Of a stretch of DNA of 64,000 nt, positions 1 to 64,000 are shown piece after piece (within the stretch, counting starts at the first letter, position 1; the number at the start of each line of letters is the position of its first letter). The translations under genes were made by a program, and so were the position numbers. The stretch covers positions 64,001-128,000 of IMG/VR virus record IMGVR_UViG_3300025154_000052, one strand, 5' to 3'. Below the pieces are notes generated by a model. That model did not search any database. It saw nothing but the letters and a program-made list of their open reading frames with translations, and had not been told where the DNA came from. Source of the DNA: a virus.

Positions 1-30
1 ACATTGGGCACTTGCCCCACGGTGGTAAAA

Positions 31-396
31 TCATTTTTCCTCCCGGGTCGATTCGATCCGATCACAGGTTCGGCAGAGCGCCAGCCCGTCATAGCGCTCA
101 TGAGTCTTGACCGTACTGTCCACATTGAGCGGGACGGTACGAGCCGTGATGGGACGGTTACAACGAGGGCAATGATCGTTGGGTACCGGGCCCACCCAGC
201 GACAGCCGATGAAGTCCATGTAGATGGGGACGACGGCCTGGAGCGCATCGTCCATGGGCTCACCCGGGCACTCAGTAGGCAGACTGAAGTCCTCCAGCCC
301 GTCACACACCCTGCAATGGTGGACGTGCCCATCACAGTACGGGCAGTTCCCGGGACTGCAACACTGGCCCTCACATTTGTGCCAAATGTGGTTCAC
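31..396 (-). CDS. Cys-rich hypothetical phage protein
   Basis: ORF 31..444; GTG at 396 overlaps the upstream stop (GTGA coupling); multiple CxxC motifs. Confidence 0.6.
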   Translation of the reverse strand: MNHIWHKCEGQCCSPGNCPYCDGHVHHCRVCDGLEDFSLPTECPGEPMDDALQAVVPIYMDFIGCRWVGPVPNDHCPRCNRPITARTVPLNVDSTVKTHERYDGLALCRTCDRIESTREEK

Positions 397-1208
397 GCCA
401 GCACCTCCACCACGATAAGTGTGAGATTGTCGGAGGGGTCGCATTCGGCCAGCCGCATGCTGGAATCAGCAACCGAATGACCTACCAGTCGACGACCGAT
501 CTCGTCGTCGTCGAGTTTCCCATGCAGTCCATCGCTGCACAGAAGGAACCGGTCGTGTGGCTCAACGCGGATAGTGGAGACGTCGGGAATCCCGTCGCCA
601 CTACTGCAACCGATGAGCCGCCCGAGCCGGTGCCCGATGCCGTGGTCGATGGTCAGCCTGTGCAGTTTTCCCCACCGCGCCAGGTAGCAGCGGGAGTCCC
701 CGATGTGAGCGATAGTGGCCTTGTAGCGACCGTCAAAAAGCGACAGTCGCAGTGCTACGGCTGTCGTGCCCGGTGCCTTGGACCATCCCTCACGGGGAAT
801 CGCCTTGACCGCTTCGTTTGCCCGGCGAAAACCGAACCGCAGATTGGGCGCGCCGGAGATATGCTCGACCGCTACTCGGGAAGCCTCCTCCCCTTTGGCA
901 TGTCCTCCCATCCCATCGGCCACAATGAATAAGCCGGTAGTACTGTCAGTGTGAAAAGCGTCTTCCTGGTTCTCACGCTCGCCAAGAAGATTCTCCGTCG
1001 ACACATCCAGGAACATAGTGTTGGGATTTCTCAGGGCGTAGACATTGTCCTTCACCCCGAGAACTCCCTGCGATGCCAGGGAGTCGATGGTCTTGGTGTC
1101 GACCCAGCACCGCTCGTCTGGGCTAGAGAGAAGGACAAGGTTTGCCTTGACCAGCCGACAAGGTCCGCGTCGGATCAACTGCAAGGCCGCGGCAGCATTC
1201 GAGTGCAT
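393..1208 (-). CDS. PP2C/PPM-family Ser/Thr protein phosphatase with ~60-aa N-terminal extension
   Basis: Motifs RENQEDA, VADGMGGH, GTT, HIGDSR, LLCSDGL, DNLT; GGAGG RBS and promoter upstream. Confidence 0.92.
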   Translation of the reverse strand: MHSNAAAALQLIRRGPCRLVKANLVLLSSPDERCWVDTKTIDSLASQGVLGVKDNVYALRNPNTMFLDVSTENLLGERENQEDAFHTDSTTGLFIVADGMGGHAKGEEASRVAVEHISGAPNLRFGFRRANEAVKAIPREGWSKAPGTTAVALRLSLFDGRYKATIAHIGDSRCYLARWGKLHRLTIDHGIGHRLGRLIGCSSGDGIPDVSTIRVEPHDRFLLCSDGLHGKLDDDEIGRRLVGHSVADSSMRLAECDPSDNLTLIVVEVLA

Positions 1209-1235
1209 GTTTCACCTCCAGATAAGTCTGAGGTA

Positions 1236-1278
1236 AGAATAACATGACCGTGCATACTGATCAACTAGTATTTTAATC
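1236..1278 (-). promoter_or_regulatory. sigma70-type promoter with GATTAAAAT upstream motif
   Basis: GATTAAAAT-N5-TTGATC-N17-TATTCT on minus strand. Confidence 0.7.
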
Positions 1279-1287
1279 AATACGCAA

Positions 1288-1734
1288 TCAGAACAAGGAA
1301 AGTTGAACGACAGCAATAGATGGTAGTGCGGGCATGGGAAGAGGAAGGATGTTCGGTGACTGCTCTTGTCCAGATATATGCTGCTGGCACAAATCCCACG
1401 ATTCGTCATCCAAGGGAATTACGCCAGCCAGCGCAGCGACACAGATGAAGTGGGCCACCGCGCGTTGTGACTCCATGCCTGGCATTCGTCGTGACATGAT
1501 AACGCAACATGACCCTCGCCCTGGGGTTACCTGCCTGACGACTTCCCCTCCTTCAGAAGCCGCTATCACGTCCAGCGCCTCCCAGGAGACGAGAGGTTGC
1601 ACCGTGTTCCATCTGTCGATTGCCTCCCGTGCCCTGTCTCGGCTTCTGCCACTGTAAAGGATGGGGCGATAATTCTCGTTCGGGTACGCTCCGAAGTGTC
1701 CCGGCGCCAGTTCATGAATGATGTAGTCGCTCAT
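1288..1734 (-). CDS. hypothetical protein
   Basis: 148-aa ORF co-oriented in array. Confidence 0.6.
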   Translation of the reverse strand: MSDYIIHELAPGHFGAYPNENYRPILYSGRSRDRAREAIDRWNTVQPLVSWEALDVIAASEGGEVVRQVTPGRGSCCVIMSRRMPGMESQRAVAHFICVAALAGVIPLDDESWDLCQQHISGQEQSPNILPLPMPALPSIAVVQLSLF

Positions 1735-1736
1735 CG

Positions 1737-1922
1737 CTAATCCTTGATCTTGGGCACTCGCTCAGCGGGGAGTGTATCGGCTGGGATGATGGCCATGCGC
1801 TCGATGGAGACGTAGTTGTCACCCTGGCTGCTGTTGTGGATCAACTCGTACAGCGCCCGTGAGAGCGACATCCGGCAGGCGTGATCTGGCCGGTTGTACC
1901 ACTCGCCATGCCTGAACCACAT
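1737..1922 (-). CDS. small hypothetical protein
   Basis: 61-aa ORF abutting neighbours. Confidence 0.5.
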   Translation of the reverse strand: MWFRHGEWYNRPDHACRMSLSRALYELIHNSSQGDNYVSIERMAIIPADTLPAERVPKIKD

Positions 1923-1940
1923 GTTGAGTAGTCCATTCGT

Positions 1941-1999
1941 CGCTCAAGAAGGCCGATACTTCTCCTGTGAAGCCGGCGCAGTATCGGCCTTCTTGAGCG
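1941..1999. repeat. perfect 20-bp inverted repeat, 19-nt spacer
   Basis: cgctcaagaaggccgatact (1941-1960) / agtatcggccttcttgagcg (1980-1999). Confidence 0.9.
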
Positions 2000-2037
2000 C
2001 TACCAGTGCTGCTTCAGCGGTTTGGAACTGGATGATC

Positions 2038-3558
2038 TCACGCCTCTTCATACTCCTCAACCTCGTGAATGTTTGTGCCGAGCAGACCCAGTTGGGCCTG
2101 CTCGCGAATCTGGTTCACCTCTCTCAGATACGCGAGTGCGTCTTCTTCGTTCACGTACTTGGTGCGCACGAGTACGTTCTCAAGTGCGTCATACAGGCCC
2201 GCACGTCGGACGGAAGTTCTGTACGACGCTTCAACGTGAAGCAGGTTCCGAATTCGCTCGTACTCCATGGGGTCGCTGCAGCACTCCTTGAGAAGCCCCA
2301 GCGCGTCTTTCTCAAAAGGAATGTCTACAGGTCCGAGAATGTCTCGGTCTGGATAGGGATGTCCAATCTCTTGCTCGTAGATACCGGGTAGGAGGTCTTC
2401 TATCTCGTGTTTGTCGAGCACCCAGATACGGCGGATTTCCCGAAGTTCATCCATGGAGATCAACTCGAGCCGTTCGCCGGCCGGTGCGTATTCGCTCACC
2501 TCGCGTTGAGTGCGCAGGAGTTTCCGTAGCCAGTCGGCTCGAGCCTGTTGAGTATATGGACCGGGGATCGTTCGGTCGTGGAAGAGTTGCACGCGGCCAT
2601 TCATGCGCCTGAAGTCGCGCAGATGGCGATCCTTCTGCATGGCCAGATCGTCACGCAAGCCAAGCAGTGGTTCCATCCACTCCTTTTCCGTGTCGTGCTG
2701 GATCATGGCAGCCATCGACTTGTCTTTTTCGACCAGCGTGCAGACCCAGCACCCGAACCGGCTCGAGCCGCATGACGGCGTTCCCGTATCGACTACCAGT
2801 GGACACTCTCCGGAGTCAGATCCCGCCGCGTACATCCTGAACAGTGCCCGGTTGTGCCACCCCCACGGGTTCGGCACCTGGAAGAGGAACGTCCACACAT
2901 CGTCGTTAGACCAGTCCTCGATGGGCGAGTAGACCCATGAGCCGGGTAGCGACTTGTTCGGGCTCAGGCGGTCACGTATACGCCCTTTCTCGGCTGCCTC
3001 CATGGTACGCCGGCGACTCGCACTCTCAGCCTTGCGAGTACCCAGGCACAGGATGGCCTCACCATGACGGCTGACGACGTTGGTGATGAACTTGTTGGAT
3101 GGCTTGATCTTCAGCCGTTCGGTACACCAGCGCATACCGGGCATGCGAGGGGAGCAATAGCCCTTGCCGATCAGGCATACCCAGAAGCTATCAAGCAGCT
3201 CCGGAGTGAGTTTGTGTGGCTTGATGGGCATTCCCTGCTTGTCAGCAGCAACGCCCATCTGCTCGAGCGACTTACCAACCCAGGCAGCGACCACCGGGTT
3301 CTCGACAAGCGTGTCTGTGCTGATGACGTGGACTGGCTTCTTGATGTCGGCTCGAGGCAGTTTGGCCAGCGCCGTCCAGACGAGTTGTAGTGTCGCAGAG
3401 CTGTCCTTGCCTCCGCTATAGCCCAACACCCATGGAGTGCCATCCTCGAGGTACAGGGTGCGGATCTCCTCCTGCAGGTCAGCGATGGACTGGGCCAGGC
3501 TTACCTTGTCAGACGATTCTTCTTGTTGCAGAAGCGATAACTGACTCATCGATCCCAT
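2038..3558 (-). CDS. dndC: DNA phosphorothioation sulfurtransferase DndC (PAPS-reductase family)
   Basis: PWVLGYSGGKDS, VISTDTLVENP, RWCTERLKIKP, LGTRKAES, ECPLVVDTGTPSCGSSRFGCWVCT, GPYT: all DndC hallmarks; probable start 3549. Confidence 0.92.
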   Translation of the reverse strand: MGSMSQLSLLQQEESSDKVSLAQSIADLQEEIRTLYLEDGTPWVLGYSGGKDSSATLQLVWTALAKLPRADIKKPVHVISTDTLVENPVVAAWVGKSLEQMGVAADKQGMPIKPHKLTPELLDSFWVCLIGKGYCSPRMPGMRWCTERLKIKPSNKFITNVVSRHGEAILCLGTRKAESASRRRTMEAAEKGRIRDRLSPNKSLPGSWVYSPIEDWSNDDVWTFLFQVPNPWGWHNRALFRMYAAGSDSGECPLVVDTGTPSCGSSRFGCWVCTLVEKDKSMAAMIQHDTEKEWMEPLLGLRDDLAMQKDRHLRDFRRMNGRVQLFHDRTIPGPYTQQARADWLRKLLRTQREVSEYAPAGERLELISMDELREIRRIWVLDKHEIEDLLPGIYEQEIGHPYPDRDILGPVDIPFEKDALGLLKECCSDPMEYERIRNLLHVEASYRTSVRRAGLYDALENVLVRTKYVNEEDALAYLREVNQIREQAQLGLLGTNIHEVEEYEEA

Positions 3559-3839
3559 GGCTCCGAGCCAGCCCGCTCCGCGAGTTCTGCCTGGTAGGTT
3601 CCGTATACGTCCCGGCTCACCATGATATAGGCGCGGAGTATGTCGACAATGGCCACCTGTGCTTCTGTAAGGCCTGTCAGAGCGTTATCAACTAATATCT
3701 CGATCAATGTGTCGGGTGTTATGCTCAGCGACGACGCCAGGGCGTCTAGGTGCGCTTTGAGCCGCGCTACGAACGCGGTCTCGAGCGGCTCCAGTGATTG
3801 GGATGGCTTGTTGCGAATGTGGTGGAGTAGAGTGGTCAC
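3546..3839 (-). CDS. small protein, possibly ribbon-helix-helix-like, translationally coupled to dndC
   Basis: GTGA/ATGA overlaps on both sides; LDALASSLSITPDTLIEILVDNAL helix pattern. Confidence 0.55.
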   Translation of the reverse strand: MTTLLHHIRNKPSQSLEPLETAFVARLKAHLDALASSLSITPDTLIEILVDNALTGLTEAQVAIVDILRAYIMVSRDVYGTYQAELAERAGSEPWDR

Positions 3840-4666
3840 GGGTTGGTTCCTTTCGCCAGATTCGCACTGATGGCCGGTCGTGCCCAGAGTCGTTGAAAAC
3901 GAGCCCATTCTTGAGAGACGTTCCCATGTCTGTTACGCCAAACCATGGCCATGGGCCAGAAGCCTGCGTCAACCACCTGTCTCATCCGTTTCTCGGCCGC
4001 TTCAAACGTATCCTTGGCATACCCGCAGAGCACGTATGCTCTCAGGTGATGATTGTTGCGACCATAGCCCGCCTGTTGGAACAGACGACCAGCATCCACC
4101 AATGGCTCGAGGTCGTCGGGCGTGTCGTAAGCGAAGAAGACAGATTCGGGAGCCAGCTTTCGGATCTCTTCCACATGCCAGGGCTGAAGTTTCGCAGCCT
4201 CGAGCCCGCCCGTAAACTCGGCACGGTGACCGACCCGCTTCTGTCGGTGAAGCATGGCGAACACCGCCCTGATGTGCTCCTCAGGGCATGCCAGTAGGTT
4301 GTCGTCGAGGATATTCCAGCCATCGGTGATGGCGAGTTCCCGTAGAGCGCCCTCTCGTTTTGGGACCGAACAGAACCAGCAGCGATTCGGGCAGCCGCGA
4401 GACGTGATGACGTAGCCTGGCTTGAGGTACATACCGGGTGTGAAGTTTCCGCCACGCTCACCAGTCGCTGGCCCACCTATTCTGACCGGTGCGACGTGCC
4501 GCCAGAGATTCTCGAGTCGCTCGGCCACCGGGAGATCCCAGATAAACGCCACGCTGATGTGAACCTCGTCGGCTTCGTCGAACAGGCCTGGCGGGCAATC
4601 GACGCGCACAAGGGCGTCATTCGGTGTGGCTGTGGTTCGTCTCGGGAAGAGTCGGATGATTTTCAT
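3836..4666 (-). CDS. radical SAM domain protein
   Basis: SRGCPNRCWFC CxxxCxxC motif, LDDNLLA, FTGGLEA. Confidence 0.85.
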   Translation of the reverse strand: MKIIRLFPRRTTATPNDALVRVDCPPGLFDEADEVHISVAFIWDLPVAERLENLWRHVAPVRIGGPATGERGGNFTPGMYLKPGYVITSRGCPNRCWFCSVPKREGALRELAITDGWNILDDNLLACPEEHIRAVFAMLHRQKRVGHRAEFTGGLEAAKLQPWHVEEIRKLAPESVFFAYDTPDDLEPLVDAGRLFQQAGYGRNNHHLRAYVLCGYAKDTFEAAEKRMRQVVDAGFWPMAMVWRNRHGNVSQEWARFQRLWARPAISANLAKGTNP

Positions 4667-4681
4667 GCTACTGCACCGAGT

Positions 4682-5191
4682 TCAGCGACCTTCGCCGTCA
4701 ATCTTCGCCTTCCACTCCCACATCTCCATCTGCGTGGGCAGTGGAGCGAGTGGGCGAAGACGGGATCGAGTCGATGTGTAGTTCACGGCGTGCTGGACAC
4801 GTTCGAGAATGGTCAACTCCCAGCGGCGGTCAGACCGGCAGTCCTCGGGCTTGATGATGAGACAATCATCACTCTTTCGCTCGAGGATCGACCACGCATG
4901 CTGGTTGATGACCACGATGAGCGGGTCCTGCCACACCTCGCCCGTGAAGGTGAGCCCATCCATCCCGGCTTCAAAGAACGCGTAGCAGGGACGAGAATAG
5001 GACTTCGGTGGAGGCTCGGACCACGCCTTCTTCCCCTCCAGCAGATAGCCAAGCAGGCCACCTCGAGCGCTATGGCTGGCATCCATGGCAAAGAAGATGG
5101 GGTTGACTGGCTTGCCTTCAGCCTGCCGCACCATGAGCCACGTCTGGATCTTCTCGTACTCGGCGCTCATTGCAGTCTCCGCACTGGACAC
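4682..5191 (-). CDS. hypothetical protein
   Basis: 169-aa co-oriented ORF. Confidence 0.6.
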   Translation of the reverse strand: MSSAETAMSAEYEKIQTWLMVRQAEGKPVNPIFFAMDASHSARGGLLGYLLEGKKAWSEPPPKSYSRPCYAFFEAGMDGLTFTGEVWQDPLIVVINQHAWSILERKSDDCLIIKPEDCRSDRRWELTILERVQHAVNYTSTRSRLRPLAPLPTQMEMWEWKAKIDGEGR

Positions 5192-5424
5192 CTTGGCTTG
5201 AGGTCACAGTTTCCGCACCGGCCCGTCTCGGCCAGTTCTTGACATGATGGCTCGCTGTCGTCGTCCATCAGCATGTCGATGTCAGGCACATCATAGCCAC
5301 GCTCCTTCAACGCCTGGGTGACGGCGTCCACACCCAGTATCTCGATGATCCGATTGGCGAGCTCCACGCGGGCATGGTGGGCCTCGAGCATGACGGCGAC
5401 TGACTCAGTGGTGATGGGCTTCAC
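5167..5424 (-). CDS. hypothetical protein
   Basis: 85-aa ORF, GTGA-coupled to upstream gene. Confidence 0.6.
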   Translation of the reverse strand: MKPITTESVAVMLEAHHARVELANRIIEILGVDAVTQALKERGYDVPDIDMLMDDDSEPSCQELAETGRCGNCDLKPRCPVRRLQ

Positions 5425-5846
5425 TTCCCCTCCACGACGGCGAGGAAGGCTTCGGTCTCTGAGAAGCGTGAAAAATTGGCCCGGGTCGCTCGAGATATAA
5501 CCTCCTTCCGTCGCTGCTCTGGTGTGAACGTGCCGACGTAGATACGATCAATCTCTTCCTGGGAGAGAGCGCGCCAGTCAATGGAGCGTAGACGGTGGCG
5601 CACATCCTGTTCGTACTTTTCCTGTTGACGTATTCGCTCGAGCCGCTCCAGGTTTTCATGATAGCGCTTCGTCGTCGATTCATTGATCGGCTCGAGGGAT
5701 TCCCCTCCACCGTAGCGCCTACCCATCGACGTGAACCGTTTACCGTCTACGTACATCTGGCCCGATGGTGTGATGCGCTCGATAGTGCCGACACTCTCGG
5801 GGTCGCCATGACCCATGTAGACCTTGTCACCGACTTTCCAACTCAC
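5421..5846 (-). CDS. hypothetical phage protein (KOW/SH3-like N-terminus)
   Basis: WKVGDKVYMGH...GTIERITPSGQ pattern. Confidence 0.6.
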   Translation of the reverse strand: MSWKVGDKVYMGHGDPESVGTIERITPSGQMYVDGKRFTSMGRRYGGGESLEPINESTTKRYHENLERLERIRQQEKYEQDVRHRLRSIDWRALSQEEIDRIYVGTFTPEQRRKEVISRATRANFSRFSETEAFLAVVEGK

Positions 5847-6144
5847 TAGTTTCCTCCTTTCTCATCTCCTGCCATCGCAACAACGTGTCGATGGCATCCT
5901 GAATGTCTCGGGTGATGTCTTTGCCCCCACCACGTCCACCGGCCACCAGCAACTTCTTGATGGCGTGCTGAAGGCATGGGTCAGTCACGCCGAGCAGAAG
6001 CAGCACGCAAGCAGTCGAGTCCTTACCACCGGAGAACGCGACGATGATCCGGTCGTAATCGTCAAACAACCACGGCGGCATTACTTCGGGCGGTTCTGTT
6101 ATCAGCGACAACTGCTTCGGCTTCACGTCAGCCCCCATACACAA
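5827..6144 (-). pseudogene. chimeric ORF: PAPS-reductase N-terminus fused to the C-terminus of an unrelated phage protein
   Basis: IIVAFSGGKDSTACVLLLLG joined directly to VTDPCLQHAIKKLLVAGGRGGGKD...WQEM. Confidence 0.7.
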
Positions 6145-6152
6145 CTGAGCTG

Positions 6153-6195
6153 AGTATAGCAGGCTGGTAGCAACAATTCAACGGGTATTTGATTG
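6153..6195 (-). promoter_or_regulatory. sigma70-type promoter with CAATCAAAT variant motif
   Basis: CAATCAAAT-N5-TTGAAT-N17-TATACT. Confidence 0.65.
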
Positions 6196-6236
6196 ATTCT
6201 TGAGAGTTGAAGGCGGGCCGGACGTGTAGTAGCCGT

Positions 6237-6467
6237 TCATGGCTGCTTCGGGCGGGTGGACCATCGCCGCGTTCGTCGGCTTTGTGTCAACTGCTTGCGG
6301 GCACAGTCGCTACACTGCCTGGAACGGCCCTGCCGCAGGCTATCCCCTCGCACGAGGTGGATGGTTGCGCATGCCAGGCAGCGGCATTGGAATGTTTGTT
6401 CGCCAATGTATCGGAGAACGTCCCAGCCAGCAATACTGGTTCCTTCGAGTTTACGGCGATGGTTCAC
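6237..6467 (-). CDS. small Zn-ribbon hypothetical protein
   Basis: CRCLAC...CSDC motifs. Confidence 0.5.
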   Translation of the reverse strand: MNHRRKLEGTSIAGWDVLRYIGEQTFQCRCLACATIHLVRGDSLRQGRSRQCSDCARKQLTQSRRTRRWSTRPKQP

Positions 6468-6469
6468 AG

Positions 6470-6733
6470 TTACTCCACGTTGGTTTTGGTACAGTCGGCG
6501 ATGACCTCGCCCTTCTCATCGAAGTACCGGATACGCCATGTGGGATGACAGTTCATCGGGTGTTTGCCATGTTTGAGTCGGTTAGCAAACATCACGTCAA
6601 GGTTGGCGCTTTGATTCATCCCGATGATGGTTCCCACATCCCCATCGACTTCGACCATCATTCCAAGCCGGGCGAAGTCGATGCCCCGGCATCGTTTCAT
6701 GTCGTCGATGAATTGTTTTTCCTTCTGAGTCAT
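6470..6733 (-). CDS. conserved phage hypothetical protein
   Basis: GMMVEVDGDVGTIIGMNQSANLDV...CHPTWRIRYFD; start reassigned to ATG 6733 with GGAG RBS. Confidence 0.65.
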   Translation of the reverse strand: MTQKEKQFIDDMKRCRGIDFARLGMMVEVDGDVGTIIGMNQSANLDVMFANRLKHGKHPMNCHPTWRIRYFDEKGEVIADCTKTNVE

Positions 6734-6776
6734 GAGATCTCCAAGGAGGCAAGGTTTATCCGGCCAGGGAAGACGG

Positions 6777-7103
6777 TTACCAGATATGAATGCCAATGTG
6801 CCACGACGGCTTGACGTCCAGTCCGAGCACATCGGCGCACTTGGCCAGGGCGTCCAGATGCTCAGGCTTGATCGGGCTCGGATCTGCCGTCATCTCGACG
6901 TGTGGACCGAATACCGTGTCTTCATCGCCTTGGTACGCGGAGCCGATTTCCGCGTACCACCAGTTGACCTCGAACGTAGCTTTCAGGAAGTCATCAAGCG
7001 AGTCTGGGCCGTCGTCGATGTCGAGCTTCGCGCAGATCTCATTCAGTTGCTCAGCCGTGAAGCGGAAGCCATACTTCACCACTGCCGTGTAATCGATGCT
7101 CAT
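6777..7103 (-). CDS. hypothetical protein
   Basis: 108-aa co-oriented ORF. Confidence 0.6.
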   Translation of the reverse strand: MSIDYTAVVKYGFRFTAEQLNEICAKLDIDDGPDSLDDFLKATFEVNWWYAEIGSAYQGDEDTVFGPHVEMTADPSPIKPEHLDALAKCADVLGLDVKPSWHIGIHIW

Positions 7104-7113
7104 CTGATTCCCC

Positions 7114-7311
7114 CTACTGGTCCACGCCGATGATGCTCATCATCTCGGCAACGAGGTCTCGAGCCGCCCGTTCGACGTCCGCGGATGACGGCTTGTCGAG
7201 TTCGCCGTCGTTGTCTACATCAACGGCGTCGATCATCTCCTGAATGGCTGACTCGGCCGCGTGGCGAAGCGCCTGATCTTCCGTACTCGTCGTCTGTGCT
7301 TTGAAGTCCAT
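7114..7311 (-). CDS. small acidic hypothetical protein
   Basis: 65-aa ORF with AAGGAG RBS. Confidence 0.6.
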   Translation of the reverse strand: MDFKAQTTSTEDQALRHAAESAIQEMIDAVDVDNDGELDKPSSADVERAARDLVAEMMSIIGVDQ

Positions 7312-7411
7312 AGGCTCCTTTCGCTGTTGGTAGGTTCAAGGGATGCTCCGTAGCGCCAGAGCATCCGGTTGAGCCTGCCTTTGTACCATTCTCCCGACGC
7401 CGGGAAGATGG

Positions 7412-8152
7412 TCAGTCGTTGTGGCTGTAGTAGGTGTCGTAGTCGTCCGGGTCGGTATCGGGAACGATCACGATGGTTCCGCCCGCGTACATCTGGAAGA
7501 GGCGCCGAGCGAAGCCGTACATGGCCGTGGGGAGGAAGTCCTTAGTGGACTTACTGGCATACCCGCCGAACCAGATGAACTGTAGGGAGTAGCCGCCATC
7601 GGACTTCTGCATGTGCAGATGGATCTCGCAGTCATTGACTTTGGTGATGGACTTCTTGCTACTTGAGTAACTGGAGATGTCGCGCTTGTGGGGAGCAGGA
7701 TTCAAACCGATGCTTAAATTTTTGTCTCCCTCGATCTCGATGAGCAGCCCGATGCATTCCGCATCGTCACGATTGGTGTCGTCCGCCTTATCTTCCTTGT
7801 AGGCGTCGATCAACTCCTGAAGGGCGATCGTCTTCGGGGGAGCCTTGAAGATTTCCTCCAGCCGCTTGGTGAGTACCGGGTGAGTCTGCTCGGTCACGTA
7901 CCGGTTGACGGCTCCCTCGACGAGATGTCCCATACCCAGCATGGCGGTCTGCAGGTTGACCTTGATGAGTTCGATGCCGATGGCCTCTTCGACCTTCTTG
8001 GTGAGAGCCTTGCCCATGTCGCCGTAAGGGCGAAGTGACTCGACGATGACGCCCTCGATGGTCTTCTCCAGATGTTTGGCCACCAACTCGCGCACCTTAC
8101 CGGAGTCGACCATCTTTGCCAGTTCATCTGCCACTACTGCGTTGAAGTCCAT
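7412..8152 (-). CDS. hypothetical phage protein
   Basis: 246-aa helical ORF with GAGGA RBS. Confidence 0.7.
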   Translation of the reverse strand: MDFNAVVADELAKMVDSGKVRELVAKHLEKTIEGVIVESLRPYGDMGKALTKKVEEAIGIELIKVNLQTAMLGMGHLVEGAVNRYVTEQTHPVLTKRLEEIFKAPPKTIALQELIDAYKEDKADDTNRDDAECIGLLIEIEGDKNLSIGLNPAPHKRDISSYSSSKKSITKVNDCEIHLHMQKSDGGYSLQFIWFGGYASKSTKDFLPTAMYGFARRLFQMYAGGTIVIVPDTDPDDYDTYYSHND

Positions 8153-8190
8153 GTGTTCCTCATAACTGAACTGTTTACTGGAAGTGTTGC

Positions 8191-8712
8191 CTACTTGGCG
8201 AAGTGCGCCGTGACGATATCGGTCATGGCCTTGGACACTGCCGCCTTGAACTCATCGCGAAGTGCGTTGATGATCCGCTGTATGTCGAGTTTGAACGTCT
8301 CGCTCACCACATCCGTCATGACCTTCTTGGCCACGTATTCGGCCCGGGGAATAGCCTTGCTGCCGTAGTTGTGGACGTCGGGATTACCTTTGCTATCCAC
8401 CTTCACCGCCCACCATTCCCTGGCAGCATCCACGAACATCTGCCGGATCGATGTGGGTTTGCCGTTCTCCTCGCCCCACGATGTGAGCGGTTGAAACCGC
8501 CCCTCAAGCGCTTTGGTCGCCTCGTCGTTGATGATGGCGGTAACCTTCTCACGAATGCCTTCGAGTGAGATACGCCGCACCTCGTCCCGGACGTCCCGAG
8601 CGCTATCATTTCGGTACTCTTCGACCAGAACAGTCACCGCGTTGTCTACAATTCGGTCGATGATGTCTTCCTTGGAGATCCCAAGTGCTTCAAAGTCCAT
8701 AATGTTCCTCAT
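8191..8712 (-). CDS. hypothetical phage protein
   Basis: 173-aa helical ORF. Confidence 0.7.
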   Translation of the reverse strand: MRNIMDFEALGISKEDIIDRIVDNAVTVLVEEYRNDSARDVRDEVRRISLEGIREKVTAIINDEATKALEGRFQPLTSWGEENGKPTSIRQMFVDAAREWWAVKVDSKGNPDVHNYGSKAIPRAEYVAKKVMTDVVSETFKLDIQRIINALRDEFKAAVSKAMTDIVTAHFAK

Positions 8713-9701
8713 TTCAGGTTAAATAGGCTGATCTGTTGAGCTTTTCGCGAATCAGGGATGGGTTCGCGTGAGCTGATAACTACTTGAGATAGGGATGGCT
8801 CCACCACCGGCTCGAGCCGGTGGATGGTGTCGAGAAGGTTGCGGAAGCGCCCTACCTGCTCGGTCAGGAGTCGTGTGTTGTCGAAGATGTCGTCAGGAAT
8901 AGGGACCAGCCCCCATGGCACATAGAGCGCCATGTTGATACGAGATGCCAGAAGCACCGTCGTGTCAATATCTGCCCCCGTAAGCCGCATAGTGTAGTTG
9001 GAGGCGGACAGAAGCATTCGCCCAGTGCCACAGCACGGGTCAAGCGTCCGTAACGCCCGGGTATCGCCTGCTTGCCGAGCGTCATGGAAGACCATTTCGG
9101 CCTTGGCATTGCACACGCCTTGGGGAGTCGGGAAGAATGCGTTCGGCCCGCCCCCGAACCGCTGGGAGATGAGTGTTCCCAGATAGTCGCCAGCGGCCAC
9201 CAGAAGATGACGCAGGTTCACCTCACGGTAGAGTGTTTCGCAGACGTTCTCTCGAAGTTCAGGAGGGCTGTCATGAACGCCCAGCGACCAGCCCAGCCAC
9301 TCGAGCAGCGATACCAGCGCCCGCCATCCGCCCCCGTCACGCTCAATAATGGACACCCATCGCTGAACCTGAGCGAAGGCAGGCTTAGCCGCTTCCTGGT
9401 AGGGTTGATGGAAGGTCACCCATGGGATGCCCTCAGACGGGAGCACCCCATGCATGAGCGTGTCAATGAGATAGCCCCATCGCTGCGGGATTGCCGGCGC
9501 ATTGCAGGTCTGGAGCAGAATGACGTAGTAGAGCGACCAGCCCTTGTACATCCATGGCCGTGGTGTGTCTTCAAAGGAAGGCATGCGCCCATGAGTGCGA
9601 CAGAACGCCAGCCATTCAGGAGATATAAGCCCAGTACCAGTCATAGCAGCGTCAGCGTCCACAATCCACCCAGCAAGATGGTCAGTCGATACGCGCACCA
9701 T
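8709..9701 (-). CDS. N-6 DNA methylase-like protein lacking an obvious motif IV
   Basis: FFPTP and LDPCCGTGRMLL...GADID (SAM-binding); no NPPY/F seen. Confidence 0.7.
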   Translation of the reverse strand: MVRVSTDHLAGWIVDADAAMTGTGLISPEWLAFCRTHGRMPSFEDTPRPWMYKGWSLYYVILLQTCNAPAIPQRWGYLIDTLMHGVLPSEGIPWVTFHQPYQEAAKPAFAQVQRWVSIIERDGGGWRALVSLLEWLGWSLGVHDSPPELRENVCETLYREVNLRHLLVAAGDYLGTLISQRFGGGPNAFFPTPQGVCNAKAEMVFHDARQAGDTRALRTLDPCCGTGRMLLSASNYTMRLTGADIDTTVLLASRINMALYVPWGLVPIPDDIFDNTRLLTEQVGRFRNLLDTIHRLEPVVEPSLSQVVISSREPIPDSRKAQQISLFNLK

Positions 9702-9927
9702 CTTCAGAGGAGTCGGAATGAGACTCCTCTGATTGAATCCAAGTGTTGAGTTGATCGCGGAGCGCTTTGGCCGTCTCGACGTCGAACGAACCGAGCAAAA
9801 AGAGGTCAGTGGTATGTTTGTGCGGCTTGATACACATCAGGGTAAGAAGTCCAGGGTACCAACGGCTTTCGCCGACGGCATAGGTGTTCTTTTCGTTGCT
9901 ATGGTCTCTGCAAATCTTGAATGGCAC
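9682..9927 (-). CDS. hypothetical protein
   Basis: 81-aa co-oriented ORF. Confidence 0.5.
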   Translation of the reverse strand: MPFKICRDHSNEKNTYAVGESRWYPGLLTLMCIKPHKHTTDLFLLGSFDVETAKALRDQLNTWIQSEESHSDSSEDGARID

Positions 9928-9937
9928 AACGCTCCTT

Positions 9938-10450
9938 TCAGCCTATACGCTCGAAGTATTCGCCCTCGACGTATACGGGCGAACAGATGAGGACGCCGTT
10001 GATGTCCTCGAAAAGTACATCCACGCCCTCAGATACGAATCGCCCGACGATGTAACTACCACCCACCGCTATGTGGTATATCCACCTTCCAGGATAAACC
10101 TTGTCGGGCCAGCAATGTAGCCGTGTCGGTTCCTCCCCGTGAACGCACTCCTCAAGGCTGGAGACGTCCAGTCCCCGATTCCGAAGAGCGTCAACTACAG
10201 CAGCCATCGGGATCGTACTCAGGAACCGCTCACACGCCCTGACCATGCTGTCGTGATGGCCGATCCACCCCTCGATGTCGCAGAGGTCGGAGGGCGCATC
10301 TTCGCCGTCGCGCAGGAGTAGTGCCAGAGCCAGCATATCGGACTGGCCAGCCGACAACACGTACTCATCCGTGTCGCAGTCGATGAGCACCTGGTCTTGC
10401 TCGGTAATGACGGTGAGCCGGTGCCCACGGGCGTCATTGATGGCTATCAT
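9938..10450 (-). CDS. hypothetical protein
   Basis: ORF 9938..10525; ATG 10450 overlaps upstream stop. Confidence 0.55.
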   Translation of the reverse strand: MIAINDARGHRLTVITEQDQVLIDCDTDEYVLSAGQSDMLALALLLRDGEDAPSDLCDIEGWIGHHDSMVRACERFLSTIPMAAVVDALRNRGLDVSSLEECVHGEEPTRLHCWPDKVYPGRWIYHIAVGGSYIVGRFVSEGVDVLFEDINGVLICSPVYVEGEYFERIG

Positions 10451-11241
10451 CGCTTCGCCCCTTTTGCCCGTCTGGCCTCGAGCGACCGCACACCGGCATG
10501 ACATCGTGCCCATTTGCCGTTGCACCGCTGGGACGCCGGCAATGTGGGATCACACTCACATGTGATCTGCCTGGCTTCGAGCTCGCCCACCCTGGCAGAC
10601 AGCGCCGCATTCTCACGCCGGAGACGGGCGATCATGGCCTGACTGTCGTCATCCACCACCGGGAGGACAACCCGGGCCGGTGCCAACTCCGGCCACCCAC
10701 GATTGATGATGTGACTAACGACGGTATGCCACCCGATGATCTCCACCACAGCGAGAAGACCGGGATCCCCGGGAGAGTCACCCTTCATCCATGTGGCCAG
10801 CGCCGCCTCGGGGTGTATGCCCCACGGCTCCTTCAGAGCGATGCTCCAGCCGTTGCTCCGAAGTCCACAGGTGTAGCCAGGCTCTACGTCAGAACTACCC
10901 ATACGATGTTTGATTTCGTAGGACCTCGGGTGCTCGAGCGCTCTGAACTGGTCGTAACTCAAAGAAGCAGGGTAGACCCGCCCCGCCGCCTTGACGATAC
11001 GGGTGTTGTGCGAGATGAATTGGTCATCGAAGGTGACCCGCCACCCAGTCTTGACGTCGATATGCCGGGTGGCATACTCCGATCGAAACACCGTCGCGCC
11101 CTCGTCCCGGTAGGGATTCCCCTGCTGGAGAGTGTCCCGCACCAGATACGGCCGATGATTCACGGTGTACACGAGCACACCGTCTCCCAGATCCGACCAG
11201 TCGTCGTCAGTCTGGAAGATCTCTCCCAATGGACCACTCAC
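10447..11241 (-). CDS. hypothetical multi-domain phage protein
   Basis: 264-aa ORF, coiled-coil C-terminus. Confidence 0.6.
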   Translation of the reverse strand: MSGPLGEIFQTDDDWSDLGDGVLVYTVNHRPYLVRDTLQQGNPYRDEGATVFRSEYATRHIDVKTGWRVTFDDQFISHNTRIVKAAGRVYPASLSYDQFRALEHPRSYEIKHRMGSSDVEPGYTCGLRSNGWSIALKEPWGIHPEAALATWMKGDSPGDPGLLAVVEIIGWHTVVSHIINRGWPELAPARVVLPVVDDDSQAMIARLRRENAALSARVGELEARQITCECDPTLPASQRCNGKWARCHAGVRSLEARRAKGAKR

Positions 11242-11555
11242 AGTCGCTCCTTTCCGAATCTGAGCGTCAGCATCAGCCGCTCGCCCAATCCACCGTTCTC
11301 ATCCGTAAACTGCTCACGAACGAACACCCGCCGTACATCGTTATCCAGCCGCAAAACCGCCGATCGAAGCGCCTGCTCTGTGACAGGAAGCGGATCAAGT
11401 ACCACCACCCGAATCATTCCCCGCCCCTGAACACGCACCGCCGCCTCGAGCGCAGGGGGAATCATCACCTGAAACTCCCCCGTAAACCGCGCCACGTCAG
11501 ACCATGTATCCCCGCCATCAGGAGACACCGATACCGTAGAGTCGAAGTCATGCAT
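11238..11555 (-). CDS. hypothetical protein, first gene of leftward arm
   Basis: 105-aa ORF with GGAGG RBS. Confidence 0.6.
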   Translation of the reverse strand: MHDFDSTVSVSPDGGDTWSDVARFTGEFQVMIPPALEAAVRVQGRGMIRVVVLDPLPVTEQALRSAVLRLDNDVRRVFVREQFTDENGGLGERLMLTLRFGKERL

Positions 11556-11559
11556 AGCT

Positions 11560-13710
11560 CAATCCTCCGAACATCTTTCGGGAAAATATGTACCACCATC
11601 ACAACCCGATGGCGGCATCCACACAAGCACTCAAGTACATCGTCCAGAGTAATTCTATCACAGCTAACACAACTTTCAAATGTTATTTTACTGATTCCAG
11701 TATTTTCTCACTACGATATACCGCAAATACTGGAATGAAAGTACATAAATGCTGTACTACCGGCAGTTTTACACTTAAGGATCTGGCTACTAGCAAAATG
11801 GCGCAAGTCCTCAATATATCACTTTATGCTATATGACAAAAGTGCTCACGATTTTGGAAAAGACAAGCATTCCAATATGTTACAAGTTGGCGTTTATTCG
11901 ACAGTTTCTGACACGGTGTCAGCGATTGACAGCGTGTCAGAAACTCATGGGCGGGGTAGCGGATTCAAGGACGGGAAGAGCAAGGTTGAGCCGTGTGGTA
12001 GAACGCGATAGAGAGACTGGTGTAACGGCGAGAGTGAAGGGGAGGAGAGTAGGGACAGTAATGTAAGGGATCGGGAGAGCGATAAGGGGACAGACGAGGG
12101 AAAAGGGCAGAGATCGCGGGAGAAGTGACCCACCCGCCGCCCTCACCGAGCCACCTCTGGCCCAAAATTCACCCCATCCGCCACTCCACCATCTCAGCCA
12201 TCCAATTATACTTGACTGTTCACCCTGTTGATTCCGTAAAGTACCGTTTAAAGGAATGACGTAAAAAGCCGGGAAAACACCACTCTTCGCAAAAACACGA
12301 ACAGTCAACGCTATCTTGACGTACTGAAAAACACTGAAACCATCAATCCTGGCGTGATAATCTGGCATCTCACCCGGTGATATGGCCCCTGTTCTCCCTC
12401 TCCAGGAGGTCTCACCGTACCTGTCCATGCCCAGAATCAGCCTTAATTCGACTCTCCAGATAACTACTGACTAGTCGTATTGTTGAAATAGACAAACAAC
12501 GCTTTAAGGAATGACGCTTAAACCCGGGAAAATACAGCACTTTGCAAAAGGGCGAGATTCAGTAGCCTACTGGATGAGTGGATATTGCTGAGACATAGGC
12601 TGGTGCTCACCCCAGAACACGGCTCTGGAGCGTTGACAGCGGCGCTGGCTGCGTGATAATAGGAGTGTCCGGAGCTGATAAAACTGAGACACTAGCCTGG
12701 CTGCGATGTCTCCATCAAGGCCCAGTGTAGGGCGAGATACCCAGTGAGTTGAGGTTCCGATCGTTCATGGATTGTGAATCACCAGCTATTCAAAGGGAGT
12801 CTACAAGGACGTGTAAAACCGTACCACTCCGTAAGCCTCTGTACTTCAATGGCATTATTGCCAGGTGCCTACTCGCTGCAAAGGGTCATAAGTTGTCATA
12901 ATGTATGTTATCAGACGTAGGTTTGAGCCGTGTTTTCCCGATTATCGACGTAACTACTTGACAACACACATGTATCATAATGGTCAAGTGAAGCTTGATA
13001 TCCATGCGTAATCAAGAGTGAACATGCAACCCGCACCTGGAATTATCATGCCCAGGTTGTACCAGGAAGGGACGTCCATCAAGCGCTCGCCGTCTCCCCC
13101 TACCTGATGATGATGTGGTTTGCTCGGCCATAGAGGCTGCCCAGTGTCCGAGTTGCGTTATCACCGGCCCGACGATCGCCACACAGCAGCGCTGCATACG
13201 AGTTCGTCATTCTCCGAGGGTGTCTCATTCTCTGGCCTGGCTCTCCTCCTTCGTCACGCGTACCACGCTACGAACCAACCATCTCCTGGACGCCGGAGCA
13301 GTTCATACCTCACCCGGAAAGCGTAAGACAGACGTAAGTGCTCGCTATGATTAAAGATTGTACCATTTTGGGTAAGTGCCTGATTTTTCTACAGAAATTA
13401 GGATTTTCCACAGCGCCGGATGTTTACTCGACCCCTCTCGCAAATTTGTCCATTTTTCCTGGAAATCAGCCCACAGTCTAGTTACACCATACCGCCATAA
13501 GTTAACCATACCTCCCGTGTCCGAGATTCCCTCCCCTCGCGCATCCCCATTTCTTCAGAACCTGCCCCCGACTACTTGTACTTGTTCCTTGTATCATTGT
13601 CTCACCCGCATATACAAGCCGCTGCCCCTCACTCCACCCGATCACTGTTCCCCTGCCGAATCCTGATTCCGAATCGTCCAGAAAAATTTTCCCAGGTTCC
13701 GCTCAAAATC
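11560..13710. other. ~2.1-kb non-coding region between divergent gene arms
   Basis: No convincing ORF; AT-richer; degenerate ~50-bp direct repeat (12247-12294 / 12503-12550); 11-bp inverted repeat 11904-11914/11934-11944. Confidence 0.7.
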
Positions 13711-13711
13711 G

Positions 13712-13741
13712 TTGCAAACCATTAAAATAGTGTTGTATAAT
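13712..13741 (+). promoter_or_regulatory. promoter of rightward arm
   Basis: TTGCAA-N18-TATAAT with TG extension; CATTAAAAT lies in the spacer. Confidence 0.7.
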
Positions 13742-13768
13742 AATCACACCACGACGGAGGTGCTTCAC

Positions 13769-14155
13769 ATGACGACTTATCGGCGCCTGGGTATCAACGA
13801 CGACGTAGACTCCTGCGATTGCTGTGGGAAAACTGGCCTGAAGCGGGTGGTCTGGCTTGAGGACGAGCACGGGGCGGTAACCCATTTCGGTGTGAACTGT
13901 GCGGCTCGAGCCCTGGGGCTTTATGGAAGCTTCAAGACCAGTCAGGACCTGAAGGACGCGTTCGACCGTGCCCAGACGGATCGTCAGGCGTATGAAGCAA
14001 CTCGTACCCAGTGTACTGAGCAGACGGCCCGCACTGGTGAGGAGCATGTCATTCTGCGTAGCCGTAGCGGGCATGGGGTTCGCTACCTAGTCATCCGCGA
14101 GAAGGCGTTCAACGCCGCTCCTGAGCGGTACCGTAACTGTTCATTCATGAGGTGA
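13769..14155 (+). CDS. Zn-binding conserved phage protein
   Basis: CDCCGKTGLKRVV...HFGVNCAA; GGAGG RBS before ATG 13769. Confidence 0.7.
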   Translation: MTTYRRLGINDDVDSCDCCGKTGLKRVVWLEDEHGAVTHFGVNCAARALGLYGSFKTSQDLKDAFDRAQTDRQAYEATRTQCTEQTARTGEEHVILRSRSGHGVRYLVIREKAFNAAPERYRNCSFMR

Positions 14156-14688
14156 GTATGAACTACATCAATCCCGAGAGTACAGAGATCGGAATGGGAG
14201 AGCGTGTTCTTTACCAGGCGCTCGAGCACAACACGCGCCATGGGTTTTCACTGGCGCTCACACAGACACTCGAAATGCTACTGGGCGCACTGTCTATATT
14301 GCGCGGCCAGACGCGGCGACAGTTGGCCGATGATCTCAGGCGAGCGGGAAGTCAACTCGCTGATGAACTCGAGCGCATCGCCCGTTGCGGCCCGTGGATC
14401 GACGGGTACAGATGGCGGGCGGTTAAGGGCGCCGTCTATCGTGCCGACGTCGATCCCACGCCCGAAGAACGAAGCGAGTGGAACGTCGGGGCAGATGACG
14501 TGTTGCCTCTGCTTCGCATGGTTTACACCAGGCCGGTCATCCGGCGTATCCCTGCGGAAATTCAGGCTTACCTTGAGTCCGAGGGTCTGACTGCCAATCA
14601 GGCGACCGATGCGCCGTGGATTGGTTGGTTCAACTCTGCGGGTGAGATCGTGGCGGTGGTCGCGCCAATCGAGGAAGATGGCGAGTAA
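14152..14688 (+). CDS. hypothetical protein
   Basis: 178-aa co-oriented ORF. Confidence 0.6.
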   Translation: MSMNYINPESTEIGMGERVLYQALEHNTRHGFSLALTQTLEMLLGALSILRGQTRRQLADDLRRAGSQLADELERIARCGPWIDGYRWRAVKGAVYRADVDPTPEERSEWNVGADDVLPLLRMVYTRPVIRRIPAEIQAYLESEGLTANQATDAPWIGWFNSAGEIVAVVAPIEEDGE

Positions 14689-14768
14689 ACGGCGCAGTTA
14701 ACCATTCATGAGGTAACAGAGACATCTGTACCGAGCGTGGGATTGACTGGAAGACGGCGATCGCGTAG

Positions 14769-15236
14769 TTGGAGGCTGTAGTGGGAACCAAGGCACACCT
14801 GTTTATCTTCCGTGGGCTTCCTGCGAGTGGGAAGAGTTCGATCTCTCAGTCCATGCTCGACGCGGGATTGCTGGATGTGGTCGTTACCCGGGATGACATC
14901 CGGCAGGAGATCAAGCCGGGTCGGAAGTTTGTTGATCGGGATCTGCAGTCCGATGCCGATCGTGAATTCGAGCGGATCGTTCTTGAACGACGGAACACGC
15001 TGATTACGAGAGCGCTCTGCGCGGGCATGCGCGTAGCCTGTGCTGACACGAATCTCTCGGGGACTGCGTTGCGGGAGTTACATACTCTCGCCGGCAACAA
15101 TTGTGCCGAGGTGACCATCATCACAGTGGACACTCCTCATTGTATCTGCATCGAGCGGGACAGTGCCCGGGTACGCCCTGTCGGCGCGAAGACAATCCAG
15201 CGGATGTCCCGCGATTGGCACTGGCAGCGTAGGTGA
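14769..15236 (+). CDS. polynucleotide-kinase-type P-loop (AAA_33) domain protein
   Basis: RGLPASGKS, TRDDIR, DTNL, CIERDSAR: T4-Pnk-like kinase domain without phosphatase domain. Confidence 0.8.
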   Translation: MEAVVGTKAHLFIFRGLPASGKSSISQSMLDAGLLDVVVTRDDIRQEIKPGRKFVDRDLQSDADREFERIVLERRNTLITRALCAGMRVACADTNLSGTALRELHTLAGNNCAEVTIITVDTPHCICIERDSARVRPVGAKTIQRMSRDWHWQRR

Positions 15237-15694
15237 TCATGTCCCTGCTGGCTGACATCACCAGGATCATAGCGGTTCCGTGGTATTCGCCCGGCTTCCC
15301 GGAGGCGTGGCGCGAGTATGCCGACTCCGTGCAGCGGGCCAGGGCGTGTGATGTCTCCAACAGGGAGGTCCGCCAGTTGGTGGCGGTTTTTCTCAAGACG
15401 CCGACTGGATGCCGGGTCACGGAAGTGGTGCAGGACTGTGACGGGCTGGGGTTGTGTCTGAACTACTCGTGTCTGCTGGCCGATTGGCTGGTGGAGCGTG
15501 GCTACCCGGCGTTCGTTGAGTACATCGAGGTGCGACGACGGCCCCATTGGGTAGCGATATTGGGTGAAGTGCGGATCGATCTGACGATGCGTCAGTTTCG
15601 GCAGAATGCCGCATTCCCGTACTTCTCTCGGGTGGCTCGTTTTCAGAGTGCTGACATCACAGAATGCTTGAGCGGGCGTGTTACCGCATGCTGA
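15233..15694 (+). CDS. hypothetical protein
   Basis: 153-aa coupled ORF; CLNYS...HWVA...IDLT pattern, weakly transglutaminase-like. Confidence 0.55.
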   Translation: MIMSLLADITRIIAVPWYSPGFPEAWREYADSVQRARACDVSNREVRQLVAVFLKTPTGCRVTEVVQDCDGLGLCLNYSCLLADWLVERGYPAFVEYIEVRRRPHWVAILGEVRIDLTMRQFRQNAAFPYFSRVARFQSADITECLSGRVTAC

Positions 15695-15700
15695 CTTATC

Positions 15701-17116
15701 GTGGAGGCTGTTGTGAACGAGTTGATTCCCCGAACGACCGTGACCGAGATCTGCGCTCACCGTGGCGCTGCGATGTCCACCATGCGTGAAGCCGTGGCTG
15801 CTATGGTCCACGGTATTGAACTGGTTGAGAAGTCCGAATATCACGCTCAACATGCGTATGGAGCGGCGCACTTTACCCTTTCTGACCGGAGTGAGTTGAC
15901 AGCATACAAGCGCCTATTCGAGGGGATCGACGCTGTTGCATCTCTCAAGGCGTATCGCCAACAGGTCGACGCCCGGGTGTGGATGAATCTCCTCGCACTG
16001 ACCGGTATGGAGAGCATGATGGACCGGACGGCCAAGGATGAACTCTATAAGCAGCTCTGTGGCGACGTCCCCGAAGTCACCGAGGACACCGTCTGGTCGA
16101 CGTTCGATTCTCTCGCGGGCCAGGCGAAACTCATCTTCCAGCGTGGCCTGGCTCGAGCCTTCATCGACCTTGACCGGCGATTCCGATCACACGACGGCTT
16201 CAAGATTGGGAGCCGGATCATTCTGACCCGCGTCTTTGATGACTGGGGCAGTTGGTCCCACTGGAACGGGACGCGAGATACCATCTGCGACGTTGAGCGA
16301 GTGTTCGCGGTGCTGGACGGCAACAAGCCGAACCCGCGGGGACTGATTGCGGCCATTGATGACAGCAGGGGCGGCAGATACGGGAAACGCCAGTCATACA
16401 TGGAGAGCGAGTATTTCCGTATCCGCACGTTTCAGAACGGCAATGCTCACTTATGGTTCACCAGGGACGAACTCGTCGAGAAGGCCAACCTTCTCCTGGC
16501 CGAGTATTACGGCGAAGTGCTCCCGGACGGTGTCCCGGACGATGTCACCGCGAAGGACATCAAGCAGTGCACAGCGCTCTGCAAGGACCTGTCCTTCTAC
16601 GCCACCCAGGAACCGGTCGTATCGACCATTCTTGACGGTGTCTACTTCCCAGACGGTGCCCATGTGCTCGAGCCATCTGCCGGGACGGGGAATATCGTCC
16701 GTGAACTGCTCCATCGGGGCATGCGGGTTGACGCTGTCGAGGTTGACCCTGGCCGCGTCCGGGTGCTTCAGGAGATGGAGCGGCAGATTCACGGGTTGAC
16801 CGTCACACATGCCAACTTCCTGCAGATGGTTGCTCGGCCCATCTACACCCATGTCGTCATGAACCCGCCGTTCCACGGCACCCACTACATGCAGCATGTC
16901 ATGCATGCATTCGACTTCCTGGCACCTGGCGGGGTGCTCGTCTCCATTCTCCCCGCAACAGTCGAGTTTGGGGAGAGCAAGAAACATGAGGCGTTCCGCA
17001 AGTGGGTGGAGCAGCACAAGGACAACTACTCCGCGTTCCGGGATCTGCCGATCGAGTCGTTCGCGAGTTCGGGAACGCGGATCAACACCGTGTACGTCGT
17101 GCTGCACAAGAGGTGA
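15701..17116 (+). CDS. DUF4942-domain DNA methyltransferase (amino-MTase)
   Basis: N-terminal VDARVWMNLL...FQNGNAHLWF region typical of DUF4942; LEPSAGTG and MNPPF. Confidence 0.85.
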   Translation: MEAVVNELIPRTTVTEICAHRGAAMSTMREAVAAMVHGIELVEKSEYHAQHAYGAAHFTLSDRSELTAYKRLFEGIDAVASLKAYRQQVDARVWMNLLALTGMESMMDRTAKDELYKQLCGDVPEVTEDTVWSTFDSLAGQAKLIFQRGLARAFIDLDRRFRSHDGFKIGSRIILTRVFDDWGSWSHWNGTRDTICDVERVFAVLDGNKPNPRGLIAAIDDSRGGRYGKRQSYMESEYFRIRTFQNGNAHLWFTRDELVEKANLLLAEYYGEVLPDGVPDDVTAKDIKQCTALCKDLSFYATQEPVVSTILDGVYFPDGAHVLEPSAGTGNIVRELLHRGMRVDAVEVDPGRVRVLQEMERQIHGLTVTHANFLQMVARPIYTHVVMNPPFHGTHYMQHVMHAFDFLAPGGVLVSILPATVEFGESKKHEAFRKWVEQHKDNYSAFRDLPIESFASSGTRINTVYVVLHKR

Positions 17117-17118
17117 CA

Positions 17119-17490
17119 ATGGAAGACAACGAACTCGAGAAAATCGGGCGGGCGTTGCCCCCTGGCTGGCTGCTACAGATTCATGTTGGCCATGATGTAC
17201 TCGTCATGCTGCTCCCGCCCGGGAGCAAAAGGGACATGATTACGGGCTTCGAGGGAACGATCATCGAGCAACTTCAAGAGGCCGCCACAGAAGCGCACAA
17301 GATGCATCCCAATCCGTGGCCAATGGACTACGCGCATTGCGGCTCATGCCCTCACCAGTCTATCTATCGAGAGCATGAGAGCGGCACTTGCAAGTTGTTC
17401 GGTGAGAGTATCGACATCTTCCCGGTCACTGGCGGACGTGGCGCGATACGTAGCGCCCAGTGTATGAGACACCATGAAGATCCCTACTGA
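17119..17490 (+). CDS. hypothetical protein
   Basis: Part of ORF 17002..17490; ATG 17119 after GAGG. Confidence 0.5.
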   Translation: MEDNELEKIGRALPPGWLLQIHVGHDVLVMLLPPGSKRDMITGFEGTIIEQLQEAATEAHKMHPNPWPMDYAHCGSCPHQSIYREHESGTCKLFGESIDIFPVTGGRGAIRSAQCMRHHEDPY

Positions 17491-17839
17491 CAACTTCGAA
17501 CGCTTGGCTGATCGCCTCGAGCAGTGGGCGACTGAGTACGAAGCCCTTGCGGCGAAAGCGGACGCCGTGAAGGTTCACCCTCACAGTGCTACTCGCTGGC
17601 GTGGTCGTGCACAAGGCTACCGGAGCGCTGCACAACTCATCCGGGACGAGATCCGGCGCGAGAACGAGCGGATTCTATCCGCTGAATGCGGATGGTGTGG
17701 ACAGACTGCCGAGATGGACGCTACTGGTCGAATCCTCTCTCACCCGTTTCCGCCTGACTCTGGCCTTGATGGTCCATGCGACGGGGTGGGATTGACACTC
17801 GCTGAACAGTGGGAGCAGGCGACCTTTCGTGAGGAGTGA
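17474..17839 (+). CDS. hypothetical protein
   Basis: 121-aa co-oriented ORF. Confidence 0.55.
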   Translation: MKIPTDNFERLADRLEQWATEYEALAAKADAVKVHPHSATRWRGRAQGYRSAAQLIRDEIRRENERILSAECGWCGQTAEMDATGRILSHPFPPDSGLDGPCDGVGLTLAEQWEQATFREE

Positions 17840-17842
17840 CAC

Positions 17843-18307
17843 ATGAACGAAGCACTTCAACGTGCCGGTTATCGCCCGATGCCAGAAGGCGAGGCACAAG
17901 AGGATGAGATCCTGAGTCCGTGGGAGGCGGAGGGCGGATTGTGGCAGTTTGTCTGTCCGCGCTATCAACTGCCTGACATTCTCTATCGTGGTGATTGGAT
18001 CGAGTGGCGAGGTCATGGCGCGTGGTGTCGTCCTGTCAATGCCGTGACCGGCGACTACGATCCAGCAGGTTGGAATGAGCCGATCGTGCCGGCTGAACCG
18101 GGGTGGTGGCTCTGGGATGCCGACGACGGGCGGCGGATGATCTTCCGGATCGACATACCATCGATCGGACCACAAGCGCTCTTCGCTTGGGGTCCGGAAC
18201 CAGTCGAGGACTACGACCTGGACCTGAGTGCCTACGTAGAACGGTTCTGCGTGATCAATGGCGGGCGATGGATCGGCCCCTGTCGCAAGCCAGGGTGTAA
18301 ACCGTGA
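17843..18307 (+). CDS. hypothetical protein
   Basis: 154-aa ORF with GAGGAG RBS. Confidence 0.6.
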   Translation: MNEALQRAGYRPMPEGEAQEDEILSPWEAEGGLWQFVCPRYQLPDILYRGDWIEWRGHGAWCRPVNAVTGDYDPAGWNEPIVPAEPGWWLWDADDGRRMIFRIDIPSIGPQALFAWGPEPVEDYDLDLSAYVERFCVINGGRWIGPCRKPGCKP

Positions 18308-19059
18308 TCCCTTTCTGGTGTACATCAGAAGATAGTGACCGGTGCGCCCGATGGCGACGTGTTGATGCCGAGATGACTCGTGTACCCGCGCAACTCACCG
18401 GGCATGTACCCGGCACCGACGACAGAGACTCCGGTGCGACCGGTGCCCTATTGGCAGCAGATAGCTGCCCGAAAGCGGCGGAAGGGATGACGATGAGTAC
18501 CAGGCTAACCAAAGATGCGTTTAAAGCATTGGTGGATCAGGATCTTCAGTGGCTCAAGTCCATGCCTTCTTCGCTGGAGCGTCAGCACATCCTGATGATA
18601 CTGCTCGACGCCGTGGAACATTACTATCCGGATGCGCCCGACATCCGCCCGGCATCGGAGTTGACGCCCGAAAAACTGAAGGCGTGGCAGTGGTGGACCA
18701 TCGTGGGTCAATTCGGTACGGATACCCGGAGTGACCTGTCCATCATCGACGACAGCGACCCGGATGGACCGGCGCTGCATGATGGCGGGTTCGAGCGGTG
18801 GTATCTGGACCGCGTCAGAGTGTATCCCTGTCATGATGGCAAGCCGTGGCGCCCGGCTTCGTGGCCCGAAGTCGATCAGGCGATACACGCAGCGGAAGCC
18901 TCGAAGCGCGAGGAGGATACTACCGGAGAGTGTCTTTCCTGCTCTGATGCGCGGGAGGAAGAGGTCTGCCCGAAGTCGAAGCGGGCATGTAAGCACCACT
19001 GCAATCATTCGTGGTCCCATGACGAGTGTTGCTGGTGTGGACAGACGTGGGACGAGTAA
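18304..19059 (+). CDS. mosaic hypothetical protein with Cys/His-rich C-terminus
   Basis: 251-aa ORF; CPKSKRACKHHCNHSWSHDECCWC. Confidence 0.55.
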   Translation: MIPFWCTSEDSDRCARWRRVDAEMTRVPAQLTGHVPGTDDRDSGATGALLAADSCPKAAEGMTMSTRLTKDAFKALVDQDLQWLKSMPSSLERQHILMILLDAVEHYYPDAPDIRPASELTPEKLKAWQWWTIVGQFGTDTRSDLSIIDDSDPDGPALHDGGFERWYLDRVRVYPCHDGKPWRPASWPEVDQAIHAAEASKREEDTTGECLSCSDAREEEVCPKSKRACKHHCNHSWSHDECCWCGQTWDE

Positions 19060-19586
19060 TCGTGCAGTATCAAGATGCCGTCTCCCAGTGGCTCGAGGAA
19101 GTGCGGGCTGTTGGAGCTCACGGAACACGACTCATTGACTACCTGGTCTGGACGTATCCCGGCAACGGAGCAGCAACGGACAGCGCTGACGGGCTACTCC
19201 GGGACCTTGTAGACATGGGCGCTGTAGTACCTGCCCGATGGAGTCCCACGACGTCACAGCGGGCGTTTATGGGCCTTGTTTATCCGGGTGGACTCCAGCA
19301 GGGTTTCGAAGCCGGTAAGCGTGCCTGCTGGTGGTATGAGGCTGTGAGTGAAGCGTAGATCGAACTGTCTCATCGCTGTCCTGATTCTTCGACGACGGCT
19401 GAAATGTGGTCGTGTCAAGATGCGGTGGTGGCCACGTCGCCTATTACCTCACTTCTTTCTTGAACTCTCTGACGGCTGGTCCATCCATTACACCTGGCCG
19501 ACAGAGAAGACTAAAAGTATCGGTTCGTGTTTGTGGTTTCGGGGCGAGTTTCGACTGGACAGATTCAGTTGAACGCAGGAGCAGTC

Positions 19587-19822
19587 ATGAACTGGCTCGA
19601 GTACCTGAAGACGTGGTTCGTTCTCCCGGATGGGAGTAAGCGACGAGCCAGGTAGTCGGCGGTCCCTGGCTCGTGGTCCAGGTGGACGGCGGCGAGTGGC
19701 GGAATGTGGACTTCAAGTCGTCGCTAAAACTCAGGGCGACGATCTCAGCGTGCGATAACCTGGCGGAGATCGAGGCGTGGGTGGTCCATGGCTCGCAGTG
19801 GAGCCCGTTTGTGAAGGAGTGA
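19587..19822 (+). pseudogene. probable frameshifted small gene
   Basis: AGGAG RBS + MNWLEYLKTWFVLPDGSKRRA stops near 19653; protein-like reading continues in another frame (VVGGPWLVVQVDGGEWRN...FVKE*). Confidence 0.45.
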
Positions 19823-20051
19823 GGAGATCATGGGCGAAAAGAAACGTCGATTCAAACTGAGTGCCGAGTTGGTGGACGGTGACCATTGGACGATCCTGGA
19901 CCGTCCTGAAGATGTCCTGCAGATGGTGCAGGCATGGTGTGAGGAACGGCTCACGTACGGCGGAGCAGGCGAATCCTGCTCTATTGACGTAGTCGAGATG
20001 ATTGACGAAGAGGTCGCGGCACTGCCGGAAATCTGAAGGGATGAGGGGATT

Positions 20052-20597
20052 ATGCGAAAAGGTGACTGGTGCCAAACGTTCACGGGCCTGCAGTTCTGGC
20101 CGTTGGACCCGAGACCTGAGGAGATCTGTATCGAGGATATCGCCCATGCCTTGGCGCTCACATGCCGATTCAACGGGCACTGCCGGTGTTTCTATTCCGT
20201 CGCTCAACATTCTTACCTCGTAAGCCAGGAGTGCGGAGTTCTTGATCCTGATTGGTCCCCGATCGTGCAGTTGTGGGGACTCCTGCACGATGCGGCTGAG
20301 GCATACATTGGTGATATGGTGCGTCCTTTGAAACGGGACATGCCCGCCTTTAAGGACGCGGAGAGAGCGATCATGCGCGCCGTCTGCACGCGATTCGATT
20401 TGCCGATGGATGAGCCAGCGATTGTAAAACACGCCGACAACATTCTTCTGGCTACCGAAGCCAGGGATCTGATGGGTGCGCCTCCGGTCCCGTGGATGCC
20501 TCTGCCCGAACCGCTGCCGTTTCACATCGCGCCCGCGTCGCCCGACATGGCTGAGCGCATGTTTCTGAGCATGTTTAAGGGACTGAGGGAGGAGTGA
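20052..20597 (+). CDS. HD-domain phosphohydrolase (YfbR/YfdR-like 5'-deoxynucleotidase)
   Basis: EDIAHAL...RFNGH...YSVAQHS...LLHDAAEAYIGD. Confidence 0.88.
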   Translation: MRKGDWCQTFTGLQFWPLDPRPEEICIEDIAHALALTCRFNGHCRCFYSVAQHSYLVSQECGVLDPDWSPIVQLWGLLHDAAEAYIGDMVRPLKRDMPAFKDAERAIMRAVCTRFDLPMDEPAIVKHADNILLATEARDLMGAPPVPWMPLPEPLPFHIAPASPDMAERMFLSMFKGLREE

Positions 20598-20818
20598 GAT
20601 GCCTGACGGTCTCTACCGCTGCGTCATCTACTACGCCGTAGCGGCGTTTGTGGTCGAAGGTGGCACCGTGACCCGGTGCGCGCCGATCCTGCGGCGATGG
20701 ACAAGAACGGCTCCAACGTGGTCCGAGCGACGAGGCGGGAGATCCGGGAGACACGGGAGCAGATCCGCTCAGCGATTCTGCGGGCGGGAGGTGTGCGTGG
20801 ATTCTGTGGGAGGTAAGC

Positions 20819-21280
20819 GTGAGAAACCGACGTTCGTCCGCTCAACCTGATCCCGATCTTCCACCGGTGGACCCCGTGCTCGAGTCGGTATTGCCCTGGG
20901 GATGGACACGGATCGAGCCAGAGGGGGGAGGCCCCGCATTCTGGATCGGGTTCGAGCCGCAGACAGGGGATGTCTGGTATGTGGACCCTGGTACCCGTGG
21001 ACAGCGTGAGGGATGGTGGATGGTACACGGCGCGGCAGGAGGGATCTCGTATACGTGGGGACGATCACCTGTGCAAGCGCTTCAGAGGGGGAAACGGCGG
21101 ATCGAGGTAGAAGCCCGGCAAGAGGCAGTGAGGGCGGAGCGGAATAAGCGGGCATGGCGTATCGGAGGAAGAGATCCGCTTGTGTCGACCTGGTGGCAAG
21201 CGCGATATGGTAGTAGGAAGCGCATGTACCGAGAGAGGGCGGCTATATGGCGCAAACTCCCTCGACGGAGGCTCCCGTGA
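20819..21280 (+). CDS. hypothetical protein
   Basis: 153-aa co-oriented ORF. Confidence 0.5.
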   Translation: MRNRRSSAQPDPDLPPVDPVLESVLPWGWTRIEPEGGGPAFWIGFEPQTGDVWYVDPGTRGQREGWWMVHGAAGGISYTWGRSPVQALQRGKRRIEVEARQEAVRAERNKRAWRIGGRDPLVSTWWQARYGSRKRMYRERAAIWRKLPRRRLP

Positions 21281-22349
21281 CAACAGTCGCATTCTGGCTG
21301 TTCAACCTGCTCGCGCTCGTCTGGTCGCGGGACCACCGGGCATGGCTCGCGGTACCTGCGGGCACCCTGTCGCTCTTCGCGTGGGCGGCGGTAGTAATGG
21401 GTAGCCTCGAGCCGGTGCTATTTGCGGTAATGATGATCGGGATCGGGGCGATAATAGCGACAATGGGAGGTGAACGATGAGTAGGCACCTTTGGACCGAC
21501 GTGGACGGCGACGAGGGGTATGTTGAGATCATCGGCAGGTCGATCTGGCTGTGGCTTGCGAACGAGGAGGATGACGCTGAGGCATTCCACCGACTGACCC
21601 CCAAGACTGCCCGACAGGTGGCGCGGTATCTGATCGAGGCTGCGAGTTCGATCGATGGAAAGGGCGGAGATGAGTGACGATACCTTGATCAACCGGCTGC
21701 GATGTCGGTATCCTATTGGACCCATCGGAGCCGACAGCGAGCCGGAGCAGCGGGCGGCAGCGATGACACTGGGGGGGGAGGCACGGGTGAAAGTCCTGTT
21801 GATCGGTGACAGTGACAGCGCCCGCGTGCAAGCGCTGATCGACGCAGCAAGGCAGCACGGCATCGACCTCACCGTCGAGACCGCGATCAGCGGTGTACCT
21901 CCGCGTATCCCCGGCGAACCGCGACACACCGAAGCAGCCAAGGAATCGCTCCGCGACGTGGCAATGATACTCAGTCGGCAGCCGGTGGAAGCCGTCGAGC
22001 TGATCAAGCAGGTGCCGCACTGGCAGGAGATCGGTGCTCGGAAGCGCCGGAAGTCGTGGCGAAGGTGAAGCCAAGTATCCTGCTACCGCTGGCTTTCCTG
22101 GGGTTGGGCGACGTGTGGGCACGGTCTGATCAGCAGTCGACGCATCGACCGTCACAACCGTCATCTGCTCAGGTGATCGCGCGGAAAAAGCGCAAGAAGC
22201 GCAAGAAGCGCCGCGACCATGTGCGACGCAATCAAGGAAAGAAGCGATGACTGAACTTCTCATCCCCATCGCTCTGATGGTCGGGCTTCCTCTCGCAGCC
22301 GCACTGGTAGGCGAGATCATTCACCGGATCGCCACACGGAAGAGTAAGC

Positions 22350-23636
22350 ATGAATCTGAATGAGCAGCAGCAAGCAGCGCTCGAGCAGATGGGAACGTTC
22401 CTGAAGGGGAAGGAGCGTCACTTCCTGCTGGAAGGATTCGCCGGCACAGGGAAGACGTTCTCCGTCCAGCAATTCCTGCTGTCTGCCAGGGTGAAAAAAC
22501 TCGCCATAGCTGCACCCACCAACAAGGCGGTGAAGGTAATCCGCGACTTCGGCAAGACGACGGGACTGGATGGTGCTCACTACGCGACGGTTCACCGGCT
22601 ACTGGGCCTGAAGGCACAGGTGGACCCTGACACCGGGAAACAGGTGTTTGTACCCGATCCATGGAACAAGACCACGCTCGAGAACTTCGACCTCGTTGTC
22701 ATCGACGAGGCGTCGATGGTCGGGAAGCCGCTGTACGATCTCGTCTGCCGGTACATGGGCAAGAAGACGAAGATCGTCTGGATGGGTGACCCGGCGCAAC
22801 TTCCGCCAGTTGGGGAGAAACACTCGCCTGTGTTCTCGACGTCCAACAGAGTACTTCTGACTCAGATCATGCGACATGGTGGTTCCATCCAGGGTGCGGT
22901 GAACCTCGTTCGTGACCGCATCGGGAAGGGTGTGTTACCGGAGTTCCTGTCCTGCAACGACGGGAATGAGGGCGTCTGGTCTATCTCGAAGCGACAATGG
23001 CTTCAGCGGCTGGAAACCGACTTCACGAGCCAATCGTTCAAGGCTGACAGCGACTTCGTGCGAGCTGTTGCATGGACGAATCGGGTAGTGGACTGGGGCA
23101 ACAACCGCATCCACCGTGCCATCTACGGCGACGATGCTAAGCCGTTCATGCCGGGACAACGAGTCGTCGCTCGAGACCCGGTCGTGGACGGTGAAGAGAT
23201 CCTGATGACCACGTCCGAAGAGGCGACGGTCATCACCGCAGAACCGACTACGGCGAAGGGACTGGCCGCCTGGGAACTCAAACTGGAGATCGAGACGGGC
23301 ACCGGCTCATCCATCATCTACGTTCATGCACTGGACCCATCCGCTGAGATGTCGTTCCAGAACGAACTCGAGCGACTCAGAGCGCGGGCACTGTCCGCTA
23401 CCCCGCGTGACAAGTCCAGTGCATGGAGGGCCTATTACGCCTACCTGCAATACTTCGCCCCGCTGGGCCCAATCTATTGGAGCACGGTACATAAGGCCCA
23501 GGGGAGTACCTTTACCCGGTGCTATGTCGCGTTGGGAGACGTGAAGCGTAACCCGAACCGACTCGAGCGAGACCGGTGCATCTACACGGCATACACCAGA
23601 GCGGCGAAGCAGTTGGTGATCCCGAGTGGAAGTTGA
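22350..23636 (+). CDS. SF1B helicase, Dda/RecD-like
   Basis: GFAGTGKT, APTNKA, VIDEASMV, GDPAQLPPV, TVHKAQGSTF, YTAYTRA. Confidence 0.92.
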   Translation: MNLNEQQQAALEQMGTFLKGKERHFLLEGFAGTGKTFSVQQFLLSARVKKLAIAAPTNKAVKVIRDFGKTTGLDGAHYATVHRLLGLKAQVDPDTGKQVFVPDPWNKTTLENFDLVVIDEASMVGKPLYDLVCRYMGKKTKIVWMGDPAQLPPVGEKHSPVFSTSNRVLLTQIMRHGGSIQGAVNLVRDRIGKGVLPEFLSCNDGNEGVWSISKRQWLQRLETDFTSQSFKADSDFVRAVAWTNRVVDWGNNRIHRAIYGDDAKPFMPGQRVVARDPVVDGEEILMTTSEEATVITAEPTTAKGLAAWELKLEIETGTGSSIIYVHALDPSAEMSFQNELERLRARALSATPRDKSSAWRAYYAYLQYFAPLGPIYWSTVHKAQGSTFTRCYVALGDVKRNPNRLERDRCIYTAYTRAAKQLVIPSGS

Positions 23637-23663
23637 AGTGAAGCAACCAGAACAGGAGCAGTC

Positions 23664-24377
23664 ATGCAAGCACAACTGATAGCAGATGAAGCAACAATGG
23701 ATTGCCAGCGGGCATTCGTGCAGTTGGTACAGGTGGTTCAGCAGCAGACCGGTGAGCCGATGCGCTTTTCCGTCGAGCGATTGGCCAGACTTTCGCTTGA
23801 CAACGAACAGATCAACGAAGCGTTCTTGGTGCTCCGGCACTTCATGTACGTGAAAGGATGGACCGCCCAGGGGTTCTCCCAACGGTTCAAGAACGGTATC
23901 ACCTTGGATGGCGTATCTGTCGCGCTCGTTCCTTACGCAGCCGACAGGGATAAGCGGTGGCGCGTCGTCGACACCGTCCCCGAAGTGACACGGTGTCCCG
24001 ATGAGAAGCAGGATGTTCGTCACCTGCTCGATCGCATTGAGCAGGTGACGAACCAGTACGGGCGGGATGGCGCGGACATTGTCGAGTGGCTGAAGTTTGC
24101 ACTGGACGATCGGCTCGACTTCAGAGCGTCAGTTGGTGTCCTGGAAAACGAATTGCAGAGCCTGTGGACAAGGGCGCAAGACCTCGGTCTGCCCGTCGAA
24201 AGTGATGCCGGGAAGGTCGTGGACCAGATCATCAGTGAGATCGGCAGACTGCAGAAGAGCGCCGGCGTCGTCCGGAAGATCCGCAACCTCGTTCTGGACG
24301 TCGAAAGCGACGAACGGCCGCGAAGTCTCGCCACGGATGTGATCTCCGACATGTCAGACTCAGAGTGCCGTGTCTGA
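23664..24377 (+). CDS. hypothetical protein
   Basis: 237-aa ORF, AGGAG RBS. Confidence 0.65.
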   Translation: MQAQLIADEATMDCQRAFVQLVQVVQQQTGEPMRFSVERLARLSLDNEQINEAFLVLRHFMYVKGWTAQGFSQRFKNGITLDGVSVALVPYAADRDKRWRVVDTVPEVTRCPDEKQDVRHLLDRIEQVTNQYGRDGADIVEWLKFALDDRLDFRASVGVLENELQSLWTRAQDLGLPVESDAGKVVDQIISEIGRLQKSAGVVRKIRNLVLDVESDERPRSLATDVISDMSDSECRV

Positions 24378-24387
24378 TCTTTCCTCC

Positions 24388-24522
24388 TTGACCCGTTGCT
24401 TTCGCCTCGGTACAATCTCACCCAGCGACACCAGAGTTGAACCGGGAGCCCTGAACCGGGGTCCCCTCCAAAGTTAACTGGTGAAGCTATGCCCTTGGGT
24501 CGCGAGGCTCAGGGGCTTTTTT
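24388..24522 (+). ncRNA. candidate ~100-nt small RNA with own promoter and intrinsic terminator
   Basis: TTGACC-N17-TACAAT (24388-24416); 11-bp GCGA-loop stem 24491-24516 + T6. Confidence 0.6.
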
Positions 24523-24540
24523 GTTTACACCCCACGGAAA

Positions 24541-24583
24541 CATTAAAATGAGGATTGACTGATTCTCTAGCGTCGGCTATGAT
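24541..24583 (+). promoter_or_regulatory. CATTAAAAT-type promoter
   Basis: CATTAAAAT-N5-TTGACT-N17-TATGAT. Confidence 0.75.
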
Positions 24584-24617
24584 CTCAGGTAGCTGTATAA
24601 CACAGGGAGGACATAGC

Positions 24618-24914
24618 ATGCGTAAGAATTTCGTTCCCTCAGATTGCATTCACTACGAAGAGCCGGGGCAGATCGAGCGGTTGACCTACCGCGAAATCGA
24701 CAACAGACGCCTATATCTGGAGCATCCCGCACGGATGACCCGGGCCGATATGCTGGCGGGCAAAGCCGCTGACTGGACCGATGAGCGGGTGGATGCATAC
24801 GCCGCCCAGTTCACCCTACCGGCGCCTTTCCGCATGCACTGCACGGTCCAGGGCCCGGCGAGCGCTGCGCCCAATGCCCCTATGATCGTCATCTGCGACA
24901 TCCGGAGAAACTAA
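24618..24914 (+). CDS. hypothetical protein
   Basis: GGGAGG RBS before ATG 24618. Confidence 0.55.
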   Translation: MRKNFVPSDCIHYEEPGQIERLTYREIDNRRLYLEHPARMTRADMLAGKAADWTDERVDAYAAQFTLPAPFRMHCTVQGPASAAPNAPMIVICDIRRN

Positions 24915-24916
24915 CC

Positions 24917-26107
24917 ATGCCACGGGTGGAGGGCTACTGTCATCGGTGCGGAACGTGGCTTCGTATGGAGAAGGTTCCCGACCGTCGCACTGCCGACTGG
25001 CGATCTGCGAACCGCACCTTCACCTGTGATCCGTGCAAGGAGTTCATCAGACGAGAGCGTACGCGGATGGCAGCCAAAATCAATGCCGCTCGAGGCCGCC
25101 CTCCACTGGTAGGAAGCCAGTCCCAAATTGACTGGGCCGAGACAATCCGGCTCGAGGTTCTTCAGAAGGTGGAGGACGCCATCAATCGCATCTACATGGT
25201 GGACCCGGTGGCGAGTGCAGCAGACATATTCATGTGCCGCTCGCTTGGTGTGCAGGCGTGGGATCGGCTGCTGGTCGCCATCGAGGCGCTCGAGCAGCAG
25301 GACGATGCTCACTGGTGGATCGACAACCGAGAGTCCTTTCATGTCGGCATCATCGGTGAGATGGCTCGAGCCGTCCTGTCACCTGAGCAGGTGGAAGCCA
25401 AGGAGGCTCAAGAGGCGAACACCCAGGCCGCTATTGAGGATAGTACAATCGGTCCACCGATCGGTATCGCGCTTCAGTCTCCACTCCCCGTGGAGATTCG
25501 TGTTGGTTCGTCGATGGTGACCGCCCTTCTGCCTGACCGCCACGAGTCGTTCCGTGTACTGGTTCGGTCGCTCGGATACCGATGGAATCCAGACGTTCGT
25601 GTCTGGCAACGTCTAATCGATGATCGCAATGGTCCAAGCGATGACCGGGCCGTTGAACTTGCACATAGATTGCTGACGGCAGGCTTTCGGGTTTGTATCC
25701 ACGACTCGGTTCTGCGCCGACGAGTTGCCGCTGCCGAATTTATGCCTGAGCATACTCGGTGGATCATGCGCCGGGGCGAGGGCAAATATACCGGGTGGTT
25801 CGCCATCCAGTGGGCGCGTGGGGAGGATTACTACCAGCGCGCCAAGCGGCTGCCAGGCTCGAGATATGACAAGCCCTACGTTGTTGTGCCTTCGTCGGCT
25901 TACGAGTCGGTGGCAGATTTCGCGGAGTTGTATGACTTCAGATTCTCGGCTGTTGCCAATCAACTCCTTGAGCAGGCCGAGAAGGCGGTCCAGGCTACTC
26001 GCCTAGAGAAACTGGCCAAACGACTCGAGAAGCCAAAGCCGAAGGACGGGCTGAGAGAGATCCTGTCCACAACATCCGGAATCCCAGCCGAGTTACTTGA
26101 TGACTAA
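24917..26107 (+). CDS. conserved hypothetical protein preceding SNF2 helicase
   Basis: 396-aa ORF overlapping helicase start; N-terminal CxxC...CxxC. Confidence 0.7.
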   Translation: MPRVEGYCHRCGTWLRMEKVPDRRTADWRSANRTFTCDPCKEFIRRERTRMAAKINAARGRPPLVGSQSQIDWAETIRLEVLQKVEDAINRIYMVDPVASAADIFMCRSLGVQAWDRLLVAIEALEQQDDAHWWIDNRESFHVGIIGEMARAVLSPEQVEAKEAQEANTQAAIEDSTIGPPIGIALQSPLPVEIRVGSSMVTALLPDRHESFRVLVRSLGYRWNPDVRVWQRLIDDRNGPSDDRAVELAHRLLTAGFRVCIHDSVLRRRVAAAEFMPEHTRWIMRRGEGKYTGWFAIQWARGEDYYQRAKRLPGSRYDKPYVVVPSSAYESVADFAELYDFRFSAVANQLLEQAEKAVQATRLEKLAKRLEKPKPKDGLREILSTTSGIPAELLDD

Positions 26108-27533
26108 GACTGATCTCCTACCATTTCAGATTCCTGCCGTGGAAAAGCTTCAGCCGTTGCGTGTTGGGGCGCTCTTTATGGACATGGGGCTTGGCAAGAG
26201 CAGGGCCGCCATCGAACTCGTTGCGCGGCGGCAAGAGAAGATCAGTCGAGTCGTCTGGTTCTGTCCAGTCAGTCTGAAGGAGACGATTGAGTTTGAGATC
26301 CACAAGCATGTGGACACGGAGTCGCACCCGGTTTACGTCTTCGACGACAAGACACATCAGGGCGCAATCCCACGAGCGTTCTGGTACGTGATCGGGCTCG
26401 AGTCGATGGGTTCCAGCAGTCGAGTTATCCTGGCCGCTCGAGATCTGATGGACGAGAGCACATGTGTCATCGTGGACGAGTCGGACTTCATCAAGGGCCA
26501 CCGTTCGCAGCGGACCTGGTGGGTCACTGAGATCAGCAAAAACACTCGATATCGCCTCATCCTGAGTGGCACATCGGTTACCCAGGGTATCGTGGACCTT
26601 TACGCCCAGTTTCGCTTCCTATCCCCTCTCATCCTCGGGTATCGGTCATTCTACAGCTTTGCCGCGAATCATCTTGAGTACAGTGAGAAGTACCCGGGTT
26701 TGATCGTTCGGTCGCTCAACACCGGATACATCGCGGCGAAGATTGCGCCGTTCACCTATCAGGTGACGAAGGACGAATGTCTGACCTTGCCCAAGAAATT
26801 GTACGAGACGAGATATTTCGGAATGACACCACAACAGGAGATGACGTATCAGCAGGCGAAGTATGAACTCCTGATGGACGTGGACCCGGACGAGATGAAC
26901 TCGTGGGTCATCTTCCGGCTGTTCACGGCGCTCCAGCAGATCGTCTGTGGCTTCTGGAATCGACGGCCACCGCGAGAGAACCGGCGCGACCGTCCCGAAA
27001 TGGAGCACATCGATCTGCCACACTATCGTCTGGAGGTGCTTCAGGACGTGCTGGCGCGGATTCCAGGCGATGAGAAGGTGATCATCTGGGCCAAGTTCGA
27101 CTACGACGTACAGGGGATTATGGGCGCCTTAAACGCTCACTACGGAGCAAGCCAGGTCTCTCTGTTCTGCGGTAAGAACGCGGCGACACGAGATGAAGAA
27201 CTCGAGCGCTTCCGTGGTCCTGCCCGGTTCCTCGTTGCTACCCCGTCCAGTGGCGGGCGCGGTCTTACAGTCAACGATGCCCGATTCATGGTGTTCTACA
27301 ACAACGGGTTCAAATACAGCGAGAGGAAGCAAGCCGCTGATCGCAACTACCGGATCGGGCAGGATATGCCGGTCACGATTATCGACATCATCTGCAACGC
27401 TGGCATTGATCTCCGAATCATGGATGCACTGGCCACCAAACAAGGTGTGGTCCAGTCATTCCGACGTGAGGTCAAGAAACTTCGCGAGATGAAGGACGAA
27501 AAAAAATTCGCTGAGTTGGTCGCTTCGGTGTGA
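26097..27533 (+). CDS. SNF2-family (SF2) helicase
   Basis: LFMDMGLGKS, IVDESDFIK, RLILSGT, GGRGLT, QAADRNYRIGQ. Confidence 0.9.
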   Translation: MMTKTDLLPFQIPAVEKLQPLRVGALFMDMGLGKSRAAIELVARRQEKISRVVWFCPVSLKETIEFEIHKHVDTESHPVYVFDDKTHQGAIPRAFWYVIGLESMGSSSRVILAARDLMDESTCVIVDESDFIKGHRSQRTWWVTEISKNTRYRLILSGTSVTQGIVDLYAQFRFLSPLILGYRSFYSFAANHLEYSEKYPGLIVRSLNTGYIAAKIAPFTYQVTKDECLTLPKKLYETRYFGMTPQQEMTYQQAKYELLMDVDPDEMNSWVIFRLFTALQQIVCGFWNRRPPRENRRDRPEMEHIDLPHYRLEVLQDVLARIPGDEKVIIWAKFDYDVQGIMGALNAHYGASQVSLFCGKNAATRDEELERFRGPARFLVATPSSGGRGLTVNDARFMVFYNNGFKYSERKQAADRNYRIGQDMPVTIIDIICNAGIDLRIMDALATKQGVVQSFRREVKKLREMKDEKKFAELVASV

Positions 27534-27540
27534 TTTCCTG

Positions 27541-27569
27541 TTGACGCCGAATATACGTAAGCGTATATT
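27541..27569 (+). promoter_or_regulatory. promoter with palindromic operator in spacer
   Basis: TTGACG-N17-TATATT; aatatacg-taag-cgtatatt inverted repeat. Confidence 0.75.
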
Positions 27570-27601
27570 TAAGCCATACCACATCACATCGGAGATACAT
27601 C

Positions 27602-28018
27602 ATGGCCACCCAGATTAAGATTGAGCGCTTCGAAGGTCGGTCCCCTCGGTTCTGGTCCTTGATGGGACCGGTCTTTGCAGGTCGTGCGTACCGGAAGGAG
27701 TTCCCCCATCTGCACGACGATGAGGGCTATATCTGGTTCCTCGGTCTGGATGGTGACAAGGTGGCCGGTGGAGGCGCCTGTCACATAGTCGGCACGACCG
27801 GTCACCTTCACGGGATCTTCGTCATGCAGCCGTATGCCGGTGCCGGGCTGTATAGTCGACTGGTGAGCGAGCGGATCGATTTCATGCGCTCCAAGGGCGT
27901 CAAGGTAATCCGGATCAAGGCGTTCGCCTCGAGTGTTCCGGTGCTCGAGGCGCTGGGGTTCAAGGCCACAGGGAAGTTTGGGACGGTGGTCCCGATGGAA
28001 CTCAAACTGGAGGAATGA
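27602..28018 (+). CDS. GNAT-family acetyltransferase
   Basis: LHGIFVMQPYAGAGLYSRL acetyl-CoA motif; EALGF. Confidence 0.8.
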   Translation: MATQIKIERFEGRSPRFWSLMGPVFAGRAYRKEFPHLHDDEGYIWFLGLDGDKVAGGGACHIVGTTGHLHGIFVMQPYAGAGLYSRLVSERIDFMRSKGVKVIRIKAFASSVPVLEALGFKATGKFGTVVPMELKLEE

Positions 28019-28183
28019 ATGATGTTGTCACAGGAACAGCATGCGGCCAGGTTCGCCTATGTCGCGAAGTATCCTCACCTTAATTCTATCCGCGACTGGA
28101 GGACATTCTGTCTCAATGCCAGCAGGTTGAGTTGCGCGGGTATCCCGGTTCGTCACTTGTTGGTGATTACGAGAGACTAGGCC

Positions 28184-28384
28184 ATGACGGTTCAAGAAGT
28201 TGCGGCACGACTCGGGACGTCGATCCGAGTCGTGCAGGACATGTGTAAACGCGGCGTGCTCGGTGCCGTTCCCCCTCGGGACTGGGATGTGTGCCCCTTG
28301 TGCCTCGAAGAGTATGTGCTGAGACCTCGGGGCAAGGGACGCCGGCAGCCGAAACAGGTATGCAGTCACAGGAAGGAAACGTGA
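28184..28384 (+). CDS. HTH DNA-binding protein (excisionase/MerR-like)
   Basis: MTVQEVAARLGTSIRVVQDMCKRG. Confidence 0.75.
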   Translation: MTVQEVAARLGTSIRVVQDMCKRGVLGAVPPRDWDVCPLCLEEYVLRPRGKGRRQPKQVCSHRKET

Positions 28385-28551
28385 TGAGAGAAAAAGGAGC
28401 ATGGTACATCGAGACGTCGTCGGGGAGCATATATTACTACCACGTCAAGTTTGACGTGGCCGAACGGATGGCTCGTAAGATCGAGCGTGAGAGGGGTCTA
28501 CCTGAGTTCTCCCTGATGGTCCGGTGGTACGATGACTGGCAGAGGTGAGGT

Positions 28552-28845
28552 ATGCGTTTTCTTGTTGTACGCGCAGTGGCCCTTCTGCCGGATAATCTTC
28601 GGTTGGAGATTGAGGAGACCATCGAAGCGATTGGTTTCCATGGGATCGTCGAGCAGGTTGACGGGGTCGACTTCGATTACTCGACCATCCCAGGATTGGG
28701 CGATGGGTGCGTCATTCCGATTCCCGGCTTTCCGTTTGCGGATGCCGAGAACACTGAAGAGGCGATCACAGAGTACCGGCAGGGGCATAATGCCGGCGTG
28801 TTTGAGACCAGAGAGATGGCTGAGCGATTTACGAGGGATGAGTGA
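28552..28845 (+). CDS. hypothetical protein
   Basis: 97-aa coupled ORF. Confidence 0.55.
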   Translation: MRFLVVRAVALLPDNLRLEIEETIEAIGFHGIVEQVDGVDFDYSTIPGLGDGCVIPIPGFPFADAENTEEAITEYRQGHNAGVFETREMAERFTRDE

Positions 28846-29495
28846 TGTATTACAGATGCACGTTCCGCGACTGCACGCAGATCCTGATGTGTCGGGATCT
28901 GGAGGACCCGCAGACGATAGAGGATTACCGCAGGTTGATGCCGCCTCGGGTACGACTGGTATACTCGGACCCGCCGTGGAATCCCGGAAATGCCACCTAC
29001 TGGCGCACGCATGCGCAGATGGCCCCTTGCCCGTCATACGACCGGTTTCTCGATGCATTCATCTCTGTGGTCGGGCTCGCGGTGGAGCGCGGCGCCTTTG
29101 ACCTACTCATTGAGCAGTCGATCAATGAGGCGCACAGCGATTACCTGCTACGGGCGCTCGAGCGCAATGTGGTGCTCATGCCTCTTCGTCGCAGATACGA
29201 GGTCATCTATTCGGGAAGACCGAATGCCCTGTTCCACTTCGGTATGCGTGACCTGCATACCGACCCGACCGGGATGTCGGAGGATGAGATGACTCTGCGC
29301 GCATGCGTAGGTGTATGGGCACCTGTCGGCTCGTGGGTCGTCGAACCATGCGTCGGCAAGGGCATGACAAGCCGGGCCGCTCACGCTCTCGGGTGGAATC
29401 TGATTGGCAGCGAGTTGGCCCAACACAGGCTCGATATCACGCTGAAATGGCTCGAGCGGCGTGGGTATCGTGTTGAGGAGCGGTATGATCCATGA
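28842..29495 (+). CDS. beta-class N4/N6 methyltransferase-like protein
   Basis: VYSDPPW followed by VVEPCVGKG...IGSEL. Confidence 0.75.
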   Translation: MMYYRCTFRDCTQILMCRDLEDPQTIEDYRRLMPPRVRLVYSDPPWNPGNATYWRTHAQMAPCPSYDRFLDAFISVVGLAVERGAFDLLIEQSINEAHSDYLLRALERNVVLMPLRRRYEVIYSGRPNALFHFGMRDLHTDPTGMSEDEMTLRACVGVWAPVGSWVVEPCVGKGMTSRAAHALGWNLIGSELAQHRLDITLKWLERRGYRVEERYDP

Positions 29496-29835
29496 CGCTT
29501 GGATGGTCTTGATAAGGCGCGAGTATTTTTTGAGGTCCTTCGCCCGCAAGATCGCCCAAGTGGACATAGTTTTTGAGTTCAACGGGGGCCCGATAGGTGT
29601 TTACTGCCCACATGTGGATAAGTCTGGCTTTTTCCGCGTCGGTCCGATATGGGTTCATCCGGACTATCGCGGCAAGGGCTATTGCAGCGCCTTTGTCGCA
29701 TCAGTGACGAAAGGTAAAAAGGCGCGCGCCCTGATCGAGGACACCAACGAGGCTTCTCAGCGGGCGTTCTCTGCCGCCGGATTCATACTCCAGGGAAGAG
29801 GGAATAGAATCAGTTCCTGGTGGGTGAAGCCGTGA
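29461..29835 (+). CDS. GNAT-family acetyltransferase
   Basis: IWVHPDYRGKGYC, NEASQRAFSAAGF. Confidence 0.85.
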   Translation: MGIVLRSGMIHDAWMVLIRREYFLRSFARKIAQVDIVFEFNGGPIGVYCPHVDKSGFFRVGPIWVHPDYRGKGYCSAFVASVTKGKKARALIEDTNEASQRAFSAAGFILQGRGNRISSWWVKP

Positions 29836-30698
29836 TCCACATCGGACTCGACACCGCCTCGAAATCTCGCGTGGTCGGGGAACTCTGCCAGCGCGAGGAT
29901 ATCAACCGCGTGGTTATCATCTCGACGATTGGCAGAGAGTTTCCCTGCGCTCACAGTCGCTACGAAGTGGTGACTTATGAACAAGTCATCCAATACGCTT
30001 ACTTCTATAGGCTTCTGCAGGAGATAGACAAACGGACGCTGGTTGTAGTCAACGAGTGCCTGCGGACGCAGAACCGGCACGACCTGACCTATAATTGCAT
30101 CCGCCACTTTTTGAACCAGGCCGGGCATGTACTGGTGTTCCAATACCTACCGCTGATCGACACCGCAGAGGACTTCAGTATCCTCTTCGACTTTGACACT
30201 CAGAGCCGGTGGAAGCGGTCGAAGTTCGCGGACCTGCCGCTCGAGGAAGCACGGCTGGAGGTGGCACCTCGACGGCTCGAGTTCAGCAACACCGACGTCC
30301 GCGTGTCGCCCTCGTTCCGTGCCCGCTACCTGGCCGAGAAGGAGCGGCTGTTCGCCAACCTGGGTGCCAGTGACCCCCACACGCTACCACGCAACCTGCA
30401 CCTGTTTACCGGCCGGCCCAAGTTGGGTGCTATGGATCCTTCGAGGCAGTACGTCTGTCGTAACGGGCGTTTCAACGAGCCCAGCCTGACCACCTATGAA
30501 AACGCCCAGCCCGGGCGGGAATACGCCATCTTCGAGTGGTGCCATCGATACATCGACTTCACCGACTTCCTTTGGACGACGGGCCAGGACCGATTTGATG
30601 TACTCAGCACGGACCTGCCGGTAGATCAGTGGTATCTGCAACGGTATACGGATTGGAGGGATAAGTTGGATGCCTGCTATTCAGCGATACAGCGATAA
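29820..30698 (+). CDS. hypothetical protein, possibly a degenerate SF2-helicase domain
   Basis: TLVVVNECLR resembles a degenerate DExx box; no Walker A. Confidence 0.55.
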   Translation: MGEAVIHIGLDTASKSRVVGELCQREDINRVVIISTIGREFPCAHSRYEVVTYEQVIQYAYFYRLLQEIDKRTLVVVNECLRTQNRHDLTYNCIRHFLNQAGHVLVFQYLPLIDTAEDFSILFDFDTQSRWKRSKFADLPLEEARLEVAPRRLEFSNTDVRVSPSFRARYLAEKERLFANLGASDPHTLPRNLHLFTGRPKLGAMDPSRQYVCRNGRFNEPSLTTYENAQPGREYAIFEWCHRYIDFTDFLWTTGQDRFDVLSTDLPVDQWYLQRYTDWRDKLDACYSAIQR

Positions 30699-31797
30699 GA
30701 CGGTTTTGGAAGCTGCCAGGGAGCGCATCGCCTTTCTCTTCGATCACTACGAGACAATCCACGTTTCTATCAGTGGAGGGAAGGACTCGACGGTGCTTGC
30801 TCATCTGGCGCTGCTCGAGGCATATCGACGCGGGCGCAAGGTGGGCCTGTTCCTACTCGACGAGGAGGCCATGTACCAGAGTTCTGTGGACCAGGTCGAA
30901 TACCTGATGAGCCTGTTCCCGGAGAACTGTAATCGCCTATGGCTTCAGGTGCCGTTCTACCTGACCAATGCCACCAGTTTGACAGAGAGCCAGTTACAGG
31001 CATGGGAGCCAGGCAAACACAAGATCTGGATGCGTTCCAAAGGGGAGGGGAATATTAAGGCTCCTCCATGGGCTGGGCCTCCTAAATTCCGAACAGGTTA
31101 TTCCTGGCTGGATTTCTACGGCGTGATCGACAACTTCGAAGCCTGCTATGAGAACACAGTTTTTCTGGTCGGCCTACGAGCTGCTGGCGAGTCCCCCAAC
31201 CGGTGGCGCGCCGTCACCAAGAACCCGGTCACGGTGGCAGGTCAGGATGTCTACTGGGGCACTCAGAAGGGGCGAAATATCGCCTTCTACCCCATCTACG
31301 ACTGGAACTTCAGCGACGTGTGGAAGTACATTGCGATCAACGGATTGCGTTACTCCCGCGTCTATGACTGGCAGTTCAAGAAGGGATTCGGCATTTCAGA
31401 GATGCGCGTTTCGAGCCTCATTCACGAGCGCTCCTTCAAAAGTCTTGTAGAACTCCCGGAGTTTGAGCCGAAGACCTACGACCGGCTGTGCAAACGCATC
31501 AAGGGCATCCAGTTCGCTCAGGAGACCGGCAAGAACGCCAAGATGATGAAGTGTCGGAAGTTGCCGAAGAACTTCACATCCTGGCGCGTTTACCGGAACT
31601 TCCTGCTTGAAACCTACCCGGTAGCCGACCACAAGCCGACCTTCGAGCGGCGTTTTGCCCGACAACTAGATAACGAGTACGTGGCCAGGCAGCAGTGCCG
31701 ACAACTGGTACTCAACGACTACGAAAACAACCTTCATGTGGACAACAAGCCAGACCCACGTGAAGAGTTGATCGAATACTATCGGAGGGTGCTGTGA
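30670..31797 (+). CDS. IbrA/YbdN-like PAPS-reductase family protein (copy 1)
   Basis: VLEAARERI, SISGGKDS, LVGLRAAGESPNR, YPIYDWNFSDVW, MRVSSLIH. Confidence 0.9.
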   Translation: MPAIQRYSDKTVLEAARERIAFLFDHYETIHVSISGGKDSTVLAHLALLEAYRRGRKVGLFLLDEEAMYQSSVDQVEYLMSLFPENCNRLWLQVPFYLTNATSLTESQLQAWEPGKHKIWMRSKGEGNIKAPPWAGPPKFRTGYSWLDFYGVIDNFEACYENTVFLVGLRAAGESPNRWRAVTKNPVTVAGQDVYWGTQKGRNIAFYPIYDWNFSDVWKYIAINGLRYSRVYDWQFKKGFGISEMRVSSLIHERSFKSLVELPEFEPKTYDRLCKRIKGIQFAQETGKNAKMMKCRKLPKNFTSWRVYRNFLLETYPVADHKPTFERRFARQLDNEYVARQQCRQLVLNDYENNLHVDNKPDPREELIEYYRRVL

Positions 31798-32300
31798 AGA
31801 TTCTCTTCCCGTGTCTCAATACCTTCATGGTGCCACGTGTCCGCGTCGTGGCTAACAACTGGAATCCCAACCACGTGAGTTCGGACAAGATGCGGCTACT
31901 CATGCAGTCCATCATCGATAATGGTTGGTGTTTCCCTATTGTGACGGTTCATGATTCGGACGAAGACGTTTATCGTGTGGTCGATGGCTTCCACCGTTGG
32001 ACGATTGCCGGCCCCGAATGGCTAGACTTGCCGGAGGTTCCGATCGTAGTCATCGCTGTGTCTGTTGCCCAGCGGATGGCCGCGACAGTCCAATTCAACA
32101 AGGCACGTGGGGTCCACCAGGTAGATCTTGACGCCGACCTGATCCGGGCGCTCATCGAACAGGGCATGAGCGAGGAAGAGATCTCTTTGCATCTCAGTAT
32201 CGAGATGGAAACCATCCACCGCTACAAGTCACTGACCGGAATAGCGGCTCTCTTTGCCAATGCCACATGGTCCACGGCATGGACCATGGAGGAGACGTGA
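31794..32300 (+). CDS. IbrB/YbdM-like ParB/Srx domain protein (copy 1)
   Basis: ANNWNPN, SIIDNGWCFPIV, VVDGFHR, FNKARG. Confidence 0.9.
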   Translation: MKILFPCLNTFMVPRVRVVANNWNPNHVSSDKMRLLMQSIIDNGWCFPIVTVHDSDEDVYRVVDGFHRWTIAGPEWLDLPEVPIVVIAVSVAQRMAATVQFNKARGVHQVDLDADLIRALIEQGMSEEEISLHLSIEMETIHRYKSLTGIAALFANATWSTAWTMEET

Positions 32301-33376
32301 TCCCGAATGGGTGCAAACTCTACCTACCCAAGAACGTTCTCGAGGCCGCTATTGAGCGTATAGCCTGGATATTCGACCATTACGAGAACGTCTGTGTCTC
32401 CGTCTCGGGAGGAAAGGATAGTTCCGTGCTGGTCGAACTGGCACGGCGTGAGGCCGAGAGACGTGGACGGGTGATTCACGTTTTCTTTCTCGACCAGGAA
32501 GTTGAGTACCGTTCCACGGTTGAAGTCATGCGGTACATCATGACTCGCCCGGCTGTAAAGGCACACTGGGTACAGGTCCCCATCCGAATGACGAACGCCA
32601 CATCCTATGAGGACGAGTTCTTGTATGCCTGGGGACCGGGTGAGGAATGGGTCAGGCCGAAGGAGCCCGACTCCATCCATGAACTCCCGGATGCACCAGA
32701 TCGATTCTACTCGTTCTTCGACTGGTGGGAAGCCCAGTGGCCTGAGAACACAGCGTGTCTTGTCGGTCTTCGGGCCGAAGAGAGTCTAAATCGGTTTGGC
32801 GCTGTGACCCGTCATCCTGCCATTCCAGGCATCAACTGGTCGTCTCCTGGCGGCGGGAAGAGCATTAAGTTCTACCCTCTCTACGACTGGACGTTCGAGG
32901 ACATCTGGACGTTCATCGGCAACGAGGGACCGGTCTACAACCGCGTCTATGACTGGATGTGGGCCAAGGGGCGAAACATCGGAGATCTTCGGGTCTCCAA
33001 CCTCATTCATGAGCGTGCGTTCAAGAGCCTGGCTGACCTTCAGGAGTTCGAGCCCGATACATACGATGCGCTCATTCGCAGGCTAAAGGGTGTGCACACA
33101 GCTGCTCTGTACAGTCGAGAGCAGATGGTGTTCAGCACGAAGAAACGGCCAGCGCAGTTCTCATCCTGGCGAGCGTACCGAGACTTTTTACTCGAGACGC
33201 TTCCGAACGAGAGACGACAACAATTTCTCGAGCGGTTCGGAAATCAACTCCAGAGCGAATCCGTGTTCCGGCAGCAGGTCCGCCAGCTCCTGCTGAACGA
33301 TTGGGAGAACAACATCCCGGTGGTCCAGCAGCCGGATCGGCCGAACCCATTACTGAAGTGGATGGACATCCTATGA
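32267..33376 (+). CDS. IbrA/YbdN-like PAPS-reductase family protein (copy 2)
   Basis: NVLEAAIERI, SVSGGKDS, VGLRAEESLNR, YPLYDW, RVSNLIH. Confidence 0.9.
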   Translation: MVHGMDHGGDVIPNGCKLYLPKNVLEAAIERIAWIFDHYENVCVSVSGGKDSSVLVELARREAERRGRVIHVFFLDQEVEYRSTVEVMRYIMTRPAVKAHWVQVPIRMTNATSYEDEFLYAWGPGEEWVRPKEPDSIHELPDAPDRFYSFFDWWEAQWPENTACLVGLRAEESLNRFGAVTRHPAIPGINWSSPGGGKSIKFYPLYDWTFEDIWTFIGNEGPVYNRVYDWMWAKGRNIGDLRVSNLIHERAFKSLADLQEFEPDTYDALIRRLKGVHTAALYSREQMVFSTKKRPAQFSSWRAYRDFLLETLPNERRQQFLERFGNQLQSESVFRQQVRQLLLNDWENNIPVVQQPDRPNPLLKWMDIL

Positions 33377-33933
33377 GCCAGATCACATTCCCTTGTTGCC
33401 ATGTGCAGATGGTTACTGCTGTTAAGGTGGTATCCAACGACTACAACCCTAACAACGTGGCAACGCCAGAGATGGACCTGCTTGCCCTCTCCATCGAAGA
33501 GGATGGAGTTACTCAGCCCATCGTTGTTGTTTATGATCCGGTCCTGGATCTGTATGTGGTGGTGGATGGCTTCCACCGGTACACCATCCTGACAAAGAGG
33601 TTCAAGTGTCCAGAGATCCCGGTGGTGGTGATCGACAAGTCCATCAATGACCGCATGGCCTCCACCATTCGGCATAATCGAGCTCGTGGCAAGCACAAGG
33701 TAGACATGATGTCTGTCCTTGTCGAGAAGCTTCTCAAACTCGGCTGGAGCGACACCGACATCGCGAAGCAGTTGGGGATGGAGGCAGAGGAGGTGCTTCG
33801 GCTCAAGCAGATGACCGGGTTGGCGGGCCTGTTCAAGGGCCAGGGTTACAGCCGATCATGGACACGCCCGGAAGGGGCGCCGCTATTCCAGGACGAGCCC
33901 ACCAATGATGACGACCGGGAAGACTCCGAGTAG
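33373..33933 (+). CDS. IbrB/YbdM-like ParB/Srx domain protein (copy 2)
   Basis: SNDYNPN, SIEEDGVTQPIV, VVDGFHR, TIRHNRARG. Confidence 0.9.
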   Translation: MSQITFPCCHVQMVTAVKVVSNDYNPNNVATPEMDLLALSIEEDGVTQPIVVVYDPVLDLYVVVDGFHRYTILTKRFKCPEIPVVVIDKSINDRMASTIRHNRARGKHKVDMMSVLVEKLLKLGWSDTDIAKQLGMEAEEVLRLKQMTGLAGLFKGQGYSRSWTRPEGAPLFQDEPTNDDDREDSE

Positions 33934-33943
33934 TCCAGCGATA

Positions 33944-33986
33944 CATTAAAATACCTGTTGATTAGTACGTCGATCACCTATATACT
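33944..33986 (+). promoter_or_regulatory. CATTAAAAT-type promoter
   Basis: CATTAAAAT-N5-TTGATT-N17-TATACT. Confidence 0.75.
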
Positions 33987-33991
33987 GAGTC

Positions 33992-34651
33992 ATGGCTACT
34001 GTGGAGGCTGTGACGAGTATGCATGTCCTGACTACCCCCAATTACCCACCCGGCTATGTCGCGATAGACAACCCTGGCGACATAGCCGTCCTTGACCTCG
34101 AACATTGCTCCATCAAAGACCCCGTCACCCTTGTCATTATGAAGGACTGGAGACCGCGCGCCCAGTACTGCACTCAATTAGAGTACGGCTGGACGGCTCG
34201 ACTATCACAGCCTCGAGGGCCGGGTAACGAGAGGACCCCTACCTATTTTGAGATTTATGCCGAGCGTGACGACTTCGACCGTACACAGGCATGCTGGACG
34301 CTCACAGGTTTGACCATCCAACAGGCTATCCATGAGATTCAGGAGATGGCGCCCATCGTTAAAGACTGGTTCGATCAACGGGAAGGCGTGAACGCTGCAC
34401 AGTCGCTCGAGGACCTGTTGACGCTCATCAAGGAGAACCATCCATCTACACGCCTTCCCAGTGGTGGTCGCAGGGTGCGCTGGCCCAAGTTCGGAGGACC
34501 AGTCATTCCACATCCGTGGGTAATCTCATGGGATGAAGAGCGCGCACTGGTGTGTAATTTCGATTACGCCGACATCGTGACCAGGGGCGATGTCGAAGAC
34601 ATGTGGCAGGAGTGGAAACGTGGTGAACCGTCACGATGCCCCAAAGACTGA
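33992..34651 (+). CDS. hypothetical protein
   Basis: 219-aa co-oriented ORF. Confidence 0.55.
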   Translation: MATVEAVTSMHVLTTPNYPPGYVAIDNPGDIAVLDLEHCSIKDPVTLVIMKDWRPRAQYCTQLEYGWTARLSQPRGPGNERTPTYFEIYAERDDFDRTQACWTLTGLTIQQAIHEIQEMAPIVKDWFDQREGVNAAQSLEDLLTLIKENHPSTRLPSGGRRVRWPKFGGPVIPHPWVISWDEERALVCNFDYADIVTRGDVEDMWQEWKRGEPSRCPKD

Positions 34652-35096
34652 GGCTGAGCTACTTCAGAAGCGTGAACGGGTAGCCCGACAAGTCAGGGCT
34701 GTCTTTCGCGGTGAACCTGTCCGGTGTGGGTGTGGCTGGGTCCCTCCTACTCTATCCATCTATCGGTGCTACTACTGCGCCGAGTGGTACTGCGAGCGGT
34801 GCGCCCCCGATCACTTCGGGGGCAAGCGTGAAGCGATTGCGAGCGTCACTCAAAGTGGAGGACATCATGAGACTCGGAACGAAGCATGTGGAGATTGAGC
34901 CAGGTGTCTCGCCGCGTCAGCGTGGTGCAAGTTGGCCCGTGATGGACGGCAGCAACCTCATTGGCACGGTCAGGCGTGAACGTCATCGCCAGCAGGGATA
35001 TCAAGCGGTCGTCACAGTCTGTGGGCAAGAAATTCATGTGAGCGGTCACCGTCGTAAGGATGTCTTGTCTCGTCTTCGTCGCCGTGTGGCGAGTCT

Positions 35097-35678
35097 TTGA
35101 GTGAGGAGTATTGGCATGAAGGTGTTAGCCAAGAAGGAGTGGGCTTCTCATCTACGAGTGGTCCGCCTGTCGATGGAGTGGAAGTTGGAGGACTTTTGGG
35201 TCGGTGCATCCTGGCGACGTCAGCCAGGGCATCTTCAAGTCTGGGCCTGTTTGGTTCCGTGCCTCCCGATTCATCTCAGTTGGACGCGGCTGTAATCGAA
35301 GACCCCAGGATCATGAGGCATGCAGTGAAGACCGTTCTTGACCAGTGGCTCGAGCGTGTGAAGCGCAATGCAGAACCGTTCATCTCGGCAGAAGAGCAGG
35401 GACAGATCCTGCGGTGTATTGATGACCTTGACGACGCCTGTACGCCTCGACCGCCACAACCGGAGTGGTTCGGTACGGGTCCGGGGCAGTGGGATTCGTG
35501 GACAATACTTGGACTAGGCCAGCCTGGCAAGTGGCGACCCATTCAAAGGTCGAAGCACTGGCAATACTACGTCGAGTTGATGTTGGTGACGGGCGGGTGC
35601 CTCGTTGTCCCTGTTCGTCGTCCGCCCGATCCGCCTGCGATGGATGTTGGGTGGGGAGTTATAGATGGGAGTAAATAG
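35097..35678 (+). CDS. hypothetical protein
   Basis: 193-aa co-oriented ORF. Confidence 0.5.
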   Translation: MSEEYWHEGVSQEGVGFSSTSGPPVDGVEVGGLLGRCILATSARASSSLGLFGSVPPDSSQLDAAVIEDPRIMRHAVKTVLDQWLERVKRNAEPFISAEEQGQILRCIDDLDDACTPRPPQPEWFGTGPGQWDSWTILGLGQPGKWRPIQRSKHWQYYVELMLVTGGCLVVPVRRPPDPPAMDVGWGVIDGSK

Positions 35679-35680
35679 AA

Positions 35681-36310
35681 ATGATGTATCTCGATGATTT
35701 CACTGACGGTATTGATGTGCTGGCAAAGGCGTGTGAGCGTGCAGGCATTTCAGACCCCGGATATGGTCCGGATGGAGTGGAGTGTGACCCTGACTTGACG
35801 CCAGAAGAGATGACACTTTTACGGCGATGCGGATGGATCAGAATCCAACTCAATGGGCGAGTGCTTTGGACAACCCATATGCAGATCGACCATGAGAAAA
35901 CCACGCTGGCCGGCATTCCCAACAGCGAGTTGGGCACAAAGGTTTTATCCTGGTATCGCAGTGGTGATCACGGCATCTCCTCTGAGTATCTGGCTGCCAC
36001 TGCACTGGACGATACGGCGTGGGTTGCGAGACTTCGCCTGAGTGCGCCATGGCCTCACGATGCCAGCGACTTCGGGCGATGTTATCGACTGGTGGAGCAG
36101 ATTCCAAAAGTAAAGGAACTCGCTTTTGCCAGACTGGCCGATCATCCGGTGTGGGGCAAGCTCGTCGCCGCGTGGGACGATCTTTCTGCACAATACCTGA
36201 AGGCGTTGCAGGAGAGTAAGGACCAGGAAAGCCTTCTAAAAGGGCAGCGGCGCTATCCGATCTCCACACGCCTTCACAACCGTATCAAGAGGTGTGGTCA
36301 TCATCAATAG
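35681..36310 (+). CDS. hypothetical phage protein
   Basis: W...GDHGISS...PHDASDFGRCYRLVEQIP motif common in phage proteins. Confidence 0.65.
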   Translation: MMYLDDFTDGIDVLAKACERAGISDPGYGPDGVECDPDLTPEEMTLLRRCGWIRIQLNGRVLWTTHMQIDHEKTTLAGIPNSELGTKVLSWYRSGDHGISSEYLAATALDDTAWVARLRLSAPWPHDASDFGRCYRLVEQIPKVKELAFARLADHPVWGKLVAAWDDLSAQYLKALQESKDQESLLKGQRRYPISTRLHNRIKRCGHHQ

Positions 36311-36732
36311 GTCTATGCACGCCACATGAAGGGAGGCAACAATTGAAGGGTGACAGGCTGTTCAAATGGTTCGGTAACTACATCGTTGCGCCGTCGATTG
36401 ACGCGGCGTGGCAGGGCCTTCAGGAACAATTCGTCGATGAACCTGATGTGAAAGGCGGGTTCCATTCGATGGAGGAAGTCGCTGAACACTACTACACTGA
36501 TCGTCAGGATCTCTGGCCATTGTATCAGAGTGTCAACGCTCGAGAGTATCTGGCTGCCGTCGATCCGTGCGAGTATGTGGAACTGGTGGAATATGAACTT
36601 CCGTCGTCGCATGTGCGCGTGTCGGGCACCGTTACTGAAGGATTGGAACCTCCAGTGTTTCTGGCCCGCGCCGAGGCTCGTGTGTGGGCTGAACTGCTTC
36701 CCACCGGGTTCATCTACAAGGCTGACTATTGA
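36292..36732 (+). CDS. hypothetical protein
   Basis: 146-aa co-oriented ORF. Confidence 0.5.
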   Translation: MWSSSIGLCTPHEGRQQLKGDRLFKWFGNYIVAPSIDAAWQGLQEQFVDEPDVKGGFHSMEEVAEHYYTDRQDLWPLYQSVNAREYLAAVDPCEYVELVEYELPSSHVRVSGTVTEGLEPPVFLARAEARVWAELLPTGFIYKADY

Positions 36733-36873
36733 TGGATATGCAAGCGATTGTGGACGAGTTGCAGCGGGTGCTGGCGCTACTTGTGTCGATAGAGATGATC
36801 GCAGGTGACGGCAGGATGTCACCCGACTGGCGGCTGATCAGGATAGCGGACTTGGCGCGGAAGGTGGTGAGGG

Positions 36874-37821
36874 ATGAGGTTTTACCTGGGGACTCATCAG
36901 ACGGGATGGCTGTTCGACCAACGACTGATTGGTGTTCCCTTGTTCGTCAGCCGGAGAACACTGAATCCGTTGCGACTTTCTAAATTAAAAGGCCCACAAG
37001 CACCTGACTCCCGAGTCATCCGTATTGATATGCGCCTCGACGCATCGGGGCGATGGGTTCCCGTTGCAGTAGATGGGGACGGGTGCGTCTTGCCGGTCAA
37101 AAGTCGCAAGCCGTGGCGGCGTGCTGTCACTCGCTGGGCGCTGGACTCTGGTGGATTTCAGGAACTTGATCTGCACGGTAAATGGACGGTACCCGCTCGA
37201 CAGTACGTGGAAGAAGTCCGGATCTGTGCAGAGGAGATTGGCGGTCTTGACTGGGCTGCTATTCAGGACTGGATGTGTGAGCCTCGAATCAGAGAGAAGA
37301 CAGGTCTGTCCACGGAAGAACACCAGAAGCGGACGATTGCATCGTACCTTGAACTTTCCTCCATGGCACCAGATCTGCCGTGGGCACCGGTCATCCAAGG
37401 GTGGTCCCTCTGGTCGTATTTCCGACATCTTGAGATGTACGACAAGGCTGGAATCGATCTGAGGAAGTTCAAAGTGGTGGGTGTGGGAAGTGTTTGCCGG
37501 CGCCAGGGAACGTATGAAGCAGCCGGGATTATGGAGTCCCTTGCTCGAGAAGGCATACGTCTTCACGGCTTCGGCTTCAAGCAACTGGGCTTGAAGATGG
37601 CAGCGGCTTCTATGACTAGTGCCGACAGTCTGGCGTGGTCGTTCGAAGCTCGACGGGCAGCTATCGCCAACGGACAGGCGTTTACTCATCGGCTGTGCCA
37701 TGACCCAATAGCCACTCATCAGAACTGCGCGAATTGTCTTGAGTGGGCGCTGATGTGGCGGCGGTATGTGCTGGATTCAATTGAGCATGGTGAGAGCCAG
37801 GTTCAGATGGGGCTGTTCTAA
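36874..37821 (+). CDS. DpdA-like (tRNA-guanine-transglycosylase fold) deazapurine DNA-modification protein
   Basis: FYLGTH, WALDSGGF, QDWMCEP, PVIQG, GVGSVCRRQ, LHGFG, SADSLAWS. Confidence 0.82.
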   Translation: MRFYLGTHQTGWLFDQRLIGVPLFVSRRTLNPLRLSKLKGPQAPDSRVIRIDMRLDASGRWVPVAVDGDGCVLPVKSRKPWRRAVTRWALDSGGFQELDLHGKWTVPARQYVEEVRICAEEIGGLDWAAIQDWMCEPRIREKTGLSTEEHQKRTIASYLELSSMAPDLPWAPVIQGWSLWSYFRHLEMYDKAGIDLRKFKVVGVGSVCRRQGTYEAAGIMESLAREGIRLHGFGFKQLGLKMAAASMTSADSLAWSFEARRAAIANGQAFTHRLCHDPIATHQNCANCLEWALMWRRYVLDSIEHGESQVQMGLF

Positions 37822-38891
37822 TGGGAGATGTGGCAAGGCTTATTGTGGAGTCAGACGGAGTCTACTACTACGGATCGCGGAAGGTGGCTTTTATCGAGCG
37901 CAGACGGGGTGATATGCGGGTCTGTCGGATAGATGGCTCTCCTGTCAGCACTTCGGTTGACTCGCCTGCTGCTGCCCTCTCTATCGTCCGCGAATGGGTT
38001 GAAGAAGTGCAGTCTCATGAGGACGCCAGGGCGGTCAGAAACCCGGTGTTCGCTGAGCCCGATCCTCTGGACAAAATTCCCCAGGAAGAACGAGAGCAGC
38101 CTGATACAACTGTAGCCGAAAAACTTCGGGCTGGTGTAGCAAAAAAGCGCGCCGAGCTCGACAAGAAGGTGAAGATTCTTGATGTGGAGGAGTGCAAAGC
38201 CGAGTGTGAACCCACGCGGCTGGCATTCAAGCGTGAACGTGATGAGCAGAAGCAGAAAAGGAGAGTAGTGATGGCAGGAAATCCCAAAGTGACACAGGCG
38301 ATGAAGGAACACGGTATCGCGACATGGCGAGGACTCTCGGAGTGTCTCGATATCCCGATCAAAACACTGTCCGGGATGAACACAAGCCGGAGCCTTCGTA
38401 CCGCACGTCGGAAGGTGGCCGAATTCCTCGGTGAGCAGCCCCAGTACCTCTGGCCCCACATGTACACGCCCGATGGTCAAGATCTGCCGACGTCGACCGG
38501 CGTAATCAACGCTGTGGCTGAACTCGAGCCCGACATGTCGATAATTCAGTCCGAACCAGAGTATGTGGAGTTGACGCCGGTCCAAGACTCCCCGGTGGTC
38601 GCCGTCCCCAATAAGCCGGTCAACGTGCATGATCTGAATGTACCCGTTCTGAGAGAATTATCCGTTCTGACGGAGCAGTTCGTCACTCGAGCACTCCATC
38701 GTGCCGAACTGCTGCACGAGGTTCATATCCTGACGGCGGGTGTTCAACTCGGGCGGCTGGGCTGGTGTCTGGAAATGAACGTGCCCGTCGAGCCGGACCC
38801 GGCGCTGTGGCTGCTCAAGAATCACATGCCGGAAACCATTGCCATTTTGAAGCGATGGCACCCGGACAACGAGATCTTGGCCCGCTGGTAG
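37821..38891 (+). CDS. protein with Ner-like HTH domain
   Basis: LSECLDIPIKTLS...RKVAEFLGEQPQYLWPHMY. Confidence 0.6.
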   Translation: MGDVARLIVESDGVYYYGSRKVAFIERRRGDMRVCRIDGSPVSTSVDSPAAALSIVREWVEEVQSHEDARAVRNPVFAEPDPLDKIPQEEREQPDTTVAEKLRAGVAKKRAELDKKVKILDVEECKAECEPTRLAFKRERDEQKQKRRVVMAGNPKVTQAMKEHGIATWRGLSECLDIPIKTLSGMNTSRSLRTARRKVAEFLGEQPQYLWPHMYTPDGQDLPTSTGVINAVAELEPDMSIIQSEPEYVELTPVQDSPVVAVPNKPVNVHDLNVPVLRELSVLTEQFVTRALHRAELLHEVHILTAGVQLGRLGWCLEMNVPVEPDPALWLLKNHMPETIAILKRWHPDNEILARW

Positions 38892-38893
38892 AC

Positions 38894-39376
38894 CTACGAC
38901 CGCCACCCCGCTTGCATACCTACCCGCTCCAGCCACTTTCCGCCCACCCATAGATGGACGTCCAGCGAAAAGATGCGGTCGATTGCGGCCTGGAAGCGCT
39001 GTAGTAGCGTGGGATCGGCTAGGAAGTCACGTATACCAGGCTCAGGGACCAAAAGGTGAAGATCGGTCAGGATGGCCTGCACGGAGTCGTTAACGGCTTC
39101 TACCGTAGCATCCTCGGTCGCGAAGCCCTGCTTACAGGTGTGCAACACGTCCGCCTCGACAGTGGTCCACCAGCGATGCTCAAACGAGTAATGCCGGTGA
39201 GTCGTCGTCAGTTTCAGGTGTACGGTCGGACGTGACGACCAGCACCGGGGACATCTGGGCGAGTCCTCGAACGAACGACGGGCGCTATTGCTGGTGAACT
39301 CGACATGATGACCACATTCGAAGGTGTGGCTGGTGGCAGTAGGGGAAGGGACCTCGAGCGAACCTGGCTTGAACAT
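38894..39376 (-). CDS. hypothetical protein
   Basis: 160-aa ORF with GGAGG RBS. Confidence 0.55.
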   Translation of the reverse strand: MFKPGSLEVPSPTATSHTFECGHHVEFTSNSARRSFEDSPRCPRCWSSRPTVHLKLTTTHRHYSFEHRWWTTVEADVLHTCKQGFATEDATVEAVNDSVQAILTDLHLLVPEPGIRDFLADPTLLQRFQAAIDRIFSLDVHLWVGGKWLERVGMQAGWRS

Positions 39377-39417
39377 GATACCTCCGTTTACCCACCGTCA
39401 GGTGGGTGTCTAGTGTG

Positions 39418-39651
39418 TTACCAGCGTGCAATCATGCGCCGTCCATCCGTCGCCATCGTCTCGTCATGGACGCGATATCCCAGAGCGGATTCGGCGCGTT
39501 CCCGGATCTCCCGAACCGCATACTTTGCATGGGGTGACCACGCCATCGTCCGGGATTGGTAAACCAGCGCTTCCAGGTGACGCTTGTCGCCTGTGGCGAT
39601 TGCTGCGTCCACATGGGATCTCAAGTCAGCCACGTTCTTAATCATTGGCAT
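39418..39651 (-). CDS. small hypothetical protein
   Basis: 77-aa ORF in leftward block. Confidence 0.55.
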   Translation of the reverse strand: MPMIKNVADLRSHVDAAIATGDKRHLEALVYQSRTMAWSPHAKYAVREIRERAESALGYRVHDETMATDGRRMIARW

Positions 39652-39850
39652 CCTCCATCTCCCATTTCAGTGGGATGTCGCTCACTCGCCGGTATCCGTC
39701 CGGCGTCGGTCCCCGATAGACCACATTGCCGGTGTCGTCGCACCAGTCGTTGGAAAGAGGGTGCTGCTTGTACAGTGTTTCAGGGAGGTTTCGCTGTGCC
39801 TCTCTGATATGGCGTGCGTAGTCGCTGAGAAAATGTTTCACGTCGTCCAT
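39638..39850 (-). CDS. small hypothetical protein
   Basis: 70-aa ORF, AGGAGG RBS, hairpin leader. Confidence 0.6.
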   Translation of the reverse strand: MDDVKHFLSDYARHIREAQRNLPETLYKQHPLSNDWCDDTGNVVYRGPTPDGYRRVSDIPLKWEMEDAND

Positions 39851-39988
39851 AAAACCTCCTGTTGTTACTCTCCGTCATTCGTCCCGCCGTCCGACAGTGC
39901 CGGGCGGCGATTCGAAGGGCGGTTACCGGAAATTGGTGCATCCCCATGCCCAGTTTTGCCGGGGGATCAAGAGGCGGCCCCCAACCGA

Positions 39989-40789
39989 TTACAGCGGCCA
40001 GATGGCCGCCACCAGTTGCCGGAACGGCCCGTGCCCGTAGTGGGACACGCCGTCATGCGCGTCATATGCCGCCACCGCATCAGGTCGCACGCTCCGTAGA
40101 TACGCCCGGACATTGGGCCGGGTCATCACCGTAGGTCCCGCGTCAAGCAGGTCCTCGGGTACGGTCTGGCGACTCCCGGGAAACATCGCCCGAGTCTCAT
40201 CGGTATGCTCCATCGGTACCGGCGGCGGCGCGACGACAACGCTCGATCCGAACTGCTCGACGAGCCGGGCAACGACGGGCGGGCGGGTCTTCCACTCCGC
40301 CCACTCGGTGCGGCGACGGAAGAGTATGGCACCGTCCGATGCCCGGGTCCCGATAAGGTAGTGTGTCTCGATCCACGTCCGCGCCTGCTGGGCGGTCTGG
40401 ATATGGAGATAACCGGCGTCGGCAGGGCCGCCGTACAACTCGAGGGCGACGACGGTCAGAACCTTTTCAGGGTCCGCTTCGGCGGTCACAATCACCTCTG
40501 AGATGTGCCGCCACTGCGAGCCGTTCAGGTGCTTCCCGTCCGCGAGGACGAGAAGCCACGTCCACGATGTCACGGTGACGGTCTTGTGCCCGCCGCCGGT
40601 AAAGTGGTCATTCGGCTGGTGAGTGTATTCCCGGGCGCTGTAGGCAATGCGCCCATCAGTCTGGATTGTCTGATTCAGTCTGCCGTTGGGGCAGTGGCTA
40701 TTGTCGTAAAATGAAATCTGCCGCGTCCACTTACGCCAGATTTCCGTTGTGGTCAGGGCGATACCGAGCTGCTTCAGGATTGCTTCCAT
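39989..40789 (-). CDS. hypothetical protein
   Basis: Within ORF 39989..40903; ATG 40789 after hairpin and purine-rich leader. Confidence 0.6.
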   Translation of the reverse strand: MEAILKQLGIALTTTEIWRKWTRQISFYDNSHCPNGRLNQTIQTDGRIAYSAREYTHQPNDHFTGGGHKTVTVTSWTWLLVLADGKHLNGSQWRHISEVIVTAEADPEKVLTVVALELYGGPADAGYLHIQTAQQARTWIETHYLIGTRASDGAILFRRRTEWAEWKTRPPVVARLVEQFGSSVVVAPPPVPMEHTDETRAMFPGSRQTVPEDLLDAGPTVMTRPNVRAYLRSVRPDAVAAYDAHDGVSHYGHGPFRQLVAAIWPL

Positions 40790-40869
40790 TCCACTCTCCC
40801 CTTCTTCGTTTTCGTTTTCGTTGTTGTCCACGATGCCCGCCTCACATCGGGCATCGGTGTCAGGCGTAG

Positions 40870-41169
40870 TCAGAGCGCAGTGACACCGAGAATCTGCGCC
40901 CATTCCTCACGGTAGCGGCGGCGCCCTTCCGCCTCCTGGTTTTCCATCGCGATCCGGTCGGCGTGGGTGCCGAACCGGGCGAGGTGCTCCGCCTGCTCAA
41001 CGGTCACATCTACGTGCCGATACTCCAAAGGGATGTATCCGTGTCCCGGGCTTACCACCTTCACCAGTTCCCCCACCTTTTCGGTGGAGGGGTCCCACGA
41101 TACGACTATCCGCCGCCCCTGGATCGGATTGCGGCCATAACCACACCCGGCTTTCCACTGAACCTGCAT
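40870..41169 (-). CDS. small hypothetical protein
   Basis: MQVQWKAGCGYG...; AAGGAG RBS, hairpin leader. Confidence 0.55.
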   Translation of the reverse strand: MQVQWKAGCGYGRNPIQGRRIVVSWDPSTEKVGELVKVVSPGHGYIPLEYRHVDVTVEQAEHLARFGTHADRIAMENQEAEGRRRYREEWAQILGVTAL

Positions 41170-41233
41170 CTCATACTCCTTTGCAACTTCGTTCTCCTCT
41201 GCCTCCGGACATCGGGGGCAGGAGAAAACGGCA

Positions 41234-41980
41234 TCACCGGACCTGAAACAGCCCGGTCCGCTGTCCCGACCTCGTGACGTCGGTGACAAGAATCGCGACC
41301 CCGGGATATGTGACATGGACGGCATCGATGATCCGCCCGTCCTGCGGCACCAGGATCGCGTCGTACCCCTCGCACCCGGGGGGCACCTGCACCGTCCCGC
41401 CCGGCAACCGGAGTGTCTGTAACTCGACGGGGACCTGCGCCAGATCCGGACCGTCGGCGACCTCCACCGCGAACGACCCGGGGATCGCCCGGTGAAGGTG
41501 GTAGGCCATGAGCGGGAGGGTGGGACACTTGATAAACCCCGCCGCCTGCCACGTCGGAGTGTCGTCCATACACTCGTCTTCCGAGTCCTCGGGCCACTCG
41601 CCCGGGTCGAGGAATTCCACCTCGAGCCCCTCCGGAGCAGGCTCAAGGACGTCGCAGACAAACGACCCGTTCTGCTGCCGCTGGCCGGAAAGCGGGACGC
41701 AGAACGGGATGAGCCCGGCAGCGCGAACCCACCGGACCGCAGGGGCAAATCGGGGCACGATGACTACGCCATCGTGACTCTCAACACCGCCGTCGAGTCC
41801 GACGGAAGAGCCGTCCGTCGACCTCCATAAGCGCACATCGGGGCCGTTAAACCCCAACAGCACCGGGAACGCCGGATGACTGCCCGGCGCGGTGACCGGA
41901 GTGAAAACGAGCGGAGCAGGGACCGCCGCGGGGTACGTGACACCCGCGACGGCGACGGCGAAATGACACAGATTCAGCAT
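41234..41980 (-). CDS. hypothetical protein
   Basis: 248-aa ORF, AAGGAG RBS, hairpin leader. Confidence 0.6.
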   Translation of the reverse strand: MLNLCHFAVAVAGVTYPAAVPAPLVFTPVTAPGSHPAFPVLLGFNGPDVRLWRSTDGSSVGLDGGVESHDGVVIVPRFAPAVRWVRAAGLIPFCVPLSGQRQQNGSFVCDVLEPAPEGLEVEFLDPGEWPEDSEDECMDDTPTWQAAGFIKCPTLPLMAYHLHRAIPGSFAVEVADGPDLAQVPVELQTLRLPGGTVQVPPGCEGYDAILVPQDGRIIDAVHVTYPGVAILVTDVTRSGQRTGLFQVR

Positions 41981-42044
41981 GATCGTTCTCCTTCGTCTCC
42001 TTTGCCCGGTATTCCGGGCGTCTCACGTCTCCGAAAGGACGGGG

Positions 42045-42242
42045 TCAACCCTCATCAGTCTCTTTCCAGGCGGTTACGTCGCACACCTCTTCGGGGTGAA
42101 CACGGGAGTATTCTCTCGCTGCCTCCCGCCTCCTCCGCAACTCCAGTGCGGCTGCCATGTCCGTTACACTGCTTCGCGGGTAGATACAACCGTCCGGGCG
42201 GACGGCGTATCCAGGTGGAACCACTACGTTTTTCAGATCCAT
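42045..42242 (-). CDS. small hypothetical protein
   Basis: MDLKNVV...; AAGGAG RBS, hairpin leader. Confidence 0.55.
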   Translation of the reverse strand: MDLKNVVVPPGYAVRPDGCIYPRSSVTDMAAALELRRRREAAREYSRVHPEEVCDVTAWKETDEG

Positions 42243-42394
42243 CTCGTTCTCCTTCTGCCCGGTCTTGCCGGGCTGTTGTTTCGCCACTTCATCCGATCGT
42301 CCGTCTGGCAGTCGGGCGATCGATCAAGGGACGGTGGGCGTCCAAATCGATTACAGCGGCCAGCTAGCCGCGACCAACTGTCTGAACTGCGCGT

Positions 42395-42658
42395 TTATTC
42401 CACGCGAGCGGCGGATGCACCGCCCGCCCTCCACAATATCGCCCCGGAAACGACCTCGCCATCCTTGAGCCACAGGATGTGCTCGGCGAGTACGGCACCG
42501 TCGATGCCGTCCGGCACGACGGCGGACGCTGTGCCCTGCCGGGAGAATACACGTTCGCCGGGCGTGACCGGCCGGACATGCCAGCCGCAGGGGCTTGCTA
42601 TGACTACCTTGGGCTTGAGTTGGTAGTCAGTGGCGTGGAGAGTGTATCGGTGCTTCAT
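42395..42658 (-). CDS. small hypothetical protein
   Basis: MKHRYTL...; AGGAGG RBS, hairpin leader. Confidence 0.55.
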   Translation of the reverse strand: MKHRYTLHATDYQLKPKVVIASPCGWHVRPVTPGERVFSRQGTASAVVPDGIDGAVLAEHILWLKDGEVVSGAILWRAGGASAARVE

Positions 42659-42795
42659 CTCGTCCTCCTGCCCTCTCGGGCTGTTTCGTCCGTTTTCCTC
42701 TGCCTCCGATCGTCGGGGGCAGGAGAAAACGGCCCGCCGAAGCGGGCCCGGTGCTATTCGTCGTCCCCCCCCAGACGACGGGGAGGACGGGCAAA

Positions 42796-43128
42796 TCAGG
42801 TGGTCTGAGGCGGTAGCACGATAGCCGCCTCGTCCCACCTGGAGTGCAGCCGGTGGCGCGTATCCCACGCCTCGTCGGTGGGCGGCCAGTCCCGCTCCGC
42901 ATCCAGCAGGGACCACCCATCCTCCGATACCGTTACGCGGCCGTGTGCCGCCGCGTGGGCCGTCTGACCTGGACGGGGAGCGATACCCGCCGCCGACAAT
43001 CTACGGACCGGGACGGCCGCCCCGGTCGGACCGAACGGCTCAACTTCCTGCCCGTTACGGTCCTGATATTTATGCCGGCCCCACAGAGCCTGCCATAACT
43101 GCCCATGGCTATCGAAAAAGTAACTCAC
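42796..43128 (-). CDS. small hypothetical protein
   Basis: 110-aa ORF; AAGGAG RBS, hairpin leader. Confidence 0.55.
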   Translation of the reverse strand: MSYFFDSHGQLWQALWGRHKYQDRNGQEVEPFGPTGAAVPVRRLSAAGIAPRPGQTAHAAAHGRVTVSEDGWSLLDAERDWPPTDEAWDTRHRLHSRWDEAAIVLPPQTT

Positions 43129-43222
43129 TTCATCTCCTTGCTGTGCCCGGTCTCCCGGGCTGTTGTCGTCCGTTCATCCGATCGTCCGTCTGGCAGTCGG
43201 GCGATCGATCAAGGGGCGGAGG

Positions 43223-43417
43223 CTATAGCGAAGCGTCCAATTTCCGGCAGCGGGCGGTCACCCGTGCCTCGAAGTCGGTATTGGACTCGCCCTCCTGCTG
43301 GTCGATGGTCTCAACCACACCCGACCAGTTGCCGGCGGGGATCTCCTCGTCGGGCTCGAAGGCGTGGACGCCAGGGGTGTATACGCCGGTGTTCTGGATG
43401 AGTTGGTACGATTTCAT
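43223..43417 (-). CDS. small hypothetical protein
   Basis: MKSYQLIQ...; AAGGAG RBS; promoter at 43476-43504. Confidence 0.55.
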   Translation of the reverse strand: MKSYQLIQNTGVYTPGVHAFEPDEEIPAGNWSGVVETIDQQEGESNTDFEARVTARCRKLDASL

Positions 43418-43475
43418 TTCTATTCTCCTTCTCGTCTTAATCTCCGGCCGCCTCATTGCGACCGTTGATGATATA

Positions 43476-43504
43476 AGTATATCCCCAGCGGGTATGCGTG
43501 TCAA
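43476..43504 (-). promoter_or_regulatory. sigma70 promoter with operator-like spacer
   Basis: TTGACA-N17-TATACT. Confidence 0.8.
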
Positions 43505-43532
43505 CAGAAAAAGATACCCATTGGGGATTATT

Positions 43533-43733
43533 TTACTTCGCCCGCTCCGCCCGAATCCGGGCAATCTCCGCCTCCGAAACCAGGGGCTGCCTGGGCTCCA
43601 GGGGCTGGCCCTCTGGGTCCCGGGCATAGTCCAGTTGCAGCGGCGCCCGTTTCCGGTCCGCCAATTGGCGGATTGAGTTTTTGTCGGCGAACCCGAGTTC
43701 TCGGGCCGCCGCACGAACTGAGTACCATTTCAT
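43533..43733 (-). CDS. small HTH DNA-binding protein
   Basis: YSVRAAARELGFADKNSIRQL; GGAGG RBS; promoter TTGACT-N17-TATATC at 43763-43791. Confidence 0.7.
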   Translation of the reverse strand: MKWYSVRAAARELGFADKNSIRQLADRKRAPLQLDYARDPEGQPLEPRQPLVSEAEIARIRAERAK

Positions 43734-43866
43734 CGTGTATCCTCCGGTTATCCCCCTCTGGAGATATACCCGGCGGGGAGAGGGAAGTCAAGGGTCGTTC
43801 CTCTCTGCCCCCGGTCATCGGGGACACGGAGGAGCGAGCCGGGATAGGCTCCCGGCGGGCTCGGGG

Positions 43867-44082
43867 TCAGTAGTCGGGGTGAGCGTACACGTGCCCTCGG
43901 CGCCACTCCCAACCAGGATACGCAGCCTCGAGCGCAGCATCCGCCTCGGCCTCGGTGGCGTACCTGCCGAGTTCGGAATCGCGTTCGTCCCCTGCGGTTC
44001 CGCCAACCGGGACGGGCAGGGACCGACCGACACCCCCACTCGCGTCCACCACCGCCGCCCACTCGATCCGTGTCTCGTCCAT
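43867..44082 (-). CDS. small hypothetical protein
   Basis: 71-aa ORF. Confidence 0.45.
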   Translation of the reverse strand: MDETRIEWAAVVDASGGVGRSLPVPVGGTAGDERDSELGRYATEAEADAALEAAYPGWEWRRGHVYAHPDY

Positions 44083-44194
44083 CTCCCATCTCCCTTGCGG
44101 CTTCCCGCCGCTCTCGGCCCCACCGTCTCGGTATCGGGGCCAGGGTTGGACTCCGGCACAATGCCGGGGTCGGGCTGAGGGCGCCCGCTGAAAA

Positions 44195-44443
44195 CTACAA
44201 CTTCACATTTCGATACTTGTAGGGCGGCTTTATTGGCTGCCCCACTGCGTCAGTACCCCGGGCCAACTCCCGGATGTCGTACTGCTCGAATGCCAGCATC
44301 CACTCATCAGACTTCGACTCCATATCCAACGCTTGAAGCGCCTCCATCATCTTGCGACTGCTGGCGGTGTTCCGCTGAGTCTGCCGCTCGATCTGCTCGG
44401 CCTTCTCTGAATTTCGCCTTGTCCTGATCTGGGCTGCTGTCAT
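44195..44443 (-). CDS. small hypothetical protein
   Basis: GGGAGG RBS; consensus promoter upstream. Confidence 0.6.
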   Translation of the reverse strand: MTAAQIRTRRNSEKAEQIERQTQRNTASSRKMMEALQALDMESKSDEWMLAFEQYDIRELARGTDAVGQPIKPPYKYRNVKL

Positions 44444-44477
44444 TAGTTGTCCTCCCAACCTCGATTATCTGATTAGG

Positions 44478-44506
44478 ATTATATGTCCCGGCTGGACATA
44501 TGTCAA
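44478..44506 (-). promoter_or_regulatory. consensus sigma70 promoter with palindromic spacer
   Basis: TTGACA-N17-TATAAT; atatgtcc-cggct-ggacatat inverted repeat. Confidence 0.85.
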
Positions 44507-44533
44507 CAGGTAAAATTCACTTTCGTAAAAAAA

Positions 44534-44782
44534 TCACGATTTTTTTCGAGACGGCGGAATCGGGTTCGGATTCCGCTTTTTCGGCAAGATGAACCCGTCT
44601 ACCGCATCGTGGGGAATACGGTAACGGCGGACGGTTAGATCTTTAGCCTGGTCAGCGGGTACCCACCCCTGCTCATCGGTAAGTGCATCACCGGCGAGCA
44701 ACCCGTCACTGAGCCATCGACGCACCGCCCGTGTACTACGGCCATATCGCTCAGCAATCTCGTCTTGAGTAAGATAGTTCAT
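44534..44782 (-). CDS. MerR/excisionase-like HTH protein
   Basis: LTQDEIAERYGRSTRAVRRWLSDG; promoter TTGCAT-N17-TATAAT at 44810-44838. Confidence 0.75.
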   Translation of the reverse strand: MNYLTQDEIAERYGRSTRAVRRWLSDGLLAGDALTDEQGWVPADQAKDLTVRRYRIPHDAVDGFILPKKRNPNPIPPSRKKS

Positions 44783-44845
44783 GTTGTCCTCGGCAAAAGG
44801 GTACGCTGTATTATACGACCAGCCGGGACGTAATGCAAGAGGAGA

Positions 44846-45946
44846 TTACTTGGAGGGGAACTTCTCAGCCATGCGGTCCACGATCTCCTGCTTGTGCGCG
44901 TTTAACAGATGGGAGTAGCGCATGGTCATCTGGAGGGACTTGTGACCCAGAATAGCAGCCACGTCGGCGAGGCTGGCGCCGGACATGATCAGGTAGCTGG
45001 CGGCTGTGTGTCTGAGCGTGTGCCGGGTGACGCCCTGTAACCCAGTCTCGCGGATGCATGCGTCCCAAGCTCGCTTTAGGTCCAGGGGTTTACAGGTGTC
45101 GATCGTACTAGGGAAGAGCAGATCCACACCGAGTAGCCGGTGATGGTTCGTCCAGTCTCGGATTGCGCCCAGCGCAGGTGCAGCTAGGGGGACGTAGCGA
45201 GGTTCGCTGTTCTTAGTCGTCCCCTCGCGCAGTACCAGGTGACGGTGCTCGATATCCACCTGTTCCCAGCGCAGGCCCATGATCTCGGACAGCCGGCAAC
45301 CGGTGTAGATGAGCAGGACTGCTACCGGGTACATAGCCGGGTTCTGACGCTTCGCCGCCTCGAGTAACTGTGCCCGCTCGGAGTCGGTCAAAAACCGGGT
45401 TCGGCCTCGAGGTTCACGCTGCTTTCGGACCTTGACCATCGGGTTGGCATCCATCCATCCCCAGTCCTTGACTGCAGCGGTGAACGCGGTACTGAGTGCA
45501 GCCAGGTACCGGTTGACCGTGGCAGGTGTCCGGACCTGACCGCGGGGAGTCAGTCCTCGTGCAAGATCGTCTCGAGCCTGGGTAAGCATGGTGGCAGCGA
45601 CATCTGGCAACGCTACATCTCCCAGTTGCGCCTTCCACCAGAAGAGCTCTCGCTCAGTGTCCCGGGCGCTCTTCGGCCTATTGGGAAGCACCTCGTCTAT
45701 ATACCGGTCGATCAGGTCTGCCACGGTGCGACTCTGGGCCACAACATCGGGTCTGAGCCTCTCTTCTCTAATGACCGCCTTGGTCGTGTCCTGCCAGTAT
45801 TTAGCGTCCTGGAGGCGGTCGAAGGTTTTCACCTGGGGTGCATACCCCTTGATCCGGACTTCGACCCGGTAGACCTTCCGTCCGGTAGGGTAGACTCGCT
45901 CGATTATCCCCGGTGGGAGTCGCTTACCCTGCTTGGTAGTGCCCAT
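44846..45946 (-). CDS. int: tyrosine recombinase (phage integrase)
   Basis: YTGCRLSEI (R), HTLRH (HxxR), LGHK, MTMRYSH (Y); ATVNRYLAAL core-binding motif. Confidence 0.95.
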   Translation of the reverse strand: MGTTKQGKRLPPGIIERVYPTGRKVYRVEVRIKGYAPQVKTFDRLQDAKYWQDTTKAVIREERLRPDVVAQSRTVADLIDRYIDEVLPNRPKSARDTERELFWWKAQLGDVALPDVAATMLTQARDDLARGLTPRGQVRTPATVNRYLAALSTAFTAAVKDWGWMDANPMVKVRKQREPRGRTRFLTDSERAQLLEAAKRQNPAMYPVAVLLIYTGCRLSEIMGLRWEQVDIEHRHLVLREGTTKNSEPRYVPLAAPALGAIRDWTNHHRLLGVDLLFPSTIDTCKPLDLKRAWDACIRETGLQGVTRHTLRHTAASYLIMSGASLADVAAILGHKSLQMTMRYSHLLNAHKQEIVDRMAEKFPSK

Positions 45947-46036
45947 GGATACCTCCCGATGCGACTGCTACGGATTCGCGACCGGAACGAAAAAAGGGGC
46001 TGCACCAGTCAGGCACAACCCCTTGATTTCGTTGAA

Positions 46037-46080
46037 AGCCGAAGGCCGGATTCGAACCGGCGACCTGCTGATTACGAATC
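46037..46080 (-). mobile_element. attP core = 3' half of tRNA-Thr(CGT)
   Basis: Reverse complement GATTCGTAATC-AGCAGGTCGCCGGTTCGAATCCGGCCTTCGGCT runs from anticodon loop to acceptor; 5' half absent; TGCTACGG/GCTACTG repeats flank it (~45966, 46154, 46188, 46200, 46265). Confidence 0.85.
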
Positions 46081-46437
46081 GGGAAAGCACACTGGACTAT
46101 TACAGCACTTGTTTCGATCTTTCGCAGGCTTACAAGTGAGTCGCGTTAGCGTATTGCTACTGATTACTGTCCCGAATCAGGTGTCACTGCTACGGGAAAT
46201 GCTACGGGTGCGGGCGAGTATTGTTGGTGCTAGAGCGGCATGAGCGGCAGCGTCTGCAGGAAATGGCTACTGCGTTTGATCATGCCATAGTGGTATCTGG
46301 CTGTCCATTAGATTTCGCTATCTCGAATATCTCCACCCAGTTGGTAGATAATTCTCTGCTTAAAAGTAAAAGAGTATTTTAAAAGTCCTTGACGACCGGT
46401 TGCGCCTCGTCCATACTCCTAGCAGTGCCTTGCTGGA

Positions 46438-46842
46438 GTGAATATGAACGTGCGTGACCTGACGATAGGCGAATTGATAGATCTACTGGGGCAATTAGCG
46501 GTGATGGCGCCTCAACTTCAGGCGCAGTTGGAGCAGGTACAGCGCTCGCAGGGCGCTCGTCAGCCTCCTATCATTCAGACGGAGAATGGCCTTGACGACT
46601 GGATTCCGCTGAAGGAATGGTGCCAGCGCATGCCATGGCCCGAAAAGGAAAGTCAACTTCGATGGTGGGTGTTCAACGCTGAGCACAACGGATTCAACCG
46701 TGTTTTCAGTAAGGTGGGGAATCGAATCCTCATCTCAAAAAAGGCGTTTGGCGAGTGGATAGCGTCCAATGGCCGGGTTGACATTCCAGCGGCAGCCAAA
46801 CCCGCTGCGCGTCCACAGCGCAAGACTATCAAGCACCGTTGA
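46438..46842 (+). CDS. excisionase-like winged-HTH DNA-binding protein
   Basis: WIPLKEWC...QLRWWVFNAEHNGF...KVGNRILIS...FGEWI; adjacent to attP; promoter TTGACG-N17-CATACT at 46389-46417. Confidence 0.65.
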   Translation: MNMNVRDLTIGELIDLLGQLAVMAPQLQAQLEQVQRSQGARQPPIIQTENGLDDWIPLKEWCQRMPWPEKESQLRWWVFNAEHNGFNRVFSKVGNRILISKKAFGEWIASNGRVDIPAAAKPAARPQRKTIKHR

Positions 46843-47430
46843 TACTTTTAAGTAGTATTTTAGTGTTACGTGTGATACGCTCTGTCTTGTACCGGGTGAC
46901 CGGGACCATAACCCAAACAACGGGGAGTCAATGCTTTTCCTCCTCATCCTGATGGTCGCACTCGTCAGTGTCGCCGTATTCCTGTCACACCAGGAGCCCG
47001 TCGCACGAGAGTGGACCCGCCAGACCCGCGGCGTAATGGCGGGCATTCTAGCGCTCGAGGGCGCGTTCCCGGAGCTGGCGATCTGGGAGCCACCGAATTA
47101 TGACTGTCCAGCCGTGCCGGGGCGAGCCCGGCCACTCCGTAGTCTTCGGTTCACCAGATACGTCCGGAATGGTAGAACCGAGTTACCGGAGTGGCGCACG
47201 CCGGGGCGAGCCCGGCTCAATCTCCACTTCGCCCAGTGGGTGTGACACCGGACGGAGCGTCAGATTCTGATCGATTCGTCTTTTCTTGCGATTTTGCTGC
47301 TCCTGCTCTTTTCCGCTGTTCATCTTCCATAGCCGCTGCCGCCGATCCAGATGCCGATACATTAAATAATCCTTGATAATATCAAAACTGCGGGCATATA
47401 CTGGCCCCAATCCACACAAGGAGGTCAATC

Positions 47431-47820
47431 GTGCAAAAGGACAAGGTAGTCGAACAGTTGGAAGCAGATGAACAAGAGTTGCGAAAAAAAGCAGAGGAGA
47501 TAATCAAGGAGGGGCAAGAACTCATTAAAAAGGCCAACTTGTTGCGTAGTGCTCGAGAGGTTTACCTCGGACAGCCCATTGCCGAGACTGGTGCTGTTCG
47601 CAAGATCTCGAAACGATCTGGAACCGACAGTCCCACCCGTGGCAGAGTGGTAGCATACGTAATCGAGCGCAATGCTGTTCTCACGATATCGGAGGTAGCG
47701 GACGCTTTAGGCATCAAATCAGGCCAGGTTGGCAATGTCGTGAAGCGGGCCGTCTATCTGGGTATGCTCTCCCAACCCGCTCGAGGTCAGGTCGCCCCGC
47801 CAAGATGGGGGCAGGAGTAG
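47431..47820 (+). CDS. coiled-coil + winged-HTH protein
   Basis: LTISEVADALGIKSGQVGNVVKR; GGAGG RBS. Confidence 0.6.
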   Translation: MQKDKVVEQLEADEQELRKKAEEIIKEGQELIKKANLLRSAREVYLGQPIAETGAVRKISKRSGTDSPTRGRVVAYVIERNAVLTISEVADALGIKSGQVGNVVKRAVYLGMLSQPARGQVAPPRWGQE

Positions 47821-47880
47821 CAACAGAATACCGTTCACAACCTCGCCAACATACCTGCCCTTCTGTTTACTTTAGTGAAT

Positions 47881-47923
47881 GATTAAAATAGTATTTGACT
47901 GTCGTGCATCTCCCGCGCATAGT
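47881..47923 (+). promoter_or_regulatory. CATTAAAAT-type promoter
   Basis: GATTAAAAT-N5-TTGACT-N17-CATAGT. Confidence 0.7.
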
Positions 47924-47974
47924 TGATCATGTGGTGGCCGGGCTGTCCGGGCGGCTACGGAGATCGAAGCAGAC

Positions 47975-48373
47975 GTGGAGGTGCTTATGCGGTTTGATCT
48001 CTATCGCGACACGATGTACGTTCGCTCGTTGGATTTCGGCTCCAAGGAACGGGCTGATAAGTACGCTCAACTCAGGTATGGGACTCAGGGCCGCGCCGAA
48101 GTGGCCATCCAGTCGAAACACTCGCCGGATTTCGTTATAATCGAGGAACATGCGAGCGTCGTGAAGTTGGAACCGACGTTCAACCGGTACAACTGTCTAC
48201 CAGCGCTGTGCCCGCCGCCCCCACTCCCCATGCGCGGCACTCCCAACCCACTTCCTGGGCGTACAGTTCCCCCGGTGAGGCGCCTCCCCAGGACGGTTCT
48301 TGCCACTGTCCTTGGTGCTGTATCAGCGGTGGCTGCTGTGATTGCCATCGCAACAGCCACCGGAGTGTGGTGA
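47975..48373 (+). CDS. hypothetical protein with C-terminal TM helix
   Basis: Pro-rich linker then hydrophobic tail. Confidence 0.55.
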   Translation: MEVLMRFDLYRDTMYVRSLDFGSKERADKYAQLRYGTQGRAEVAIQSKHSPDFVIIEEHASVVKLEPTFNRYNCLPALCPPPPLPMRGTPNPLPGRTVPPVRRLPRTVLATVLGAVSAVAAVIAIATATGVW

Positions 48374-48669
48374 GCGCCTACTTCTTGTGAGGGGTCTTCT
48401 CCATCAGCGCATCGACGATCTGTTCTAGTAGCGTTTGTGGTGGCTGGATCTGCTTCTGAACCTTCTCTCCCTTACCCTTCTGCATCTGCCAGTGCTGCTG
48501 AATGGCGGCCTTGATCGACTCAATGATCATGCCACCAGCATAAGCCTCCTGAGAAACCAAACATCCTGCCAGAATTACGGACACAGCGATTCTTTTCATT
48601 ACGACCTCGGTAGTTGGGGTTTTATACAGCCCCACTCAGCAATACTCGCCCAGCTCCGCAGTGGAGATA

Positions 48670-49416
48670 CTAGTCGCTTTTCTTGTCTACTGCAAGTCCT
48701 AACACAACCGACACGGTTGTGTTGCCATGGTTAGCCATTGCTGCCTTGCTGTAACGTCGGGTCTCAACGCGAAGCCGATGAATCAGATCGCGCCCTACAT
48801 CGTCGGGGACCTCTGCTGTCATCGTCAACAGGTGCCCGGTGCTGTCCTGGCGTTCAATAGCTGGGATTACATGGCCAAACAAGGCATCGAGCGCCACCTT
48901 GACATGCTGGCCGATGTCGCCCAACTGTCGAGCTTCGTACTCGGGGACGTTGTCACCCAGGCGGTAGCCACCATTCGACTCGACCACGACGGACTTGATC
49001 CGCATGGCCAGTAGTGCGGCATGTAAGGTCTGCTCGCTCAGCGCCGGAAGTGCCGCTCGTAGTTCGTCAAAAGTGACCGCCCGGGGAATGTACTCGAGCA
49101 GCACCTTGGTAATCTGCCAGATAGGAGCCTGCGTGCCCAGACTCGCGAGTAGTGCCAGTTCGCCAAGACCGAATTCCTCGATAATTGCGTGATGATCAAC
49201 ATCCGGGCATTTCTTCCTTGGCTCGACTCCCGTTGTCAGGTAGTCTAGTGACACATCCAACGCATCGGCAATCCTGAGTGCGACATCCAGTCCCGGAGTT
49301 GCCCCTTGGGAATATTTCGTCAGTGCAGATGGGCTGATATGCACTGACCTGGCGAGATCACGCGACGAAAGCCCTTTCTCTTTAAGTAGTTGCGCCAGAA
49401 CTTCCTTAAACTTCAT
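48670..49416 (-). CDS. XRE/CI-like repressor
   Basis: LKEKGLSSRDLARSVHISPSALTKYSQG..PGLDVALRIADALDVSLDYL; divergent promoter TTGACA-N17-TAGAGT (49435-49463) and palindrome tttactatagtaaa (49483-49496). Confidence 0.85.
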   Translation of the reverse strand: MKFKEVLAQLLKEKGLSSRDLARSVHISPSALTKYSQGATPGLDVALRIADALDVSLDYLTTGVEPRKKCPDVDHHAIIEEFGLGELALLASLGTQAPIWQITKVLLEYIPRAVTFDELRAALPALSEQTLHAALLAMRIKSVVVESNGGYRLGDNVPEYEARQLGDIGQHVKVALDALFGHVIPAIERQDSTGHLLTMTAEVPDDVGRDLIHRLRVETRRYSKAAMANHGNTTVSVVLGLAVDKKSD

Positions 49417-49790
49417 GCCGCCCTCAAAAATACATTGACAGGGTTGTCCGCTGCGACTAGAGTGAACTCAACAGCTTGCTTGTTTACTATAGTAAATCGT
49501 TTACAGCAGTATAGCAGCTTTCCCAGTAGGCGACAAATGCAGATTTTATTTGCTGACGGTGTTTCCTTTCAAGGCTCCCCTATCGACATCGTGTCCCAGA
49601 TGCGTGACACGATGTTCACGCGGTCGGACCTCCCGACAATGCCTCTCGGGGACTTCATTGACTGGCTGCGCGGCGAGTTGAAAACCAGTCTCGGTGTGTT
49701 ACTCGACGTGCCACCGGGCAACGATAAATACAGATGTGTTGTGCTGCTGCGACGACTGTTGGATGCCGAAGTAATCAAGGAGGATTGAAC

Positions 49791-50042
49791 ATGGGACACG
49801 TTTGCTGTAAACATTGCGGGTGCACGGATGACGATCCGTGCACCATGGAGTTTGACACCCGGGAGGAGATGAGAGAGTTCTGCTCCGGGTTGAACATCAG
49901 TCCCGTGGAGACGGAGCGGCATATCCGTGTCGCGTTCGACCACGCGCCGGCCGGATTCAGTCCTTGCTGGTGGGCCGGAGATGTGTGCAGCAAGTGCGCT
50001 GCTCATCTGCACGTAGCCATTCCCGAAGCTTCTGCCGCTTAA
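49791..50042 (+). CDS. Cys-rich small phage protein
   Basis: CKHCGCTDDDPC...CWW...CSKC. Confidence 0.6.
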   Translation: MGHVCCKHCGCTDDDPCTMEFDTREEMREFCSGLNISPVETERHIRVAFDHAPAGFSPCWWAGDVCSKCAAHLHVAIPEASAA

Positions 50043-50052
50043 ACCTGCCCTT

Positions 50053-50166
50053 CATTAAAATACCAGTTGACTCTTTCTATTCCGCATGACATTCTATTAC
50101 ATACCGTCAAGACGTAATGACGTTCTCAGTATCTCCTTGTGTGGTGATGTCTTGACGGGTCTTTTT
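50053..50166 (+). promoter_or_regulatory. CATTAAAAT-type promoter followed by hairpin/T-tract (attenuator or sRNA)
   Basis: CATTAAAAT-N5-TTGACT-N17-CATTCT; stem ccgtcaagac (50104-50113)/gtcttgacgg (50149-50158) + T-run. Confidence 0.65.
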
Positions 50167-50170
50167 CGGA

Positions 50171-50926
50171 GTGTGCATGCGGAAGCAGGTAGGGCGGTGG
50201 AACGAAAAAGCTGAGTTGATACAAGGTCCGCCCGTGGGCGCTCCCCTCACGCCATTCTCAGGCCAACATGTCTGGCGTGACATGTTCCGCTACTACTCCT
50301 TACCTGATGGTCACCAGTTCGCAGGCGTGACTACCATCCTGGCCGCAACAAAGACTCCTCGGGACAAAGCAAAACTCGATGAGTGGCGTAAGCGTGTTGG
50401 CGAGTTCGAAGCCAACCTTATCAGCCACCGGGCGACTGATCGCGGGACGGGGATGCATGCCGCTGCTGAGGCGAGACTCACAACTCAACCCGTCGTCATC
50501 GCTGACGTGGCTGCTCCCTACTGGGAGTCGATCCAACACGTCTTCCCGATGATTATTCGTCCCTACCTTGTCGAGGGCGTCGTCTGGCACCCTTACGGGT
50601 TTGCCGGTAGCACCGACCTTGTTGCTCATGTCGAGTGGCCCGGGATTGTCGGCGGTGTGCCAGTTGTGCTCGACTGGAAGACGTCGGACAAGGTGAAGAA
50701 GGAAGGCTTCCTGGATGACTATCGGTGTCAGACGGCGGGCTACTGTGCGGCTGTGAACCGGTTATACGGTCATCCATACGGTGGTATCAAACACGGCATG
50801 ATCGTGATCGCCGTCCCTGGCCAGGAAGCCCAGATCATCCGGTTGGCTCCCTGGGAGATGAAACACTACTGGGACCTGTTTAAAAAACGAGTCGCCAAAT
50901 TTCACCAGATGATGAGGGAAGTATGA
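50171..50926 (+). CDS. PD-(D/E)xK exonuclease (phage Cas4/MGME1-like)
   Basis: GVTTIL, LDEWRKRVG, RGTGMH, FAGSTDL, LDWKTS, Q..GY. Confidence 0.85.
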   Translation: MCMRKQVGRWNEKAELIQGPPVGAPLTPFSGQHVWRDMFRYYSLPDGHQFAGVTTILAATKTPRDKAKLDEWRKRVGEFEANLISHRATDRGTGMHAAAEARLTTQPVVIADVAAPYWESIQHVFPMIIRPYLVEGVVWHPYGFAGSTDLVAHVEWPGIVGGVPVVLDWKTSDKVKKEGFLDDYRCQTAGYCAAVNRLYGHPYGGIKHGMIVIAVPGQEAQIIRLAPWEMKHYWDLFKKRVAKFHQMMREV

Positions 50927-51301
50927 CGTCGCTGTTGTTACTACACGGGCTGTTTCCGTGCTGGCTCGAGATTCAGCCGATTCTTGTCCTGCTTCCGTAC
51001 ATCGGGACGGTGGTTCTCATGGCTCGAGCGCTATGGATGCGGGTCCGGAGGTGGTGGTGAAGCGGCTTGATCTGGGGACGAATCCGATACGTGATGGAGC
51101 CGTTGTCGACGTCGTTTCTAAGTATTCATGCTTCGGCGGATGCTCGAAGACGTGGGCCGAAAACGATGGTGGCTGGCTCTGTTTTGAATCTGACGAGACC
51201 GGTGGCGCTCAACTCCGACCCGCTTGGTATTGCGACGAGTGCAACGGGAAACGCAGTGATGGCGGACTGAAAGCCGACACTGGCAACTGAGGAGCATAAC
51301 T

Positions 51302-52297
51302 ATGCACGGCATCGAGTATTTGAACCATCAGACTCACCCCGACACCGGCGCCGTACTCAAAGGCGAGACATGGAACGTCGGGTATGGATGCAGGGGATGC
51401 GAACAGGGTCGGAACTGCTGGGCGCTGGGGCAGATTCCGAGGCAAGCGAAGAACACCCCGGGCTCCCGGGAAACATGGGCACCGGACGGCGCAAACCGGA
51501 TTACATGGACCGGAGAATGGCTGAGTCTTCCCGAACGACTCCAACAACCCTTGTGCTGGCGAGATCCGCGCATGATCGCGGTGCAGTTCATGGGTGACAT
51601 CAGTCTGGCGCCGCCTGAATACTTCGCCGCCGTCATGGGAGTCATCGCCGCCACGCCTCAGCACATGTGCCTGATGCTGACCAAGTGGCCGGATGTGCTC
51701 CGGGAGCGGTTCGAGTGGATAGCACAAATCGGCGTACCTCTGGCGGACTGCTTTCGTCATCTCGACAACCATGGGATAGCAGCCACATTCCCTGACAATC
51801 CACGATGGCCCCTGCCCAACCTCATCCTCGGCGCCAGTGCATCGACGCAGGATCTGCTCGAGCGACGATGGCAGGACCTCGCACAGATCCCGGCTCGGTG
51901 GCGCGTCGTCAGCCTGACTCCGAAGGAGGGGTTAGATCTGTCGGTATGTCGCTATGAGATACCGACACCGAAGGATTTCCCGTGGGCGAGAGGTTGCTAT
52001 GGCTTCAAAAAGCCCAACCTTGTCATCTTCGACGGCTCGAACGGACGCGGGGCATGGCCCACGGATCTGTCGTGGGTCCGGTCGCTCCGGGACCAGTGCC
52101 GGGAGTTGGGCATCGGGTTCCGGCTGAAGCAGGTGGGGAGTAAGCCGTTCAGTGTTGCAGACCGGATATCAGCGCAGGGCGTCACGCTGCCCAAAGGGAA
52201 GCCCAACGGCTTCTACCGATTCCTGAATGACCCCGCCGGCGGCGACATGTCCGAGTGGCCCGATGACCTTCAGAACTGTCGTGAATGGCTGTGGTGA
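51302..52297 (+). CDS. DUF5131 (phage Gp37/Gp68-like, radical-SAM-related) protein
   Basis: TWN...GC..C...NCWA, FMGD, PQH...LTKWP, WPLPNLILG, WVRSLRDQC...F.LKQ.G. Confidence 0.85.
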   Translation: MHGIEYLNHQTHPDTGAVLKGETWNVGYGCRGCEQGRNCWALGQIPRQAKNTPGSRETWAPDGANRITWTGEWLSLPERLQQPLCWRDPRMIAVQFMGDISLAPPEYFAAVMGVIAATPQHMCLMLTKWPDVLRERFEWIAQIGVPLADCFRHLDNHGIAATFPDNPRWPLPNLILGASASTQDLLERRWQDLAQIPARWRVVSLTPKEGLDLSVCRYEIPTPKDFPWARGCYGFKKPNLVIFDGSNGRGAWPTDLSWVRSLRDQCRELGIGFRLKQVGSKPFSVADRISAQGVTLPKGKPNGFYRFLNDPAGGDMSEWPDDLQNCREWLW

Positions 52298-52305
52298 GGT
52301 GACTC

Positions 52306-52686
52306 ATGGCATGCGCGTGTATCTATGTAGACACAGATAACTGTTCACCTACGGTCCATCGTGTCTCATTCCGTTGCGCCAAGAAGCAGTATCGCTGTGG
52401 TGAGTGTGGCGGGACGATCAATCCCGGTGACCAGTACGAGTATGTGTTCGGCATATGGGGTGGAAGTCCAGACTATCACCGGACGTGCCTTGTCTGTCGT
52501 GAGATCAGAGATACACTGCTCTGTACCTGGATTTACACGGAGATGTGGGAAACTCTTATGAACCACTGGATCGAGAATCCATCGTCCATACCGTGGTCTG
52601 ACATTGGCGGGCTTTCCATTCCTGCTCGCGAGCGTGTCTGCGCTCAGATCGAAGAGTTGTGGGAAGACGAAGAAGACGACGATTGA
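52306..52686 (+). CDS. Zn-finger phage protein
   Basis: AKKQYRCGECGGTINPGDQYE...TCLVC. Confidence 0.65.
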   Translation: MACACIYVDTDNCSPTVHRVSFRCAKKQYRCGECGGTINPGDQYEYVFGIWGGSPDYHRTCLVCREIRDTLLCTWIYTEMWETLMNHWIENPSSIPWSDIGGLSIPARERVCAQIEELWEDEEDDD

Positions 52687-53605
52687 GAGGTGACTCATGG
52701 CCTTCGACTGTCAACATTCCTTCTGCCTCGTCTGCCCCTTCATGGTGGACAGGGCCTGCACCGCTCCTGAGACATGGATCGAGATCAATGCCGGTTCGGA
52801 TGTGGCTCGAGCCATGGGAGAACCAGAAGGCTACTCGTGTCCGAAAGAGGAGATGGCAGAACGTCAGGCACGGTATGAAGAGTGGCTTGAGGCGCGAAAG
52901 CTTAGCTACTATGCTCGGGACCATTCGGACTTCTCTGTGTACGAGGCGCGACGTGAAGCAATTAAGGCGGGTGCATACGGCCTGGTGCTGGAGGATCTGA
53001 GTTGAGTGGTGCAAAGATAGAGAACATGCTTCACCGACTACGGGCGGCCGGGTTCGTTCTGGAGCACCATGGCGCTCTAGGATACGTTGTCATCTACGAG
53101 CACAATCGTTTTGAGTCGGGCTCGACATTCTATGATCACATCTCTGCGCAACTTAACACGGATGGTGAGATCGAGATGGATGTCTGGGTGGATCTGGTTC
53201 TTGACGACGGGAAGGAATACCTTGGGCGAGTATTCCTCTGGGAATTGGCGTATCCGCCATGGCCTGAGTGGGTACGAAGAGCGGCTGGTGCGCTGGCTGT
53301 CTGCGGGTGGGAGTGATGATGTTCAAACGACTGTTCAAATGGCGACCTCGTTTCTACACGATGAACGTGTGGAAAGCATCGAACGCACGCCCAGTCTTTC
53401 CTGCTCTGATGTGGTCACCCGGTGGCTTCTGGGTGGAGAACAAGACACGACTTGTGCGGACGCCTTCCGTCCATCTTTGCTGGCTCTGGCGGGGATGCGG
53501 GGTCTGGCTCGAGGACCCGGAAGGTATGAAGGCGTGGAGTTGTGAGATGGCCGAGTTCCAGAGACAACTTCGTGACCGATACGGCTTCAAAGATATGGGT
53601 GCATA

Positions 53606-54073
53606 GTGGCCTGGCATCCGCATCTAAGCCTTGAAGTACAGGCCATGTTCCGTTCACTCTCTGGTCGTGCTGATGAACAGTACGAGGTCTATGTCCAGGC
53701 ACGTCGAGAGGCAAGACGAGAGCAATTTCGCCGATGGTATTGGCTTCACTCTAGAGAGCCGAGAGAGGTCCTGGCTACGTCTATCCACAATCAGACCATG
53801 TGTCAAGCCAGGAAAACGGACTCCGTCAAGTGGGAGGCTCACAAGGCCGATTCCAGACGGCGACATCGTGACAAGCAGAGTCAGGTAGTGGCTGAGCGGG
53901 GCGTCGAGCGTCGTACATGCCCGACCTGCAATGAATCGTATGTGGTGGACCCACGATCGAACGGGCGCGGACGTCGAGTGTACTGCACATCGAAGTGCAG
54001 GTTGAAGGCGAACAATAACAAGGCATACGCAAAGGTAAAGGCGAAGCGTCTAGCACTGGAGCGTGAACCATGA
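53606..54073 (+). CDS. Zn-finger-containing hypothetical protein
   Basis: CPTC...YCTSKCR. Confidence 0.55.
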   Translation: MAWHPHLSLEVQAMFRSLSGRADEQYEVYVQARREARREQFRRWYWLHSREPREVLATSIHNQTMCQARKTDSVKWEAHKADSRRRHRDKQSQVVAERGVERRTCPTCNESYVVDPRSNGRGRRVYCTSKCRLKANNNKAYAKVKAKRLALEREP

Positions 54074-54453
54074 TTCGTCTTGCTCACTATGCAGTAGCGA
54101 AGCAGTATTCTCGCCCATGGATCGCCATCTCGAACGGCGTTCCGAAATGGATCGACGTAGACGAACACCGCAGGGACCTTGCGCCTGAGTGGTCGGACGT
54201 TGAAGCGGCGAAGTCTGGACGTATGACAATACACGAGTTCACGCGTCGGTATTGGGCGCAGTTGAATGCGCTCTATGCGTTCGGCGGCATGTCACTGGAA
54301 TTGCCCGACGACTGCACGCTGTTCTGCTGGGAAAAGCCTGTCGAGTTCTGCCATCGGAGGATTCTCGCGGCATTTCTGGTGCGTCATGGTGTCGATGTGG
54401 AGTTGGACGGGCAGCCGGTTGGCAGCGACTTTCGGATCGGTGCTGGAATATGA
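54070..54453 (+). CDS. DUF488-family protein
   Basis: LAPEW..., FTRRY..QL, LFCWEKPVEFCHRR. Confidence 0.8.
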   Translation: MIRLAHYAVAKQYSRPWIAISNGVPKWIDVDEHRRDLAPEWSDVEAAKSGRMTIHEFTRRYWAQLNALYAFGGMSLELPDDCTLFCWEKPVEFCHRRILAAFLVRHGVDVELDGQPVGSDFRIGAGI

Positions 54454-55457
54454 CACGCCCTACTCGCTTCATTGAACTCTGTGGGGCCTCTCTCTGCACA
54501 ACTCTCCGGTTGGGATGGGAGGTCCACAAGATCACCATTCCGATGTGGGGGAGTAAGTTCAACTTCTTGGACGCGCTTCTTCCTGCTATGCGGGTTACGC
54601 CGGGGATGGGCGCTGACTCTTATCTGGCCGTTGAACCGGGACCGTATGGCGAGTTCTGGCAGGTTGTAAAAAACCACGACGACAGGGCAGCACTGGTATC
54701 GTGCCTCAAGTCGTGGCAGGACACCGATCCTTCTACTCTATGGGAGAGAATTGCAAAGTCGCCCGTTCCAGATGGGATTCTCGGACGTGTCTGCCACTGG
54801 TCCACACTGCAATTCTGGGGCTACGGTCGGAAAATCATTTATCCCGTGTGTGTCGCAGGCACTGCTCGAGATGGCCTTATCCAGACACATACTGGACACG
54901 CCCGGCGCTGGAAGACGCACGGCATGGATCAGACGGCGCCCTACAACCGGGAATACCGGGAGAAACGCGGTGAAGGGGTAGGCCGGCGCAACGTCCGTCT
55001 TCCAGATCTGATCGAGCGCATTGAAGCACTTCCGGAACTGTCATCACTGACTGTACTCCATTGCTCAGCGCTGGAAGTAGATCCTACCGTGTGGGGCGGG
55101 CCCGGTGTGCTGGTCCTGATTGACCCACCCTACGAGGGGACTGAGGGCTATGGAGAGTACGTCTTCTCGCGGGCGGACGTCGTCAGGGTGGCTCGAGTCT
55201 GGGCCACTACTGGCGCTCGAGTCGTCATCTGCGAGGCTGAACCGATCACCATGGGGACTGGCTGGCAGTATGTCGAGATCACTCAATACCTGAAGGGCAG
55301 AGGGCGGACAAACGGCTGCCGTGAATGGCTCACGATGAACTTCGCTCCCGGCGACTTACCGACACACCCAGCCGATAATCGTTCGCGATCAGATACCAGA
55401 CGACGCCGAACACAGCCAGCGTGCTCAACGCCTGAAGCACGTATCCGGCTGCTTTGA
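54450..55457 (+). CDS. divergent Dam/D12-like DNA adenine methyltransferase
   Basis: PMWGSKF N-terminal motif, LIDPPYEGT; start at ATG 54450 coupled to DUF488 gene. Confidence 0.65.
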   Translation: MTRPTRFIELCGASLCTTLRLGWEVHKITIPMWGSKFNFLDALLPAMRVTPGMGADSYLAVEPGPYGEFWQVVKNHDDRAALVSCLKSWQDTDPSTLWERIAKSPVPDGILGRVCHWSTLQFWGYGRKIIYPVCVAGTARDGLIQTHTGHARRWKTHGMDQTAPYNREYREKRGEGVGRRNVRLPDLIERIEALPELSSLTVLHCSALEVDPTVWGGPGVLVLIDPPYEGTEGYGEYVFSRADVVRVARVWATTGARVVICEAEPITMGTGWQYVEITQYLKGRGRTNGCREWLTMNFAPGDLPTHPADNRSRSDTRRRRTQPACSTPEARIRLL

Positions 55458-55656
55458 CCGGATCGACGAACAAACTGAACAGCGCCGGCCCGATCAGGTT
55501 CTTCTGTGCTTCAGGAACGCGCTCCTTCAGCAGATCGAAAAACAGTGGGCGGTGCTCGGCACATTCGGCCAGGGACAAGCCACAAGGGCAGGTAACGGAC
55601 ACGAGTTCAATCTTCACTTCACTGGGACGCATAGTCTCCTCCAAGGATTTGGTGGC

Positions 55657-56568
55657 ATGGTAGCAGCGATTACGGTTAGTGGCAAAAATGGGCTTGAGCC
55701 GCGGCCGTTCCTTCGGTGGGCGGGTGGTAAGGACCAACTACTCGAGCCGATCCTGAGTCTCGTCCCGAAGCGGTTCAACGCCTACCATGAGCCATTCATC
55801 GGTGGAGGTGCTGTCTACTTCGCCATGGTCCGGGAGAGACGGATCAAAGGAGCTGCTTATCTGTCCGACCTGAACCATAGGCTGGTCACCTGCTATCGAA
55901 TGGTCCGTAGCCGACCACAAGATGTGATCGATGAACTCGAGCGACTCATGCAGGAGCGAACGCTGGAGGGCTATCTGCGAGCTCGTACAGAGTTCAATCG
56001 TGGAGTACGCGAGAGACGGTCAGGTGTGTTTGGGCTGTTCACCGACTCAACGCCACCCAGCCCGATAAGGCTTGCGGCCCTGTTCGTCTTCCTGAACCGG
56101 ATATGCTTCAACGGGCTGTTCCGGGAGAACCAGAAGGGAGAGTTCAACGTCAGCTTCGATCCATCCAAGGTGACGGCTGATGTGGTGCGTGGAGATGTCC
56201 TCCTGGCCGCGTCATCGTCGCTCCAGGGTGCTGAAATACTCGAGGCCGACTTCCTTTCCAGTACATCTCTGGCCCGAGCCGGTGACTTCATCTTCTTCGA
56301 CCCACCCTACGTTCCTGTCTCTGTGACCGCCTCGTTCGACCAGTACACGGCTGATGGATTCGGAATGGATCACCAGGCAAGTCTGGCTGAAGCATGCCAA
56401 GACCTGGCGAAGCGCTCTATCAACTTCCTCCTATGCAACAGCGCTCACCCTGCCGTGCTCGAGTTGTACAAGGGCTTTGAGATCTCCCACGTCCGCGCCA
56501 TCCGTTCCGTCAACTGCAAGGGCACCGGGCGTGGAGCCGTCGACGAAGTCCTGATCAGGAATTATTGA
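55657..56568 (+). CDS. dam: Dam-family DNA adenine methyltransferase
   Basis: FLRWAGGK, YHEPFIGGGAV, FNGLFREN, FFDPPY. Confidence 0.92.
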   Translation: MVAAITVSGKNGLEPRPFLRWAGGKDQLLEPILSLVPKRFNAYHEPFIGGGAVYFAMVRERRIKGAAYLSDLNHRLVTCYRMVRSRPQDVIDELERLMQERTLEGYLRARTEFNRGVRERRSGVFGLFTDSTPPSPIRLAALFVFLNRICFNGLFRENQKGEFNVSFDPSKVTADVVRGDVLLAASSSLQGAEILEADFLSSTSLARAGDFIFFDPPYVPVSVTASFDQYTADGFGMDHQASLAEACQDLAKRSINFLLCNSAHPAVLELYKGFEISHVRAIRSVNCKGTGRGAVDEVLIRNY

Positions 56569-56582
56569 CCTAAACACAGAAA

Positions 56583-56626
56583 CATTAAAATAATAGTTGA
56601 CAGCTACGCTAACGAACATTATAAAT
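56583..56626 (+). promoter_or_regulatory. CATTAAAAT-type promoter
   Basis: CATTAAAAT-N5-TTGACA-N17-TATAAA(T). Confidence 0.75.
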
Positions 56627-56976
56627 TGAGTCATTGAATGTTCATCACACACTAGGAGCAAACATCATGTTGACTCAATCCGGTCTTCCCGTCGTTGGTT
56701 CCACCTGGATTCATGGCGCCATGTCCGTTCACGTCGTTGAGGTTGCCCAGTGCGTTCGCCCCATCGTGCGCGTCGTCACCGACGACGACGTCAAGGGGAC
56801 CATCTCTCTGGACAACTTCAGCAGGCACTTCCACCCGGCTGGGTCGAGTCTGTCCGAGCGCCTGTCCGTCGCACTCCACACGATCGCTGCTGCCCTGATT
56901 CCCGCTCTCTCCTGATTTTGTGATTCCCGCCCTTACAGGCTATCCTTTGCTCATACCCTTCAATGATGGAGATCGT

Positions 56977-57450
56977 ATGAGCAACACGCCTTTGGAAATA
57001 GCTATATCTGAGATCGGAATGCAGGAGGCTCCGGACGGCTCAAATCGTACCAAGTACGGAGAATGGTACGGGGAGACTGCTGGGCAGAACTGGGATGGCC
57101 AGCCCTGGTGCGGCATGTTCGTCTCGTGGTGTTTTGACGAGGCGGGCACACCCCTTCCTGAACTTCAAGCCCCTGGATATAACGGCTTTGCTTCCGTCGC
57201 CATCGGCCTCGAGGCGTTTCGCCAGCGCGGGTGGTTGGTCGACGACCCGGAACCCGGATACATCGCCTTCATGGATGTCCGGGGGAATGGCAAGCCCAAT
57301 CATGTGGGTATCGTCGAGATGTCCAACTCATGCTGTGTCGTCACGGTGGAGGGCAACACCGCGCCTCCCAGCGGTGGTAAATCTTCGCATGTCGCGCGTC
57401 GTCTCCGCAAGAGAGCGCTCTGCCTCGGGTTCGGTCGACCGAACCTTTAA
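56977..57450 (+). CDS. CHAP-domain peptidoglycan hydrolase (endolysin-like)
   Basis: N.TKYGEWYG, PWCGMFVSWC, HVGIVE, TVEGNT. Confidence 0.88.
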   Translation: MSNTPLEIAISEIGMQEAPDGSNRTKYGEWYGETAGQNWDGQPWCGMFVSWCFDEAGTPLPELQAPGYNGFASVAIGLEAFRQRGWLVDDPEPGYIAFMDVRGNGKPNHVGIVEMSNSCCVVTVEGNTAPPSGGKSSHVARRLRKRALCLGFGRPNL

Positions 57451-57457
57451 GACGAAT

Positions 57458-57501
57458 CATTAAAATAGTTGTTGACTGTATATCTAGGGTCATGGTACAG
57501 T
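57458..57501 (+). promoter_or_regulatory. CATTAAAAT-type promoter driving the RNA cluster
   Basis: CATTAAAAT-N5-TTGACT-N18-TACAGT. Confidence 0.75.
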
Positions 57502-57506
57502 CTGGT

Positions 57507-57620
57507 AAAGACTGGGCGGTTGATCCAGTGACTGAGTTGAGTGGCGTTCCTGCTGAGTTGTACATCCGGAGTGGAAGCAGCGCTGTCCTGAGTGGAACCA
57601 GTACCGTCAGCCCAGTCTTT
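57507..57620 (+). ncRNA. candidate structured ncRNA (11-bp closing stem)
   Basis: aaagactgggc (57507-57517) pairs with gcccagtcttt (57610-57620); starts at the predicted TSS. Confidence 0.55.
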
Positions 57621-57831
57621 TATTCTTTCGGCACCCGGGTGAAACTCCCGGCAGAGTAGCGCTCCCGACTCTCTGTGCATGAGTCATCGGGAGGCGGTAT
57701 GGTAACCGGCGCCCTGTAACCTCCGGGGCAAAGCAACCGACCTCAGATTGAGTGGTGGCGCACTCTCTGAGCCCATGCGGGCGTGAAGGCTCGACGAGAC
57801 AGAGCCAGGCAGCCGGGAAAGACGAGCATAC

Positions 57832-58491
57832 GGGGCTGTAGTTCAGTGGGGGAACGTCTGGCCTGCAGTATACAAGACGTTTGTATGTGGAGCGCACATA
57901 GCCTGACAGAGATTGGCACCAGAGGATAGCGGTTCAAGCAGAAAAGTACTTCAGTGGCGCAAGAAGAGTCAGAGTACATCACATCTGATAGCTATGATGG
58001 CTACTTCAGGAAACTGTATGCTAAGGTGTGTGCTCAATGTGGAGCAACGTTTTATTTGCCAAGGCACATACTTAATGGTGCAAAGTTTTGTAGCAAAAAG
58101 TGCCATGCTAAGACGAAGCAACGCCGCGAGACTCTCACATGCTCACAATGTGGAAAGCAATTCGTCAAACTAACAGGCAAGAAAAAGAATTCAAGACATG
58201 GTTTTTACTTTTGTACCAGAGCATGCAAGGATTTGGCTCAGAGAATTGGCGGGATTGAGGAAATACGGCCAGGACAATACAAAAACGGAAAGAGTTATTA
58301 CAGGGAACGTGCACTCCGGGAATACGGGCAGAAATGTTGTCAATGTGGATACGACAAGTATTCTGCAATGTTAGACGTTGATCATATCGATAATAACCGT
58401 GAACATAATTCACTGGAAAATCTGCAAGTATTATGCGTCTGGTGCCATGCTTTAAAAACGAGAAAGACGCCAGTTCACGACCGCTAGTCCA
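57832..58491 (+). pseudogene. tRNA(Ala-like) gene interrupted in the anticodon loop and in the T-loop
   Basis: GGGGCTG-TA-GTTC..GAAC D-arm; TCTGG/CCAGA anticodon stem 57 nt apart; AGCGG-TTCA at 57928 and CCGCT-AGTCC at 58481. Confidence 0.6.
57954..58487 (+). CDS. HNH endonuclease with N-terminal Zn fingers
   Basis: CCQCG...DVDHIDNNREHNSLENLQVLCVWCH; AT-rich relative to flanks. Confidence 0.9.
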   Translation: MAQEESEYITSDSYDGYFRKLYAKVCAQCGATFYLPRHILNGAKFCSKKCHAKTKQRRETLTCSQCGKQFVKLTGKKKNSRHGFYFCTRACKDLAQRIGGIEEIRPGQYKNGKSYYRERALREYGQKCCQCGYDKYSAMLDVDHIDNNREHNSLENLQVLCVWCHALKTRKTPVHDR

Positions 58492-58691
58492 AAATGGCGC
58501 CGACTCCATTTGAATCCTCACTGGCTCGGCTTTCCGCCCTTCGTCAGTGCCGTTGGCTTGACCAACGGAGACATGCACTAGGCTTAAGGCTGCGTGCGGC
58601 CGCATGTCTGCAAATTACCGCAGATAGGCACTATGGACTGGCCTCCTTGTGTTGAATGTTAGCCTGGCGGGCTGGAAAAGGCCCGCGTTAT

Positions 58692-58775
58692 GGGATCGTA
58701 GCTCAATCGGATAGAGCAACTACACGGCGCGCCAAGGTGTAGCAAGTGCCAGTTCGATCCTGGCCGATTCCACCA
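58692..58775 (+). tRNA. tRNA-like RNA with non-canonical anticodon arm (Arg-like body, encoded CCA)
   Basis: GGGATCG/CGATTCC acceptor, GCTC-AATCGGATA-GAGC D-arm, GCCAG-TTCGATC-CTGGC T-arm, ACCA; CTACAC/GTGTAG stem with 11-nt loop GGCGCGCCAAG. Confidence 0.75.
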
Positions 58776-59062
58776 GAGACGGTCATCCAAGACTCCCACG
58801 TCGTTAAATACTTGGAGTCTTCGGCATGTGCGTGAGGCATTTACGGGCATGCCTTCAGGAATCCCGAACCTGAAGTATTAGCGCAGCCCGAAGGGGACGG
58901 ACAGGGGAAGCTGCTCGTTCGATCCGAGCGCCGATGTAAGGTGTCTGAAACTGCCTTATCTGTGTAGGGCGTGACCCGGCACGTTAACCGGGAGTCTTTC
59001 ATGAGGCGCCCATACTACGGGCTTAATGGCGCTGCTTGTTGAACAGCGCCGCCTTATCTTTC

Positions 59063-59135
59063 ACCGCTGCAGCGTGGCTGGATCGCACGCCGGGACGCGC
59101 AACCGGAAGCCTGGGTTTGATTCTCAGCGGCGGTC
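59063..59135 (+). tRNA. degenerate tRNA-like RNA (GCG at the anticodon position, no U33)
   Basis: ACCGCTG/CGGCGGT acceptor, CTGGG-TTTGATT-CTCAG T-arm, CCGG/CCGG stem with ACGCGCA loop. Confidence 0.55.
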
Positions 59136-59141
59136 GTTAAC

Positions 59142-59660
59142 GTGAACATGGAGGCTGAAATGCAGTATCAACTTGGTGACATGGTCCAGTGGAGTAGTCA
59201 GGCTGCCGGTCATGTGAAGGTAAAGACCGGTGAAGCTCTAGCAGTCCTGCCCGCCAAGGTCGCTGTCCATAAGGTCGTCAAGCCGATATTGGCGGATGGT
59301 CAACATACCAGCGAGATACCGGGCAAGGCGCGCCCGAAGCTTTACTGGCCTCGAGTGTCGGCACTGTCTCTCGTGAGTCGTCCGGAGTTGTCGGTTGAGG
59401 AAGATGTTGATGACGAGTCGGACGTTGACTCAGTGACCCTGGCCACGTTCAAGCACAAGTCCGGCAGCAAGAAGCGAATGACCGGAACCGTGTTGACCAG
59501 CGGTGTGAGCGCTGAGACTGCCGCGTACCAATTCGCCCGCACTCACCGGATCTGTTTCAACACGAATTCCGAGGGCGATGTCTTCATCGAGATCCCCTCG
59601 TTGCACCGCAAGCCGCGTCTGTACTGTCGGCGCGGATGTCAGGTCAGTTACTCGATGTGA
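59142..59660 (+). CDS. hypothetical phage protein
   Basis: GDMVQWSSQAAG.VKVKTGE...KLYWPRVSAL pattern. Confidence 0.6.
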   Translation: MNMEAEMQYQLGDMVQWSSQAAGHVKVKTGEALAVLPAKVAVHKVVKPILADGQHTSEIPGKARPKLYWPRVSALSLVSRPELSVEEDVDDESDVDSVTLATFKHKSGSKKRMTGTVLTSGVSAETAAYQFARTHRICFNTNSEGDVFIEIPSLHRKPRLYCRRGCQVSYSM

Positions 59661-59748
59661 TCCTGTTCGATTGGCTACACGAGTCCTGCACATGCAGCCG
59701 GTAAGAGTCCGGAAGTTCAGTGCCGTTGAACACGACGGCGCTACCTTT

Positions 59749-59819
59749 GGTCCCATAGTCTAGTGGCAAGACACCGCTCTTTCACGGCGGAAGCCAGGGT
59801 TCAATTCCCTGTGGGATCA
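59749..59819 (+). tRNA. tRNA-Glu(TTC)
   Basis: Full cloverleaf; CCGCT-CT TTC AC-GGCGG; CAGGG-TTCAATT-CCCTG. Confidence 0.92.
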
Positions 59820-59824
59820 TTCAC

Positions 59825-60016
59825 ATGGAGATCGACGTGGATAAAGAAAGCGACTTCCTCAAGTCCATTCTGTTGACCAGTCCCGAGTCTGGTAAGGCAC
59901 TCCATGTCACGGATGTGAGAGGCAAAGAGGCAGGTCTTGACCATCTCGAGATCACAACCGAGTCTGACGACAAGATGGAGCGGTGGAAATACTCCATCAA
60001 GGTCGAAGAGGTCTAA
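59825..60016 (+). CDS. small acidic hypothetical protein
   Basis: 63-aa ORF between tRNAs. Confidence 0.45.
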   Translation: MEIDVDKESDFLKSILLTSPESGKALHVTDVRGKEAGLDHLEITTESDDKMERWKYSIKVEEV

Positions 60017-60017
60017 C

Positions 60018-60089
60018 GCTTCCATAGCTCAGTGGTAGAGCAGCCGGCTTTTAACCGGCAGGTCGTAGGTTCAAATCCTACTGGGGGCA
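60018..60089 (+). tRNA. tRNA-Lys(TTT)
   Basis: Full cloverleaf; GCCGG-CT TTT AA-CCGGC; GTAGG-TTCAAAT-CCTAC. Confidence 0.92.
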
Positions 60090-60106
60090 TTCCATTTTAC
60101 AGTTTC

Positions 60107-60462
60107 GGGGGCGAAATAGATTCGACGGGGGAACGGTAGATCAGGGCAGCGTGCAGAGGTGGGTCGCCTCGTTAAACAGGCTCAAAACCATAGTCGCAAA
60201 CAACACCGACTACTACGCCGACTACGACCGTCAGGCCGCTTAGTGGGCTGTTCGCCTGGTTCAGACTGCGGGGCCAGGTGGGCATAATGCCAGCAGTCAA
60301 AACCCTCGTGGAGCGCAGGACTAAACGAGGGAATATCACCTGCTAGCCCGGCAGACTGTGTGCCTGCAGATCTAGGGCGAAACTGATCAGAGCACTACGC
60401 ACGTAGACACCTTGAGTCGAGTTCTTTCGGACCCGATGGGCGGTACATCGGCGCCTCCACCA
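60107..60462 (+). ncRNA. ssrA: tmRNA, tag (A)ANNTDYYADYDRQAA*
   Basis: GGGGGCG/CGCCTCC-ACCA acceptor with G3.U70, ATTCGAC, TAGTC-GCA AAC resume site, tag ending AA-stop. Confidence 0.92.
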
Positions 60463-60484
60463 TTTCTGGCAAGCCCAGTTGACA

Positions 60485-60525
60485 AAAAGGGGCGATTCTA
60501 TCGCAGAGTCGCCCCTTTTTCTTTT
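60485..60525. terminator. bidirectional intrinsic terminator
   Basis: aaaaaggggcgattct...agagtcgccccttttt. Confidence 0.85.
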
Positions 60526-60684
60526 CTTCTACCAAACTCATCCATTTGACCCCTGAACGCTGCCCGATGGCATCAGATTTGCGCATGCCCACACGCTGGG
60601 GATAATAGAGTTAGGCACTCACGACGCGTGTTGATTTTTGTCAACACGCCGCATTTGGGATACTGTTGAGACAGGAGACGGGAC

Positions 60685-60996
60685 ATGACACCGGGAACCA
60701 CGGTGGGCTTGGGTGAGGTCATCAAGACCTTTGCAAACTCGAGTCCAAACTACATCCCCTACATCGTGATTCTGATCTCCATCATCCTGGGGGTGCGGGC
60801 AGTCTGGGCACGGTTTGCCCCGCATATCTCAAAGACAATGGAACTCTTGAACAGATCCCTTGAGCACTCCCTGCAGATGGGCATGGAGGAAAGGAGACTG
60901 CTTCAGGAGGTGAAAGAGGAGATCCGTCGTGAGAAATCAACTCGCAAGCGTGGTGGGCGCGTATCAGGACCCCGGGGATCCGACGACAGCGAGTGA
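60685..60996 (+). CDS. small membrane protein, holin-like
   Basis: One strong TM helix (YIPYIVILISIILGVRAVW), basic tail; near lysin and terminase. Confidence 0.5.
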   Translation: MTPGTTVGLGEVIKTFANSSPNYIPYIVILISIILGVRAVWARFAPHISKTMELLNRSLEHSLQMGMEERRLLQEVKEEIRREKSTRKRGGRVSGPRGSDDSE

Positions 60997-61143
60997 TGTT
61001 GCATTCGAGATCCACCGGCACCGTCACAGTCGGGCGATCAAGCGGTATGCCAAGATTGCCGGACTGTACCTGGCTATCAATGTCTTGCGGGGGTCGGTTC
61101 TGAGTTATTCACTGATGGTAGGCATGGGGGCGATGCTTACCAC

Positions 61144-62940
61144 ATGCACGATCGCGGATGCCCCGGCGCAGAAAGCGGAATGGAAACACGTTGGGAAAAG
61201 ATAGCAAAGCTTCAGGAACTCGAGAAGATCAGCGCAGTCGCGCGGGCCAGAAAGGTCAAGCAGGCGCGACATGACACCAACGTCTTCGTCGAGTATTGCT
61301 TTTCCGACTCCCGGCGCAAGAACCCGGACGGAACCCCGCATCAGGTCCGCCAGTCGCAAGTTCATCGCGATTTCCAGTCCGCCATAGATACCCAGGAATA
61401 CATCTTTGGCGAACTTCCTCGAGACACCGGCAAGACGACACAGTGTGTGGCCAGAGTGTTGTTCTGGCTGGGCAATAACCCGGATGAACTCATCAAGATC
61501 ATCTGCGTGAGTGATGCGGAAGCCAAGAAGCGTGTCCGCGAGATCACAGAGCACATTCTGCACAACCCACGAGTGCATGAAGTCTTCCCCCACCTGAAGC
61601 CAGCGAACATGGCAGGGTGGACTCAACACGCAATCTATTGCCAGCGTAAGATCATCTCGAAGGACGCCAGCGTCGAAGCTTACGGCCTGGACAGCTCTGG
61701 TATTGGTGGTCGTGCCACACGACTGCTATTCGATGACGTGGTCAATCCCAAATCCGTCCGCTCCGAGGCTATGCGTGAGGCGACAAAGGAGACCTTCTTC
61801 GGTGTCTGGCTCCCGATGGTCGAAGAGGACGACGACGGGGAAGCAGCGGGCTCACCAGTCAACGACGACGGGGAGGAGACCGACTTCAACTCTCTTCCCG
61901 ACACGCTACCGGACAGACGCGCTCGAGGCGGACAACTGGCCGAGTTACCTGAACGAGAATGCGCAGACGGGGCCAAAGTCGTCTGGATCGGGACGCCATG
62001 GCACAAAGCGGACCTCCATAGCGAGTTGAAGGCCAAGGCCCCTGAGATGGGCTGGTTTCTGTTCAGTCGTCCGGTGGGTGGCGAGTGGGCCAGGCAGCAG
62101 GCAGAAGCACGCGGCGAGGTCGCTGATGAGTTCAGTCCGGTGTGGCCTGAACAATGGGGACGAGTACGGCTTCAGAAACGCTTCGCGCGCCTCCCTCGCA
62201 TCCACTTCGCTCGAGCCTACTTGCTTCAGCCGATGTCTGACGATGATCGGATCTGGGATACAACGAAATTCCAGTTTACGACATGGGAAGTTATCGAAAA
62301 CGTGGAGATGGCGGGGGCGGTCGGAGCGTGGGACTTCGCCTTCACAGAGAAGAGCCGGAACGACCGTAACGGCTATGTATCGGTGGCTCTGGGCGAAGAT
62401 CTGAATATCTACGTCTTCAGGTCTTCAGCCTTCCGTGGAGGGCTCCAGAAGACGGCCAGGGCGATTGTCGACTGGGCCATCCGCGATCAACTCCAACACG
62501 TCGGTATGGAGGAGGTGGCGGCCCAGACATGGATGCGCCAGTACGTGAAAGAGATGGCGCTGCTGCCGCTCCGTCCGCTCCGTCCCCAGAAGGTGGGTGG
62601 GGACAAGATCAGCCGAGCCATCCGCACTCAGCCATACGTGGACCAGTGCCGAGTCTACTTTCTTCCCGGGACAGAAGATCTACAGGCCGAGATGGGGGAC
62701 TTCCCGTTCGGTGTCCATGACGACCTCGTTGACGCCTTCGTCTACTGCATCATCCTACTCATCGAATACTACCTGATGAACGAGGACATGCTCGAGGAAG
62801 GTGTACGATCACATGACACGTATGACGACGGGGCGCTACGAGTCCGAAGCATGGGCTTACAGATGACGACAGACAGCGATGATGTGGATGTGGAGTACGA
62901 GCGACCAGTGAGCGTTTTCGATCAGGTGAGGTGGATGTAA
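61144..62940 (+). CDS. terL: terminase large subunit
   Basis: PRDTGKTT Walker A, LLFDDVV Walker B, VWIGTPWH, AWDFA, HDDLVDAF nuclease motif. Confidence 0.9.
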   Translation: MHDRGCPGAESGMETRWEKIAKLQELEKISAVARARKVKQARHDTNVFVEYCFSDSRRKNPDGTPHQVRQSQVHRDFQSAIDTQEYIFGELPRDTGKTTQCVARVLFWLGNNPDELIKIICVSDAEAKKRVREITEHILHNPRVHEVFPHLKPANMAGWTQHAIYCQRKIISKDASVEAYGLDSSGIGGRATRLLFDDVVNPKSVRSEAMREATKETFFGVWLPMVEEDDDGEAAGSPVNDDGEETDFNSLPDTLPDRRARGGQLAELPERECADGAKVVWIGTPWHKADLHSELKAKAPEMGWFLFSRPVGGEWARQQAEARGEVADEFSPVWPEQWGRVRLQKRFARLPRIHFARAYLLQPMSDDDRIWDTTKFQFTTWEVIENVEMAGAVGAWDFAFTEKSRNDRNGYVSVALGEDLNIYVFRSSAFRGGLQKTARAIVDWAIRDQLQHVGMEEVAAQTWMRQYVKEMALLPLRPLRPQKVGGDKISRAIRTQPYVDQCRVYFLPGTEDLQAEMGDFPFGVHDDLVDAFVYCIILLIEYYLMNEDMLEEGVRSHDTYDDGALRVRSMGLQMTTDSDDVDVEYERPVSVFDQVRWM

Positions 62941-64000
62941 TGGAAGAGCAGGGATATAGCGGCTGGGAAATCAAGGTGTGCAGTCTGGGTGGGGCAGAGG
63001 ACCAACCGCAAGAGCGATGGGAAGACGCGATCGACAATGCTGATCGGGAGATCACCGCGAAAGATGCGGGAAACGCCACTGGGGACGCGTGGATCGACCG
63101 GCATGCACCGGCTCGAGCCAGCGTCCAGAAGTCAAGCATCCAGAAAAGTGACGACGGCGGGCCGCAGGACCTGGGCCGTATCGAGCCCGACATCATTCGG
63201 GTGGATGAGAACAAGCTCAACACGCTCTTCTCCGGTGTGGGCGTCATCCCGCCAGCGATCAGTTTTGCCTGGCTGGGCTTCATCGTTCGCAACTCCCCAT
63301 CCATCCGTCAGAACATCGAGGCGTACAATCACGGTATCGACGCGCACGGATACCAGCTCATGCCACGGGTGGATCTGGCATCTGAAAAGGTGGACGACGA
63401 GATCCGCGCCGTCATCTACATGGAGCGACTTCACGAGGCACGGGTGAAGCACTGGACGGATGGGGGAGACCCGCCCGAAGTGCAGTTGGAGATCGACGAC
63501 TCTGAGGTAGACGCCAGGAAGAAGCGGCTCAAACTCGAGATGGCGGCCGAGCAGGCACGGTTGCGGCTGTTCTTCGACAATCCGAATCCCAAGGAGACCC
63601 TGATCCGGATTCGCCGGCGCCTTCGCTGGGACCTGGAGACCTACGGCAACGGCTTCCTGGCCATCAATCGTAATCCATGGGGTGAGCCGCTTTCTCTGTG
63701 GTGGGTTCCCGCTCGCACGACTCGAGCCGTGAAGTTGTCTCCCGAGGACATGAACGTCGAGGTCAGCGACCGCGTGAAGATCAGCCCGGTTTCTTACGAC
63801 AAGGTGAAGGTAATCCGGTCGTTCCGGCGATACGTCCAGGGCATCGGTGAAGGAGACACACCGGCCGTGCCGAATGTGTACGGCGGCGGCATGATCTTCT
63901 TCAAGGAGATAGGCGACCCACGGCTGATCGGCAATCGCACCGGCCAGACGTACAAGACGAAGGCTGAACTGGACAAGGCGATCAAGATGGGGACCGAGAC
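62940..64000 (+). CDS. portal protein (5' part, runs off window)
   Basis: Open from ATG 62940 to the window end; RQNIEAYN.GIDAHGY, DLETYGNGFLAINRN..GEP.SLWWVP as in PBSX-type portals; directly after terL. Confidence 0.8.
   Translation, partial: MEEQGYSGWEIKVCSLGGAEDQPQERWEDAIDNADREITAKDAGNATGDAWIDRHAPARASVQKSSIQKSDDGGPQDLGRIEPDIIRVDENKLNTLFSGVGVIPPAISFAWLGFIVRNSPSIRQNIEAYNHGIDAHGYQLMPRVDLASEKVDDEIRAVIYMERLHEARVKHWTDGGDPPEVQLEIDDSEVDARKKRLKLEMAAEQARLRLFFDNPNPKETLIRIRRRLRWDLETYGNGFLAINRNPWGEPLSLWWVPARTTRAVKLSPEDMNVEVSDRVKISPVSYDKVKVIRSFRRYVQGIGEGDTPAVPNVYGGGMIFFKEIGDPRLIGNRTGQTYKTKAELDKAIKMGTE

Follow-up and report, generated by a model that had tools for sequence, protein, structure and literature searches.

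A probable insertion of a free-standing HNH homing endonuclease gene into a tRNA-Ala-derived gene of a groundwater phage

Background

The locus analysed here carries what looks like a tRNA gene in pieces, with an open reading frame for an HNH nuclease lying between them. This raises the question whether the pieces still belong together, being spliced to a tRNA or at least pairing with each other at the RNA level, or whether the nuclease gene has broken a tRNA gene for good. A preliminary description had proposed a homing endonuclease that targets the T loop, possibly combined with a splicing route that restores the RNA, or else a tRNA scaffold that frames the HNH mRNA. Our analysis suggests a simpler history: a free-standing HNH homing endonuclease gene has probably inserted into a gene derived from tRNA-Ala(UGC) and killed it, and nothing is spliced.

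The window, by which we mean the whole stretch of DNA analysed (64,000 nucleotides), was taken from an IMG/VR virus record of groundwater origin (137.6 kb, estimated to be 87% complete), of which it covers bases 64001-128000.

Results

The RNA island

The locus is part of an RNA island, a 3.6-kb stretch nearly free of ORFs between a CHAP-domain gene (56920-57450) and the gene of the large terminase (61144-62940). At the head of the island there is a promoter-like site (57472-57501, plus strand; TTGACT-18-TACAGT with a TG), which is a consensus match only. The following 320 or so nucleotides in front of the tRNA relic (57508-57831) contain no ORF and did not match any Rfam model at E<=10. The HNH gene, which is accompanied by no intron, sits between tRNA-like genes and upstream of a tRNA-Glu (59748-59820), a tRNA-Lys (60018-60089), and a tmRNA (60107-60462). 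The tmRNA was not reported by ARAGORN but is matched over its full length by Rfam with 132 bits, and it places the island in a bacterial context. It is followed by a strong terminator-like hairpin, consisting of a 16-bp stem and a T run (60484-60520, plus strand), where the transcript of the island likely ends. Within this RNA-island operon the nuclease gene is probably a passenger that is co-transcribed.

Downstream of the nuclease gene there is a second tRNA-Ala-like gene (58692-58775, plus strand), which was missed by ARAGORN but is found by the Rfam tRNA model (46.1 bits) and by a tRNA-Ala HMM (E 2e-4). It has G3.U70, A73, and an encoded CCA (ACCA end), but its anticodon stem has 6 bp and its loop 11 nt, and this anticodon arm is unable to decode. 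With this gene the layout is tRNA-Ala / HNH / tRNA-Ala, as in relatives. Two further tRNA-shaped sequences follow, both with a good acceptor and T arm and a non-standard middle. The one at 58816-58937 has the T arm GCTCG-TTCGATC-CGAGC, and the one at 59063-59134 has the T arm CTGGG-TTTGATT-CTCAG and a 9-nt loop on a CCGG stem. In total, the island comprises two real tRNAs, the tmRNA, and four tRNA look-alikes that do not decode. Over the whole genome ARAGORN reports tRNAs for Thr, Glu, and Lys only, and a canonical tRNA-Ala is absent from the phage record.

The tRNA-Ala-derived relic

All strings on which the preliminary description was built are present in the DNA, namely GGGGCTG to TCTGG at 57832-57861, AGCGG-TTCA at 57928-57936, and the GTTCA, CCGCT, AGTCC, and stop codon TAG of the right end. 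Its proposal that the 5' part is tRNA-Ala-like is confirmed by the tRNA-Ala HMM, which was built from 53 distinct tRNA-Ala genes adjoining homologues of the nuclease: 57832-57876 correspond to model positions 1-46 with an E-value of 3e-6, and TGC is aligned to the anticodon. Together with direct reading this identifies 57832-57868 (plus strand) as positions 1-38 of a tRNA-Ala(UGC)-derived gene, comprising the acceptor strand GGGGCTG, U8, A9, a 4-bp D arm (GTTC/GAAC, with GG in the loop), G26, the 5' strand of the anticodon stem (TCTGG), and a 7-nt anticodon loop (CCTGCAG). Positions 39-60 are found at 57919-57939 (plus strand) by direct reading, the HMM match being weak (E 0.6). They consist of CCAGA, which pairs with TCTGG, the 4-nt variable region GGAT, the T-stem 5' strand AGCGG, and the T loop TTCAAGC, which is complete and canonical and includes A58. 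The tRNA sequence therefore runs from position 1 to position 60, where it ends at 57939 and switches abruptly to the AT-rich leader and the intact low-GC ORF of the nuclease. The leader (57940-57953) stands where the 3' strands of the T stem and the acceptor stem and the discriminator, 13 nucleotides in all, are missing.

The two tRNA segments are separated by 50 nucleotides after the anticodon loop, that is after position 38 (57869-57918, plus strand). The 57-nt insert described before between TCTGG and CCAGA (57862-57918) resolves in the HMM alignment into the 7-nt anticodon loop and this 50-nt insertion. Its description as structured, with multiple hairpins, does not hold, and a stable structure is rejected, as the folding energy equals that of shuffled sequences (z +0.11). 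The insertion is unique in the genome, with no second copy, which speaks against a repeated element. It is not a recognisable relic of an older nuclease gene either, because local alignments to the 85 homologous HNH loci described below score no better than shuffles.

With C instead of U at position 33 (loop CCTGCAG) and 50 extra nucleotides after the anticodon loop, the relic should be non-decoding. A functional tRNA-Ala would be marked by U33 in a 7-nt anticodon loop and by G3.U70 in an acceptor stem of 7 bp, and this combination was not found. The Rfam tRNA model, which had been suggested as a check, does not match the relic at E<=10, and minimum-free-energy folds of the 5' part contain no cloverleaf and are no better than those of shuffles. 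It is therefore likely, as part of the explanation given above, that the tRNA-like gene was already non-decoding or has since become so, and that what remains of it is a dead relic.

The nuclease gene

The AT-rich HNH ORF of the preliminary description proved to be real. It is preceded by the 14-nt AT-rich leader (57940-57953, plus strand), so that it starts 14 nucleotides past the T loop, and extends over 177 codons (57954-58487, plus strand) from a GTG start to the stop codon TAG at 58485-58487. Its GC content is about 43%, compared to about 58% for the phage (55-62% around the locus). The drop is confined to 57940-58487, and the GC content is back at the phage level directly past the stop codon.

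The protein can be assigned to the HNH (His-Me finger) nucleases both by profile and by its fold, catalytic residues, and CxxC...CxxC zinc site. It matches PHROG 1271 "HNH endonuclease" with an E-value of 6e-21, and scores 19.8 bits with the Pfam HNH model PF01844, just below the cut-off of 21.4. All 21 residues that are invariant in 38 homologues are retained, including three Cys4 sets and the D-H...N...H catalytic residues, and the 38 sequences show little or no variation at H144, N156, H165, and C128/C131/C161/C164. The AlphaFold2 model (pLDDT 92.5) consists of two N-terminal Cys4 hairpin modules and a C-terminal beta-beta-alpha HNH domain (strands 140-144 and 157-161, helix 162-169). With this C-terminal domain Foldseek finds the Gme HNH (4h9d) and the phage GVE2 HNH (5h0m) at probabilities of 0.97-0.98, although with weak E-values. 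Based on sequence conservation and the predicted structure, the ORF is an intact 177-residue HNH homing-type endonuclease.

The right junction

At the right end of the locus, GTTCA (58473-58477), CCGCT (58481-58485), and AGTCC (58486-58490) had been taken for the 3' part of the tRNA, GTTCACGACCGCTAGTCC (58473-58490, plus strand). The stop codon of the nuclease indeed lies within this part, and CCGCT and AGTCC are present as strands that could complete the T stem and part of the acceptor stem. Alignment of the C-termini shows, however, that most of this sequence consists of conserved HNH codons, and the acceptor pairing with AGTCC is limited to 5 contiguous base pairs in a register shifted by one. 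GTTCACGACCGCTAG encodes V-H-D-R-stop, which is the conserved C-terminus of the HNH family (consensus K-T-R-[GK]-V-P-x-H-[DEK]-R); relatives end in PEHDR-NTGI (L072), HDR (P0029), or PVHER (L078, encoded by CCT GTT CAC GAG CGC). GTT-CAC are thus the V-H codons and CCGC derives from the Asp-Arg codons, and altogether 9 of the 13 nucleotides of the claimed 3' part are conserved codons. In L078 the same GTT CAC GAG CGC is present with no T loop involved, the real and separate tRNA 3' half being located 5 nucleotides further on. GTTCA therefore belongs to the nuclease gene and does not represent the target-site duplication that had been supposed. In addition, a T loop formed by joining at GTTCA would read TTCACGA and contain C58.

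Nevertheless, by simple chance a match to the upstream strands such as that of CCGCT and 5 acceptor pairs is uncommon. In the genome, 20 of 275,154 positions (7e-5 per nt) have CCGCT and then 5 or more acceptor pairs, and a short 3' remnant may be real. A fully complementary, displaced 3' end of the tRNA (CCGCT-CAGCCCC) is present nowhere in the RNA island, and this candidate was rejected. The region after the stop codon (58488-58691) gave no HMM or Rfam signal of a decayed tRNA such as those found in relatives.

tRNA genes around homologous nucleases

The family to which the nuclease belongs comprises 250 homologous proteins at E<=1e-5, many of them with PF01844 or PF13392, and is spread over unrelated phages and MAGs of Chloroflexota and Armatimonadota. 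We examined 85 homologous loci from viral contigs, metagenomes, and assemblies, and based all counts on the 63 non-identical loci with the CVWCH motif. An intact tRNA on the same strand starts within 150 nucleotides after the codons of this catalytic motif at 34 of the 63 loci. Nineteen of these downstream tRNAs are tRNA-Ala (16 UGC, 3 CGC) and four are tRNA-Pro(UGG). The stop codon of the nuclease is inside this tRNA in 26 of the 34 cases, and in seven it coincides with tRNA nucleotides 8-10. Intact tRNAs within 150 nucleotides upstream are present at 25 of the 63 loci (12 tRNA-Ala). Four MAG contigs show the same arrangement, and distant homologues adjoin tRNA genes in T5-like phages, Cronobacter phage GAP32, and an Ochrobactrum phage. 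Judged by these neighbourhoods, the clade is widespread and lives in tRNA arrays, most often next to tRNA-Ala.

Many of the loci also contain broken tRNAs. Upstream of the nuclease gene, 5' tRNA halves end at about positions 38-47 (L150, L081/L146, L125/L126, L073, L105), and just past the stop codon 3' halves start at about positions 47-53 (L075/L076, L078, L150). In two loci, L105 and L078, a tRNA-Ala gene is cleanly split across the nuclease gene. Bases 386-432 and 1097-1126 of L105 join to a perfect tRNA-Ala(UGC) with a 7/7 acceptor stem, G3.U70, and ACCA. Of the strands left stranded in L078, GGGGTCG forms 7/7 pairs with CGATTCC. The split in L105 (386-1126) leaves a 47-nt 5' part and a 30-nt 3' part with about 660 nucleotides in between, which hold the HNH gene; the ORF of this gene has no stop codon until past the 3' part and the next tRNA. 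From these arrangements it appears that the family does break tRNA genes and sometimes, but not always, brings a replacement part. The present locus differs from most relatives in that no intact tRNA overlaps the stop codon and in that the break is at 60/61 and not in the 38-48 region.

Some of the loci are unusual in other ways. In a soil metagenome contig (L074/L076; 1390-2092 and 2748 onward) the HNH homologue is flanked by an intact tRNA-Ala(UGC) on one side and a 23S rRNA gene on the other, and a 96%-identical copy of tRNA positions 47-74 starts 4 nucleotides past its stop codon. This arrangement implies that the family also invades the spacers of bacterial rRNA operons. In an Armatimonadota MAG (L158) the tRNA array beside the HNH homologue contains two long Rfam tRNA matches of 106 and 100 nucleotides (218-323 and 767-866), and these may represent additional insert-bearing tRNA genes. 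In a 183-kb phage (L002, 999-1130), two tRNA genes flank a Y RNA-like (YrlA) match, which at 55.5 bits stays under the cut-off of 69 bits.

Search for nuclease-free alleles

The preliminary description had proposed to look for the empty allele in related phages. Such an allele, of the phage or of the tRNA-like gene, was not found by any of three approaches. DNA searches of the phage collection gave no match to the phage, searches with the neighbouring CHAP and terminase genes returned distant relatives only or none, and exact-pattern scans for the tRNA-like gene gave nothing. Other contigs carrying the identical HNH protein belong to the same phage.

Discussion

Origin of the locus

The abrupt end of the tRNA sequence, the confined drop in GC content, and the tRNA habit of the nuclease family all fit the insertion of a homing endonuclease gene into a tRNA-Ala-derived gene. 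The enzyme, or a close relative encoded by a co-infecting phage, would have cut the DNA of the tRNA gene somewhere between the anticodon and the T arm, in analogy to SegB and the HNH enzymes of T5. Repair of the break would then have copied the nuclease gene into the cut. The 3' strands of the T stem and the acceptor stem might have been lost on this occasion, or the right junction might have formed at a short homology between GTT CAC GAC CGC T and the T arm. By the same analogy, the DNA of tRNA-Ala-type genes is most likely what the enzyme cuts, and it is possible that the right junction arose at microhomology between the last codons of the nuclease gene and the T arm, which would explain why these codons seem to complete the T stem. 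As no nuclease-free allele was found, we infer the insertion event and have not seen it, and the cleavage specificity and the microhomology junction belong with it in this respect. If a nuclease-free allele read AGCGG-TTCAAGC-CCGCT and then AGTCCAAAA, the 3' piece would be a true remnant and the junction would have formed via the CCGCT microhomology. The homing endonuclease proposed before for the T loop is thus retained in so far as a tRNA-derived gene is interrupted by the HNH gene, either at the T loop or past it, and the family of the nuclease is tied to tRNA genes (34 of 63 loci). A restorable tRNA finds no support, considering the shifted 5-bp acceptor, C33, and the 50-nt insertion.

The alternatives differ in the role they give to the sequence at the right end. 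It could be imagined that the resident tRNA-like gene truly ends with CCGCT-AGTCC and that the split is used at the RNA level. The pieces would pair across the 541-nt ORF to form a tRNA-like clamp, which would be recognised by RNase P and 3' processing enzymes and would frame or limit the nuclease mRNA in a kind of tRNA punctuation. A T stem of 5/5 pairs with 5 contiguous acceptor pairs at the end of an ORF is indeed uncommon by chance (the 20 sites in 275 kb), the confinement of the low GC content to the ORF would fit a clean insertion between positions 60 and 61, L105 and L078 contain truly split tRNA-Ala genes, and tRNA processing at the stop codon has been proposed as a control of SegB (PMC2330249). 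However, the nine conserved-codon nucleotides also occur without a T arm being involved, the acceptor stem of just 5 bp in a shifted register carries no CCA, and the folds of the 5' part show no cloverleaf and do not exceed shuffles, so that we regard such a clamp as unlikely. Rather unlikely is also that the nuclease arrived together with the tRNA-like gene at 58692-58775 as a replacement tRNA, by which the resident positions 1-60 were stranded upstream, the 3' completion being pure coincidence. The order of a tRNA-Ala or its 5' half, the HNH gene, and a tRNA-Ala is common in relatives (L002, L083, L087, L095, L141, L150, L073, L081/L146), and 58692-58775 does match the tRNA-Ala HMM (E 2e-4). 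But the GC content returns to the phage level right past the stop codon, and 204 nucleotides separate the ORF from this gene, compared to overlap or abutment in the relatives. Moreover, its anticodon arm cannot decode, and its T arm matches unrelated tRNAs (Thr, Gly) equally well, so that it was rejected as a specific relative of the nuclease-linked tRNA-Ala genes.

It is hardly conceivable that the twice-interrupted tRNA is restored by splicing to a working tRNA, be it by an unrecognised self-splicing element or by an endonuclease and a ligase. ARAGORN does call a tRNA in the doubly excised composite, but it does so for 7,647 of about 64,000 random 3' joins (12%) as well, and the call therefore says nothing in favour of a split tRNA. 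Two perfect excisions would still leave a product with neither U33 nor a proper acceptor stem; more precisely, the composite would have C33, C37 or the 50-nt insert, and the shifted 5-bp acceptor. Rfam searches over 55000-64000 at E<=10 gave no match to group I or group II introns, other intron families, or other known RNA families, in agreement with the earlier failure to recognise a group I core. The non-coding flanks of 14 nucleotides upstream and zero downstream of the ORF, with the stop codon inside the claimed 3' exon, leave no room for a ribozyme. No RtcB or Rnl2-type ligase was detected by model searches of the phage record; the T4 Rnl1-type model PF09511 matched neither there nor in any of 14 control genomes, so that its silence does not demonstrate the lack of such a ligase. 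The splicing route suggested at the outset is not supported, and all relatives are free-standing genes. To our knowledge, no bacterial tRNA intron is known from the T loop. Taken together, nothing in the sequence indicates that the tRNA is spliced back together. Taking the family as a whole, it seems quite improbable that tRNA halves flanking HNH genes, here or in the clean cases of L105 and L078, re-associate as RNA and then serve, after processing, to control the nuclease mRNA or are rejoined to a usable tRNA. If they did, they would represent, at a position other than the anticodon, a bacterial or phage counterpart of the split or intron-bearing tRNAs of archaea.

Significance

With an insertion of a free-standing nuclease gene as the preferred explanation, the present locus alone is one more homing endonuclease colonising a phage tRNA region, and changes little. 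The picture of the family is more useful, with its preference for tRNA-Ala, the stop codon inside the next tRNA, the recurrent scars of half tRNAs with breakpoints at about 38-53, and at least two clean splits. This pattern leads to testable predictions of cut sites and shows how tRNA genes are shuffled, duplicated, and destroyed in phage arrays. Such shuffling of tRNA genes by nucleases matters because phage tRNAs counter host defences (PMC13096335).

Comparison with known systems

Group I introns with a homing endonuclease ORF in bacterial and phage tRNA genes resemble the present locus in that a nuclease ORF is placed inside a tRNA gene. They differ in that here there is no ribozyme core, the T arm and not the anticodon loop is affected, and the non-coding flank is just 14 nucleotides long. 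Closer in kind are the HNH enzymes of the T5 tRNA region (F-Tfl type), which are also HNH nucleases in a phage tRNA gene region; according to a report from 2004, as cited in PMC2330249, T5 encodes HNH-type site-specific nucleases inside this region. Distant homologues of the present protein (29% identity) adjoin tRNA-Thr in T5-like phages such as HdH2. A link of the HdH2-type gene to the named T5 enzymes was not established, and T5 itself is not among the matches.

The best comparison is SegB of T4, a free-standing homing endonuclease of the GIY-YIG type encoded in the T4 tRNA gene cluster (PMC2330249; PMC13096335). SegB, which recognises the T-loop motif GGTTCRANTCC, cleaves tRNA genes at their 3' end, and the stop codon of segB is located at the next tRNA, so that tRNA processing clips the segB mRNA (PMC2330249). 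In T-even phages, recombination induced by SegB has been reported at stretches of microhomology that a tRNA gene shares with the segB 3' end (PMC13096335). The present nuclease is of the HNH instead of the GIY-YIG type, and its gene interrupts a tRNA-derived gene whereas segB is located between intact tRNA genes; for the cleavage of tRNA genes the enzyme described here would follow SegB by analogy. Both genes are found among phage tRNA genes, and an ORF end that meets the next tRNA is a feature of SegB and of the HNH relatives. In this sense the locus is a quite ordinary case of a behaviour already known for homing nuclease genes.
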